From Lepidodermella squamata (Eukaryota; Animalia; Gastrotricha), in assembly GCA_047495785.1 (NCBI GenBank), contig JBLDXI010000010.1, positions 62,001 to 126,000 of the forward strand: DNA of 64,000 bases. Reading direction: 5' to 3'. Below the pieces are notes generated by a model. The model made no database searches. It saw only the letters and a program-made list of their open reading frames with translations, and was not told the origin of the DNA. This document shows positions 1 to 64,000 of the stretch, piece by piece. Position 1 is the first letter of the stretch, and each line of letters starts with the position of its first letter. Made by a program: the position numbers and the translations under genes.

Positions 1-477
1 TTCTTCTTGGTTGAAATTCAGCACTGGAGTACCTGGTTCCAACTTGGTACCAGACCCGGAACCGGAGACTTCTTCTTCGAACCCTGTCGAAGGTGTGCGG
101 GTGGCAATCGGCTCGATTGGAAGTTGTTGCTGATCCCGAATCAATGACATCTGACTTTTCAACTGCTCGAGATTATTTTTCAGGGTTAGAAACGCTAATA
201 GCTGTTGCTGGTGTTGTTGCGCTTGTTGTTGCTGCTGAAGGTGTTGCAGAAAATTTATGGCACCGCTTTGATTATTAAAAGCAGTGGCAGCTGCCGGCCG
301 AGAAGTGGCACTGTTCAGCAGGAGCTGGCTCCAGATCAAAGATAGAGCCGATTCTGAGTTGGAACCCGGTAGCTGAAGGGCATTGGGCGCTTTCTCTAAG
401 GCACCGATCGACAAGTTCAGCGGCTCACCGAAATCGCCGCTTTTGCAGATCGAAGTGTTAAACAAATTACCGAGCAT
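1..477 (-). CDS. 5' part of a gene running off the window; Q-rich protein with PLNLS motif (probable transcriptional regulator)
   Basis: Manual translation from the ATG at 477 gives 159 open codons to base 1: MLGNLFNTSICKSGDFGEPLNLSIG...QHLQQQQQAQQHQQQ...; absent from the ORF track because it is open-ended. Confidence 0.75.
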   Translation of the reverse strand, partial: MLGNLFNTSICKSGDFGEPLNLSIGALEKAPNALQLPGSNSESALSLIWSQLLLNSATSRPAAATAFNNQSGAINFLQHLQQQQQAQQHQQQLLAFLTLKNNLEQLKSQMSLIRDQQQLPIEPIATRTPSTGFEEEVSGSGSGTKLEPGTPVLNFNQEE

Positions 478-1009
478 AGTAAATTCGCAAAAAATCTAGT
501 TTTCGATGAACAATAATTGTAATGAAGCTTTAAGGTGGATGCAATATTGTTAATCGCGCGAGGGGTCACGCGTCACATTGACAAGGCGATTATTGCGATC
601 GTGATGATGAGAGCTGCGCGCGCGCGCACAGGGTCGTCGTCGAATATTGGCAATAGCGAACTTCGCGTTACGATCAGGTTCCTTGTCTCAGCTATCGATT
701 TGTTATTGGCATTGCTGGAGAAATCAGGACTACAAACACTACTATAGTCTATAGTTTTGTTCTTATGGCGTCTTCGATGACAATAAGTAGAAATACGTAT
801 GGATTTGCATCGGGTTCTCCTCAAAGACTATAATAGTTAAAAGATCCGCGGTAAAGAAATTGTAAGCCCTTGCCCGAATCTCCATCTGAAGTTAAATTAA
901 GTGAATTGATTAGCATTCAGAGTCAGATCGGGGCCGAAAAGTTGAGAATTCTAAAATCTGCGTCTCAACCTAATCTTATAGTGGAACCAGTGAATCCATG
1001 TTTCCATAT

Positions 1010-1730
1010 CCCGAACAAAAAAGTGCACACTGTTTAAGAGATTTTTGGGTTCGCATTATTTTTTACGGGATTTTTGGCTATTTTTTTTATCGCCAACGAT
1101 GATTCATTCAGTCGTTTGGAGGTTTTATTGCTGTTATTGGAGTATTTTTGTCATAGTGCGAGAAATGCCCAAAAAAGTAGACGGCGCGTGCCACTTTTTT
1201 GCGAGGTTGATCGTCATGAAAAAAATGCACAGTGATATCACGAAAAAAATACGACTTTTTCTGCCATTCATGGAGTGGCGTTTTTTCGACTGATATCGAC
1301 CCTGTGATTTTAATTGCTGTTTTGGGGTTCTTTAGGATTTAATTTGAAATTAGCGTAAAAATGTCGAGATTTTTTGCAATGTCAAGAAATCTCGAAAATG
1401 AAATATGGACTTGGCGTCGCAAAAACAACAAAGTCCAAAGAGCAAGTTATTTATAAACCAATAAAAACAACATCATTTATGTGATCGCTGGTGGCGTAGT
1501 TGGTGAGGCGTTGGGCTGGTGCATCAATGTTCGATGGTTCAACCCCCGCCAGAGACACATTTTTAATTAATTGATTAAGCAATTATTGAATCAAATTACG
1601 ATATTTCTAGCTATTTGTATATTCTCGACATATTACGCTAATTTCAAATTAAATCCCAAAAAACCCTACTTAGAAAACACGTAAAAAAACACGAGAAAAG
1701 TCGCATTTGATAAACTTTTTTTTGTTCGGG
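1010..1730. mobile_element. Non-autonomous CACTA/EnSpm (CMC)-type DNA transposon
   Basis: Termini CCCGAACAAAAAAGT / ACTTTTTTTTGTTCGGG; AT dinucleotide on both flanks (2-bp TSD); second internal inverted repeat at ~1321-1370 / ~1622-1668. Confidence 0.7.
1485..1556 (+). pseudogene. tRNA-like sequence (GGT in the anticodon position) inside the transposon
   Basis: A box TGGCGTAGTTGG; B box GGTTCAACCC; acceptor stem TCGCTGG/CCAGAGA with 6 of 7 pairs; imperfect anticodon and T stems. Confidence 0.7.
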
Positions 1731-1789
1731 ATGGCGAAAGGCTTGAAACCCGATAGGTTGGCTCAAACGGCGCAAAACTCTATCGGTTT

Positions 1790-2340
1790 GTAACCCGTCT
1801 ACTTACTCGAACCTACACCACGAGGATTTGCGGGGAATCAAATCAAGGTGAAGATGAGTGAAGATCGCGACAAAAATGCAAATAACGTAGATTAATACCC
1901 GTCTGATCAGCCAAACGGCGCCGTTTGGAAAACAGGCGGCCGAATTAGACGGCGCGGAAAATGGATAATGCCGTCTGATTTCGGCCGTCTGACTAATACC
2001 GCATCTCTCCATTGGACAGATGAATCATCAATGAATCAATGAACCAATGAACCAATGAACCAATGAATCAATGAATGCATCAAATATACAGTATTAGTCC
2101 CAATGATGGTGGTAGGGAAACGCCGATCCTGGGCCACCTGCTTTCCAAACGTCGCTGATTGGTTGATCAGACGGGTATATTAAATATGATCACGTCCGCC
2201 GGCTGAATCAGTCGTCCGGCTTCAGCGGGCATGTTTGCCGGCCTAGCGGCCGGCTGCCCGCTTCAGCCGGCCGCCTGATTCAGACGGCGGGCATGATCCT
2301 ATAAATAACGTGAAAAATGAAACGGCCGAAATGACGGGCC
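1790..2340. repeat. Internally repetitive element (CCGTCTGA-like motif in both orientations) around an (AATGAACC/AATGAATC)n array at ~2020-2075
   Basis: Repeated ccgtctga / (tc)agacgg motifs and an 8-nt tandem repeat; no TSD found. Confidence 0.45.
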
Positions 2341-4094
2341 GGGGTTAGTTGACATTCAGGACCTGCACTCTATTTCGTTGTTTCCTTATTCTAATGAAAA
2401 ATTATGAAAAAATGCTACGTTGTCATTGGCATATACGATTGATGTTTGATGTTTGACGCCTCAGTTGACTTCACACCGAAATCCGCCACGTTGTAGCTGA
2501 TTTTGTGTTTCGAAGACTTCGAGCCGATCAACATAAGCGATGCATCTCATTATAAGATTCTTTTAATGACTGAATTATTCGCTCGGAAATAGAGCAATCG
2601 CGCGGAAAATTAATACCTAAAACTTTCGGCAAAAATGATACCAGGAAATTACGCCATGTTCAAAATATGCATGCGCTGTGTTCCGCTCGAATAGCTGAAA
2701 GTTGACACTGCAACTTCCTCCAAGACTTCACTTTTCACCTGAGCACAACTTTTTACGCCGCCAGATGCTGCAGATGCAGCCGTAACGTGAACTAAAAGTC
2801 AGATCCTGAAATTTACTGAAGGTCCAATTTCCGTGATCATGTGGAATGCGTGTTCGCACCGGAACTGTTTCGAAAGGACACGTATTGATGCTTAAAGAAA
2901 TTTATTCGATATAATATAATATAATTGACAGTATTTGCAAAAAAACTCAAGAACACGCCTAACATAACAGATCTTGCTGATCAGAGCTTTGCGGTTGCTG
3001 CTTTTGCGATTGCTGATGACATGGCGATAGGCGTGAGATCATTTCATTGACAATACTATCATCGCCATCACTGCTACCCGCCAGCCCCATCAATTCGTCG
3101 TCTTTCAACGCATTCCAAGTTGTGTTGACTGTTTTTGTTAATGCTGCCCGATGAGCCTTCTAAACCGCGTAGAGAGCCGTGGCTAGGGTCTAGAATGTCT
3201 TGTAAGGCTCTTGAACCTGAGCAGAGGCGGAGGCTCTGCCCCGAGTTCTTCCTGCGATCGACACAAGACAGAAGAAATGCATTTTCAGCTCCTAGACTGT
3301 CAGCTTCACCCCTGTCGAACAGAAACATTTTAGCATTAGCTTTGATTTGATGTTTTATAAAAATAGCAAGGAAACGCTGGAATCGCAAGTACGCATTTTG
3401 CTCAGGGACATCAGTGGTTTTGAATTCTATACAAATATTTCAGCGCTGCATGTCGAAGTTGGCGGAAGTACAACAGCATACATAAAATTTTAGTCGCAAA
3501 ACAAGAGTTTTGTGTCTCATCAGCCTGCCCAGACATCGCTGTTTTAATGCGCTATTAGCGGGGTAACACAGACTTCTCTCTCATAAGGCATTCATAAGGC
3601 ATTTCTCAGATCATAAATGGTTGGAAACAGCAGACCTCGCAAAGTAACACCCGGATGAGGGAAGCTGCGAGGAATTTTTTATCCGACAGTGTCTAATTGC
3701 GTCTCAAATATCTGATTATCTAACGTCTGCCGTGGGCATACATAAATCATCGAGATGAAAAATTGTTTCGAGAATATCTATGTGATTTCTTAGAGGAGCG
3801 AACAAATAAAATCAGCCTACATGTTTTCAAGCTCGTTTTCAAGCTGATTTTTGCTTAATTCGGAATACCTATTGAGTTTTAAAAACCGTTCAAAAATTGA
3901 ACGAATAATGCAACGTCGGGAGTACTGTATATCCGCTGTATATCTTTTTTTGAAGATGGCAATTTTGGAAACGATTTGAGACTACCTAAAAACCCGAGAA
4001 GCCAGTAGCTTGCTTAACATCATCCTTGGAATGGAAGGCCATCTAGCCTTCTGCGTTGTTGAGAAGTCTCAAAATGTCTAGAATAATGTTACGT

Positions 4095-4500
4095 TCACAA
4101 ACTGCTTCGGAGACGCGTCCGAAGTTTTAGCCTCCGAAGTTTCGTAATCGCTCTCCGAAGTTTGACTAGATTTTCGTTCACGAACGCACGCACTTCGGAC
4201 TGGGCGCCCGAAGTGAGAACAATGGGCGGCGCGCACGCACTGAACAAAGGACGCGCACAAACTTCGGTTCGGAGAGCCCCGCAACTCTCCGAAGCGCCTC
4301 CGAACCGAAGTTTGTGCGTGTCCGAAGTTACTGCGTCGTACGCACAATAGAAACTTCGGACGACTCATGTAGCGCGCGCGGAAATTGCCACTGATAAAGT
4401 CACCGAAGTTTCGCTTGAGTTTTCCGAAGTTTCAGTTCGGTCTCCGAAGACACCCTCTCCGATGTTAGTTTTTGGACGCACCATAACATTTCACGAATGT
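4095..4500. repeat. MITE-like element built of CCGAAGTT / ACTTCGG motifs
   Basis: More than ten copies of the motif in both orientations; termini not resolved. Confidence 0.5.
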
Positions 4501-6809
4501 GAAATATAAAAGGAAAAGTTCATTATAACGAATTTGTTTGCATTTTTGATGCTTCAGCCAGCATATATATTTCATCAGGCCCTTTTAATCAAGAGCGCAA
4601 ATTCTACTTTCTACCTACTTTCAAGGTAACTGCCGAAACGTCCAACTAAATGAGCTCGCTAAAATGAGGGTCTGACCGAAACATTGACTCTCTCTCCATC
4701 AATTTCGAAATAACCGATTACTTTCAACTTAATATTTTAGAATATGCATTCACTATGGTAACCAAAAATTGGCGATTTTTCGATTAGTGCGCATCAAATG
4801 CTTTTCGGCATCTGGTCCTTATTTTTGGATCGGGTCAGCTGCTCGCCGCCCTCGCTTCTGTGCTTTCCAAAGCACCAGCAAACTTAGTTCCACTAAACAA
4901 AGGTGTCGCCTAGAACAGAATCGCCCAACGGGCTAATATTATTTTCTCCCTTGGTCTAGAAACTAAATAAACCTGAAGTCAACATTGACGTTTGAAATAA
5001 AACCCGATTGTTGTAAGCCTGCTTCTTATTGATGATTCAGGGCATGATCATGCTGAATAAATTAACTTCGGCAAACGATTTCATTTCTGCTTTCATTTCT
5101 TTGAAGTTTATGAAATAATGACTTGGTACCGGACCGGCGAAGTTGGGAACTTGGGTCACGAATGAAATCTGAAATCCTCTGGGTTCATCTCAAAATCATT
5201 AGCTAATAAGAGCAAGCGATGATGGAAGTTCCAATCATGAACTGTTAGTTTTGGAGTTGGTTGGCAAAAATGAAAATTTTCCAAGACATAGGTACACGTC
5301 GTTATCCTTTACAGAGAAAACTCATGACATGTAAAACCTCATGACTAGTTAGGAATGATAACTTCAGAAGCAGCTTCAGAACGGCCGATTGAAAGCCTAA
5401 AAATCGTGCTGAAATTGTTAGTAAAAGTGAACTTTTCACCGATTTTCGGCGACCCCTGGGCACGTGCCGATGCGTGGCCGAGCCGGATCCACCAGTCGAA
5501 CTGCCTTGCGCTCCTGCTGACACTGCTTCCCATGTTGTCGCTGGAAGCAGTCGCGCGCGCTTGCTGCGAGACCACAGCACGGCGGTTGTAGTTGCAGTTT
5601 TTGTTGTTTCCGCTGTTGTTATTCGAAACAAGGTTATCACGGTAGCTGCCTGAGTTGTTGCGACGAGGCTCGACCGATTGCGCCGCAACTCTTCGATGGC
5701 GGTCAACAACCACCAAATCGGGGTCGGGTTTGGTCGTCTTTAACGTGCTGCTTTGATGACCGGTGACTATAGGTAGCCGTCGGTCGTGCGCACTGGAACA
5801 AATGGTATGCTGCCCTTGAACCCTCGACCCTTGAGAACTGCTAAGTTGTTGTCAGACTTCGGTTGAACATGCCGTGCCTGCCTGTCGAGCGCTTCGGGCA
5901 AGACGCCAGCAGAAGGAGAGCACAGAGTGCCGATCGATGGTGTGCATGGTACCAAGATAGATTTTGTCCACAACGGCTCAGGGTGCGGTCATAGTGTTCG
6001 GCCTCCATGAGAGCTTCGCATATAACATGAATGCCTAAGCGCAGCACTTCGAACTGAGGAACGCTGGAGAAATGGGGGAGCCGTTGAGCCGGGCTGGCGG
6101 TTTCCGCGGGAAAAGCGAGCGCTTCACTATTTGAAAAATTTAACTTTGCCGCCAGCGCTCACGGAGAAACACGTGGCTGTACGTGGCTCTACGACACAAA
6201 CTGCATAATGATTGTAGTTTAACTCAGGATGGCCTTGTTTGACCTAGATTCGCTTTACGCTAAGCTGTAATTGTGAATTAAAAACTATAATAAAAGTTCG
6301 CGAAGATGCACTTTTCACTATGCAGCGGTCATTTGCTTCCCCTTCACATTTGGTTTTGGTTTCCCAGTCGAACGCGGGTCACATTTCGAAACGAAGAAGT
6401 TATATAAATGTCATATGCCAGTCACATGAAAACTTTTTTGTTATGCCATTTTCATATAACATTTCGTATGCCGGCTACGTGACATCTTTTGCGTAATGCC
6501 ATTTTCATATTACCTTCATGTCACAGTGATTTGCAGCGTATTTTTGATATGATTTTCGTACTAAGTGAGCATGACATTAGTTACACGCCAGAAATATGAA
6601 TACATCAAAGTCAAAATCCTGTAGGCCTAGGTTAGGGTCCTATATAGTGAAAATCAAAAGTTAGCACGGTCAGGAATCTAAAAATGTCTCACACCTAAAT
6701 AAGAGCAAGGGTAATAAGAGCATTCGAAGCTGGGAAGAGGTAGGGGAAATTAGATGAATTTAAATTTAAAATTAAAGAAGCAGCACCAAGTTATTCCTAT
6801 CAGCTATCA

Positions 6810-6960
6810 CAGTCTTTCTTGAAAGTGGGGTCGCGGACGATTTTAAAAAAGGTCGCGGAAGGTTTCTGGGGTCGTGGGGTCGCGAGGGTCGCGGCGAGAA
6901 TCACTCAATTTGTCTCAAAATTAACCGTAAAGCCCACTTTTAAAGCAATTTTAGCCCATT
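6810..6960 (+). mobile_element. Probable nested hAT (Charlie-like) terminal fragment
   Basis: CAGTCTTTCTTGAAAGTGGGGTCGCG followed by GGGTCGCG repeats, resembling hAT-Charlie ends. Confidence 0.4.
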
Positions 6961-7664
6961 TTCAGACAAAATTATGGAAAAATATCGTCAGCTAATACGA
7001 AAATACGTATCCCTTGAAACTATCCCACTTTCACTGTAGCTATTGGAGCTCTTGAAAAAGGCGTCATTTTGGTCCGTTTTGCAGCAGGTTACCATGCCCA
7101 GGAAAATTCCACGCCTATAATGGCCGGTGTAGCTAGACCCTAGGAAAAATAAAAAATTCGTACAAACATTTATTTCTCGACAACCTGCGTAGTTGAAATG
7201 AGTTTCTAAGGCATAGAATTCCGGTATTCTACCATGCTAAGTAATGCAGAATATTTAAGGTTAAAAAAATGACTTAAAAGAGATACAAATGTTGGCTTTT
7301 CAATAGAGATACAAATAGGCTATACCTCATTCGGCTATATCATAATGACTATGTGTCCTACGTGGAAACCGATTTCACCATTAGAATCCACACGAAAAGC
7401 TACAGTAGGAAACATTTTCAAAATTAAAACATAAAAAAAATTAAAAATAAAAATAAAAATAAAGCATAGGTATACAAAATGACCGATATCGCGAACAAGG
7501 CACCCTCTGTGTGTACCCTGAGTGACATGGGTGTTCACTTGTGCGCCCTCCAACTGCTCTATGAGCAAACAAACCCACCTTACTTGCCTTCACACTCGCA
7601 TCAAAAAATTGAAAAAACCGACTGGAAACTTATATGCCCCTATTAACCATCACGGTATGATAGC

Positions 7665-7735
7665 GGCCAGCTAGTCTAGTGGTAGCGCGTCCACCTCTAA
7701 GGCAAGGCGACCCGGGTTCGACTCCAACCGACGAC
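7665..7735 (+). pseudogene. Degenerate tRNA-like sequence (CTA in the anticodon position) inside the transposon
   Basis: A box TAGTCTAGTGG and B box GGTTCGACTCC at tRNA spacing; acceptor and anticodon stems do not pair. Confidence 0.65.
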
Positions 7736-8365
7736 ACAAGTCAACTTCGACCCATTTGTCTTTCGATTCTTTCAAACAATGTTTGGAGGGGATCTGCATT
7801 GGTTACCGGCGCCTGAGACCTCAGGGGGCTGAGTAATTACCATTTTAATTATTGCTAATTGGGTTCTAAATATTTGCATATGCTAATGAGCTTCTGAGTC
7901 AAAGTCATATGAAGATCATATGCCGGTTATATAACCATCGATGTGACATTTTCTTCAAAAGTTAGCTACAAAGAACGACATTTCCTATATTGCAATCACA
8001 TGTGACTAGTAATATGATGGAATCGCTGAAAATTATATAACTTTCATATGACCCGCGTTCGACTGGGTTAAGATGCGGATTGGATTTTGTGATTGGCAAT
8101 TTATTCATGGACCACGAAACAGTTTTGCGTTCCGTTTCGCGAGGCTCTATGACCAGATTGACTGCTGTATTTGGACTTTACTGGCTGATAGTGTTTACTT
8201 CCTAACTAGGAAAATATTTTATTTCAGCCATTATTCACTGATCAGCCTGTAGCGTGTAACACTTATGCATTATAATGAGATAATTCGTATGACTCGTTAT
8301 GCCAAGTTTACTATCAAACAAAATAACTGATTAGTACAGACTAAAACTGATCAGCCGTCATATAA

Positions 8366-8863
8366 TCAAGGTTCGATCGGACAAGCTTTCTCGTTCGTGA
8401 TAGGCGTGTCAGGTGTGTCGGGCTGCTCTAACATTTCTGTTAAAATTTTGTTGAACTCAGTTGAGCAACAGCGCACTGGCTTAGATGAGCCTGCTGCTCG
8501 AGGCAGCCCATCTGAGATTAGGGTTTCCATTTGCTGCCGCCACAATTTCTCCGCTTTTATCGCTTCCAACTGAGATTCGGTTTCATTACCATTTGAATCC
8601 AGACGAAATTTTCGTTGATTGGCAGGATCAGTTACCGTAATGGTGAGCTTTGAAGGTGGGAGAAAGGCTGATTCACTTCTAGCCAGGTTCTCCGTTGACG
8701 TGGGTTGCGATGAGTAAGGTTCTGGTGAGAAAGTGACATGCCGGGATGCCGAGCCTTTCCTCGAAGAGATGGCACTAGGTGCCGTAGATCCAGGTCGTCG
8801 ATAGTCGATGTCCGTGACGGATTGAGACCGTTTCCGTTCTAGTGGCTTATGGTTTCGTTGCAT
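8366..8863 (-). CDS. Uncharacterised single-exon S/R-rich protein (165 aa)
   Basis: ORF from aaaATG (MQRNHKPLERKRSQS...); contains RHVTF, an RVxF-like motif. Confidence 0.6.
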   Translation of the reverse strand: MQRNHKPLERKRSQSVTDIDYRRPGSTAPSAISSRKGSASRHVTFSPEPYSSQPTSTENLARSESAFLPPSKLTITVTDPANQRKFRLDSNGNETESQLEAIKAEKLWRQQMETLISDGLPRAAGSSKPVRCCSTEFNKILTEMLEQPDTPDTPITNEKACPIEP

Positions 8864-9747
8864 TTTGTAAAGAAAAATGCGAGCATGAAAACTAAAAATG
8901 CGAAGAAATCGTCTCTTTTTATACCCCACCGCCTTCCGTGCTGCTTTTTTTGGCATTGCGTGAATCAAGTATTGATTTCGGAGATTGCGGAAATGGCCCT
9001 GCCGCTTTATAATTTATGAGCCGCATTTTACGCAGTGATTCCTTCTAGATTTCTAGCTGATGAATAATAGCTGCGTGGAAATGGAAATTCAAGAAAAGAT
9101 TGAAACGCCCTCATACGCTTGTAGCACGTGACTAGTGACCAATTTTTTCCTGTTGATCATGCCCTCAGAGTGCTATATGGAAACTATGTCTATGTGAACT
9201 CATATTAGCTGAACTGATGCTATTCCATGTTGGCAATACCTTTTTTGAACCATTCATGGTTTCGAAGATATCGATCAGTCTGGTTCAGCTGGACTCATAT
9301 ATCATACGCGAGCAGCGATAAATAGCTGCATCGGATGATAAATGACGTGGGAAGGGATGCGGCTCTGACGCAAATGCCATTGAGCAGAGTCTGCGACAAC
9401 GTTTCAAATGTAAAATCGCCGGGTTAGCAAAAGCACTATGACTATCATTAATATTATTGTCACAACGTCGTCGGTAACTCGACACCAAGAGTGTATTGAC
9501 GTCAAGAAGCTACGCAAATCTTCGAAAAGATTGCCTCGGTGCACCTATTTGTGAAATGCAATCTTTGCAGTACTAAGTCTCGCCTTACGATCGATCTCAC
9601 ACTTATATCATCGCCAATCCGTTTCGCGTTAGATTGAAGTTGCATGGATTTCACAGTATGAATCTCGTGTTCTGTACTCGTTTCCATCTCCGAGATTGAA
9701 ATCACTGCCGGTTTTATCAAATTCAAAATTTCTCACGAACTGGCGCC

Positions 9748-10429
9748 ATGGGAAATTACCTATGCCCTTGCCTGAAGGAATATTACGGGTGTTGTGCCGA
9801 CTTCTCCATTAACCGATCCGGAATCAAAATAAATGGTAAGCTTGAAAAATGCAATGCAAGACACTTGGTACATTGGCTTTTATTGCAGTAATTGAAGCAA
9901 CTACAACAATTCCCATGCGAACTCCGTCAGACTCAATATCCAACGACATGGGGGGAGCAAACAACATCGTGATAAGCCAGCAGCAAATACAGCAATATCT
10001 AGAGCACAAAATGAAAATAATCCCAACAGCGGAAGAACTTCGTCAAAAGATCCGAAAAGCTAAGGCCTGCGGAAAAGTCGAAAACGCCCCAGAGAATTTA
10101 GCTCTGTAAGTATGACAAAAGGATGCAATCAGGCAGAAAAATATTTCTGTTTCTATAGACCCGAGGCGGTTCAGCTCGGTGGCTCGGCAAAATCAACAGG
10201 CATGGCCGTTGTGGGCGGCCCTCCAACTACAGCGCCGCAAAATGCAAACAAACCTGGTTCCTTAGCAGCTGCCATCGCTATGACAAATGGATCCGGCAAG
10301 CTCTTCTATCACAACCTTCCTTCTGTCAATGATGACAGCGGCAATACATGCCTTCCCGCAGCAGCCCTAATGATCGTTTCAACAGAGAGACGCCACTCGA
10401 AAGAATTTAAAAAATCGGAAGGAGCGTAG
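9748..10429 (+). CDS. Three-exon protein of unknown family (191 aa) with N-myristoylation/palmitoylation-like N-terminus
   Basis: gccATGG start, MGNYLCPCLKEYYGCC; exons 9748-9835, 9889-10105 and 10159-10429 join in frame across two 53-nt GTAAG..AG introns; AATAAA at ~10472. Confidence 0.75.
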
Positions 10430-10875
10430 AGCAGTAGCGTTTGCGCGATAATTTTTATCTTTCATTTTTCGAATAAATTGTCAAGAGGACAGCTTGCAGG
10501 AAGTTCAAATATCTGACCGAATTTTTGCTTTGACAAACTTGTTTGGAGTCCGTTCATAACACACTATCATGATTATTATATAATCAATCGATAATAGTCT
10601 TACAAATGTGAGCTAATATATCTAGATCTAAGGTCTTGGCGGGAAGCAGAATCGTGTGTGATGAAATGAAAATTTTATGAATAGTTTACATTAATTAGCT
10701 GAATTCTTACATTTGTCACGTCATCAGAACGCCCGCAGGTAGCCTGCATAAAAAATGCTCGCGTACGTTGGGGTGAGGGGTGGCGATGTTATCACGAAGT
10801 GTTATTCATGTTTTGACACGTCTTTGAAGCGTTTTTAAAGCTAAGATTTCACTGGGCTACGCTAGTTGAATCAAA

Positions 10876-11788
10876 ATGGTCATCATAATTACTGTTATAA
10901 CTCTGTTACTGATAAATGCTGGCCAGCCTGCGCCTATTATTCCTGTGCCACACGGCGGAGGAGGCTGCGAACCCCTTTTAATGAGCATATCAAAACGGCT
11001 GGCCTTCTACGGCGGAGGGACCGATTTTCAAATGATTTTTTACAATTCTATCGATGAGAATTGTGGCGATATTGTTATCGATCTTCAGCTGCGTTATTTC
11101 AAAGCATCAGGAGATGAAGAGAACGGCACTATCATCGCAAAATCCCAATGCAACCCAGCTCCAATCACGAACGAGACCCGCTCCATCACATGCGAAGCGC
11201 CAAATATTACACAAATCATTGCATCTGAAGACTTTGAGCATCAAAATGGTGTCTTAGCGATAGAGCCTTTTAATCAACTATTTGGATGCAAGGTATCTGC
11301 GGACGATACCAAGGGCAAGTTGTGCTACTCTTTGACTATCCGAGATACCGGTCGAATCATCGTTTTCGCCCACTCCATTATGAGCGAGAAACTTGCCTCA
11401 AGTGTAAGGACGCAGCAATCATTGAGATATTACGGCAATCCAGTCGTTGAATCAGCGACTCTAACTGCTGCAACTGGGCGAGTTGAAATAGAGGTACGAG
11501 TTTAAACCTTAAAATAACCTATATTTGCATTCTTATTATACACAGGGTTCTGGATTAGTTGGAGACAACCCTGCTGTGATAAGCCGTCTGTATTCAGTTA
11601 ATGTGACCAACGTTGTAACTGGATCAAAAAAGCAATGTAACGTCGACCTGACAGAAGCAACAAGTGAGAAGCTTTCGTGTAAAATCAATGACTTTGAATG
11701 GTTATCAGTCAACAGCCACACAAAGCTTTCACTTCAAGTTTCTGCAGGAAACTGGCAAGCCCTGGACGTCGTCACTGAAGTGATATAA
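10876..11788 (+). CDS. Secreted protein with C-terminal IPT/TIG-like fold (~286 aa)
   Basis: Signal peptide MVIIITVITLLLINAG; phase-0 intron 11494-11545 joins the two ORFs; GRVEIEGSGL...CNV...SEKLSCKI pattern. Confidence 0.7.
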
Positions 11789-12027
11789 AGTCGTCATCAT
11801 CACGGAAGGTCTTGCGCCAGTCTAATCAGCTGAAGTGGTTACATAGTTATCGAAGTTAATTTTTCTAATGGCGCTGGTCGCTGTCACTACGCTAGTTTTA
11901 CTACATAGATCTGTCGTAATAAAGTGAGAATATTATGTCTTTGAATATAGTACACAAGGGATAATGAAAACAACTGAATGTCAATGTTTTAATAGAGGCG
12001 ATTGTTAGATGACCGAGGATCTTCACT

Positions 12028-14511
12028 TTATCCGTTCAGGTTGTGATGGGGCTGAACGGACACTTCACGCTTGTTCGGCTCAATCTGACTTGTAACAGAT
12101 GCCGTGGAGCCACCAGCAGTTGGAAACTTGTCCAAGATCGAACCCGTCAGCTTAGTTGAACCTATGCTTTGCGACATGTCGTTCAGCGATGCTGATGCAG
12201 AGCCGCTGTAGCCAGATGGGATAACGCCCTGGCCTCCTCGTCGTACCTGACGCTTTTTGGGCAGTTTAATTTTCGTAACAGCGAACAGCGAACTTCCAGC
12301 TATTATCGAGAAGAGAATTGACATGAACGCTACCACCAAGTCCTGACTAACCGGGTTGCGGATCGTTAGCAGAATGAGAACTGCTGCCGGTATCAAGCCA
12401 ATCGAGCTTAGTAGCGCTATTGTAGTTGGGATAAACTCGGGAATGAAGTAAGAAGCCTTATGACATCGAAGGTAGTACGTGTAATAGCCGGCGAAAACGA
12501 AAAGTAGTGCGTGACACCCAGCAAGAGAAAACTCCCAGGCGGCTTGATACTTCGAGTAGCAGCTCAAGTTCATATACTCCAGATAGACATCTCTGATGAA
12601 ATCGTAGCGAGTTTGCTTGCTGACCAATTCGCATTGTATAGGATCTACAGGCAGCCAAATTACTAGGAGCGCGGCTCCGATCGCAACGATCGCACCGGCA
12701 TAGTGAAGGCTCTTGCGCTTCAGATTCATAACCGGTCGCAACGTGGGGTTTTTCTTGACTTGACGAACCATTTTGCCGAGCTGCTCGGCCAGGTCCTTCT
12801 TGAAGCAGTACATCCTTCCAAATAAAATGCCATCAATAACCGAAAGACCAAGGACGATGGATATTATCCGTATGTTCCAAATGATCAATGGGACTTGAAT
12901 CTTTGTCAGATCCAAGGCGTATAAAACAGCTCCAGCATTCATCAGCATGCAGCCGAAGTAGGATATTGTTTTCACCAAGAAGTCTCGAGAATTCTCTCCT
13001 CGAAGATTGAAAACTAGCCCCAATGTCATAATAGCCGTCCAGGCGACTGCTAAACCAACGACTGCGGCAAAGCTTTCGAAAGGAACAGCCTCAACTATAT
13101 AGAAGTGCTCCAGGGTATCCTTGGGCGGTTTTCCGTTAGATGTCTGCCACGGAAAGTTGGCCGAAAGTTCTGGCATGTAGTCATCATTACTTCTTCCGGG
13201 TGTATTATCTTTTTGCACGATCTTCCCGAGATATTGCAGAAACCCTGTGCCCCAGTAAACCAGGCTGGAAAAGTCGGTTGCCAGCTCGCCGGAAACGTCG
13301 CTGTATTTGATACGGCCGATCCTAAGGCCGTTGTAGTCCAAATTGATAGCAGATTGGTTAACAAACTTCATAACCAATTGGGGTTGCTCTGTAAAGTTGC
13401 GAAGGGTCAGGGTTCCGTTGTAGGCCTTTTTCATCGCTTTCTCAGCCTCCTCCAATGTGACAATTGCATCCATAGTCGCGTCATGGCATTGATATCGGAA
13501 GGGATAGTCGACATCGCGAGATTTGTTTGAAACCCTGTCGAACAACGTCTCAAACTCATTGGCATCGTAACCAAGGTGGGATCGAATGTTCTTGACAGAA
13601 GGAACCTGTTGTGGCCCGGATCCATAAGCGCACTTCAGTTGCTCCATAATGATTTGCCTCGTGCAGCCTGGGTATACCTCTTCCGGTATGGTAGATGGGT
13701 CAGTGAGAAGATTCAGTTGGGATAGGAATACATATCTGTCACATGTCATTCCGAGTTTATAAGTCTCACAGAACCACTGTCTACCCAGTGGGAGCAGAGA
13801 AAACCAACCGATGATGACTCGAATATCCTTGTTCTTGATATTGATCAGTGGAGTAGGATCCGTGAAATCGATGATTCCTTCAAAGGAAGCTATCGTGATG
13901 TTCTGCTGCTGAGCGACTTGTTGCAGCAGTTGAGCCGAGCTGAAATCAGCTGAATTCGGGAAATACACAAGAATAGCAGCTTTCCTCCACTTGCCAATGT
14001 TTTTCATGATTTGAACATGGGCGTGGACAATGTTGGTGGAATGAGCTCGGGTTAGGTACATATTAGGGTAGCGAGTTCTATCCGTGAGTACAGTTCCGGC
14101 AGCTGAAATCGAAAAAGCAACCATGCCGATGTGGTGCAGCATACCGCCTAATCCTTTGCAACCATTTGTTTGATAGCCAGCCACCATAGCCGGTGACATG
14201 AACCGAGTCGCATTTTCCACCGGCTGACCTTCATAGCCCCGATAGAAAAGCATGGTACCGTTTACCGCCCTGCTACCGTCTGTGAACTCATCGCCGGGTA
14301 TTAGCTGCAAATGATAGTCGGACAGAATTTCAGAACGTTTGTTAGTTTCGCTAATCGCAACTTCAGCCCCGTAGCGGCAGTCCAGTCCATTTCGAGGTAA
14401 TTGGCCTGTCAGGGGCAGCATCACATATAGATCCATTGTGTAAGGCTTTCGGGCGATACACAATGAAACAAGCAGAAAACTGAATACGAAGAATAACCAT
14501 TGACTTTCCAT
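12028..14511 (-). CDS. Intronless class C GPCR, GABA-B-receptor-like (Venus flytrap domain + 7TM), 827 aa
   Basis: Signal peptide MESQWLFF...; ligand-binding motifs NKRSEILSDYHL and LTDRTRYPNMY; WQTSNGKPPKD linker; seven hydrophobic segments including WLPVDP. Confidence 0.9.
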   Translation of the reverse strand: MESQWLFFVFSFLLVSLCIARKPYTMDLYVMLPLTGQLPRNGLDCRYGAEVAISETNKRSEILSDYHLQLIPGDEFTDGSRAVNGTMLFYRGYEGQPVENATRFMSPAMVAGYQTNGCKGLGGMLHHIGMVAFSISAAGTVLTDRTRYPNMYLTRAHSTNIVHAHVQIMKNIGKWRKAAILVYFPNSADFSSAQLLQQVAQQQNITIASFEGIIDFTDPTPLINIKNKDIRVIIGWFSLLPLGRQWFCETYKLGMTCDRYVFLSQLNLLTDPSTIPEEVYPGCTRQIIMEQLKCAYGSGPQQVPSVKNIRSHLGYDANEFETLFDRVSNKSRDVDYPFRYQCHDATMDAIVTLEEAEKAMKKAYNGTLTLRNFTEQPQLVMKFVNQSAINLDYNGLRIGRIKYSDVSGELATDFSSLVYWGTGFLQYLGKIVQKDNTPGRSNDDYMPELSANFPWQTSNGKPPKDTLEHFYIVEAVPFESFAAVVGLAVAWTAIMTLGLVFNLRGENSRDFLVKTISYFGCMLMNAGAVLYALDLTKIQVPLIIWNIRIISIVLGLSVIDGILFGRMYCFKKDLAEQLGKMVRQVKKNPTLRPVMNLKRKSLHYAGAIVAIGAALLVIWLPVDPIQCELVSKQTRYDFIRDVYLEYMNLSCYSKYQAAWEFSLAGCHALLFVFAGYYTYYLRCHKASYFIPEFIPTTIALLSSIGLIPAAVLILLTIRNPVSQDLVVAFMSILFSIIAGSSLFAVTKIKLPKKRQVRRGGQGVIPSGYSGSASASLNDMSQSIGSTKLTGSILDKFPTAGGSTASVTSQIEPNKREVSVQPHHNLNG

Positions 14512-16090
14512 TTTTTTTGTCCCTGGAATTCCGAGCTTTAATGCGAAAATCAGTCGAATCAAACACGATCATCTGAAGCGTTGGCGGCTTTTTGTTTAAT
14601 TTTCTTTTCAATTAACGAAGATCTCGTGTCGAAACACCTGGTTTATTTGCCTTTTACTGTTTTTAATCAATGTCAAATATCATGGCGCGTCGGAACATTC
14701 TATCAGCTTGTTTCAGCTTGATGCATTCCGTGACCCTTTTAACTGTGATTAAACGAGTACTCAGTCATTTTTTAATTACTAACTCATTTGCAAATGGTTT
14801 TTTCCGACGCCTTCCGAAAATCGTCATGAAAAAATGACTCAATTAAAATCATAAGAAATTCGTCTTTTAATATGACCGTTACCAAGTGAAAAGTGCGGTT
14901 TGGCGAAAATCTTGACACAGAGAGATTCTGATGTCGCTTTCAAGATCAATTAACGAGTCGAAGGATATCAAAAATAGGTTGATAGTCACTAGGAGTAATG
15001 TTCGGACTAATGCTGGGAAAATGGGTTTCGAAATTGTGCGATGAAATTTGCGAATTTCTTTAAAAACTTTAAAACTTTCCTTTTTTATTGCATCAATTAT
15101 TATTTCGTCGCGCATTAGATTCTGATGTTATTCTCTTATGCGCACTTGAGATCTTAGGGGTAATCTGAGGTGAGAAATCTTGCTAGATACTCAAAAAAAA
15201 TGTCGGCGACACTTGGGGTCTCCCGTCTTTTGAGGTGGATGGGAGCTTCCATGGAGCTTCAAAAAAGTCTGAGCAAGGACATCTAAGAATCCAAGAATCG
15301 TCCCTCTTCAAGTCAACACACTTTCAGCCATTTGCTGGAAAATACAGAAATTCAGCCAAACCCCACTTTTCACTTGTTGAAGTTACCTCAAAAAGCTTTT
15401 TCATTTTGTCCTCCATTTCGCACCTAAATTTAATTTTTCGCGCGGAATTAGGTCGCAATAATAATGTGCTCATCTGACAATTAAAACGCGTAGTAGTTGA
15501 GTTATCATCGAAAATGCCCTATTTTGTCTTAACCCGTAAGTATCAACGGATCAAGTACATGTCCCGAAAGATGACTGAACGGCTAATATGCTCTGAAAAG
15601 CCGATAATGAAACGGACATGGTGATAATTCTGTTAACTTCACGGCTAAAAAATCACACCTTTGCACTTCTCTCATAAAATCGAAAAATATGGAAAGAGAA
15701 AATTGATGTAATGAATCATGATCGTCAAATAAAGTCGAGCAATGAATGTAACAATGTGAAACCTTTGTTTCGTAACAGCATAAGCAAATAGCGGCCGATG
15801 TGGACCATGTGCTGCAAAACCGTCCACGAACAATGAATAATGCGACCTAGAAAAATGTCCGAACGGCGTCATAATCCGATTAATGGACGTATATAAGGCT
15901 ATCTTTTTGAGTTACATAAATTTTTAGCAATTTCGTTCTAATGATTATTCAGAAAGTGATTCGATAAAGCTTTTAATATTGTCAGATCTAATTGAACGAT
16001 TTAATTTTGTCCCATATTAAATTTGGTACAGTTTTCTTCTTCTCGCCAAATTTAAGGTCGTTAATTACTTGAAAAATTTGAAACAAAAAA

Positions 16091-18227
16091 ATGCCTTTAT
16101 TAAAAGGTATGTCGCTGGTGGCCAGCGCCACCTTCTACTTGCCTCACGCTATTTTTTTGTTTTACAAAATCGGCCAGTCGCTATTCTCGCCGGCGACGAA
16201 GCTCTACCTGTACGACTCGGTGTGCCGTGACCGTTACGACGAACTCGCCGCTCTGAATAAGCAGCATTATTCAAATGAAAGTCACGTCAACACCAGCGAA
16301 GTTATCAATTGCCAAAAATTAACTGGCCATGCCGAGGAACTCGTCCAGCGATCAGCCGCTGAATACATTATGGCTATGAAAATTCTTCAGGTTTTTCAAA
16401 AATTTAATTTTAATAATTATTTTGTATAAAATCTTCCTGAATTTTTGATATTTTTTTAGGATGTTCCAGCGTTTTTCATTGGAATGTACTGTGGAGGCTG
16501 GGTCGATCGAGTTGGGCGTCGGTTTCCAATGATGATTTCATGCTTGGGCGGAGCTTCGGTCGCATTTTTATTCACAATTTTTCAGGTAAATTTAATTAAA
16601 TTTACTTGGTAACAGTATTTCAAGTTGCTTTTAGGCTGTTGGTTTCATGTCTATTCCTGCGATTTTTGTTGGCCTGGCTATCAACGCCTTGGCCGGCCGG
16701 AATACCCTGGTAACAATGGCAATCCAAGCCTACGTAGCCGATCAAACGGCGGAAAAAGAACGAACTCGGCAACTCGGCTTCATTTTGGCTATGAACTTCT
16801 TCGGACTTTTCACCGGCAGTTTATTAATGGGTTGGATAGTTTTGGTTATTGCTCAATTTTTCAATTTTTAATATTTTTCGTTACTTTCTTGGATTTTCAG
16901 CTTTCATGGCCGATGCTTTGCCGTTCTGGGTTATGTTCCTATGCGTTGGATGCCTCTACTCGACAGCTTTTGCGTTAGTTCTATTCGTGTTGCCGGAAAA
17001 ACGGATCGCAAAGCCGAAAAGAAGCCCTGGCTCGAAATGTTTCGGCAAAAGCAACGACGTTGAAATGACAGCCGCTCAAAATCGTGAAGAAGTCGATTCG
17101 ATCTCTGTTATTCCTACGCCTACTCCAGGCTCGCCGAGTACGCAAGCTTCAACGTCAATGTCACTGGCTAAAAAAGTGTCTTCATTTTTTCACACTCGAA
17201 ATTTCACCGATACCGTTCGAACGATAACGAGAAAGCGGCCGAATAACGCGAGGCAGGTGCTGATTTTGTCCTATTTATGCATCGTCCTTCAAAATATGTG
17301 TAAATCTGGCGAAATCGATGTTTTGCTGCTGTTTGTGAAGCATAGCCCGTTGAACTGGTCGAAAACGTGGTACGCCTACTTGTTGAGTTCGCAATACGTG
17401 GCCGTCGCTATTTTACTCATGATTTTGTTGCCGTTTTTACTCAATAAACTTCACCTATCCGATTCGTCGATCATCATTGGATCTACCGTCGCCAAGGTTT
17501 GATGTTTTTCTTATCCCAACGTCTCGATTTTCTGCCGGAAAAACCTTTGAATTTTTTCTTTGAAAAACGTCTGCTGTCTGCGCAAAGCACTAAAATGACC
17601 CGATGTAGGCTTTTCTGTTAAAATTCCTTAAATTTTTTAAGCGCGTGTTAAAAAGCATTTTGTATCGAATTTCTATAATTTAGACCCTGGGCATAGTTTT
17701 GCTGTCGTTCAGCGACCGAACCTGGATGGTATTTTTATCCAGCGTCTGTGTTTCGACTTTTGGCATGATCATTTCCTGTCTGCGGTCTATTATTTCAAAA
17801 CATGTTGAAGAAAACGAAATCGGGAAATGCTTCGCCATCATCTCAGCCTCGGAGACTATCAGCGACCTTGTTGGCGTTATTACCTTCATACGACTGTACC
17901 ATTTCGGCCTGACATTGGGCGGAACGTACGGCCGATCGCTTCCGTTTTTCGTCATTTCATTCGTTCATATCATTCTTCTAGGTAAGAATTGTCGTAAAAA
18001 ATGTCGGATTTTTTTAATTTTCTATAATTTCAGTCTTGGCGATTTTCATCAAAATTAATACGGATAAAACTGGTGATAATAAAGATCAAAAAGTGGCTCA
18101 TGTATCAGGATCGGAGACGCCGGTTCCAACGCTGGAAAATGATGAAGATCCCGTCGCTACAAATTCCTCAATCGGCTCAAATATTATTCAGCCCAGTACG
18201 ATGACAGCGATTTCAGAACGATCGTGA
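16091..18227 (+). CDS. MFS transporter, SLC46 (proton-coupled folate transporter-like) family
   Basis: About six exons; GGWVDRVGRRFP MFS motif; AYVAD, RTITRKRPNNAR, PLNW and RSIISKHVEENEIGK segments typical of SLC46. Confidence 0.85.
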
Positions 18228-19258
18228 ATTCAAACATTTTTACCTCAATTTTAGTCAATTTTTACATGACACCTTGTTGTCGCCTTATATAATATTTAGC
18301 TGTAAAAATTGATTGAAATTTCATCTTTTTTTCTTGTGTGTGATTGAATACTAATAAAGCAAAAGTCGTGGAAAAAACTGAAAATCGCGCTTTTATTATT
18401 TTTCATTCTGTCCATCGTCGAAAAATGCGATACATCTTCTTTGAGTCATTTTTCGGTATTTTTAATTAAATTGCGCAGTTGCTGAGTCGTTACAATAATA
18501 ATATCATGATGAAAACATTCACATTTCTAGGTAGTTTCAGACGAAGTTGTTCAAATCGTATTATCAGGAAATTGCAAGGTTAATACTAATAACTCGTGAT
18601 AGCCGAAAAAAGGTGGCAATATAACGCCTCATTACGCTCTTAATTTGATGTCCGGAAATAAACTACAAAAAAAGACGAGTCGCTGTCATTTTTCAGAGAA
18701 ATTAAATTTGTTGAACAAACCGTCGACCTAGAAATCGACAATTTTTTCACCCGAAGAAAAATTGTTACTATTTTATATCCAATTCTAAGATGATGTCAAG
18801 TCGTTGTTGTTATAGATGATGAAGAGAAAGATAAGAGTCATGACACAACAGGAGAAAAAACGCATAGCGACAGAGTCACAACATTGAAAATAACATTTCA
18901 TTTTTTAATTATTAACACTGAATTTTTTATATAAATAATAAAAGTCATAATAACGAGGTGAATGAAAACCAAACTCTCACAATAATATAGTATAATTACA
19001 TAGTATTTACAAGAGAAAAATTTTTGGGCAAGATTAGGTGTCGCTGAAATTATTTTTATATTATATTTTAATCATTTGACACAACACGTTTTCTCCTCCT
19101 TTTTTGAACAAAGCATCAAATAGCAGAGAAATATATATATATTTATACGTATACTATATGCATATAGCTAAACAGCTTTGGTCATCATGGCGTTTAATTA
19201 GTCGTTTAATAATTATAATAAAAATTTACAAAAAAAATGTGGTGTATAGCCGTTATCG

Positions 19259-22200
19259 TTAATTGGTCGTAGAATTAATTCGAAAGATTTTAACTAGGCC
19301 ATTCGCCGTAACAACGCAGCAAGTTTCATGGTGATAAGTCGACGCGAATATCAACTCAGAAGATGGTGATTCATGGATCACATCGTGCGCGATAACAAAA
19401 CTCGACTCCGCCCCGTTCAACAGGCGATAAACAGCCATTTTACCCGCGCGATCAATAGCGAACAACACGCCGGGGCACAACTGGCCGAATCGAACGCAAG
19501 GCTCGCCATTTGTCAACTCAGCCAGGGCGCGATTTGTCGGCTGGCCGTTGGGTAGAATTGACGTTGAAATCAACCCGCGACTCGGCGACGAGCCAATCAG
19601 CTGAATTTCACCATTCTCCGGCGTTGCAATAGCTCGGAAATGCGTGATCGGCGATGAAAGATCAACGTTGCTAATCACCTGCCCGGCGAGGTCGCGAATC
19701 GAAACAGCGCCATCGTCCGTTGCTATGGCGATCAGGTCGCCGTCGCACACGTCGACAACGTCGACAACCGCGCGGAAACTGCACACAATTTTAGCGACAA
19801 GTTCCAACTTGTCGAGATCAATCGAAACAAGAACGCCCATTTTAAGGCCAACAAAGGCGATATGCCACTTAGCAACAACGCACAGCGCCGTTATCGGCCA
19901 GTTCAGCTTCTTCTCGGCGAGCATATTCGAAAAATCCGGGTTGTAAACGCGCAACACGCCAGATTCGGTACCGACCAAAATCGCAAAATCGTCATCGTTA
20001 TCGCCGAATATCCACGCTTCGATGCACGTGATTGACTCTGTAAACGGCGTGTAGACGACGCTTGTCGATTCGTTGCTGTTGTAACGATACACCGAACCGT
20101 TTTGCGTGCCGATAAATACGAAAGCACTCGTGACAGTTGCGCAAGTCGCCGCGGCAGCATCATCGGCGGTGAAAATCTGCGACGAGCCGATCAACTGCAG
20201 CGAACAGCCAGGCTGTTGCTGCTGGTCGATGATGAGACTCGCGTTTGCCGAATCGTCCGAGTCGTCCTCAATGTCGATATCTTCCATTTGCTCAGATTTG
20301 ACCAGGTAATTGTCGTCGTCTTCGTCCTGTTCGTGGTTGTAGCCGGACGACGGCGGCGTGTTGGCGACCGATGACGAGCCGTCGCTATTGCCCGGCACGC
20401 CGTTGTTATTTTCGCCGATATGGTGTTGCATCTCGCCGTTGAAGTTGGATTTCGGCGGCGATAGCGCTGGGATAATGCCGTTGAGCAGCTCCGACGCGTT
20501 GCCCAACGCCGCCGGCGTGTTGCTAGGCGAGCAGTGGCCGTTCGATAGAACAGGCCGCCGCATGGTTGTGTACGCTTTCCGCAGCCTTTTCGGGCCTCGG
20601 CTGAATTGCATCTGAAGATCGACAGGCCAGTTAGAGAGGGGCGAAGCTTGAAACATGGCAGCAGATCGCTTCAGCGTTGATTCAACGCTCGAATTCGAAT
20701 TTCGCCGCACCCAGTCGATCATGGCGTCGACGGGCTGCGAGTCGTTGTCGGCGCCGTTGTTGACTGAGCTGAGCACGACGCGGGCCGCTTTGTTGACGTG
20801 ATCACGGCTCGACATGAGGTTGATGCGTTTCGATCGCAGTTTTTCGAGTTGCGCCTCTGTTTCGGCGATTTTCGCGTCCAGTTCGCGCAAATCGTCGTCG
20901 AATGTCGCGAGAGCGGCTTTGAAAGCCACCGCGACAGCTTCGATGCCATCACTTGACACGCCACCGCCTGGGCGCTTAACGACAAGATTGCACGGCCCAT
21001 CGCCAGTCTGAATTGAAAAAAAATCAAAATTAAAAAAATATGTTCACAATATTTTTTGAATTTTTTAAATCATTGTTAAGAGTCTTTAAGCTGAACCATA
21101 TTTTTTATATTTTTTCAATTTTATTTTGAAATTTCATAATTTTTTCAAAAATTCAAATCGATTTTTAAACTTTTCAACAATTTTTTAAATTGTTTAACTT
21201 CAATCGTTACGAAATTTTATTTTCGTCCAAAAATGTGAGTTCAGCCAACAGAGTGACTCATAATTTGCTCTTCTCGCTTCTGATGTCGGCAAAGTGGTTG
21301 TTTTTCGCATTTTGAAATTTAAAACTGATTATTCACTAACCCTTCAATTTTGTCAAATCTTCGTTTTCCAGGGATTTAAATTCCGAAAAAAACATACATG
21401 TACATCATGCACTACTACCCAGGTATGTCTGTTGAGCACACTAACGGAAATTATTGCTAGAAATTGCCGGATAAGATCTTTTTTCCTTAAGTGACCTAGC
21501 CGAACGGACAATTTTTCATTTCACTATAGCGAAAGTAATATAGAGCGAATTAGTGGAAACCCCGGAAAAAAAATCAATTTCTCATTTTACCCTTCCGGTA
21601 AGAGATAGCTCAAGTTACCATTACAAGTATTATCACCGCAGACATGTCTATATGAGTGGCGTAGTCGTAATGCTATTCGTCAAATTAGTACTAGGGTTCA
21701 TCGCGTTTCTTACCTGAGCAGTGGCGGCTGATGGGCTAGTAGGCGTGTTAGACGTTGACGAGGCGTTGCTTTGCTGCTGCGCCGGCGGCAGGTAGAGCAT
21801 CTTCGGCGGCGGCAGTGCGCTCGGCGGGATCGGATTGAAAGCGGACAGTATTTCCTGCGCCTTGGCCGTCGGCGTCATTTGCCGCATCGGCAGCGGCGCG
21901 TGCAGCGACGGGCGCGTCGTCGAAGGCGCCGACGACGGAAACGCAGCGCCGCTGCCGTTGCCATTTCCGGTTATCGCGGCGGCGGCGGCTGCGATCGCCG
22001 ACGCTGCCGCCGTCAGCGGGCTGTCAGCCGCCATGCCGGCCGTCAGGTGCGACAACGAGTGGTGGTGATGGTGATGCCCGTTTGACAGGCCGTTACTGTG
22101 ACCATTATTACTATTGTTGTTGTTGCTGTTATTCGATCCGAGAATCGGCTTCACTTGAGGCTTCTGCAAATCCAAAGGCTACAATTAAAAAAGCACACAA

Positions 22201-23310
22201 TTATTTCACAAACAAAAATAAACAACAACTTCGCTTTTATAGTGAATACGAGCCAACGAAATAAGAGCAATAAATGAGTCATCTTTATGGGTCAAGTGAA
22301 TAAATCGAGCGCGTGCTACTTTTTGCCCTGGCCCATCGGTAATTATTGCTCTTGCACACAGTCCGATTTTCATTTCTAATATTTGTATCATAAAATGATA
22401 ATTTACTCGTCTTTAAATTCCTCACATTTTGCCGTCTGCTAATTACACTCAAGCTCAATTAAAATTCACGGACGTTTTTGTGATTCATGACATTCCTTAT
22501 CCAGCGTCAGTTGTTTTGATTAATTTAGGGAAAAAGGTCCCTGTAAACGCGAGCGTTCCGGTTTTAAAGTATGGTTTTTTGAGTTCGCAAATTGCGACAA
22601 ATAATATGTGAAAAATGTGTTTACTGTACCTCATCGACGTTAGTTCCATTCGGCGTAGGCGTGAGGCGAGTCAGACCATTCGCGCCCGACGCTGTTGCTG
22701 TCGGTTGCAGAGGCGTCTGCGGGCCGCCTTGCACGGCTTTCGCCTTCATGCGCCCGCAAAATTTGCCCATATGAATGCGCATCGCAGTCTATAAGTTTGT
22801 GTGGGTGAAAAAAACACAATGCAATTAGGATCATTAAAAATAAATTCAAGCACTAATGGAGTCCATATTGTCAAATTACACTTACCGTTCCATCTTTCGG
22901 CGTGTATTTTAGGATGTGCCCACAGTTGCGGCAAACAACAAATGATGTCTGGTAGCCGTCGACGAAAATTTTGTAAAAGCACTGTAATTTGAATGACAAA
23001 AAAAATCACGCATTATTAAGGCGGATGTTTTATTGATTTGGTTTTTACCGTCCAAACAGCTGATCGCATTGTGTCTGACAAAACCAAGGAGACGCGGTCA
23101 CTTTTCGAATGAACTAAATGCCGCACGTAGTCCTTGGCCAATTCCATGCTGTTTCCGCCGCCGCCGCGTTGCGACTGCGACTGCGAGGCGTGGTGTTGAA
23201 GCGGCTGTTGAACGTGGTGTGAGCTAGTCATGTGTTGTACGGCCGACTGCTGCACCGCCGCCAGGTTCAACAAAGTGCCAAAGCTTGACGCCGCAATTTT
23301 CGTTGCTTTT
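19259..23310 (-). CDS. ZNF106-like protein: low-complexity N-terminus, coiled coil and C-terminal WD40 propeller; 5' end unresolved
   Basis: In-frame phase-0 exons ~23310-23049, 22788-22630, 22178-21714 and 21007-19259; KWHIAFVGLKMGVLV...CSFRAV...DGAVSIRD resembles the ZNF106 WD40 region as recalled. Confidence 0.7.
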
Positions 23311-26300
23311 TATTGCACACAATTATAAAAGAAAATTCTATCTATAAACAAGAGAAACAGGGACGTGGTTAAATACATTAAAGGAGGAAGTATGTAAAGG
23401 AAAAAATGCGTAGCTCTAAAAACGCAATAGACCTGGTTTTTTGCTTGTCCCAGCGCAACCGGCAACTGGGAAATATGCCGATTGAGCGCCGGAAATTGGT
23501 GCGATGGGCATTTCAATGCAAACCCGGACGACATACACTCAATGGCGATATAACAGGCTTTTGGGAATTTTACCGTAAAACCAACAAAACGGCAAAAAAG
23601 CGATTTATTCCGCTCGCTTAAAAGTCAGTATTTTTACCAAAATAGTGTTTTAAAAATATTTTTACTGCAGAAAAATTGCGTGGAGAGCGGCGCGCGCAAA
23701 AGCGGTGAAATGACCCGCTTTTGCTTCATCCACTCACTCTCTGTGTCTCATAATGTGCGCGCATAAAAATTCGGAACAAAACGCGCGTGCGCGCAATAAA
23801 ATCGAAATTTTGGCGTTGTCGTCGTCGTCACGCGCAGTATTTTCTTCTATGAATCGACGATCAATCGACGCAATTTAAAAATTTCAAATGTTAAAAATTC
23901 TTCGCTAATACTTCTACCGTGTAAGTAAATAAAGTGGATTGCTGCTTGTTATAAAAACCCATAAACCCATAACAATGTGTGTATGTGAAATGAAACTCTG
24001 CGGCGTAATAACAATAATGCGATATATTAAGGCCAATCTCGGCACAACCCAGAAAAGCCGCCGTCAATTTTCGGGCAGGGGATCAAGACGGACACAGGAA
24101 GCCGGAAGGGGAACGCACGCGCGCGGCCGCGTATTAATAGAGCCTGTTGAACAGCAGCAGCAGCCCTACTAACCCGAGCCGCATAGCCAGGTAAAGAGGG
24201 GGATATTCGGCGTAGTTGCGGAGATTTGAAACTTTAATAGATTTTACTACTAAGTCGCCCTCTCTCGGCATCAGGTATAAAGGAGAGCACGCGCCGCGTG
24301 CACAACAAATCGGAACGTCAAATACATCGGCCATCGAGTGGTCATCTCGTTGTTCACGTTGTTGAAACCTTTATTCGATAAGCAACAACAACAGCGAGGC
24401 TTAAAACGCATCAATTCACCGGCTAATAATAGAAGACGTAAAATTTCCTCGCTATTATACGATACCTAGCAAGCCATGATTTTAGTTATGTCGACGCGGC
24501 AGATGGTCGCAGATGTCCGTAGTATGAAATATCGAAGGCGAATATGAGAAGGCGGAGGGCGGGGATTTCTTGCGAGAGCGGCCGACGCGCGCTCTATTAT
24601 TATCATCATCATTAAAACGACCGAGTTAAGTGAACCCGAAAATACCATTATCCGGTATTACTCTAGCAGCACAATGGCCCTAAATTTTATTATAACGATG
24701 CGAATTTTCAGGCCGGCCCCGGCCACAGGAAGTGCGCGCCCAAAGACGACGCCGGCTTAAGACGCGGCCCGCAATGTCTGTTTCATCGGGATCTTTATTT
24801 TCTAAATAAAGTGCCCGAAATATGGCGATTTCGCAATAAATAATAATAATAATACTAATAATAGAGAGCAGCGATAGATCGCGCGCGTAATCAATCCCAT
24901 TTCGCTGCATTTCTATTTATTATTAGCCGTAAAACTGCGCGTCGCGACTCGCCGACTAGCGCTTGGATTTGACGCGAGCGCGGCAAAATTTGATGGGAAA
25001 TAACGGGAAAATTAGTTGCATTAACATCAGACAATCGACGACAACAACAAGCAACAAATGTCAAGGGCGTAGTAAAAACGTGCCAATATTGACAACGCAT
25101 TCTTAAAATTAGCTGAGATGACATCCTAACACACTATCTCTCAAACACCACGCAATAAAATCAACTATGTCAAATATCAGAAATTAATAAATTAAAAGGT
25201 GGCTACGAAGATATTATTATTATTATTGCAGCTTGTATAGTGTTCGGAAGAAAACCGATAATAAACAACACTTCTAAATTCTAGACAAGGCCGTCCCATG
25301 TCCTGGTCATGCTGGCTAGACAGACACGACACGAAGCGGGTGTGAAAATTTGTGAAAAATAGAAAAAATAACCAACCCATCTATAACTGACAAGTACGGA
25401 CAAATTTTATATCATTAAAGCGAAAATTAGGTTTAACTATAACGAATATTGACATTTTGTCGACGGGATAACCTGATTTCCGTAATGCATCTATACAGCT
25501 CAAGGGACGCGTATACTTAATCTAGAATAATTAGTAGAGATTCTTCAAGGTGCATTCGAATCTGAATAGATAGATATTCGGTTTGAAGGCGAGTGTTATA
25601 AGAAATACCGCGCAATTTTTTACAGAATGATCGATATCGAGCTAAGGCGACAATAAAATATGCGTCCCCGTTTACAGGCAGCTCCGCGTTAAAACCGACG
25701 TGACTCGAGGTGAGTCGCGGCGTGATTGCAAATAAGCATTATTGCAGTGTTATTTTGTTAGTAATATCAATTATCAATTTCTTGTGGACATCGCAACGAC
25801 GGCTGTGCTTGCGCTTGCGTAGTCGGCGGGTGTTGGGTTTCGCGTTTTTGTGAGCACACCCCGTCGCCTAGCACTTTTGCCTGATGCATAGTATAGGTAA
25901 TTTTTCGGCATTTTTCCTCGCAAGAAAGTGTTATAAATAAGGATGTCATTCAACCAAGCTGTAGCTAACGCGAAATTTGATAGCTCAACTAGCTTGGAAC
26001 CCCGACAGTAGGAGAAAAAGAATGAATCATTTGTACTGATAAACAAGACTGAATTTGACGAAGAAGAAGGCTAAATCGGATGTGAACGCGTAAAATGTAG
26101 GTAGACGAAGACTTAGGAGCGGCGAGACGCTGGGCAGTGGGAGTTATCGCACTGCGATGACGCATCAAACCCGATGACGTCCCAAATCCGCTTGTCTCCG
26201 GTAAACTTTAAATTAGGGAAAATAAACACAAAAAGAAATCTACAATATTAAGCTGGACTTTTTATTCTACGCAGATATTTTGAGGTCACAAAAAGTTCGA

Positions 26301-29300
26301 GATTGTCGGGGAATCAATTTTCGGTGCGCACTGTCTTATCATAATGAACCTCTACCAACAACTTTTTTTTAACCTAAAAATAAACCACGCACATGGCCGA
26401 TTAAGCGGACGCACGCAGGGTAAAATTCCATTCGGCTATTCACACGACTAGCTCCGAAAATGGAAACACTGAGAGAAAAAAAGCGAGATTCATTCATGTT
26501 ACTGGTAATAAAATTTGGATGATATTATGAGTGAGACGCGTCAGATAAATTTGTGTTTACCAAGCGCCTTTTGACCGCCCCACCGAAAAACCCGGCGCAG
26601 TTAGAAACGCGCGATTTAGACACGAAATGTAAAGAGAACACGCTGGTATCAGTTGATAATGAGTAGAGTGTAACTCGGACACGACAAAAATCAAGCGGTT
26701 TTTACACACAGAATATCGGGCCAAGACGTGATTTTTGCGAGAAGACGTTGTTGAAAAGTCTACAGAGTCGCGTTGCTGTTTTGCGGCCATCGTGACTGCA
26801 AGGCCGGCGGCGGTGGCGCATTATTATTGGTACGCAGATACATAACGCAGAAAATGTGCACGTCGTCGGCGGTTAAAATTGTTATACCCGCGCCGTCTTC
26901 GTGTGGTCGCGGGTCATCTACCCACAATGATTCATTTTGGCCGGGCCGGAAAAGCTGTGTATGCCGCGGTTCGTATAAATTTTAACGAGGGGCGTCGTCG
27001 TACTAATAGTAGCAGTAGTAGTAAGCAGTGCAGACGTCGGATATACGCAAAATTGCCTGCTCGCACGCGCCCGGTGGGCCGGTAATAAGGGCTTCGTTTC
27101 GTCATCGCGGCCTGTGACAGGCCCAACGCGGAAGACAGCGAGAGAAATAACCCCGTAAACTTTTGCCTAGAACTAATTTTGGCGAAGCAGCAGCCCACCT
27201 GGTGACGGTGTTATATTTGGTTTTCAAGTATCGACCCTTGAAAACGTAGGCAGTACCTATATTACCCACATCGCGCCCACTTATTGTGCGTGAGGCGTTT
27301 GTGTTATATTTGAATTGATGTGAATTTTAAAGGAGCGGGCGCCAGTGACGAAACCATCCGTCCAAATATAGACTAATAATAACAACAACACTGCCGTTGG
27401 GCCCGGCCATTTACCATCAGCGCCGTGTGTCGCCGGCGCCTGATTTAGCACCGCCGGTCACGACACAACAGCAGCCGGCTGTGCCCAAAAACCACCGTGC
27501 GAGCGAGCGAGCGAGTGAACGAAATTACCTAAAAGCCCGCGGGCACCTCCCTGCACGCGCCTATTACCTGAGCGTTTTAATTGCTAGGTCTTAAAATCCG
27601 CGGATTTCAAGCCTTCGCGCGACGGCCGCGATGTCGTAATATATCACATCGCATTATGCAAATTAATTACCGAACGCTGCAGTACAGTATACAGGTCGCT
27701 TTTACTCGGCTGAATCCTTACGGCGACAATCGCGGAACCGCAATAACAACCGTCGCGACGACGCGAAAACCCGGAAAAGCCGTCCGCTAATTACGCCGGG
27801 TCAGCCGAGTGGACATCAAAGTGAAACACCGCGTCCCATTAATCACATAACGCATTATATAAATAAAAAGTAAAATCGATTCGAGACGAAAAATACTTAC
27901 CGAAAAAAGCTATTTACAAATATATATCGATCAACTCAGCTCTTCCAGACGCTTCATTTCAACTACGTGCTATCGAAGCTTTTTTTCTGAAAATTTCAAC
28001 AGAATTAGTGAGTCACTCAATTAGGTGACGCGCGCGTGCGACGGTAAAAAAATCAAATCTCGGTGCGTCTAACACTACTGCTACACTTGGCAACCTACAC
28101 GGGACATTTATCATCATTACAACCAGTGCGATTTTTAATACGGGAAATTAGCGAAAAACAGATGTCACCGGTGCGCCTAACCAGGGTTGACACCGACTTT
28201 GGTGCATAATTGCTAGCGGATAGGTGTGTTACATGAAATGCTATATAAATGCTTACGTATTTCATTAATTAAAAAACGCATAAATGATATCACAGCGGTG
28301 TATTTGTTGTAATAATAATTTGTATATAAACAAACAATAACAAATAATGATGACGAGAGGACACGGCGCCAGAATATGCATGCGGTAATATATTATATAC
28401 ATTTTGTTTTATTACTGCTGTTACAGGTTTTATACCCACCTGCCTAAAACACGAGTAAGGTTTTATCACCCTATTTCGCCCTCATCCGCCGCGCAAGTAC
28501 ATGCATACCGGCTTGTTCGCGCCTTTTTCAAGTCAACCAGCAGTGCGTTATTTTTTTTGTACAATTCACGCGTGCATTTTTATTACGCGCCCACCTGCGG
28601 GGTCGTCAAAAGCAACGTCGTCGTCGGTAATAATTTTCCACGCGAAATATGAAATAAGAACGGAAGCTAAGCCAGACTGAAAAAATTGCCACCTGAAAAT
28701 TTACAGCCGACAATTACTGCAAAATGTCATCGAAATGCCACGATTAATCGAGGCGAATTTCGATGACATAATCGAATGATACGTGAGAGTTACGCGGTTA
28801 AGAATAAACAAACGAGGCGGAAAAAATGGGCGTGATTTTCACGTAATTTGGTCGAAAATTCGCGGTTTTTTCACGCGGTTAGAAAAACGGGTTTTGACCG
28901 GACAGAAATCCATGTCTTAATACAGGTAAAATCTCACCGTCAAATTTAATTACCCGAATAATTTCACGAAAAATGTATTACAAATTCCTATAAATTTACT
29001 GATATATTTAAAGACCCCGGATATAAATGGGCAAAAATTCTAGCAATATTTGGAGACGAAATATCAAGGTTGAATAAAAGCATGTGCATTTCCCATAAAA
29101 AATAGAGAAATTAAAAGGCGTTTTAAGCTATGATTGCAAACTGGTCCGAAAGTAGAACAATAGGTCCGCCTGAAATTCAAGTTTTTGCTACAGCTGGCGG
29201 TCTCCAAACCATTCAACGTGACCGGAAAAAAAAATCGCACACGAGGCACAGACGGGCACAGAACAATCGGAGTTGAACAGACACGCGCGAGATCAAAAAG

Positions 29301-30453
29301 ACCGAAAAATTGGCCTTTGATAGGGAAGCTGTTGTAAAAGTAGGATACTTCCGCAGACATTGCAAATAAATTTAGCTTGGAACGGAAAGTATGAGTTGAA
29401 GCGAGGAAGTTCTAATAGAATTTCAAGGAAATGATCTTCCCACTCTAAACCAAGTGCAAGAAATTAATATAATGAGAATAAAGCAGGAATGGTGCGTTAT
29501 GAGCCCTTATTTGAGAACCCTTGCGTTCCTGATGAAAATGATGAATTTAACAAAATTTCCCTGTTACTAATGGTATTTGATTTGCATTATATGGTTGTGA
29601 GCGGAAAAAATTAATTTCTAAATTGGCACTAATCAGACATTTTTGAGAGAACGTGCGACTGTCGTAATATAATGGTTTCAATTTTTTGCCGAATCACAGA
29701 CATTGCAAAAAGTGCGAGCAATTGTTGTAAGAAAAACCGCGCTTTGACTGCAAAGGCCACGAGCTAAATCTATTTCCGTCCATCCCGGGCACGCGATGGG
29801 TCACAGGTGCTACGATGGAAGAAATAAGCCTGCCAAGTGCGCACCAGTAAAAACCAGTTTTTTAGATCATTCGGACAAGTTGCTGGCTATAGATTCGATT
29901 CAGGAATTTGTTCTTGCTACTGATACAAAACACATAACGGATAGACTGAATTATTGGGCATAATTTTTTTCGAAGGCTATTTTTGGAAAATAAAAAGCTC
30001 AATTTGCTAAGATTGCTTCCGAGTGGTCTTAATAGTTTTGGAGGGGAACCTGAGCTCTACTTCGGCTCTTTCTTTTTGGCAGTGACATTATTATAATTTT
30101 AATTGACGTGAAAGAGTGATTCACAAGACTTGATTACATTACAAAAAACGGAACAATTTTAGGTAGAATATTGTGGAATCTTAATAATGCGTTTTTTGTA
30201 CAACAAATTGAAGACATCCTAATCGCTACAAGGTCAACGTTAAAAATAGCGGAGTGTTGAAGGTTTGAAGACAGATTCGACACGTCAATTACACGCTAAT
30301 TGGGCAAAAATTGTACACGGGTATCAAATTTAAAACAGGATGGCTGAAAGCGCGAGGAGGTTTCGACGAACACTACTGGGATATGTAATATCTGGAGAAG
30401 GCTTAAGAAGAAAATGTTCAATAAATTGAACCCAAGTTTTTACTTGGATACAG

Positions 30454-30476
30454 GTGAGAGAGAGAGAGAGAGAGAG
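30454..30476 (+). repeat. (GA)n microsatellite
   Basis: gagagagagagagagagagag. Confidence 0.9.
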
Positions 30477-32345
30477 CACCCGCGGCCTACGCGTGGTGGC
30501 GGGATCGCGCGGCGCGGGAATGGAATGCGCCTAAATTTTGGTTAACACAAATAAACAGGCGTTATTACACCCAAGTTATATTACTTATTACGTCAAACGC
30601 ACCTGTGTATAATATTAAGCAGATAATATTAGCGCATACCAGGCGTTAAGGTGCGTACACCGGCGCGTTCAAATTTAGTCTACAACAAAATGAAGAAAAA
30701 ACCGTGTCAAGACTCGAAGTTTCCCCGAAAATGCTCGTTTTTTTGTGCTCTCCCTGCGCGACACATAAAACAACGTGTACACCCCAATGCCGGTGAGGAA
30801 TTTTTTAAACGTAGTAGTAGTCACTTTTCAACGGTTGTTTAAGCTCTGCTGCTGCTTTGGCGCCGGTGTGTTGCATGCATGTGGGTTATATAATATAAGG
30901 TGAATTGGCGGAGCCGCAGCAATAAACAACAATATTAATAGTGATATTTATTTTAGAAAAAATAACTGGGCGGCCGAAAATGTACCGAACAGGTAATTCG
31001 CCGCTAAGCCGCCAGGCGGAGGCGGCGTTATAAGGGCTCTATTGGTTTTTGGTTGACAAAATTCATGTGGCGGTTATATTACAGTTTTTGCACCTTGGGA
31101 ACGATGAAATTCTACTTTTAGACACCTCAAGTATTAAATAACTGGGTGATGAAAAAAGTTACATTTTGATCTTTGTAAATGACAACTAAACATTCGATAT
31201 ACAGAAAGTTGCATGTTACATCCGACTACAAATAATAGGAAAGAGGATCTAAAATGAATTACACTTGGCAAGTTTAGAAATTAATTCTCGAGAAACTATT
31301 TCGAATGCCTTTCCACGCTTCCTTAGCAGCGTACTTTATTCAGCACTGTCTGGAATAGAAAAGCAGACGGGAGTGTTAGGTTTCTCGAAGCTAACTATAC
31401 CCGGCGCGGATGAGAGAAGTGCATTTTCGAACATATGAAAAACCACGCATCCTGAATTCGCGCAAACGTCGGAGGGTGATATTGAATCACAGAGGCATAA
31501 TTAACCGGACACTATGTATAGCAGCTGTAATAAGAAGCAACACTGAAAAAGTTTTTCGCGCTTGAATAAAACTCCTGGGCAATTATGTTAATTCGCGGAA
31601 AAATTGTCTCAAATCACCTACGCCTATAATTACATTGAACATTAGTTACAACTGCTATACGTTCAAAATATTAACTCACCAAGTCAATTTTTAACTCAAT
31701 TTAAGATAGTTACGTCAAACTATATTTTTTGCATGCGGCAGATAATTTTTTCTCTGTGCTAATTATTAGCAATTAAAAAAATGAGGTAAAAATATATGTG
31801 TGCAGTTGAACTTTTTATTATTATCGAAAATCATTAATAACACGTGTCTATTCCTGGGTTAAAAATAAGTACCGATGTCCACATTCGCTGTGGACTTTAC
31901 CCGAAAAGTGCTATTTTAACAGAAAAACACACCGACTGCACGTCTGCGGCTTTTTTTATTTCATTCTGTTTCTATTTTCGACTGAAAAAAATCTACCATC
32001 AATTTTTCGATATCAGTATATATAATCAGCGTCATGACTGAAGTTACAAAAAAATAAAGCGACAATGATAAAAGTCAGCATATTGTCCAAAAAATAGTTC
32101 AGCGACACGGCAAATACAGGGGAAAAAGCTAAAGGAAGCAAACGTCTGCTGGCTTGAAAGATGAATCGTGTTAATTTCTTTTTTTTTATAAATTCAGCAA
32201 AAATATACTCAAATATCAGCAGGGATAAGATTTGTACAAAATGTAGAAAAAACAGCAGGAAACCGGTATCATACGATCGGTAGCTCTACACAAAACAGTC
32301 AAGCAGGAGAAAATTGTCAACTAAAGATTTTAGGTAGAAATGGGA

Positions 32346-35300
32346 TCAAACGTCGTAAGAATCTGCTAGTAGCCTCGCGGCGACGAGATAGCGCAGTTGA
32401 GGCGCTAACAAATGGCGGTAAAGAAGCCGCACAGTGGCACCTTGTGAACGGCCCCAGACGGACAGCACGGCCTCGCCTGGGTTCGGCATCGATTCCGCGT
32501 ACCAGTCTTCGATTTGAGGCAACGAAATGCCAACCCGCTCGGCTAATCTGGAAAATAAATCAGAAAATTCAAACTCAACTCGTAGCGAAGCTAAATTCGC
32601 ATGAGGCGGTTCAAAACCCAAAATTTTTACCAATCAACGGTTTTTTCAATTTTTTCAAAAAATAAAATGTTGAGAAAAATTAATTTTAAATTTAAATAAT
32701 TCGAAATTTCAAAATTTATTTTGAATTTTAATAATTTTAAATTTCCTCAATTTTCCCAATTTACGGAAACCGGACCTCTGAAACACCAGAATGCATTTTA
32801 TTGTCCAAATCAGACCATTGAACCATTTACCGTTTCAGATCCGTGTCATTTCACGTACTTCGGACGTATATACTTATAGATTGTACGTGTGTTTAAGAAA
32901 AGTCGAGAGCCTAGGAAATTCCACAGACAGAACTCGCAACGAGGCCAAGTCGAATTAGGTTCACATTTTGAACTAATTGAAACTGATTTCTCGTCACAGA
33001 CACATGGATTAATTTTAACCGTAAATTGAGGCAAACGTGATTATTAGGACATCAAAACGTCAAAAATCGCACTACAACAACGGTGGAAAAACTTGTCCTG
33101 AATTTTTTTCCTAGATTAAGCCGGATCTATCTCACAAGGTGGGTTGATCCAATTAATTGTCCTAATTAACGAAAATGAGGGTGTACAATTCTATGAATAA
33201 TTTGTTCTGGAAAAACACTACAAAGGCCTTAGTTGTCCTTATCGTCGCAGAGTAAGGACACGAGATAATTGGGATTCTAATTTTTCAGCTTTGACAATTT
33301 ATACCTAGATGTAATTGCGCAAGACCCGAATACCTGTCATTTCGAATCAGATCATGTCTTCGTAGCCCGTTAACGCAAAAACTAAGCCTGCTATTTTGAT
33401 ATTTTAGAAATGGCGTAGCTTACAGTCTCCAATCAGCCCGATTAGGCTTTTCGACGTTTAGTTCAGCGACAATTGCGTGGCGAAGTTCGCGCGACAACAT
33501 GCTAATATGCGTGTCGCCGGGCAGTTTTCGAGGCAAATCTAGATCGTGATACGTCGCGGCGCGGATGTAGTCGCCGATGGGCGCCATTGACGTCGGCGGC
33601 GCCTCGGAAACATGCGATAGCACCAGCGAGGCGGATGTTGTATCGGCTGAGGATGGGCGTTTGTCGAACGGCGGGTCGTAGTAGTCTGGCCGCACGTTGT
33701 ACGCATCTGACGCGGCTTGTTCGTACCGACCGAGATCTGAAAAATAAAAACAAAATTAGATGAAAATTAAAATTAAAATTAAAATAAAACAAATGAAATA
33801 GAATAAACTACAAATAGGTATCATCGATGGGCTAATTTTCCTATAGACTTGGCGGGTTTCATTAGCCCATCGACGATATTTAGAAAAATAAGTTCAATAA
33901 AAGTGGCTTTTGTTTATCGATTTTCAAGTATTTTTCTAGAATCGATGTCCCCAGGTAAAAAAAAACAATGCAAAAAAACGACAGAATTTAATGCGAAAAG
34001 TTTTACTCAAATGCTACGGTGGACGACTTAGCAGATGTTTTGAGAATATCCAATGCTAGCCAATCATTGAAATAGCTGGTCCCGGCCTTGGAACCGGTTC
34101 CATCTTGAAGAATTGGAAAGAATTTCCTAGGCTTTTCTAAAAGTTTTTGTCAGATTTTCGCAATAAAATTCACCTGATACCTATATTCCTAATTCACTTC
34201 AAACTGAAGTCTTCAAGTTTCTCCTTATAAAAAGATTTTTCAAATTTGCTTCTTTTGCGGGGAGATAATTATTGAACTTCATGGAAGAGTAGCGAAATTC
34301 CACTTTTGCACCTTTTTACCGAAAATTTGTTTGAAGCATAGAGAGACATATTTTTCTTTATGGCTTGACGATTCTAAATTTCTTCGAATTCTTGCTTCGT
34401 CGCGATTTTCAGTAGGCAAATCGCATTTCGAGAGCCCTGAAACAAAAGCCTAGCTATTTCCTTAGCCAGCAAAACAGCAAGGGAATAAATTTAGAGGGAA
34501 CCTGTAATTTTCAACATTTTCCCCATAGGTTCATTTCTGGGGGCTTTTCATTCAATTAATTTAATTTTATAAATGATCCTTCAAAAACCAAGGTTTGGGA
34601 CAGGCAATTAGGCTGCATGAAAAATCAAAGAATTTCGTGAGAATAGTCGCGAAATGGTTTTTTAATCTCGTTTCCTATCTACAGTGAAAGTTTCTAAACC
34701 GTACTCGGGCAAAATGGTCCGGTTTAGGGAAAGTCCGGTTTAGACATTAAATTTCACATGTACATGTACGAGTCCATGTTTCGAGCCAACGGAAGTGGCC
34801 CGGTTTAGACCGGTGCGGATTAAACTACAACGTTTACTGTATTTTTCATTTTTCGTCAAAGTCAATTAACTTTACCTGTATCAAATATTTTCCGTCTCAC
34901 TTCTTCGAGGCGTTGTTTAACCATGAACATAGTATTACACGAATTTATTTCTTCGACGCCGGCCTGATAGACGAGGGTTAGCCGTAGAAGATCGGCTATT
35001 TGAAGGCTCTGCTGCGACAGCCTAGTCTCAAGTTCTTCAATCCTCTGCTCCAACTTGTCCATCATCAATTTATCTCGCAATTTATACATACGCGATACGA
35101 GCTCAGTCAAGCAATCGATAGTCAACGACAGCGGATCGGTGTTAGGGCCGATGTCGAATTGCTCTAGGTCGCGGCCATTTGCGTTCTCGACAATTTTCTT
35201 CGACACAATGCGCAATTTGTCTTTCAACGCATCGACTTCGGTCTGAGCGGCTGCTAGCTTGCCGTTGGCAACCACGAGATCAGCCTCCGCATCGGCTAGC

Positions 35301-35353
35301 GTGCGCTTTTTCGGCTTTCCTTTCTTAGCCGAACCTTTACGCGCCACCGGCAT
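32346..35353 (-). CDS. Coiled-coil plus C-terminal death-domain protein
   Basis: Exons 35353-34876, 33736-33424 and 32547-32346 splice in frame; ADWRLLAERVG...NPGEAVLSVWGRSQGATVRLL is a death-fold signature. Confidence 0.85.
34682..34839. mobile_element. Tc1/mariner-pogo-type MITE in an intron
   Basis: TA|CAGT...ACTG|TA termini; internal CCGGTTTAG repeats. Confidence 0.6.
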
Positions 35354-35452
35354 TAATTATTCAAATCAGCAAAAAAAATAATACCTAAATTAAAAATTAA
35401 TACATGTCAATCATATTAGGTTCAGTTCATTTTTTTTTATTTTTTTTTATTA

Positions 35453-38283
35453 TTATTTTGAAAGGACTAGTCGCAAAAGTGGAGCAACTGATAGCGAACT
35501 GAGATCGGCGAGGGCTGCCTCGGCGTCGGCAGGCGAGACAATTCGCAGGAGATTGCTACGGCGGTAGTAGAAAATTGCTACGGCAAAGAGCGGTAGAATG
35601 TCGAGGCTGTCGAAGGCGATGAGCCGGTCCCACAATATGAGCGTCTGGTCCGAACTCAACACATCGGCGAAGCCTCGCATCAGCCACTTGAAAGCGATTC
35701 TTAACGGGTGCTGCGGTAAATAAAAAATGAAAAAAACGTGATAAAAAATCACTTAAAACCCGGACATATCTAGTTAGGGCAGACCGTCATAACAGCAAAT
35801 TCCCAAAACAGCAAACGCGACATACAGCAAATTTTTCTACTTGCGACATAACAGCAGAAACACAATGCCTATTTTACATAGTAAGTTTTCGCTGTTCTGT
35901 CGCAAAAAAATTGCTGTTTTGTCGCACTCGCTGTTTTGCGCAGTTGCTGTTTTGTCGTCGCACCCTAGTCGAAAAATGCTTACTGCGACTTTATTTACTA
36001 TTTTTAAATTATTAAATTTTTTGATTTGTTTTGCCTTGTCGTTTTGCTATTTTATCGTTTCTCCAAAGCCCTTGCTTACCTATTTTTTTCGCTGCGCAAT
36101 TTTTGTGGTACTATTTTTAGAAGGCGAAAAAACCAGAACATAAAAAATGGTTAGCTTTTTAGAACGCGCCAACGTCCAATTTTTCGGCGCTTCTTGGCAT
36201 AGCCTCAAAGAGACCTAAAAAATGTAAACATAAACATGTTCTACTAACCTAAATTCAACCTTTAGTTAACCTGAATTTTTTTAACCCAACAGATGGTCAA
36301 ATTAACGGGTCAAAATTTGACGCATCAAGTTCAAATTGGCAATCCAAAAATAGCTAAATACCGCAACTCCGTAAACAAGTTGTTTGTCGTTTTTAATTAT
36401 GTTCGGACATCTTTAGCTATTGGGAGGTCGCTATTTTTAGAATGCGAAAAATCAGAAGCATTCACTTTCTGGGACACACCCGCCAGGTCTTATTTTCGAT
36501 GCTGTTTGGTCCAGCCTCAAAAGAGGCCCGAAAAATAATGAAAACATAAACATGTTTTGGTAACCGAATGAATCGTGTGTGCCGATGTCGCCAATAAATG
36601 GTCGAATTACGTTAAAATTTGACCCATTGGTGGGTAAAGTTCAAACTGGCAACCCAAAAATAGCTAAAAACCGTGACTCACCAAAATGTTGTTGTTTTTT
36701 AGTTGATTTTCGGGTATTTTTAGTTAATTTCGGCTTGCCACGTGTTAGTATAGTTTTTATTTTCCTTGTTCCCCGACGTTAATTCTGAAATCGTGCTAAA
36801 CTTTTAGCGCGAAAACAAGAAAAAAATAATGAATTGCAAATAAGCTCGGAAATTGAGGTTGATCAAAATATCGACGTCTTGAACCTACCAGTCCAATATT
36901 AGCCAAATGTATTGCCAGCTGCGGGTCTCGTTCCAGCAACAAATGTTCAAATTGATGCGCTAACGATAGAATAGATCTAGAATGCGACGCTACAGCGATG
37001 AGATTCGAGAAATAGCGCGTGTAAAGCTCTCGGAACAGGTAATACAATTCGACCGGGTCATCGGTGACGTAACACAACGGTGCGACAAGCATTGAGAAAG
37101 CGTGAAAGGGAAGCACGCCGGCGGGCGGGTAAATAACTTCATAATCAGCCTGGCCCAATCGCCCGCTCGTGTAAGAATGCGGCAAAACATGGCCAGATCT
37201 TCTGAGATTTTCAGCCACCCTAAAATTCAGAAAATTTAGTAAAAATTCGAAAAATTGCGAATTACCATACCTTGTATCTCGGATGAATGGGAAAATTACT
37301 TGGTAGATGTAGTCTTCGAAAACAAAATACTGAGGGCTGTTCGAAACGGTTTGCTTGACGTCTTTGTACAAAACGTAGTCGAGCAGTAAGTCGTAATCAG
37401 CCACGGCTGTTTTCAATTGTTCATAGTACTGATATTTGAAGCTATCTATCGAATGAACACCAAGTAGCAGTAACCAGGCTGAACGGCGCAATGAAGGCGG
37501 GCAGCCACATGTTCGCAGCAATGTAGCTGATTTTGTTGCATTTCCAGAATGCAGCGTTGCCTTCACGCCGGCCATAGCCGCAACTAGCGATGGAGCTGTT
37601 GGAGGCAGAGCCGCGTCGTCAATTCCGAATTCTACATACGTCTGCCCGATGGGTGGTCGAAACTTCTCTCGAAGTTCATCCAAGCTCAAAACTGGCAGAT
37701 TTAGCTTGATTAAAATCATTCGATTCAAAAAATCATTGCAATTTCCACCGACAGCTCCAGGTATTGTTATAGTAGCAGTATTTGTGTTGTTATTCGAAGA
37801 CATTTCAATCGTAGAAACAACCTCCAACAAATCTCTAGCGCCGTAAATTGGCTTTATACCTTGCAGTTCTGTCCTCCCTTCCGTTATGACAGATTCTTCA
37901 CTGCTCATTTCAGTCCAGTGGTCGAGTAGGTGTCGACGAGATTTTTCCGAGCGACGTTTTGACAAGAATAAATTCAATTCCGAACACATTGAATTGATAC
38001 TGCGAACTATTCGCCGTTGCCAGTTTGTTTGAGCCTGTTTGACTGTTGACAACTCCTCGCCGCTTGGATTTTGATACGACCATTTCTGCTTGTACTCGAG
38101 GATCAAATTGTGAATTTGGTTGACAACATTCTCCTTCGAAAGCAGAACCTCGAGAAGATTGTCGTAAAGTTTGCTAGGATCGCAAACTGCTTTACCGGCT
38201 TCTTTTTCGATTATTTGAAGTAATTCGTAGTAAAGATCGGTGTTTTGCATGTATTTCATAATCTCTTCCGCTGTCATCGCCAT
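35453..38283 (-). CDS. TBC1D19: TBC1 domain family member 19 (Rab-GAP)
   Basis: WQRRIVRSINSMCSELN, YFVFEDYIYQV, YPPAGVLPFHAFSM and PLRIAFKWLMR...LWDRL motifs; exons ~38283-37271, ~37218-36888 and ~35710-35453. Confidence 0.9.
35777..35965. mobile_element. Small MITE in the TBC1D19 intron
   Basis: TA|GGG...CCC|TA ends; AACAGCA repeats on the left and TGCTGTT repeats on the right. Confidence 0.5.
36140..36760. repeat. Diverged ~310-bp tandem duplication in the TBC1D19 intron
   Basis: AGCCTCAAA..AAACATAAACATGTT..AAGTTCAAA.TGGCAA.CCAAAAATAGCTAAA occurs at ~36201 and ~36513. Confidence 0.7.
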
Positions 38284-38562
38284 AATGACACCTCTTAGCT
38301 GATTGCGAACAAGAAGCAGAAGCACTACATTTTAAACATGAGTAATTCGAAGATCTAAAACAACGAGAAAATATATTTTTCAGATCGCATCATCAAATTA
38401 TTGTTTCCCAGAAATTTCTTTGTTGAAATGAGTATATAAAACTATTCAGCAGGTTTCATGAACATTTTGATTGGCTATACGAAGTTTCACAGTCAAGAAA
38501 GATAAATAAAAAATTTCATAAGCACTATCACGAATAAAAATAAAGAACAAGCCGAGAAAAAG

Positions 38563-39624
38563 TTAATTCATTTTCCTATACGAATCGCTAGTGGTTGTCG
38601 GTAATAAATCCGGAGGAGGCGGATAAGTACGATGAGCGACTCCATAAGCAGCCAGCTCAGCCTCGGTCAGTCGGGTAAGTTCACGATCGAGCTGTGCGGA
38701 TTTTAGACGCTCGCGGTTGGCAATCTTCGCCAAGCGCTCGATGACAGCCTCGGAGCCAGCCATTTTCTGTTTAGTGCCAGCAAGCTCCTTTTCCGCATCC
38801 ACAACTCTTTTGCGTAAGTAATCTAACTCTCGATTTGCAGATGTCAGCTTATCTTGTAGATTCTTCACGTCAGCAGGGCCTACAGTGAATACCGGAAGAG
38901 AAGTTGACACAGAAGTTCTTGTCCGACCCTCAAGATTCTTTTGGTTCCTCAATGTAGTTGGACTAAAGCTAGGACTCGCTCCTTGCTCTGTAAATTGGGC
39001 TAATTTGTTTTCAACTTCTTGAACCCGTTGATTAGCGGCGTTGAGTTGGCGCTTGTAGTATTCAACCAGTTTATTTACCGAAGCACGAGATAGTGACGAT
39101 AAAGGTTGATTGACGGCTTCAAAGACCTCTTGTCGTGCTCTTTGCAACATGCGAGTAACTTTCAACTCACGCTGGATAGCTTGTGTTTGTTCGAAAGAAT
39201 CCCGCATGGCGGCTCCGCGTAAATCATAGGCTAATTCTTGCTCTTCAGGCGACAGCTCTAAAGGCTTTCTTTCGTTGCCATATTTGTCTTTAGCTAGCGC
39301 CTCTTGACGCCTTAGAATTGCGATTCTCTCATCGACCATCCATCGCCAATGCTCTAGACCAGTAAGTAAGTTCTGAGCATGATTTAGAAGGCTCTCGCGC
39401 TCATTCGCGACCACACTACCACATGATTCCGCAGCTTGCAAGGTTTCTGAGGAATTGAGAGACTTGATGAATTCTGACTGTTTAACAACAAAGTCGTTAA
39501 TAATTTTCCGAGGGCCTTTGATTTGCTCAATCATCTCCCCTATTTCTCCACGAGTTTTGTCAGAAGCTATGGCTTCAATTTCAGCCTGCAGCTCTCGGCT
39601 GCTCTTAGCTTTCAGATTCTCCAT
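38563..39624 (-). CDS. Uncharacterised coiled-coil protein (353 aa, single coding exon)
   Basis: Long E/K/R/Q/L heptad-rich ORF; splice acceptor just upstream of the ATG. Confidence 0.8.
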   Translation of the reverse strand: MENLKAKSSRELQAEIEAIASDKTRGEIGEMIEQIKGPRKIINDFVVKQSEFIKSLNSSETLQAAESCGSVVANERESLLNHAQNLLTGLEHWRWMVDERIAILRRQEALAKDKYGNERKPLELSPEEQELAYDLRGAAMRDSFEQTQAIQRELKVTRMLQRARQEVFEAVNQPLSSLSRASVNKLVEYYKRQLNAANQRVQEVENKLAQFTEQGASPSFSPTTLRNQKNLEGRTRTSVSTSLPVFTVGPADVKNLQDKLTSANRELDYLRKRVVDAEKELAGTKQKMAGSEAVIERLAKIANRERLKSAQLDRELTRLTEAELAAYGVAHRTYPPPPDLLPTTTSDSYRKMN

Positions 39625-40048
39625 ATTTAAACGCTAACTAAAAGGAAACAAGTACAGTGTTACAGCTTTATAACAAATGTAACAGATGAGTTATAAGGTG
39701 CAATTTATCATGCTTAAAAATCACTATCCGAAAATGTTCTTCCATTTGAATGAGAACAAATATAAACAATAGCTACGAACACACCGATAACTTAAATCGG
39801 TTTTGCAGCTTCTTGTATTCAGGATCTTCGTAGGACCGCTAAAGCGTCCGTGGAGTTGTCTAGCAAAATGTAGAATATATAAAAATGTGTAATACTACTT
39901 TTAAAAATATATATGTATGCAACTCATTTTTAATGTCAAGTACGCACATGTAGCGCGTTCTTGGAGATCGCTTTGTCGACACATGGTAGTTTTTAGTCGG
40001 AGGTATGTGTTCGCGGGGTCTCTGCTAGGGAAACGGGGATAACTCGGC

Positions 40049-43000
40049 ATGACTCCACCTATCTTTGCTCTTCACAAGATTCCAAATGGCTTGATATGTG
40101 GATGCTGTCTCCAAAATCCTTCGCCGCAGATTAAAGTATGTAATATAACAATTTCATGATATTGCCTATTGCATATTGCCTACTAATTATTGCATGTTCT
40201 TTAACAGGAATTCGGAATATCCGGTCCTCATGACATCGAATCGTTCATTGCAGATTCGAGTAATCAACTAGTTTATTTGTTGGGAAAGGGCCGGAAGTCT
40301 TTGTCTTACTGGAGAATCCCGCTAGAATTCTTGCCAGGTTTGTCATTACTTTCATCTCATCTACTAATATTTACTGGGGAAAACTTTTTTCATCCGACCA
40401 ATGTCTTTTTTTATTCGACCAATGTCTTATTTCATCCGACAACCAAAAATGTGACTAAAACCTGCCGACTTGCTTTTTCATATTTTCAAAAAATTACAGT
40501 GAAAAAGTGACAACTAGGATCGCCATAAATCTTTTCCCATAAAATTCTGCCGGTTCAGGGGCCAAATTAGGGTGCATAAAAGGGGTACTTTCCTACGGAA
40601 AAATCTAACTCGGGGGAATACGAGAAAATCGATATTTTCATGTCGGATGAATTTAGTCACATTTTTGGTTGTCGGATGAAATAAGACATTGGTCGGATAA
40701 AAAAAGACATTGGTCGGATGAAAAAAGTCACACCCTATTTACTCTCTCATCCTATATTTACTATTTCAGATCATGTTTACAAGTGCCAGGCGACCGACAA
40801 TTACTCAAGTCCTCAGATCGAACGACTGTTCTCTTTTAATCTCGATCACTCGAAAGCTGCGTTGTTTTTGTACTCCTTTCAACTTAACATTTATGATCTG
40901 GGCGACGAATCGTTGAAAATATGCAGCGTTATTGATACATGTGGCCAGGCTGTTATCGATGCCAAGTTCCACAGCAGCATTTCTGATGTTCTCATATACC
41001 TTTGTCAAGATCGCTCTTTCAAGGTAAAGCCATTAAAATTGATGATATCAAGCCAAACAATTTCTCATCCATTAACAGATTTATAACATTTCTACTGGGA
41101 TACCGATTTTCGAATCGCACATCATTTCAGGCCTTGGCCCTTGTTCTCTTTCAGTTTCTCCGCTAAGCAAGCAAATTTCAATTGCTTTCACAAGTGGCAC
41201 GGTTGGTTGCGATTTTTAATTTCTTTAGAGAAAATCATGTCAATTTATTCAAGGTTATTGGATATGACCTCGTTGCAACAAAGCCCACCTCTGCCTCGGA
41301 AATGCCTGCTAATTTATTTCAGTTGGACCTTTTCAAGAAAGTTTCCTCCTTCCAGCAAAAACAATCAGCAAATATCGTTATTCTGCAAAATTTGCCTATC
41401 ACGATGCCAAGTTATGCTGCTGGCGCGCATTCTCGCGACGTTCATTTTGGAAAAGTATACCCATCGTCCGATTCTCCCGGCGAGATCTCATCAGATGAGG
41501 AAATCCAAATTCTATCAATAAGTTACTTCTCGAGATCGCTCAAAGCCACAAGAGATAGCCGAAATATCCATGGAAACAAGCACTACTCTGAGTTAGTTAT
41601 ACTCCGTATCAGTTAATATTAGACTTTGACGACCAATCATTTTTTCTTAGTGAAATCCGGTCAACTGCTCAATGTTTAGCGATTCTTTTACCTGCTTTCA
41701 TTATCGAGTTCAATTTGACTAACCTTGAGATCGAGCGTATTATACAGCTACCTGAGCGAGTTTTAAGTGGTTCATTCGTTAAAGATGAGGACCGCCTTTT
41801 GTGTATGTATTTATCGCCAAAATCAACCACAATACTTTTGCTGAGCGACGAAAGCGATGAATTAAGGAGTTTGGATCCCATGCCGTTGGAGAGTCTCAGT
41901 ATGGTTGCGAGCGAGCAGTTGTTGCCTGGAAGTGTTCTACGAACGGCTAAATTACAAGCTTCTAAACCAAAAGAGAAACCGCCTCAGCTCTACAAACCGA
42001 TATCACAGATTAACCGAAGACCCGGCACTTTGGATAAAAAGGGCAAAATAATTGACAACCAGCCTATTACATTTCACAACAAAGTGAAATCATCAGGATA
42101 TGCAGCGCTGAAGCCATTTACAAATGGTTCCCAGCAAAAGAGCTCCTTGAAACCGCTAGGAAGATCTCAGTCAAGTGACACAAAACCTCGGCAATTTTCG
42201 GATAAAATAGCAAGCACAGCCAGTTATCCAATGACTGGGCCTCCACCGTCTCAGTTAAACGGTGTTTTAGCCCTATCGGAGCGGCAAACTTGCATTGCAT
42301 CTCTTCAATCTAGCTGTGATGGAAAGCTACTGGCATTCTCTATGACTGATGGTTTGATAGGGGTAGTTTCACCGAAATCGCTTACTAACCCGCGAATGTT
42401 CGTTCACCATCGCCAAGCTGTTAGACGAGTTTCAGTTAGCAAAGGCTCATGGCTAGCTGGAGCTAGCGACGACGGCACTGCCTCGTTTTGGTCTCTCCAA
42501 ACCGGTGAACGTGTGCTAGATTTGCTGAATGAAAATGAACAGCCTTTCAAAAAACCTATCAGCCACATTCAGTTCTATTACATGGACCAATTTTTGATAG
42601 CTGCGATCGGAAGTAACTTGCATTTGTCCTCGTACGGCTTTACCACAGAAAAATCTGACGTGAAACGGTATCAAACGAACAGCGCGGTGAAACGCGTTTT
42701 TGATCTAGAACTAGGATCAACGATCTCATCAGTGGGCGCTGCTAATTCCTTTCATTCTTACCTCGCAATTTGCGGCACTTCAGACCATTCTGTGAACATT
42801 GTCGATTTCAATGTTGGCAAAGTCGTGAGTAAAATCGAAGAAGCGCATTCAAAATCGGTTGCGAATGTCACCCTAGCTGCCGATGCTGTGGCTTTTTCGG
42901 CTGTTCCTCAGTCTGTTTACAATTTGTATGCGACAAATGCGATTGGTGACGTCATCAAATTTTGGGATTTGCGCGACAACAAACCGGTGCGATGCTTTCA

Positions 43001-43335
43001 GGGCCACGCACACCGATCATGCCCATTCGTCAATATTGCGTTCTCACCCTGCGCAAGATTTCTGGCCAGCGGATCTGAGGATAGATCGGTATATGAGTTA
43101 TAAAATTGATAAAAAATTCCATTAATTTGTTCAATTTCAGGCTTATATTTTCGACATTCGGGCTGACCGGCCGGTTTGCAAGTTGGAGGGAGGTGTGATA
43201 GCGAGTCAGAGCAGCGCTTCAATCCGGCACAGTGAAACTGTGACTTGTGTGGCCTTTAACCCCGCTCACCCGCAATTTTTCGCCTCGACTTTGGACGGTT
43301 CATTGTACCGCTATAGCAACGCGACAAAAACGTGA
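40049..43335 (+). CDS. WDR27: WD repeat-containing protein 27
   Basis: Six exons; KVKSSGYA, QFYYMDQF, NSFHSYL, YNLYATNAIGD and AFSPCARFLASGSEDR motifs; TGA at 43333-43335. Confidence 0.85.
40376..40735. mobile_element. MITE with ~85-bp TIRs and 8-bp TSD (Merlin/MULE/hAT-type) in a WDR27 intron
   Basis: GGG..CCC termini; TATTTACT on both flanks; near-perfect inverted repeat of CATCCGACCAATGTCTT units. Confidence 0.85.
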
Positions 43336-44111
43336 TAATAAAACATGTTTTCGAGTTCACCTCGAGTGTGTTTTTCAGACACCTGATAAGAACAGTTCAT
43401 GCTTATTATTTGTATTCTTCATCAATTTTATTCGCGGCTGTCAACAACACAGACAAATGATAAAACACACCGGGACATACTTCAATATCGTATTTTCTCG
43501 ACTTCATTTTTTTTAATAATTTATAACAATGCGCATTCGATGGTGTCAAGCCTACGTACCCTCGACAAAAATGGACGATGGAAAAACACAGATTTTTCTA
43601 GAATATTAAAGTACCTACGAAGAGATGCTGAGAAAATTTCTCAATACTGAAGTATTTTACGTGGCTTTTTTCTGTTTCTTTTTTTCAAAGATGGCACCGT
43701 CATTATCAAGGCGAAGTTAATAAGCTAAGTCATAGCAACAACAACGTACAAATAAGAAGAATAATTAATAATTACTATCATCATCATCATCGAATCAACG
43801 TGACAAACAAAACCAGTGAGAGTGAGAGAACAACTCGATTGAACACACCTTTTTTTGTAGAGAGCAGTTTTTCTTCCAATAAATTCGATGCTGCTTCAAC
43901 ATAAACAACGAGGCGAGATATACACAAACAAGCAGGTACCCGCACAATTTTTACTGAAAAACCGTTCATCCGAGTATTTTCCCAGCAAAAAATCGGATCA
44001 TCATTTCGGATTGCAACGACGCATTATATTTTCCAATTTTTTTTCAATTCAAGAAGGCGTTATAAATGATAGCGCAATAGAAAGACTAAATTATAGTAAT
44101 AATGTGATCTG

Positions 44112-46559
44112 CTACTGCTGTGAAATTTCAGCGACGATTGACGTTGGACACGATTGACTGGCAGCGGCGCGATAGTCGACGTTAGAATCCGAGTTCGGCC
44201 CAACCCGGTACCGGTCATTCGCGTGACCCGGCGACAGCATGTTGTTCAGACCAGCCAGGGCCTTGTTAGGTCTCAGGCCCTTCTTCAAGGTGGACGGACT
44301 CGCGTTTTCGGCCGGGCAGCTGTGCCGGCTAGCCGCAACCGCAGATTCGGCAGCTAGTTGTTTAATCGCGGACGACCGGCTGCCAGGGTGTTTGAACGGG
44401 AAGCATGACAAGAGCGCGGCTTTAGTCGCCGATCGGTGGTTGCCGCTCTGTTTCACCGTAGGCAGCGGCGGCGCGTTCATTGGCGGCGACGGCTTTTTCA
44501 CAATGTCATCGTCGACGCTTTTCGACGACGGCATTTTCACATCCGCTTTCGGCCAGAAAATAACCCCGGTTGATTGAGTCACATCTCGAGATGGCGTAGG
44601 CTCGTAATTGTTATTCACCGCTTTCGCTACCGGCAACGCAGGCTGCTCAAGTTCACCCGGTAAGCCCCCGGAGCGAAGTCGAAATAACCCTGAAAAAATA
44701 GCAATAATTAATGAAAAAAATCGGAATTTTTTTAACCGCAATATTTACCGTCAGTCGGCTTAGAGTCGGCTTGTTGGTTTTTCGAGGTGGAAAACAGTCC
44801 TCGCGATTTTTTCTTCGTTTTTTTCTGCTGCTGTTCCAGCAATTTCGCATCTTCCTTCGGTATATCGACCGACAACTGACCTCCAGATGTAACCGGCAGT
44901 GACTTGCCTTGAGACGCCGGCACGTACTCGTAAGGATTTTGCGATTTCGACGAGCCGACCAAACGCTCTTGAGCCACCTGATTTTGTTTAAACGCCGCCT
45001 CGATTTTCGCTTTCATAGAATCCTCTATAAACAAATTTAAAATATTAAAATTTTTAAAAAAAATTGCGAAACAAACCTGTGGAAGGCTTATCATGTTGAG
45101 TAGCCGGTACGAGTAAATTGGAAGAAACAGGCGTTTGCGGTGGCTGTTGAGCAGGGTTTAGCGATGATGTGCCGGCGGGTTGCGATTGCTGAGAAGGCGG
45201 CGGCAGCGCGGTTTGGTCGGAGCCAAGGGCGAATTCGCGCTCACTTCGACGCGACCGCCGGTGCCGCCGCAACGAATCACCGCCAGATTTTAGGCGCCTA
45301 GCGACGCACGAAGAAGGTTGCTGCTGTTGTTGCCGAGACTGGTAAAATAACTAAAATAAAAAAATAAAAAAAATTATAAAAAAATCCTCCTTAAAAAATT
45401 TGTTTCAATTCGAAATTTCGCGAATTTTTCGGAAATCAGGGAATTTTTTTCGAAGACTCACAAAGTAATTTTCCTCGCTATCCGAGGTTCCTGAGGAGCA
45501 AGAATCGCTATTGCTATTGGTGTTGCTGCCGGCGTCGGTGAGGCCGGTCGAAGCGCAGCCGACGGTGCCGTTTGAGCATGAGACCGCCGAGCGGATGGCT
45601 GCGTCGAAGGCGATGAACGAGCGCGGGCAAGCGAAACTGAGACCAATTTGAGAGGGCGCCGCGCCCGCGGCGAAACGGCTCGTCGACTTGCCGCCGGCCT
45701 GGTGCCGCGGCCGCATCGGCGACGCCGCTATTGGTTCGAGCAGGTCGGACGATAGGTACACGAATAGTGGACGGGTTGGAACATACGTGGTCGACGAAGT
45801 GAGCAAGTAATCCATGATCAACTACAAAAAAATAATTGAAATGATTAATAAAAAATATTTCCGAAAATCGAAATTTTTTAAATCAAATTCTTGAATTTTT
45901 TTTCCATTTCCACGCATTTTCGGCGTAGGTTAAGTTGATAATCCTGTTGATAATCACATCAGAAGTTTTCAGGCTGTTTAACATGCCAGCTCTTTCGTAA
46001 GATTTGGCTCACTAACAAGGCACCCATGAGAAACGGCCATATTCACGCGTTATGAACGTGTAATCCCACGTGGTGAGGCGCATTCAACCCAATTCATGCG
46101 TAAAAGGCCCTACATGTGCACGAACTTGATAACATGAATAACATGAGATAGCTAGAAAATAATAATTAAAAAATGTTAATTAGCTGGTTTTATTTAGGTT
46201 AAAGGTGCAAAGCGTAATTTCCGGAAAATACTATAAAAAATTGAAAATTATTAAAATTAATAACCTAAGGTCGAAAATATTATTCCGGATGCGAGAAAAC
46301 GGAAAATTTTTGAAATCCACCAAAATTGATGGAAAATACGAGTAAAAAATGTTGAAGCTAAAAAAATTCGAATATGTGAAGTGGGTTCAAAACCATCGAA
46401 TTTTGGTCCCTTTTTCATATGTTTTTAGACTCAATTGTTTCTTACCTCTTTAGTGAATGCATCCATAGCTTGAATACTGTAGCAATCAGTCCCACTGGTC
46501 GTTCTGCGGCGGACAACGCGGCCCGCCAGCTGCCGGCTCGGCTCGGCGACTTTCCACAT
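44112..46559 (-). CDS. Five-exon low-complexity, adaptor-like protein (start codon tentative)
   Basis: Exons 46559-46446, 45821-45462, 45338-45077, 45024-44749 and 44689-44112 splice in frame; P/S/Q-rich with tyrosine motifs NPYEYV and NNNYEP. Confidence 0.7.
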
Positions 46560-47654
46560 CGAAATGGCATGGTCGCGCAGCAGGACGCTGAGCTCGGCCG
46601 CGGCTAAAATCGCAACATCTCCACCCGTTGGCGGGTCGACGGGAGCAGCCAGGTCAGCCAGTCGTTAACACAATACAAAAATAGTCGTAATAATAATAGT
46701 AATAATAACGACGTGTCGACGCCAGATCAGTTGGGGCTTCTAAACGGGAGAAAAAACAGGACAATGAATGAAATATAACAGCTTGTGTCATAAGGGACGG
46801 CGAACTCAGTGTGTACGACACGAGGCGGAAGTTGCAATAGTAGCCAACTGGGACGACTACGAAGATAATAACTTGAAGACGAATAGTGCAGAGGCCGCCG
46901 CCGTAAGTAAACACTAGTTATCTCGTTCAAGAATGGCCCCTTTTGGACTGTTCTCTCCTGTCTGACATTATGACAGTGTCGAGCGAGAGCACAGGGGAAA
47001 AAAACGTAATGCAAGAACGAACGCATAAAGGTTATCTCGCCTTATAACGTGGGCGTAACACAAAAACCTACTCATTTTTTTGCCTGCTGTAATAACAATA
47101 CACTAATCTAGCTAGATGGTTTTAGCTGTTAACGCTCGCCATTGTTAAGATTGCATTAATAATAATAAAACTCGACCAGTCACAGTCATAGCCCACAACG
47201 TGAAAAAGTATACCAGCCCACCTTTGAAGGTAAATTCTATTGAGGTATACATATACAAGACGTTGCGTAGGCTTTTTCGGCATATTTATATTCACCGCGG
47301 TAGGAAAAAAGCTGGGTCTAAACGTCGACTAATAGGCGCTCTTATCAACACGCGCGTTAACATCTGCTATTATTTCGATATATATGCAGCTGCAGCATTT
47401 TTCATTCATAAATTGCGCCGCGTCTTCTTCATTCATAAAACGCACCGGTGTGTTGAGGAAGTTGAAGCAAATTATTCACGACTTTAGATTAAACACCTAT
47501 TCACACAAAAAATAAGACGTGCATAAATTAACGTGAAATTGATATCATCCAAACTCAACAAACTCCGCCGAGTAAAACCATAAAAAAGTTTGACAATAAA
47601 AAAATTGGCAGTATAATTATTCGTGCATAAGTTTGAGCTTTGAGGTCGATTCTC

Positions 47655-48068
47655 TCACTCCTTCTCCCAACAAAGATTCTTCTCGTAGAAATCAATGACT
47701 AATTGAGGATATTTGAGGTTCGCTTCACTCGCTGTCACCAGTTCAGCTTCAAAAACGCCTTTTCGCTTGACTAGAAACATTAACCCGCCGAATTCATCAG
47801 TCGCGCCTAGAATTTCCTCAGCGGTAGAACGGTCGAGAGTTTTACTATGACTTTCATCGATTGCTTTCGAGTTTTTGAGGTAATCCATCAGTAAATTGTT
47901 AGACGTGAGCCGTAAATTCGACTCGGGCTCCCACGAATTCGAAGATGAACCTCGCCATTTGACTAGAAATTGAGTTTTTCCATTAACTTTCCGGTGCGAC
48001 AAAATTTGTTCGATCTCGAATTCTTCGCACGAATCCGATTCGAAAGCCGGAGTTGAGTTTGCGGCCAT
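47655..48068 (-). CDS. HP1-like protein A: chromo + chromoshadow domains, short hinge (137 aa)
   Basis: [22 protein letters not shown]; AEEILGATD...MFLVK...[15 protein letters not shown]. Confidence 0.92.
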
Positions 48069-48538
48069 GTACAAAAAAGCAGTAAAATCTATAAAAAAAA
48101 TGAATCAGCAATTAGCAAATTATCACTATTTTATTTAATTGAGCGATTAATTAGGGCAGATTTTTTTGCTTTCAATTTTCATAAAATTCAACAACGAAAA
48201 TTGCATCACGCAACGAGAAACAACCTGTAATGAATTAACGTGCACTACATCCCATGTCACCACAACCAGCTGTTTTTATTTTTTCAAATTTATATCGGCG
48301 ACTTGACAGATATGCAGTTAATGCAGAACACGAAGACAAAAAAATATACAACCACGAAAAATTGAGTTTTTTATACAAATATTAGCCAACATTCAAAATG
48401 TTCCAAGAAATCTAGCTTGAGCATTGTGAATTTTACGGCTTAAAAGTTTATTTATTTATGCAAAGGCAAAAAATGCACGAATTTGCAAAAGTTTTTGTCT
48501 CAAAAAAATCAAAATGCAAATTTATTTAGGCAATAAAT

Positions 48539-49354
48539 TCAGGCATCGACCGATCGCGGATGCTGGGCAAGCGTTTCCGGCGCGTCCCACGAGATCCTCT
48601 CCTCGTAAAAATCCAGCACGAGATCGGTGATTTTCACATTCGCCTCGCTGGCCGGGATAAGATCAGCCTCAACAGCACCCTTCCATTTGACTAGGAACAT
48701 TAACTCACCATAATCTTTCGTGGCGCCCAAAATTTTCTCAGCGGGATATCCTTTATCAAACCCGAGCGCTTCAGGCTTTTCGGATTTTTTCGACTTTTTC
48801 GGCGATATTGGCAGGGCAGTTGGTTGTGCGAAAACTGGGGCAGGGGCGGGGGCAGGTTCGTTGCTGCTATTGCTCACCTCCATTTCGGCAGTTTGATTCA
48901 CGCTCAAATTCACAGAATTGCTATCCGTCGTTTCGTTATTAGGTTTCGGCTCTACGTCCTCGTCCGAATCAGATTCGATCCGAACTTTCGCCTTCATCGA
49001 CTTGCGAGTGGTTGAAGATGTATTCGACGAAATTGAAGACGCTCGGCTGAAGGCGCCGAGTGACTTGCGGCGGGGCGGCTTTTCTTTCTCGACTTCTTTC
49101 TTTTTGGATACAATTCCTAGCTTGACGCGTTTGTACTTTTCCGTTCGCTTGAATTCGCGCAGTATATCCGGACAGCCGCTGAGATTCTCCTCAGGCTCCC
49201 ACGTGTTTTCTTCATCGCCGTAATTCTTCCATTTAACGAAGTACTTCATTGTGTTCTTTTCCACTCTACATTTCAAAATTTTCTCCACTTCGAAAATTTC
49301 ATCTTCTGATGAGTGAGTCTCGTCCTCGGTAGTTGAAGGCCTTTTATTTCTCAT
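48539..49354 (-). CDS. HP1-like protein B: chromo + chromoshadow domains (271 aa)
   Basis: FEVEKIL..YFVKWKNY..NTWEPEENL; GFDKGYPAEKILGAT..MFLVKWKG..FYEERISW. Confidence 0.95.
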   Translation of the reverse strand: MRNKRPSTTEDETHSSEDEIFEVEKILKCRVEKNTMKYFVKWKNYGDEENTWEPEENLSGCPDILREFKRTEKYKRVKLGIVSKKKEVEKEKPPRRKSLGAFSRASSISSNTSSTTRKSMKAKVRIESDSDEDVEPKPNNETTDSNSVNLSVNQTAEMEVSNSSNEPAPAPAPVFAQPTALPISPKKSKKSEKPEALGFDKGYPAEKILGATKDYGELMFLVKWKGAVEADLIPASEANVKITDLVLDFYEERISWDAPETLAQHPRSVDA

Positions 49355-49476
49355 TTTTGATTAAACCTCTAGTAAAAAAAACGCATAAATAAAACGATGA
49401 GAACATTTTAATGAGGTCAGAATGAAAGAAACGCGATGAGATTGAAAGAAAAAGCAGTTAAATTAGCGGAATCGAT

Positions 49477-49683
49477 TCAAACCGCCGCTGTTGGGTTGTT
49501 TTCCCTGAATTGCTGCAGCAATTCCTTGCAGTCGCGGAGATTTTCCTCAGGCTCCCAGGTGTTGTCGTCGTCGGTGTAGCTTTCCCATTTCACATAGTAA
49601 AAAGTCTTCCCGTTCTCAACTTTGCTCTTGATGATTTTCTCGACAACAAAGAGATCTTCCTCACTCGAGACGCTGCTTTCCAT
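49477..49683 (-). CDS. Chromodomain-only micro-protein C (68 aa)
   Basis: aaaATG MESSVSSEEDLFVVEKII..YYVKWESYTDDDNTWEPEENL; stop shortly after the domain. Confidence 0.85.
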   Translation of the reverse strand: MESSVSSEEDLFVVEKIIKSKVENGKTFYYVKWESYTDDDNTWEPEENLRDCKELLQQFRENNPTAAV

Positions 49684-49806
49684 TTTGTGTGTGTTAAATT
49701 CTACGTTGAAAAATGATGAAATTTTGAGATTATTTAATTGAGCGCAACTGTAAACTATTGATAGCCAAAACAATGAAAAAAGATGTACAGAATGATTTGT
49801 AAGAGC

Positions 49807-50544
49807 TCAAGGTAAAGCAATTTCACACTGGGCCGTGTCGCTGTTGTAGCAAAATCGTTCTTCGTAAAAATCGAGAACGAGATTCGGGCATTTCGAATTC
49901 GCCTCGTCGGCTAAAATCAAATCAGCTTCGTCGACGCCCTTCCACTTGACTAGAAACATCAAAGCGCCGTTTTTAAATTCGTTCGTCGCGCCGAGAATTT
50001 TCTCAGCCTCGTAGCCCTTGTCAAAACCAAGTTTTTCCTCGGCATCATTCTCGGCGGCGGTGGAATTTTCGATATTAGACACAGGCCGTGAATTCGTTGA
50101 TAAAACCGACTGGTAATCCGACTCAGATTCACTCATTTGTAAAACAGGTACGTTGTGATTAATCGGCTCATCGCCAGCTATTTCGTAAACATCATCAGCT
50201 TCCATTACACTGGACGAACTAGCGATTCCAGATTCGGAAGATGTCGCAACGACTTGAGGCGGCTCACTCGTTGTTGATTTCGAAGAATGAGATTGCGGTT
50301 TCGAAATTCCACGCATTTGCAGCGCGATTTCAGCCCTACGTTGTTTGCCAAGAGGAGACTCGAAAAATTCGTCGATTAGCAGGGGGCAATTCGTTAGAGA
50401 TGCTGGCTCCCATGTATTTTCTTCAGGTGGGTAATTTTCCCACTTGATATGATATTCGATCCGGCCGTCTTGGTATCTACAATCCAAAACTGCCTCGACA
50501 ACGAAAACCTCCTCCTTCACCTGCTTCCGTTTCCTTTTAGGCAT
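49807..50544 (-). CDS. HP1-like protein D: chromo + chromoshadow domains (245 aa)
   Basis: MPKRKRK NLS; FVVEAVL..YHIKWENY..NTWEP; GFDKGYEAEKILGAT..MFLVKWKG..FYEERFCY. Confidence 0.95.
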   Translation of the reverse strand: MPKRKRKQVKEEVFVVEAVLDCRYQDGRIEYHIKWENYPPEENTWEPASLTNCPLLIDEFFESPLGKQRRAEIALQMRGISKPQSHSSKSTTSEPPQVVATSSESGIASSSSVMEADDVYEIAGDEPINHNVPVLQMSESESDYQSVLSTNSRPVSNIENSTAAENDAEEKLGFDKGYEAEKILGATNEFKNGALMFLVKWKGVDEADLILADEANSKCPNLVLDFYEERFCYNSDTAQCEIALP

Positions 50545-50670
50545 TTTTAATAAGTAAAAGCCTAGAAAAGAATGAACATGATATAGCGGCGGAATTAGAA
50601 AAAATGGATGAAAATTATTGTAAATTGAGCATGACAGCGATAGTATCAAGAGTTCAGTCAGTTGAGCAAA

Positions 50671-51436
50671 TTAGACAGCTTCAAGTTTGGCTTTTTTCGA
50701 CCCAGAATTTTCGCACGAGCACGGAGTGAGAATTTTCGAAGCTTCGTCAAGAAAATTAAGAGCGGCATCCAAGTCGGAGCATTGAAGAGATGAGAAATTT
50801 GGATCAGACAGCTTTGATTTAATTTCGGAGAGGCGCTTTTTCAGCTCTTTCTTCTTGCTTTTATGAGGACTCGCGAAACTATTCTCTTCGTCTTCATCAT
50901 CCTCGTCGCTATCAATATCGTCCTCGTCTTCTTCATCTTCATCAGTATCAGTGTCTTCGTCGTCTTCGTAATAATAAGTTCGCGGAGTTGGCCTCGGAGC
51001 GGGTGCTTCCTCTTTCGGTTCCGGTAAAATTTTACCGTCCGCGGATATCCTGCGGCCCAATATACAAGCCAGATGAATGTGTTTACACATTATGACATGG
51101 TCTTCGTAATCAGGGCAAGTGCATGTGCCGAGATGGTAGCAAAAAGAGCATCTGTCACAACGGTCCCCGCAATGGCAATCAGCGTCCTCCGGGCTCGTGT
51201 TCAAATTAACTTTGTACCAACTCAAGCCATCAGACGAGCGAACCTTGTATCGCGCCGCCGTTTCCGACTTGCTTACGAGCTGGATTGCTGAGAATATCAT
51301 ATCGTCTAGAAGGGGAGCCATGATCACGGCCTGAGCGAAATATATGAGTGGAAAATCTTGAAATATAACCAAATATTCGAACCTTCCAGTGCCTGTCTTC
51401 GACATCGCTGGGCCTTCTACGGCGCCTCCCGGGCAT
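50671..51436 (-). CDS. SWIM zinc-finger protein 1 (resembles a Mutator transposase C-terminus) with acidic tract
   Basis: Exon 51436-51383 (MPGRRRRRPSDVEDRHWK), 52-nt intron, exon 51330-50671; YKVRS..WYKV..C..C..CYHLGTCTCPDY...CKHIH. Confidence 0.85.
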
Positions 51437-51619
51437 TCAATTCAAGTTATCCACTAAGTAAACAACAAACTTGATTGAGATTTCGACACAAGCTTGATCT
51501 TAATTTGGCTCAATTCAACGAAGAAAATTGAAAAGTTGGGTTAAAATGTTGTGAAACAACAATGAGATTAAAATTGAGCATGAAATTAGTCAGTTTAAGA
51601 TTCAGTCATTCCGAGCAAT

Positions 51620-52356
51620 TCAAGCAGCCTCAATCTTAGCTCTTTTCGGACGAGAACGTTCGCAAGAACAGGGGATGAGAGCTTTAGATGCCTCACGAAG
51701 ATGAGTTAAAGCCAACTCCACGTCTGAGATTTGAAGTTTCGGGTCAACGAGTTTGGCCTTAATTTCAGCGAGGCTTTTCTTGATTTCACTCTTCTTCGAG
51801 TCAATCGAATTTTCCTGGCCTTCTTGATCATCGCCGTTGTCATCGTCACCATCGTCGTCATCATCACTATCAGCCTCAGAATTTGAGTCGGCACTAGCAT
51901 TGTTAGATTTCACCCGACCATTGGATGAAAGCTTGTGACCCAGAATGTTAGCGAGGTGCATGTGTTTGCACATCATGCCATGATCCGTGTAATCGGGACA
52001 GGTGCAACTGCCAAGATGGCAGCAGCTTGAACACTCCTGACACAGATCTTCGCAAAACAAGTAGTCGGGAATGCATTCGTTCTCTGTTGCCTCGGGGCAG
52101 AGGTTCAACCATACGTCATACCACGACGAACCATCAGAGGAGCAGACTTTATAGCTAGCTTCTTCGTCTGATTTTCTAACAAGTTTAATAACCGAAGCGA
52201 TGTCTTTGTCGTTTTTAGGAGCCATGTGCATGGCCTAAACATAGATATCTCATATGTCGTGGCCCAAGCATGGCAAAAAAAATAGAAACAGACCTTGATG
52301 TGCCGGCCATACATGTCATCAGCGCGCCGGTTAGAACGTCGACGTCTCCAAGACAT
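51620..52356 (-). CDS. SWIM zinc-finger protein 2, tandem paralogue
   Basis: Exon 52356-52294 (MSWRRRR..RHIK), 59-nt intron at the same position as in paralogue 1, exon 52234-51620; CCHLGSCTCPDY...CKHMH; homologous 3' flank. Confidence 0.85.
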
Positions 52357-55236
52357 TAATTAAAGGTACAAGAGGAAGAAAAACTAAAAAAATACACCAA
52401 GCCTGACGTGTGATGGTGCTAATGTCAATTGATGAACGGAAAGGCAATCAGCGGAATTCGAAATATTCTAAGAGCTTCAAAGGAATCGTAAAGCGTAAAG
52501 GTTCTCCTTATTCTTCATTATGAATGTAATAAGTTTGCCCCATTAGATTGATAGAAAAAATGTGCACGTGATGGAGAAAACCTCATCTACCTAATCAAAC
52601 ATCGAACAAATAACCTACCAACAGGCCCAAGCCTCATAAAATAAAAAAAGTAAGACCATATCACGAGTCTCTCGCGCATTAAGATATAAAATGTTCATCA
52701 TTCCGGAATCACTGAAATTTCATAGATGATTCGAGGCATTAAACTATCAAAACCTATCGAAATAAGATGCGTCTGGATCAGACGATTACAAATAATAATG
52801 AAACTCGTTTTTATTGTGAGAAATGAAAATTGCCCTACTCTCAAAAGATTGAAATTGTAAGGCGCACTCAATTATAAAAATAAAGATTGAAATATTATCG
52901 TGTAAATATTCAATCATGCATAAATGTCATAAGGGGTGATCGCCTTACTCTCATCCTGTAAACCTAATCCTTACAATTAATGAAAATGTCTCAGAAATTA
53001 CGACAGGCAGCTATAAGTTCGAACGCTTTTCCAAAAAAGAAGAACGATGATCGAGAATTGTCAAATATCAACCCACGGGAAGCTCGAATATGACACGACA
53101 CGCTGAAAACAGAATAACGCAGATCCGCGAAGTCTCCTATGAATTGCGGACCACCGCCCACCGCAGAAAAGATTAGACCATTGGAAAGGCGTAAAAACCA
53201 GCAGAAAGAAGCCGCAGGCGTAGAGGGAACCCGCAGATGCTTTAGATTCCGAATTCATATACATCCGCCTCCAGCTCGATCAAAAAACGACGATCTTAGC
53301 AGATTTTACGATCGATAAATTCATTTCAAAGGCTCCCGATCATTCCCCTACAAACACACCGCGATAGGTTCAAATTCAACTTGAGTGAAGAGTGTACTGC
53401 ACAATGCACAAGACGTCAAGCGCGGTCCTTCCCTTCAGCAAACGACGCGGAATCCGTCACGAAAAAACAGCGGGAAACCGCTCATCGAAAAATTCGCGGT
53501 GGTGGAGGATTGAAGGTTAATGCTTAAATCAGTAAAATGTTATTTTAAATAAAAAATTGATACAAAAGCATGCATTTTTCTGCAAAAATCGATTATTATG
53601 AAAAATTTGTGACTTTGCTTTGCCGCATGTTTTCAGTGAGCAAAAATCTCACCCCGGGCAGGTTTTTCTGCGTTCGATTTTCTTGATTTTACTATTGTGG
53701 TCCACGGGCTGACTCCGGAGTCATTTGGACTCATTCGAGCATTTTGACTCCTGTCTGACTCCGATACCAATCCAAATATGAAACCATTCCGCAACGAGTC
53801 ACAAACTTGGCCAAAACTTACTTAGGGTCTGAATTTGACTCCAAAACGAACTGTCTTTGACTCCACACTGCTTATTTATCATGGCCTAAGTCCTGGTCAA
53901 ACAAATCGGAGAAGTATCGTTAACCGCTTTGAACTTGGCAGCGTGTTTTCATCAGCACCAACTTCCACTTATCCGAGAAGTCTCATCATTTGTTATGGAT
54001 TGTTATAGACCAATACTAGTTGATAGAAACAAAAATTACATTTGCATCACCTTCCGTTGGCGTGCTGCCAACTTTTGCTGCTAAGTTCAGCTTTTACCAT
54101 GTAAAATGGGTGCATCGATTTGGGACCCCATTTGTTATATCTGACAGCAACACATAACAAACGTGAGAATTTGTTATATAACGTAACAAATGACGCTGAT
54201 TGCGATGGTGATTTTTATTTTACCATCAGCATCACCTGGACAGGTGTGGATCGAAAAAACCAAGTATGGTGGCTTACCTGAGCAGGTAGGGTGCGTCCCA
54301 TGACCTCGAGATACATTTTTTCGGATTCTCCGTGGTAAATTACCATGTTTCACAAAGTATTGCGAACTTTCGATTCATATAACTCGAGAAATAAAAGCGA
54401 GTTTAACTAAAGTTGCAATTTCAATGTCGATTATGGCAGTTTGCAATGAAAATTACTTGCTTGGCAGCGGAAGCTTAGATTATGTTACATTAACTTCACA
54501 TTTTAATGAGTGCACTAGGGTAAAAAATGATGCAGAAATTAACATCTCTATTGTCTAACGAATATAATTGACGGCTTGGCGGTTAATTGACCACGTGATA
54601 CGTAGCTGGCTATTCAAATTTAAAATGGGTCTGAATTGAATTAGATTACGATATTTTTTTAACTGACATGCAGCGCTACGTAACACATGTGGAATTTTAA
54701 TTCTAGAAGATAAAAAGTAGCCCTGAAAACGTTGGTGATGTTGATTTTATTATTACCTATAATATTTTATTCTGTTAATATGACCTTTTCGTGCGAGAAA
54801 GTCAATAATATTCGTTACCTTCTTTGAGGAATCATTGTTTAATTTGTTTATTGATACTCTTAAATTTTGGAATACTTAAGACCAGCAAGTGCTATGGTTT
54901 ATTCTGATACGAAAATTAATTTCTATTTCAAAGATGTATGCTGTATGCCTATATAATAAAAACGAAACACGAAAATATAACGCTCTCGATATCGATTGAT
55001 TTTCCAACGGAAAAATAATTTGAAATTTTCCCGCCAAAAACTATTTTACCGCCAAATATTCCCGCCAAAACCCTAGTCAAAATTTGAATTTTCCAAAATT
55101 CCAACGGTCACTCGCGTCATCTAACGGTCACTCCTATTTTTGAATTTTATGTCACCTCGTACTGTCACTTGCATCGAAATGTAATGAAGTGTCATGGTAA
55201 TAAAAACGAAACACGAAAATATAACGCTCTATTTAT

Positions 55237-55539
55237 TTACACTCGAAATAATGGTAAACAGGAATTATTCGGAATCAATATCAGAAAAGAGCAGAGGCGA
55301 AGGATGTGGTTGTGGTGGTGGAGTAACCGTCTCGTCGCACGAATAGTGATTAGGATCGTAGATAGACATAGCATTGCCATTATTTCGTCACAGCGTAGTA
55401 GCAAATCTTGGCCGCGGCAGGTTAGGTTGCGACGAATGAGAGGCTCAGGCTGATCCATTAGGGTCATGAGCTCCTCACATTGCAGTTGTAAGTCTTGAAC
55501 GCGATGAATAACGTCCCGAAGTAAAAGTTGATCCGACAT
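55237..55539 (-). CDS. Small hypothetical ORF of the Polinton-like element
   Basis: 100-aa ORF with an internal repeat (QDLQLQCEELM / QDLLLRCDEIM); AATAAA follows the stop. Confidence 0.45.
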   Translation of the reverse strand: MSDQLLLRDVIHRVQDLQLQCEELMTLMDQPEPLIRRNLTCRGQDLLLRCDEIMAMLCLSTILITIRATRRLLHHHNHILRLCSFLILIPNNSCLPLFRV

Positions 55540-55605
55540 TAATGATTAAAATGCAAGTGAAAATGAAACGAAAACCGCGTAAATGAATCGGCGAGATCGA
55601 CCTGC

Positions 55606-56427
55606 TCAGTAATAATGAGGCATGCGATGCCAAGCAAGGTCTGGCGGTAGATGAAGATCAGACTCGCGAGTTCGGGGAATCACTCGGTAATTTGAAGATT
55701 CACCAACTGGAGGTGGGTGAGGCGGAGACCAAGCGGCGACCTTTCTGGCTAGATCGGTCTTCTTGAAGGCGTCTAGGGGAACACCCGCTCGAGAAATGAG
55801 CTCAACAACAGAATTGTAATGAAGCTTGGCATCCGGAGAATGAGAACTGGGTGATTTCGCCACAACTTCGATCATGGAAGTCAAAGGAATGTTGACCAAT
55901 TCGTTGCCATCGCGAATCAACGTGATAGAGGACCCATCCGGAGTCAAAGTATACGTGCCTGTAGACGGCTGAGATTGTAGATAAGATAGAACTGACACAG
56001 CTCTATGGAGCTGAGAATCCTTCAAATTGGAAAACCGAGATGTTACAAATGATTTAACATCGAAAGGTTCCACGACAGGAGACGGATCCGCAGGCGCAGG
56101 CGTAGTCGCAGGGGGAGCGGGAGCTACGGGGGCAGGCTTGGGAACCTCGGCAGTCAAAGCCGGCTTGATAAAACGCACGTAGTTTTGCTTCAGCCTCTCG
56201 AGCTCGCCAAATACATGATTTTAGTCTCGAGCAGTCTGGGAATGAACATCCGGCTGATTCAACATCTCAGTCATCTGACCTTCGAGCTCCTCAACCTTGT
56301 CGTAAAACGGGCCATCAAACAGCTTCTGCTTGGTGACAGCACGACGTTGCAGAGAGGAAGCTGCGGTCTTTGTCGAAACAGGTGTATCTTGCATGAGCAC
56401 GAGCTTGCGGCTAAACTTTTCAACCAT
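55606..56427 (-). pseudogene. Polinton/Maverick-type hypothetical protein interrupted by one in-frame TAA
   Basis: The two track ORFs share a frame and are separated only by TAA at 56221-56223; MVEKFSRKLVL..LEGQMTEML..AVSVLSYL..GVP pattern recalled from Maverick accessory ORFs. Confidence 0.5.
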
Positions 56428-56634
56428 CACGTTTACGGAGCGACAGAATACCGTCAATAACCGAAGGTAGGATGCTACCAGCAGCTGAAATAAGGAGAGG
56501 AATAAGCGGACCGTTTCCGTGCTGAATAAGAACGGATCGACTACTCTCGGGCGTCTTGACCTTGGAAACGCGGTCAATGGTAATCCCTAATTTTCAGTTA
56601 AAAAGTTTCATTTTTACTCTTAAATAACGAGTTC

Positions 56635-56859
56635 CTACCATGGATGGAAAGAGTTTCGCAATTTCTCTACCAAACCTTCGAATTGCGAATTAATTTTCGA
56701 TAAAAGTTCCAGTATTTCCAAGCCGCTTTCATCATCCTCATCGGCGTCGTCTTCAAATCCAAACCCTATCTGATCTGAAGGATCGATCGCTTGCGAGGAA
56801 TATTTGAAAACGTCCATCTTGAATCGCGGAGAATAGCAGAAAAACCCGTGAAAATCCAT
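56635..56859 (-). CDS. Small acidic hypothetical ORF of the element
   Basis: EDDADEDDES followed by an amphipathic helix-like segment. Confidence 0.35.
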   Translation of the reverse strand: MDFHGFFCYSPRFKMDVFKYSSQAIDPSDQIGFGFEDDADEDDESGLEILELLSKINSQFEGLVEKLRNSFHPW

Positions 56860-57758
56860 TTTTCACTAATGAAGATGGAAAATAGTTGTCCGATTTTCAC
56901 GAATAATGATAATAAATTGGGTTCGGCTAAAAACTCATAGGGATATAATGCTCATTTGAAATCTGTCAAGTTTCATTCCTCGAGAACGTTAGCTTATTTA
57001 AATGACTTTTCAACGGTTTACTCGTTTCCGAATGATGTCTCCAAATTCATATTTTTATTGCTTATTTAGCAACTGTTTCTGAATTTTTATTGTTGATCAG
57101 CACGCGTTGTAATAAAAAGCGACCCGATTTCAAGTGTTTCTCAATTTTTATTACAATATCCGCACATTAAATCGCGTACAATCGGGTTGCTTGAAAACTT
57201 TTATTACTTAACGGCGCACCATATTGACACATGTCATCGGGCAGCGTCTAAGAAAAAAAAATACAATGAATTTTGATTGATTTATGTCTTTAAGAACTTA
57301 CACTTTTCCGGATCCTGTTCCATATATGATCTGAATGAATGAAATGGAAATTTAGCTATTTTGAATTAAATGTAGTCATGAAAAATCATACCTGAGGATC
57401 CCATCGATTTCCAGTGTGTGTAAAACGGTCTATTTCTAATTTCTATGAATAACTTCGTTCGAGCAAACTGCGGCGGAATGTGATGATTCCGTCAACATTA
57501 AAGGCATTGGCGAAACAGTACAACGATGAACTTGAATTGTGGATAACTGCTCCAGATTAGAATTGAATCCCCAGAGTTTCATTGCGAAATCTTAATTTTT
57601 ATTACAGCAGTTCTTCTTTCCATAGCATCGGAACAGCCTAAGATCATAGACGCTAAATTTAAGAATAAATGTACGCAGTTTCAATGGCATGCTACTACTA
57701 CATAGTAGCATGGACGTAGGCTATTAACATTCAGTCGAGTGTGTGTCGCGTCCAATTT

Positions 57759-58155
57759 TTATTTCTCATATAGTATCGCATATAATATAGTTTCAAGCTG
57801 CGTCAGAGGTGTAGTTAAATCTTTAATGCCAGTCACTATTATCCACCCCGACGAAAATACATTCACGCATGTTGAACCATTGGTCACATTTTTACACCGC
57901 AGTGCCGGAAATCTAGTATTATCATATTCGTCAGTTTCCTAACTCCGACAAATTAATTATTTTCGTAAATACCTCAATTTTAGCATTACAAATTAAATAA
58001 ACATTAATTTTTCGACTTTCCGCATCGGAAAAAAATATGTTTTTATTGAGCGAAGAAAGGTCGTCTTCGGGCGCTAACGCGGAAAATCTTTCCAAAGCCT
58101 GTAGAGCGCCCGGTTTTGGAAAGAAATATCCACTTCCCGCCAAAAAAGGTCGCAT
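57759..58155 (-). pseudogene. TBP-like pseudogene 2 (single TBP repeat, frameshifted)
   Basis: ..KIINLSELG, a 1-nt shift near 57935, then EYDNTRFPALRCK...CVNVFSSGWIIVTGIK, matching TBP YEPELFPGL...LIFVSGKVVLTGAK. Confidence 0.65.
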
Positions 58156-58159
58156 TATT

Positions 58160-59200
58160 TCCTATTTTTTTTAATTCAATTTTTGGAAGTTGAAATCATA
58201 AGCAAAACTTTTACAAATTTTTAAAATAAAATTTTCACTCCTCGCTTTGTAAAACGCTAGGAAAGTTTGAGAAAATAGCGAATATTACTCGCGCACAGAG
58301 TTTGGCAACACGAGCTATTAAGGCCTCAGTTATGTTTATTCCAGTTGGCATCTTTCCCGCAAGAGTACTGTTTACCAGGCGAATCTTAGATACCTTTATG
58401 GCAGTGTTGTCTTGCCGCTGTAGTTTCCTTGCCAGTTTTCGCCCATAAATTTTTGCCAGTTCAGGATTCTTCGTAAAAAGCACTACTTTCCCGTTTTTAA
58501 ATAGCAAAGCGTTGAAGTGCGGCTCTTTAATGACGAGAGCATTTGGAAACTTTTGTTTAAGCTCAACCTAATCGATTACTGTTCATCCGTATATTCGCCA
58601 TACTTGCTAACTGTCATAGAATCACTAGAAAAATTACAATTTAATTTTCTCAAAAGAGCCTTTAATATACCTCGCTACTCCCATATTACGTATGAATGTT
58701 TATTGAAACGTAGTGGAATGGACTCCTTGGAAAAGCGTCGCTTTAAAAATGATTTGAAATTAACTTATAAGCTGTATCACCACTTCTATGATGTCACTTT
58801 TGACGACTTCTATGAATTTTCTAAATCAAATTACGCTAGCAAACACCGGCTAAGACCTTCTAAGTGTAAACGCGATTGCAAAAAATATTTTTTTAACAGA
58901 AGAACAATTAATTATTGGAACAAACTACCTGCTGACGTCGTTTCTGCCTCTCTAAATGTTTTTAAACAATATCTTAATGTTGACTGTAACCTAGAGAAAT
59001 ATCTTTTATCCTCAGTGAGGCGCCTGGCTGGCTAATTGCATACGCATGAAAAGTGCACTTGCGACAACAAATAAATAAATAAATAAATAACCATTTTGAA
59101 GAGGTGAATAATTTTCCGCAGATCAAAATGTACCCCCAGCGGGTTAGCGGTTCCAGAGTGTGGAAACAACATTTTGCACAGTAACATCAATTTCAAGCAT
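58160..59200 (-). pseudogene. TATA-binding-protein-like pseudogene 1, split by a LINE insertion
   Basis: MLEIDVTVQNVVSTL, frameshift, LGVHFDLRKII, [LINE], KQKFPNALVIKEPHFNALLFKNGKVVLF..GRKLARKLQ..IRLVN; collinear with the TBP core. Confidence 0.8.
58569..59088 (+). mobile_element. 5'-truncated CR1/L2-type LINE 3' end
   Basis: IDYCSSVYSPY, LEKLQ..F.KR, LEKRR..DL...YK and FFNRRTINYWNKLP motifs of the ORF2 C-terminus; (AAAT)n tail; AACC on both flanks. Confidence 0.9.
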
Positions 59201-60383
59201 TTATTTAATATTCCAAGAAAAATGAGAAAATGAGGTAACATGACGAATTTACTTGCTTTTTATTACATTCTACCTGTTACGATTTCTCTGCATATACATT
59301 GTATAAATGGTGCCGAGATGCAACGCTCAGTTTTCAAACAAATTTTTTGGCGAAATCTTACAAAATTTATATCAACTGTACAATACCTTGTCATATTCTT
59401 ACGCATCATTTTACTTGGCAACTTTACTTATCCTGAAATGGCTAATCCTCAAATAGCTGAAATTTTCTTTCAACTATTTGTAAACCTGTACGTATTTAAT
59501 GTCAAAAAATTCAACATACCTTATATTTTTCTTTCTTCAGCTACGACGAGGCAGGTCAAATGTATGATCACTTGCAGAACTCAGTAGCCAGCTACAACAC
59601 TATCATCCAGATATTATGGGACATTCACGGATTACTCGTACCTCATCCTCCTCCACAGCCCCCTAGTCCTCCTGTGGAGGAGGAAAATGCCAACTGGTGA
59701 CCTGTATATAAAAAAAATAATCAACATTATTACAATATTATTAAACATTATATTAACCTTTGTATTTCAAAATCGCTATCGAAATCTAATCGAAGTAAAT
59801 GTAAAGATTGCACTCCATGGCTTTTCTCAATCCAAGGATACAAATAGAAAAATGCAGTCGAGTTTTACTAACTTTTGTATGCTGAAATGTCTTTCATTAC
59901 CAGAGCGGAATCTACACATATGACGAAAAGGTTGACTCCGCATTTATTATCATAGCAAGTTGCCGTTATGTCAAGCTGACATTTTAAGAATATTCGCAGC
60001 TGACCGTTGGCGAGACATAAAAGCTTGGCTTGGTCTCGTAAAACGTGACAATTCCAGAGGGTACTTTCACTCTTGCAAGATGACTCATGCATTGGTTACT
60101 TTTGCGTCACATGCCCATTACATTTTAGAAGTTAGAATTTATGCCGGAAGAGTCAAGGTCATATTTTGGTATTTTTGCGCTGAAATAATGGTTGGCGGGA
60201 AAGTTTCAATTTTCCTTTTCAAAAACTAGCGAGTGACCGTTGGAATTTTGGAAAATTCAAATTTTGACTAGGGTTTTGGCGGGAATATTGTGTGTGTGTC
60301 AAGGTCATAATTTGGCGGTAAAATAGCTTTTGGCGGGAAAATTTCAAATTATTTTTCCGTTGGAAAAATCAATCGATATCGAC

Positions 60384-60935
60384 TAGGGTTAGGGATTATC
60401 GATTAGGGTTAGTGTTAATGATTATGGTTAAGCCCTAGGAATAGTGTTAAGGATTAGGGTTAAGCCCTAGGAATAGTGTTAAGGATTAGGGTTAGGGTTA
60501 CGCCTATTTACGCCTACCTGAACTATAAATTTAGCTTCTCCAGGCGCGTGCGTGCTGCGTGGAACCGTCTGCCGTCTTGCGTGGTTAACAACTCTCACAG
60601 TGCTTTTTGCAAACATATAAAATTTAATTCGCCTTCATTGGTAAACTACGTGACTTCTGTGGTGAGGCGCCAAGAAACAACTTTCTGCTAAACTAAACCT
60701 AACTATTTGCTAACTGTTGATAAACAATTTGCAATAAAAATGAGAATGAGAGAATGAGAATTTTGGCGGGAAATTAATTCAAAATCAATCAATATCGGTT
60801 ATCGGCTAGGGATTATCGATTAGGGTTAGGGTTAAGGATTAGGGTTAAGCCCTAGGGTTAGGGTTAGGGTTAAGCCCTAGGCCTAGGGTTAGGGTTAAGG
60901 AATCCTGTTAGGGTTAGGGTTAGGGTTAGGGTTAG
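60384..60935 (+). repeat. Interstitial TTAGGG and variant repeats within the element's right terminal region
   Basis: (TTAGGG)n runs interspersed with TTAAGCCCTAGG and TTAAGGA variants. Confidence 0.9.
60499..60760 (+). mobile_element. Short CR1/L2-type LINE 3' fragment inserted in the TTAGGG tract
   Basis: FSFSRRVRAAWNRLP motif; GTGAGGCGCC shared with the other LINE 3' end; AATAAA plus (AATGAG)n tail. Confidence 0.75.
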
Positions 60936-62014
60936 CTCAAGGTCAAGGTCGCGCGGGAAATATTCAAATCGGAAAAACCGTTAACTTTTCCTCCCCCCTA
61001 CTACTGTTAGCTAAATCTCGCTTCGATCGTAGGAGATTTTCGTGTAGCTAACGCGCAAAATTAACGAATTTGACCAAATGAAATGACCAAATGAATCAGT
61101 TTTATTTTTCGTCCTCCGTAGGCATGTGATGTTAACGAATTTGTTGTTAAAAATTTATTTATTTATTTATTATTTAGAAGCTATTACACCCAAAGAGGGA
61201 AGCTTGACAAAGTATAAGGAAAACAACATATAATTGCAGGACAGGATCACATTTAGGACAGGAAAAGTGCTGTAGAAGAAACAAAGTTATAGAATTAGGA
61301 TTAGAAATACACATAAATGTGTATATATAATAATGATAGGTATTAGTAAAAATCGCAACAAAAGTGTAATAAAACAAAACAGCATTTCAGCAGTATAAAA
61401 ATAAAGTGTATTCAATCAGGTCAGAAAACCAGTCGAAACCCACGAAAAGTTGCAGCGAAATGAGAATATAGCGAGCGATTTTCGCTGGACTGGAACTCAG
61501 ATGAAAAAGTAGAATTCGGTGTTTCCATTATTCTCTAGCTGTAACTAGTTACCGATGGAGAGAACGCGGCTTAATCATGAAATAACTGTTGTCTGGAAAT
61601 GTCTTCCTCATCAAGCGTCAATCCTCATTAAAAAAGTTGGTGAGCCAATTATCGTGCGAGCCCCAGAAATCAGACTGCCCTTTATATGCGTCGAAATCAA
61701 GAAGCCAGCTCAACTTGACCCATGGATAAAACACGGAGTCATTCCGATTCAAAGAAGTGAGTTTGATTTTTTTGACAGGAAGTTCAAATCACCAACGCTC
61801 TCAAGAAAGACGAAAGCCAAGTGGTTTTAGGATGGTACACGTAAATTTATTGAAAGGTAATCACCAACAAGTTATCCATGCTATAAAACAGTGAAATTGG
61901 TTGCAAAATACTTTCAAACTACGACATGGAGACTGATTTTAAAAAACAAGTAATCGCTAAAGCAGAACAATATCACCGATAATTGCATTTTAACCATGAT
62001 CTATTTTGATCCTA

Positions 62015-63083
62015 CTACGCTATATTCGGATAACTAGCGTAGCTGAGAATTCCACACAAGTTCGATCCGCGAGCCATGCGAATGTAGCCCTTGTCACCCC
62101 AACCGGTTCCCCAGCTGTTCTTCACGATCCAGAATTTCTTGCCCGTGGCCGCATCCGTGCCGTAGCCAACAACCAACACAGCATGGTTTATAGCGGTCGA
62201 GCAGGCAGCGTCATTGTAAATGCCGGACTTGTAGAATTGGAAGGAGCTCAAGCCAGCGTTGATGGCGACGGCAACCGGGCCAGTTTGCAGGGCAACCATC
62301 AAAGCGGTTTCGTTGTTCTTCTGAACGTTTGTGAAGCCAGTAATGCTGGAATAGCGAGCCGCCGCGTTGAACTTGCAAGTGTGACTGCTAACACCCGTGT
62401 AAGCATAAGCGGAACCCAAGTTGATGCCAGAGACGTTCTTGACGTAGGCAAAAGCTGAATTCATCCAGCCACCATTGCAGCCGAGGTTACCATACGACCA
62501 CGTGCAGTCCATGAGATTTTGTTCAGAAAACGACATCAAGTTGCCAGATTTGATCTTGTATCGGCTCTCCAGAGCTCCCGTGGAAGAAAAGGCCCAACAT
62601 GATCCGCATGAACCCTGATTTTTGACAGGGGTAACTGCGCTCTTGTTGCGCCAGTCGAGGCTAGCAGGGAGAGCTGCGGACACTATCGATTCGACAAAGG
62701 GGGCAGCACTAACGAGCAGCTGTTCGCCGAGAGGAACCTTAGCACCAAGTCGAGTTGCCGCGAGTTCAGCCGAGCTCAGATCGGCAAGGTCATTGACGTC
62801 CAAGCTGAACGAAGCTCCAGACTTCTGATTGTGGCTGCGGATGAGAGCCAAATTCGCCTTGAAAGTGTCACGACGGCGGCGCTCTTCATTCTTGTCACTG
62901 AAATTCTTCTTGTTCGATAGTTTGAAATCCTCCCAGCCATCATCGTCATTATTGACTGGAGCACATTCTTCAAAAGTGAGGAAAACATAAGTTTCAACAG
63001 AACTTATAATTGAAAATATGGGACGAACCTGTCACGTAGATCAAGGCAAAGACCAAGACTGCGACGTTGTAAAGGTACTGCAT
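62015..63083 (-). CDS. CTSL: Cathepsin L-like cysteine protease (papain C1A)
   Basis: Signal-peptide exon 63083-63029 spliced to 62967-62015; ERFNIN-type prodomain; QGSCGSCWAF, NHAVL and KNSWG catalytic motifs. Confidence 0.95.
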
Positions 63084-63206
63084 TTTTGCAAATCGAAATG
63101 TTGTAAATGAAAAAGTGAAGCGATTGGGATAAGTCGAGAAGTTTAGCTTGTTAGCTTTTTAAGCTGCAAATTGAATGTGATGTTAGATCTTAGCCATACA
63201 ACGAGC

Positions 63207-63214
63207 TTATATAG
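63207..63214 (-). promoter_or_regulatory. Candidate TATA box of the cathepsin L gene
   Basis: CTATATAA on the minus strand ~125 nt upstream of the ATG. Confidence 0.4.
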
Positions 63215-64000
63215 ATTTCTCTTCGCCCGCCTTGGCGTCGTTCCGAGAGAATCGAACAACCAAAACATACGAAACGGCTTGCCAAATTCATCCGTAAACA
63301 TGTTTACCGTTTGTTTACGCCGTTAGATTCCTCGGAATGACGCGTTCATTACCCGTTTTCTTAGACCGTTACACTTTTCTCCACGAAGAACTGTCGCATG
63401 CATGGTGACGCACTTATCGGTACATGAACAAATCTGCTAAGGGAGATGACGTAGGCTCTGGTTAGTAAGAAACACGATACATGTTTTACTAAGAAATTTC
63501 TACACAACTTAATGGTCACAGAAAAAAATGCTTCAATGTATGTTCTGCTTTTAATCAAGAGATGTACCCGGTAACCGTATTTTTACTGTATTTTGATTGC
63601 ATTCTCATGGCAAAGTTTTTTCATTTTATCGCTGCTATTTGCGAATGGCTACAAGTCCTCATATACCTTTGATATCTTTATTTTATTCTAATTTTCTGAA
63701 TTGATTGAAAATCCTTCACATCATCTACCGGGAGGCTCATGAAATGACCGGTATAACGGAACAGTTTTCGACACAAGCTTATTCCGCCTGATAGGGGGCA
63801 AAGATCCGCCGTCTTTCGACATAATCGTCTTGGTACGCCGCTTGGAGTAAGTATCTATCAGTGATTTGTGGAATTTTCTGCCGTCCAAGGAAGCACTCGT
63901 TGCTGCTGACACCAAAGTGTTCGACCGGTCCATAAACTGGGCATGCCTACGCATTCCATGAGGCGGCGTTTCGATTAGGTTAGCCAGGTTGTGAAGAAAT

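Follow-up and report, generated by a model that had tools for sequence, protein, structure and literature searches.

The six same-strand genes at positions 47655–52356 of the window, the 64,000-nucleotide stretch of Lepidodermella squamata DNA analysed here, are best explained as a spliced-leader operon that arose in situ when two founder genes underwent tandem duplication long ago, a reading to which we assign a probability of roughly 0.7. One founder would have been an HP1 gene, giving rise to four fast-diverging paralogues, and the other a domesticated piece of a MULE (Mutator-like) transposase, from which two SWIM paralogues would have descended. Operon packing and duplication are sufficient to explain the adjacency of the HP1 and SWIM families; a physical partnership between their products is possible, if doubtful, and is not needed to account for the data.

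Organisation of the gene block

All six open reading frames claimed by an earlier interpretation of the sequence alone (the sequence-only reading) were found on the minus strand, in the transcription order SWIM2, SWIM1, HP1-D, the chromo-only gene C, HP1-B and HP1-A. They are real and intact, as had been proposed, with matching RNA contigs for all six in run X1 and for five in run X3; both runs are assembled contigs, which give no information on strand, expression level or tissue. Only HP1 and SWIM families are present in the unit, with no other gene inside it, and no additional copy of either family was found elsewhere in the 64 kb window. The products are small, as described, whilst the nuclear location claimed with this is suggested by their basic N- and C-termini. 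The features of the block, with likely start codons for the HP1-type genes, are as follows.

52294–52383, minus strand: SWIM2 exon 1; CDS 52356–52294, 21 aa by in-frame translation, Arg-rich N-terminus; candidate acceptor AG at 52385–52384
52235–52293, minus strand: SWIM2 intron, 59 nt, GT..AG; joint 52233/52293 in X1 and X3, with plus-strand ends CT..AC
51620–52234, minus strand: SWIM2 exon 2, 204 aa plus stop
51383–51453, minus strand: SWIM1 exon 1; CDS 51436–51383, 18 aa, Arg-rich; trans-splice acceptor AG at 51455–51454
51331–51382, minus strand: SWIM1 intron, 52 nt, GT..AG; joint 51329/51382 in two X1 contigs and one X3 contig
50671–51330, minus strand: SWIM1 exon 2, 219 aa plus stop
50595–50670, minus strand: SWIM1 3′UTR, poly(A) site at ~50595
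49807–50561, minus strand: HP1-D; candidate acceptor AG at 50563–50562; CDS from a likely start at 50544 to 49807, 245 aa
49477–49700, minus strand: chromo-only gene C; leader junction at acceptor AG 49702–49701; CDS from a likely start at 49683 to 49477, 68 aa
48223–49368, minus strand: HP1-B; CDS from a likely start at 49354 to 48539, 271 aa, with chromodomain, long hinge and chromoshadow domain
47655–48088, minus strand: HP1-A; candidate acceptor AG at 48090–48089; CDS from a likely start at 48068 to 47655, 137 aa

The coordinate 52356, previously given for SWIM2, marks the start of its exon 1, and the gene models are refined here to two exons per SWIM gene. The SWIM2 exon joint (52294 to 52234) is present in RNA contigs of both X1 and X3, an X1 contig breakpoint at 52381 gives the approximate 5′ end, and the X3 contig covering 51623–52233 has zero differences from the window. 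The intron occupies an identical position in SWIM1 and SWIM2.

The four HP1-type genes

Pfam assignments bear out the identification of these genes as HP1/chromodomain genes, with Chromo and Chromo_shadow in A, B and D and Chromo only in C. The chromodomain (PF00385) is found in all four at 48.8–85.5 bits against a cut-off of 25.1, HP1-A scoring 48.8 bits and the other three 69–86 bits, and the chromoshadow domain (PF01393) is matched over its full model length in A, B and D (75.6–77.7 bits). HP1-B is the most canonical of the paralogues (Chromo E 2e-24, Chromo_shadow 7e-22) and possesses an F/W/Y aromatic cage; a single X1 RNA contig spans 48223–49373, with the 3′UTR extending to at least 48223. 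HP1-D (Chromo E 6e-22, Chromo_shadow 2e-21) likewise carries an F/W/Y cage, has a Tyr in place of the C-terminal chromoshadow Trp, and is represented by RNA contigs from 50055 to 49730 (X3) and at 49805–50016 (X1). Judged from its sequence, gene C is an HP1-derived chromo-only protein and not a full HP1; its match is to Chromo alone (E 3e-19), the F/W/Y cage is present, the chromoshadow domain is absent and the protein stops 10 residues past the chromodomain. Its RNA is covered by an X3 contig at 49449–49702, and X1 and X3 contigs stop at 49447–49449, 28 nt past the stop codon. HP1-A is a mini-HP1 in which the hinge is almost absent, combining a divergent chromodomain (E 7e-13) with an intact chromoshadow domain (E 3e-21). 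Alignment to canonical HP1s places F and W in its cage, the third aromatic being missing because of a 2-residue deletion; RNA coverage comprises an X1 contig at 47636–47823 and X1 depth over 47484–48035.

Given their intact F/W/Y cages, B, C and D are putative readers of H3K9 methylation, and A, B and D would be expected to dimerise through the chromoshadow domain. A look-up of the exact HP1-B, C, HP1-D and HP1-A proteins found no record, and the contigs bearing the best full-length HP1 matches (L001 and L002) carry no SWIM gene or second HP1 gene near those matches.

The SWIM proteins and their transposase ancestry

SWIM1 and SWIM2 are paralogues with 44% identity (E 3e-51). As laid out in exon 2 of SWIM2, an extended SWIM finger domain is followed by an acidic linker, a C-terminal helical region and a basic tail. 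Both proteins share the ligand pattern C-x3-C-x2-C-x2-C-x-H-x3-C-x-C-x9-C-x-H-x-H, with all ten Cys/His ligands of the extended finger kept in each, and the CxCxnCxH SWIM signature (PF04434) lies within this longer pattern. The Pfam SWIM model itself has no match at E <= 0.1 on either protein; this model is weak and, at 38 positions, short, and it matches 8 of the 60 nearest homologues at E <= 0.01. In the AF2 model of SWIM1, residues 10–100 reach a pLDDT of ~90, the acidic linker is disordered and residues 155–201 form a helical hairpin.

The sequence-only reading had called these genes Mutator-type, and homology supports this. An exhaustive HMMER search gave 135 matches, every one within the finger or the C-terminal region; among the best 60 of these, the MULE domain occurs in 11, the ZSWIM1-3 RNaseH-like domain in 8 and SWIM in 8. 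The proteins align to the last ~200 residues of MULE proteins of ~730 aa, and alignments were obtained to the tails of P0142, P0130, P0129 and L003. When metagenomes were scanned with both SWIM proteins, a single locus aligned, a transposase tail. The Atlas fold search matched an arthropod MULE/ZSWIM1-3 cluster with a TM of 0.62 across 79 residues; of the ten matches listed, five are SWIM-annotated clusters (TM 0.51–0.55 by query). Matches to PDB folds are weak, the best SWIM-bearing chain being ZSWIM8 (Z 3.7); with Foldseek and VIA, the full model matched nothing in the PDB beyond generic helical hairpins, and the N-domain gave Z <= 4. The PDB sequence search gave low-complexity acidic matches only, the Atlas feature search nothing beyond weak leads, and a word-indexed homologue search with SWIM1 zero matches. 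The MULE DDE catalytic domain (PF10551) is absent by Pfam from both proteins which, together with total lengths of 225 and 237 aa, marks them as derivatives and not transposases. They may serve as nuclear zinc-finger adaptors.

This homology to MULE transposase tails also raises the prospect that the SWIM reading frames are dead MULE pieces, i.e. transposon cargo or decaying remnants. Such an origin is highly improbable, as both copies retain intact reading frames, with the intron placed alike and a basic first exon in frame, and their transcripts are spliced, leader-capped and polyadenylated. In addition, all ten ligands are kept at 44% identity, with dN far below a saturated dS. X2 DNA depth is flat across the block at ~77–90, and no terminal, inverted or long repeats were found flanking it, so the block is single copy and not the multi-copy transposon cargo that would have refuted the sequence-only reading. 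Transposon cargo was rejected on the strength of this single-copy depth, the repeat-free flanks and the processed mRNAs.

RNA processing and the probable operon

The X3 contigs carry the same foreign leader at the acceptors of SWIM1 (~51454) and gene C (49702). Nineteen foreign letters precede gene C, and the 16 upstream of SWIM1 match gene C's leader; at the SWIM1 acceptor, the preceding 9 letters agree with the end of the leader at 7 of 9. As read, the leader is at least 25 nt long and ends in TTTTCTGAG. It is not encoded in the 64 kb window, and a literature search for its sequence found no match. Of the six genes, two carried the leader in these contigs, with none seen for D, B or A. At the other end of SWIM1, an X3 contig stops at 50595 and continues into a non-templated A run (TTTTTTTT on the plus strand), which places the poly(A) site 34 nt from the first HP1-D exon base (50561). 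The distance from 3′ end to next acceptor, available for four of the five gaps from contig ends or the poly(A) site, is at most ~45 nt for SWIM2 to SWIM1, 34 nt for SWIM1 to D, at most 30 nt for D to C and ~130 nt for B to A.

The leader at the SWIM1 and gene C acceptors, coupled with polyadenylation 34 nt before the HP1-D acceptor, is read here as the mark of a spliced-leader-resolved operon. The block is very probably one compact, co-directional transcription unit of this kind, with its promoter upstream of 52384. A polycistronic primary transcript would follow from the gaps of 30–45 nt between 3′ ends and acceptors; no RNA contig bridging two genes is among those listed, and no polycistronic precursor was seen. 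If the primary transcript is polycistronic, the six proteins would be made together. The co-expression originally suggested finds support: RNA contigs exist for all six genes and, with packing and processing of the kind known from spliced-leader operons, shared expression from one promoter is likely.

An alternative is that six close genes each possess their own promoter and are trans-spliced individually. In trans-splicing animals, spliced-leader addition is also found on monocistronic genes, which is in keeping with this view, as is the lack of a bridging RNA; gaps of 183 and 470 nt, the latter between B and A, could house internal promoters. Against this, the poly(A) site 34 nt before an acceptor and the contig ends within 30–45 nt of acceptors leave no room for a promoter at three or more junctions, and individual promoters throughout are accordingly improbable.

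Origin and divergence of the two families

Comparison of the genes gives dN of 0.23–0.63 in the domains, where dS is saturated, the outcome of the dN/dS check put forward with the initial interpretation; saturation of dS indicates that the tandem duplications are old. The HP1 branches are all long (1.2–3.9 against a median of 0.33 in the tree), B and D are sisters (SH-aLRT 94), and a tree grouping all four is not rejected, lying 2.15 log-likelihood units higher (p-AU 0.56). According to the operon-by-duplication model, the HP1 copies would have met different fates: D was altered at the peptide-binding end of its chromoshadow domain, C was reduced to a chromodomain, and A became a mini-HP1 that lacks a hinge and whose methyl-lysine cage is degenerate. 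The transposase-derived founder would have kept only its C-terminal extended SWIM domain, acidic linker, helical hairpin and basic tail.

A possible partnership between HP1 and SWIM proteins

A further proposal is that the block forms a functional module, in which the SWIM proteins are dedicated guides, adaptors or antagonists of the HP1 paralogues and the operon provides stoichiometric co-expression. The unit's restriction to these two families, the co-expression implied by shared processing and the nuclear or chromatin-type appearance of all six products are consistent with this, and the long HP1 branches are typical of specialised paralogues. The differences listed for the SWIM1 finger region in one DNA run affect 13 codons, 12 of them by replacement and with the ligands all kept, against 7 replacements to 14 silent changes in the other genes together (Fisher p 0.001 among the differences listed), although a misplaced paralogue could account for this divergent stretch. 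The two families nevertheless meet at just one adjacency, and a literature search for an HP1–SWIM protein link found nothing relevant. The chromoshadow-binding motif [PLCVI]xVx[LMVI] (PxVxL-like) is absent from SWIM1 and SWIM2, and a canonical PxVxL interaction was rejected for this reason. On balance, the sequence-only reading is supported in part, and a functional module is a tentative suggestion. Its more specific form casts the transposase-tail SWIM pair as specificity or anti-silencing factors that evolve fast and serve the HP1 paralogues transcribed with them, and appears rather unlikely. Were it correct, the operon would encode a heterochromatin-targeting system complete in itself, which arose when the C-terminal domain of a Mutator transposon was domesticated, with reader (HP1) and guide (SWIM) held in fixed stoichiometry by polycistronic expression.

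Comparison with known systems

Conservatively read, the locus shows that HP1 has expanded in a poorly sampled animal lineage, the copies including a chromo-only protein and a cage-less mini-HP1. It also documents a minimal MULE domestication in which the tail alone was kept, and provides direct RNA evidence of leader trans-splicing with a 34-nt gap from poly(A) site to next exon. A cathepsin L search matched sequences throughout the Metazoa at ~50% identity, pointing to no particular group. HP1 expansion and transposase domestication are each already known. The joining of HP1 paralogues and transposase-tail SWIM proteins in one leader-spliced unit provides a testable candidate for the gain of partners by specialised heterochromatin readers outside flies.

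Spliced-leader-resolved operons occur in nematodes, tunicates, rotifers and other animals, and share with this block a single strand, very short distances from poly(A) site to acceptor and a common downstream leader. They differ in content, which here consists of two duplicated families and not of mixed housekeeping genes.

FHY3/FAR1 and the animal ZSWIM proteins are domesticated MULE transposase genes, and the MUSTANG family is a further example (PMC3435246). In common with these, the SWIM pair are host genes under purifying selection that keep the SWIM finger. However, the known cases retain the greater part of the transposase, MULE core included, whereas here only the C-terminal ~200 residues remain, joined to a new Arg-rich 5′ exon.

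Lineage-specific HP1 expansions that include partial paralogues have been described in Diptera (Levine et al. 2012, PMC3380853; Helleu and Levine 2018, PMC6188558). There too, several fast-evolving paralogues stand beside canonical-looking ones, one is chromodomain-only and long branches suggest specialisation. Germline bias is typical of the fly paralogues, whilst the present set is a non-dipteran, old tandem array, with saturated dS, inside one leader-spliced unit.

In Rhino–Kipferl, an HP1 variant is paired with a zinc-finger guide (Baumgartner et al. 2022, PMC9531945; PMC11245307). The likeness lies in the proposed logic only, that of a specialised HP1 with a zinc-finger specificity factor. 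Kipferl is a ZAD-C2H2 protein that is not transposase-derived and binds the Rhino chromodomain, whereas the extended SWIM finger found here is of an unrelated type and belongs to a partnership that is, at this locus, a proposal.

Array layout and transcript structure

From 47655 to 52356 the minus strand carries six open reading frames (ORFs), and their order in the direction of transcription matches exactly the one claimed by the sequence-only reading: SWIM2, SWIM1, HP1-D, the chromodomain-only gene C, HP1-B and HP1-A. The coding gaps along the array measure 183, 126, 123, 122 and 470 nt, and the genes beside it are unrelated, encoding a WD40 protein, a TBC-like protein, cathepsin L and orphans. 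Searches of the 64 kb window with all six proteins (tblastn) found no further copies of either family. A perfect 33-nt direct repeat is present at 54954-54986 and 55198-55230, its copies 244 nt apart.

Three public sequencing runs, seen as assembled contigs, were compared over 47300-52800. X2 is DNA-like, with every bin covered at a depth of ~77-90 and contigs of up to 130 kb, and X1 and X3 are RNA-like, their contigs lacking two short GT..AG introns. Splicing out each intron places a short upstream exon in frame with a main SWIM ORF, so that the SWIM genes are two-exon paralogues with a common intron position. The predicted spliced proteins are 225 and 237 aa long, and the first exons of both genes are Arg-rich (pI ~11.7-11.9).

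First exons and introns of the SWIM genes
52356-52294, minus: SWIM2 exon 1, 21 residues, in frame with the main ORF
52293-52235, minus: SWIM2 intron, GT..AG, absent from X1/X3 contigs, just upstream of the SWIM2 ORF
51436-51383, minus: SWIM1 exon 1, 18 residues, in frame with the main ORF
51382-51331, minus: SWIM1 intron, GT..AG, absent from X1/X3 contigs, just upstream of the SWIM1 ORF

Contigs of X1 also contain joints between opposite strands (47877/47983, 52216/52381, 52488/52589 and 52641/52747), which are probably assembly fold-backs; one of them, at 52381, falls where the 5' end of SWIM2 is predicted.

A probable spliced-leader-resolved operon

Two X3 contigs begin with common foreign letters that together define a leader, at least 25 nt long, with the sequence GCGATTGAATATTAAATTTTCTGAG and ending in TTTTCTGAG. 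The window does not encode it, and a literature search with its sequence found no match. One contig joins it to gene C; in the other, nine letters aligned into the genome before SWIM1 fit the leader end at 7/9 positions, which places the junction at the AG 51455-51454. A non-templated A run closing an X3 contig at 50595 is the poly(A) tail of SWIM1, and the HP1-D exon begins 34 nt downstream of this site, at 50561.

Leader junctions and RNA 3' ends
51498, minus: SWIM2 RNA 3' end, next acceptor at most 45 nt away
51455-51454, minus: acceptor AG of the leader junction at SWIM1 exon 1 (X3 contig; placed by leader-end fit)
50595, minus: SWIM1 RNA 3' end (poly(A) tail), next acceptor 34 nt away
49730, minus: HP1-D RNA 3' end, next acceptor at most 30 nt away
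49702-49701, minus: acceptor AG of the leader junction at gene C (X3 contig)
49447-49449, minus: gene C RNA 3' end, next exon begins at 49368
48223, minus: HP1-B RNA 3' end, next acceptor ~130 nt away

At three or more junctions of the array there is no room for a promoter, and its anatomy is that of a spliced-leader-resolved operon. Among the RNA contigs listed over 47300-52800 none bridges two array genes, so we infer the polycistronic precursor rather than see it.

The octamer GCTCAATT, read on the coding strand, occurs four times within the array (48137-48144, 49736-49743, 50623-50630 and 51572-51579, minus), always in a 3'UTR. It begins 41 nt past the stop in both SWIM genes, and the end of the SWIM1 copy is 28 nt short of the poly(A) site; across both strands of the 64 kb window, eight copies are observed against 4.3 expected. 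This octamer may form part of a 3'-end or operon-processing signal.

The sequence-only reading had named, as evidence against its own proposal, the possibility that the block is multi-copy transposon cargo. This is ruled out by the flat X2 DNA depth over the block and its flanks, by the lack of terminal inverted or long repeats flanking the block, and by processed mRNAs, the array genes being spliced, leader-capped and polyadenylated in the RNA contigs. Repeats within the block are paralogous domains only.

Origin of the SWIM proteins

SWIM1 and SWIM2 are 44% identical; database searches and structure models used their exon-2 products only. A word-indexed homologue search gave no match, and an exhaustive HMMER search of 1.84 billion representatives gave 135 at E <= 1e-3 (best 1.6e-14, none below 1e-30), nearly all centred on profile positions 50-100. 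What they have in common is a finger with ten ligands, C-x3-C-x2-C-x2-C-x-H-x3-C-x-C-x9-C-x-H-x-H, and ahead of it a W-x-V-x-S ... Y-x-V beta region. The second half of this finger is the classical SWIM CxCxnCxH signature, and both proteins keep all ten ligands; the Pfam SWIM model gives no score on either, a failed formal test. Among the best 60 of the 135 matches, a MULE transposase domain is found in 11, the ZSWIM1-3 RNaseH-like domain in eight and Pfam SWIM in eight. In long homologues the matching part is the extreme C-terminus, and the match continues into a variable/acidic linker, then a helical stretch, then a basic K/R tail; SWIM1 and SWIM2 have all of these too. The sole metagenomic relative (locus L003) is a transposase tail of this C-terminal type.

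The AlphaFold model of the N-domain (pLDDT 87.5, pTM 0.78) combines three beta strands with two helices and a zinc knuckle region. Modelled in full, the exon-2 product also shows an acidic linker, which is disordered, and a hairpin of helices at residues 155-201. PDB fold searches were uninformative, the top SWIM-bearing chain (ZSWIM8, Z 3.7) scoring level with unrelated folds. In an Atlas shape search, SWIM-annotated clusters account for 5/10 among the matches listed, and a 737-aa arthropod MULE/ZSWIM1-3 cluster aligns at TM 0.62 over 79 residues (rmsd 2.6). We conclude that SWIM1 and SWIM2 descend by domestication from the C-terminal part of a Mutator-like transposase and lack its catalytic core; the Mutator origin proposed earlier is borne out by the MULE-bearing matches, the transposase-tail alignment and the Atlas cluster.

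Both SWIM first exons (51383-51436 and 52294-52356) end in an R-H-x-K motif, recalling a conserved R-H upstream of the finger in the transposase relatives; the R-H spacing is ~11 residues longer here, making homology across the intron uncertain. The best database match (P0121, 384 aa, from the leaf beetle Gonioctena quinquepunctata) consists of three tandem extended SWIM modules and nothing else, and may be a further case in which the transposase tail was domesticated independently.

Divergence of the HP1 paralogues

Pfam assigns full-length Chromo and Chromo_shadow domains to HP1-A, HP1-B and HP1-D, and Chromo alone to gene C, which stops directly after its chromodomain. In alignments with canonical HP1s, the aromatic cage (F, W, Y) is kept in HP1-B, C and HP1-D; HP1-A, the weakest chromodomain match (48.8 bits), has lost the third aromatic through a 2-residue deletion and has almost no hinge. 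The C-terminal chromoshadow Trp, which contacts PxVxL peptides in characterised HP1s, is kept in HP1-A and HP1-B and is replaced by Tyr in HP1-D.

The chromodomains of the paralogues share 40-50% identity, and the chromoshadow domains 60-69%. In a tree of the four array genes and 45 other HP1s, HP1-B and HP1-D pair (SH-aLRT 94), and the array branches are long (1.2-3.9 against a median of 0.33) and without a close relative. A tree uniting all four is slightly better and is not rejected (p-AU 0.56), so a single local expansion is compatible with the data, not proven. Between paralogues dS is saturated and dN is 0.23-0.63; by these estimates, of a kind that the sequence-only reading had proposed as a check, the duplications are old and the copies constrained.

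Do the HP1 and SWIM proteins act together?

Of the interpretation first offered for the array, co-expression is supported by the packing, leader and RNA ends, and Mutator origin by transposase-tail homology; a physical partnership between the SWIM proteins and the array HP1s is possible but less likely than not. In its favour, no family other than these two is present in the unit, co-transcription would impose co-expression on them, every product looks nuclear and the HP1s look specialised. However, the two families meet at a single adjacency, no [PLCVI]xVx[LMVI] motif was found in the SWIM proteins, and a literature search found no connection between HP1 and SWIM proteins.

A further point for partnership comes from the SWIM1 finger region (51021-51224), where X1 and X3 match the window exactly and X2 differs, among the differences listed, by 15 base changes in 204 nt. 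These affect 13 codons (12 replacements and one silent change) and leave all zinc ligands intact; the other array genes in X2 show at least 7 replacements and at least 14 silent changes among the differences listed (Fisher p 0.001). Yet the X2 version is either an allele that evolves fast or a paralogue placed here in error, and the latter would weaken this point. The stronger reading, that the array is a guide system, is less likely still.

Relation to known systems

The HP1 side of the array resembles the HP1 expansions of flies, which are recurrent and fast-evolving and include partial paralogues (PMC3380853, PMC6188558). In its logic, the module as proposed would be similar to Rhino-Kipferl (PMC9531945), but the finger type of the array is unrelated. 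The SWIM side recalls MULE domestications such as MUSTANG (PMC3435246), although, unlike MUSTANG, SWIM1 and SWIM2 keep the transposase tail only. The packaging of the array is that of animal spliced-leader operons.
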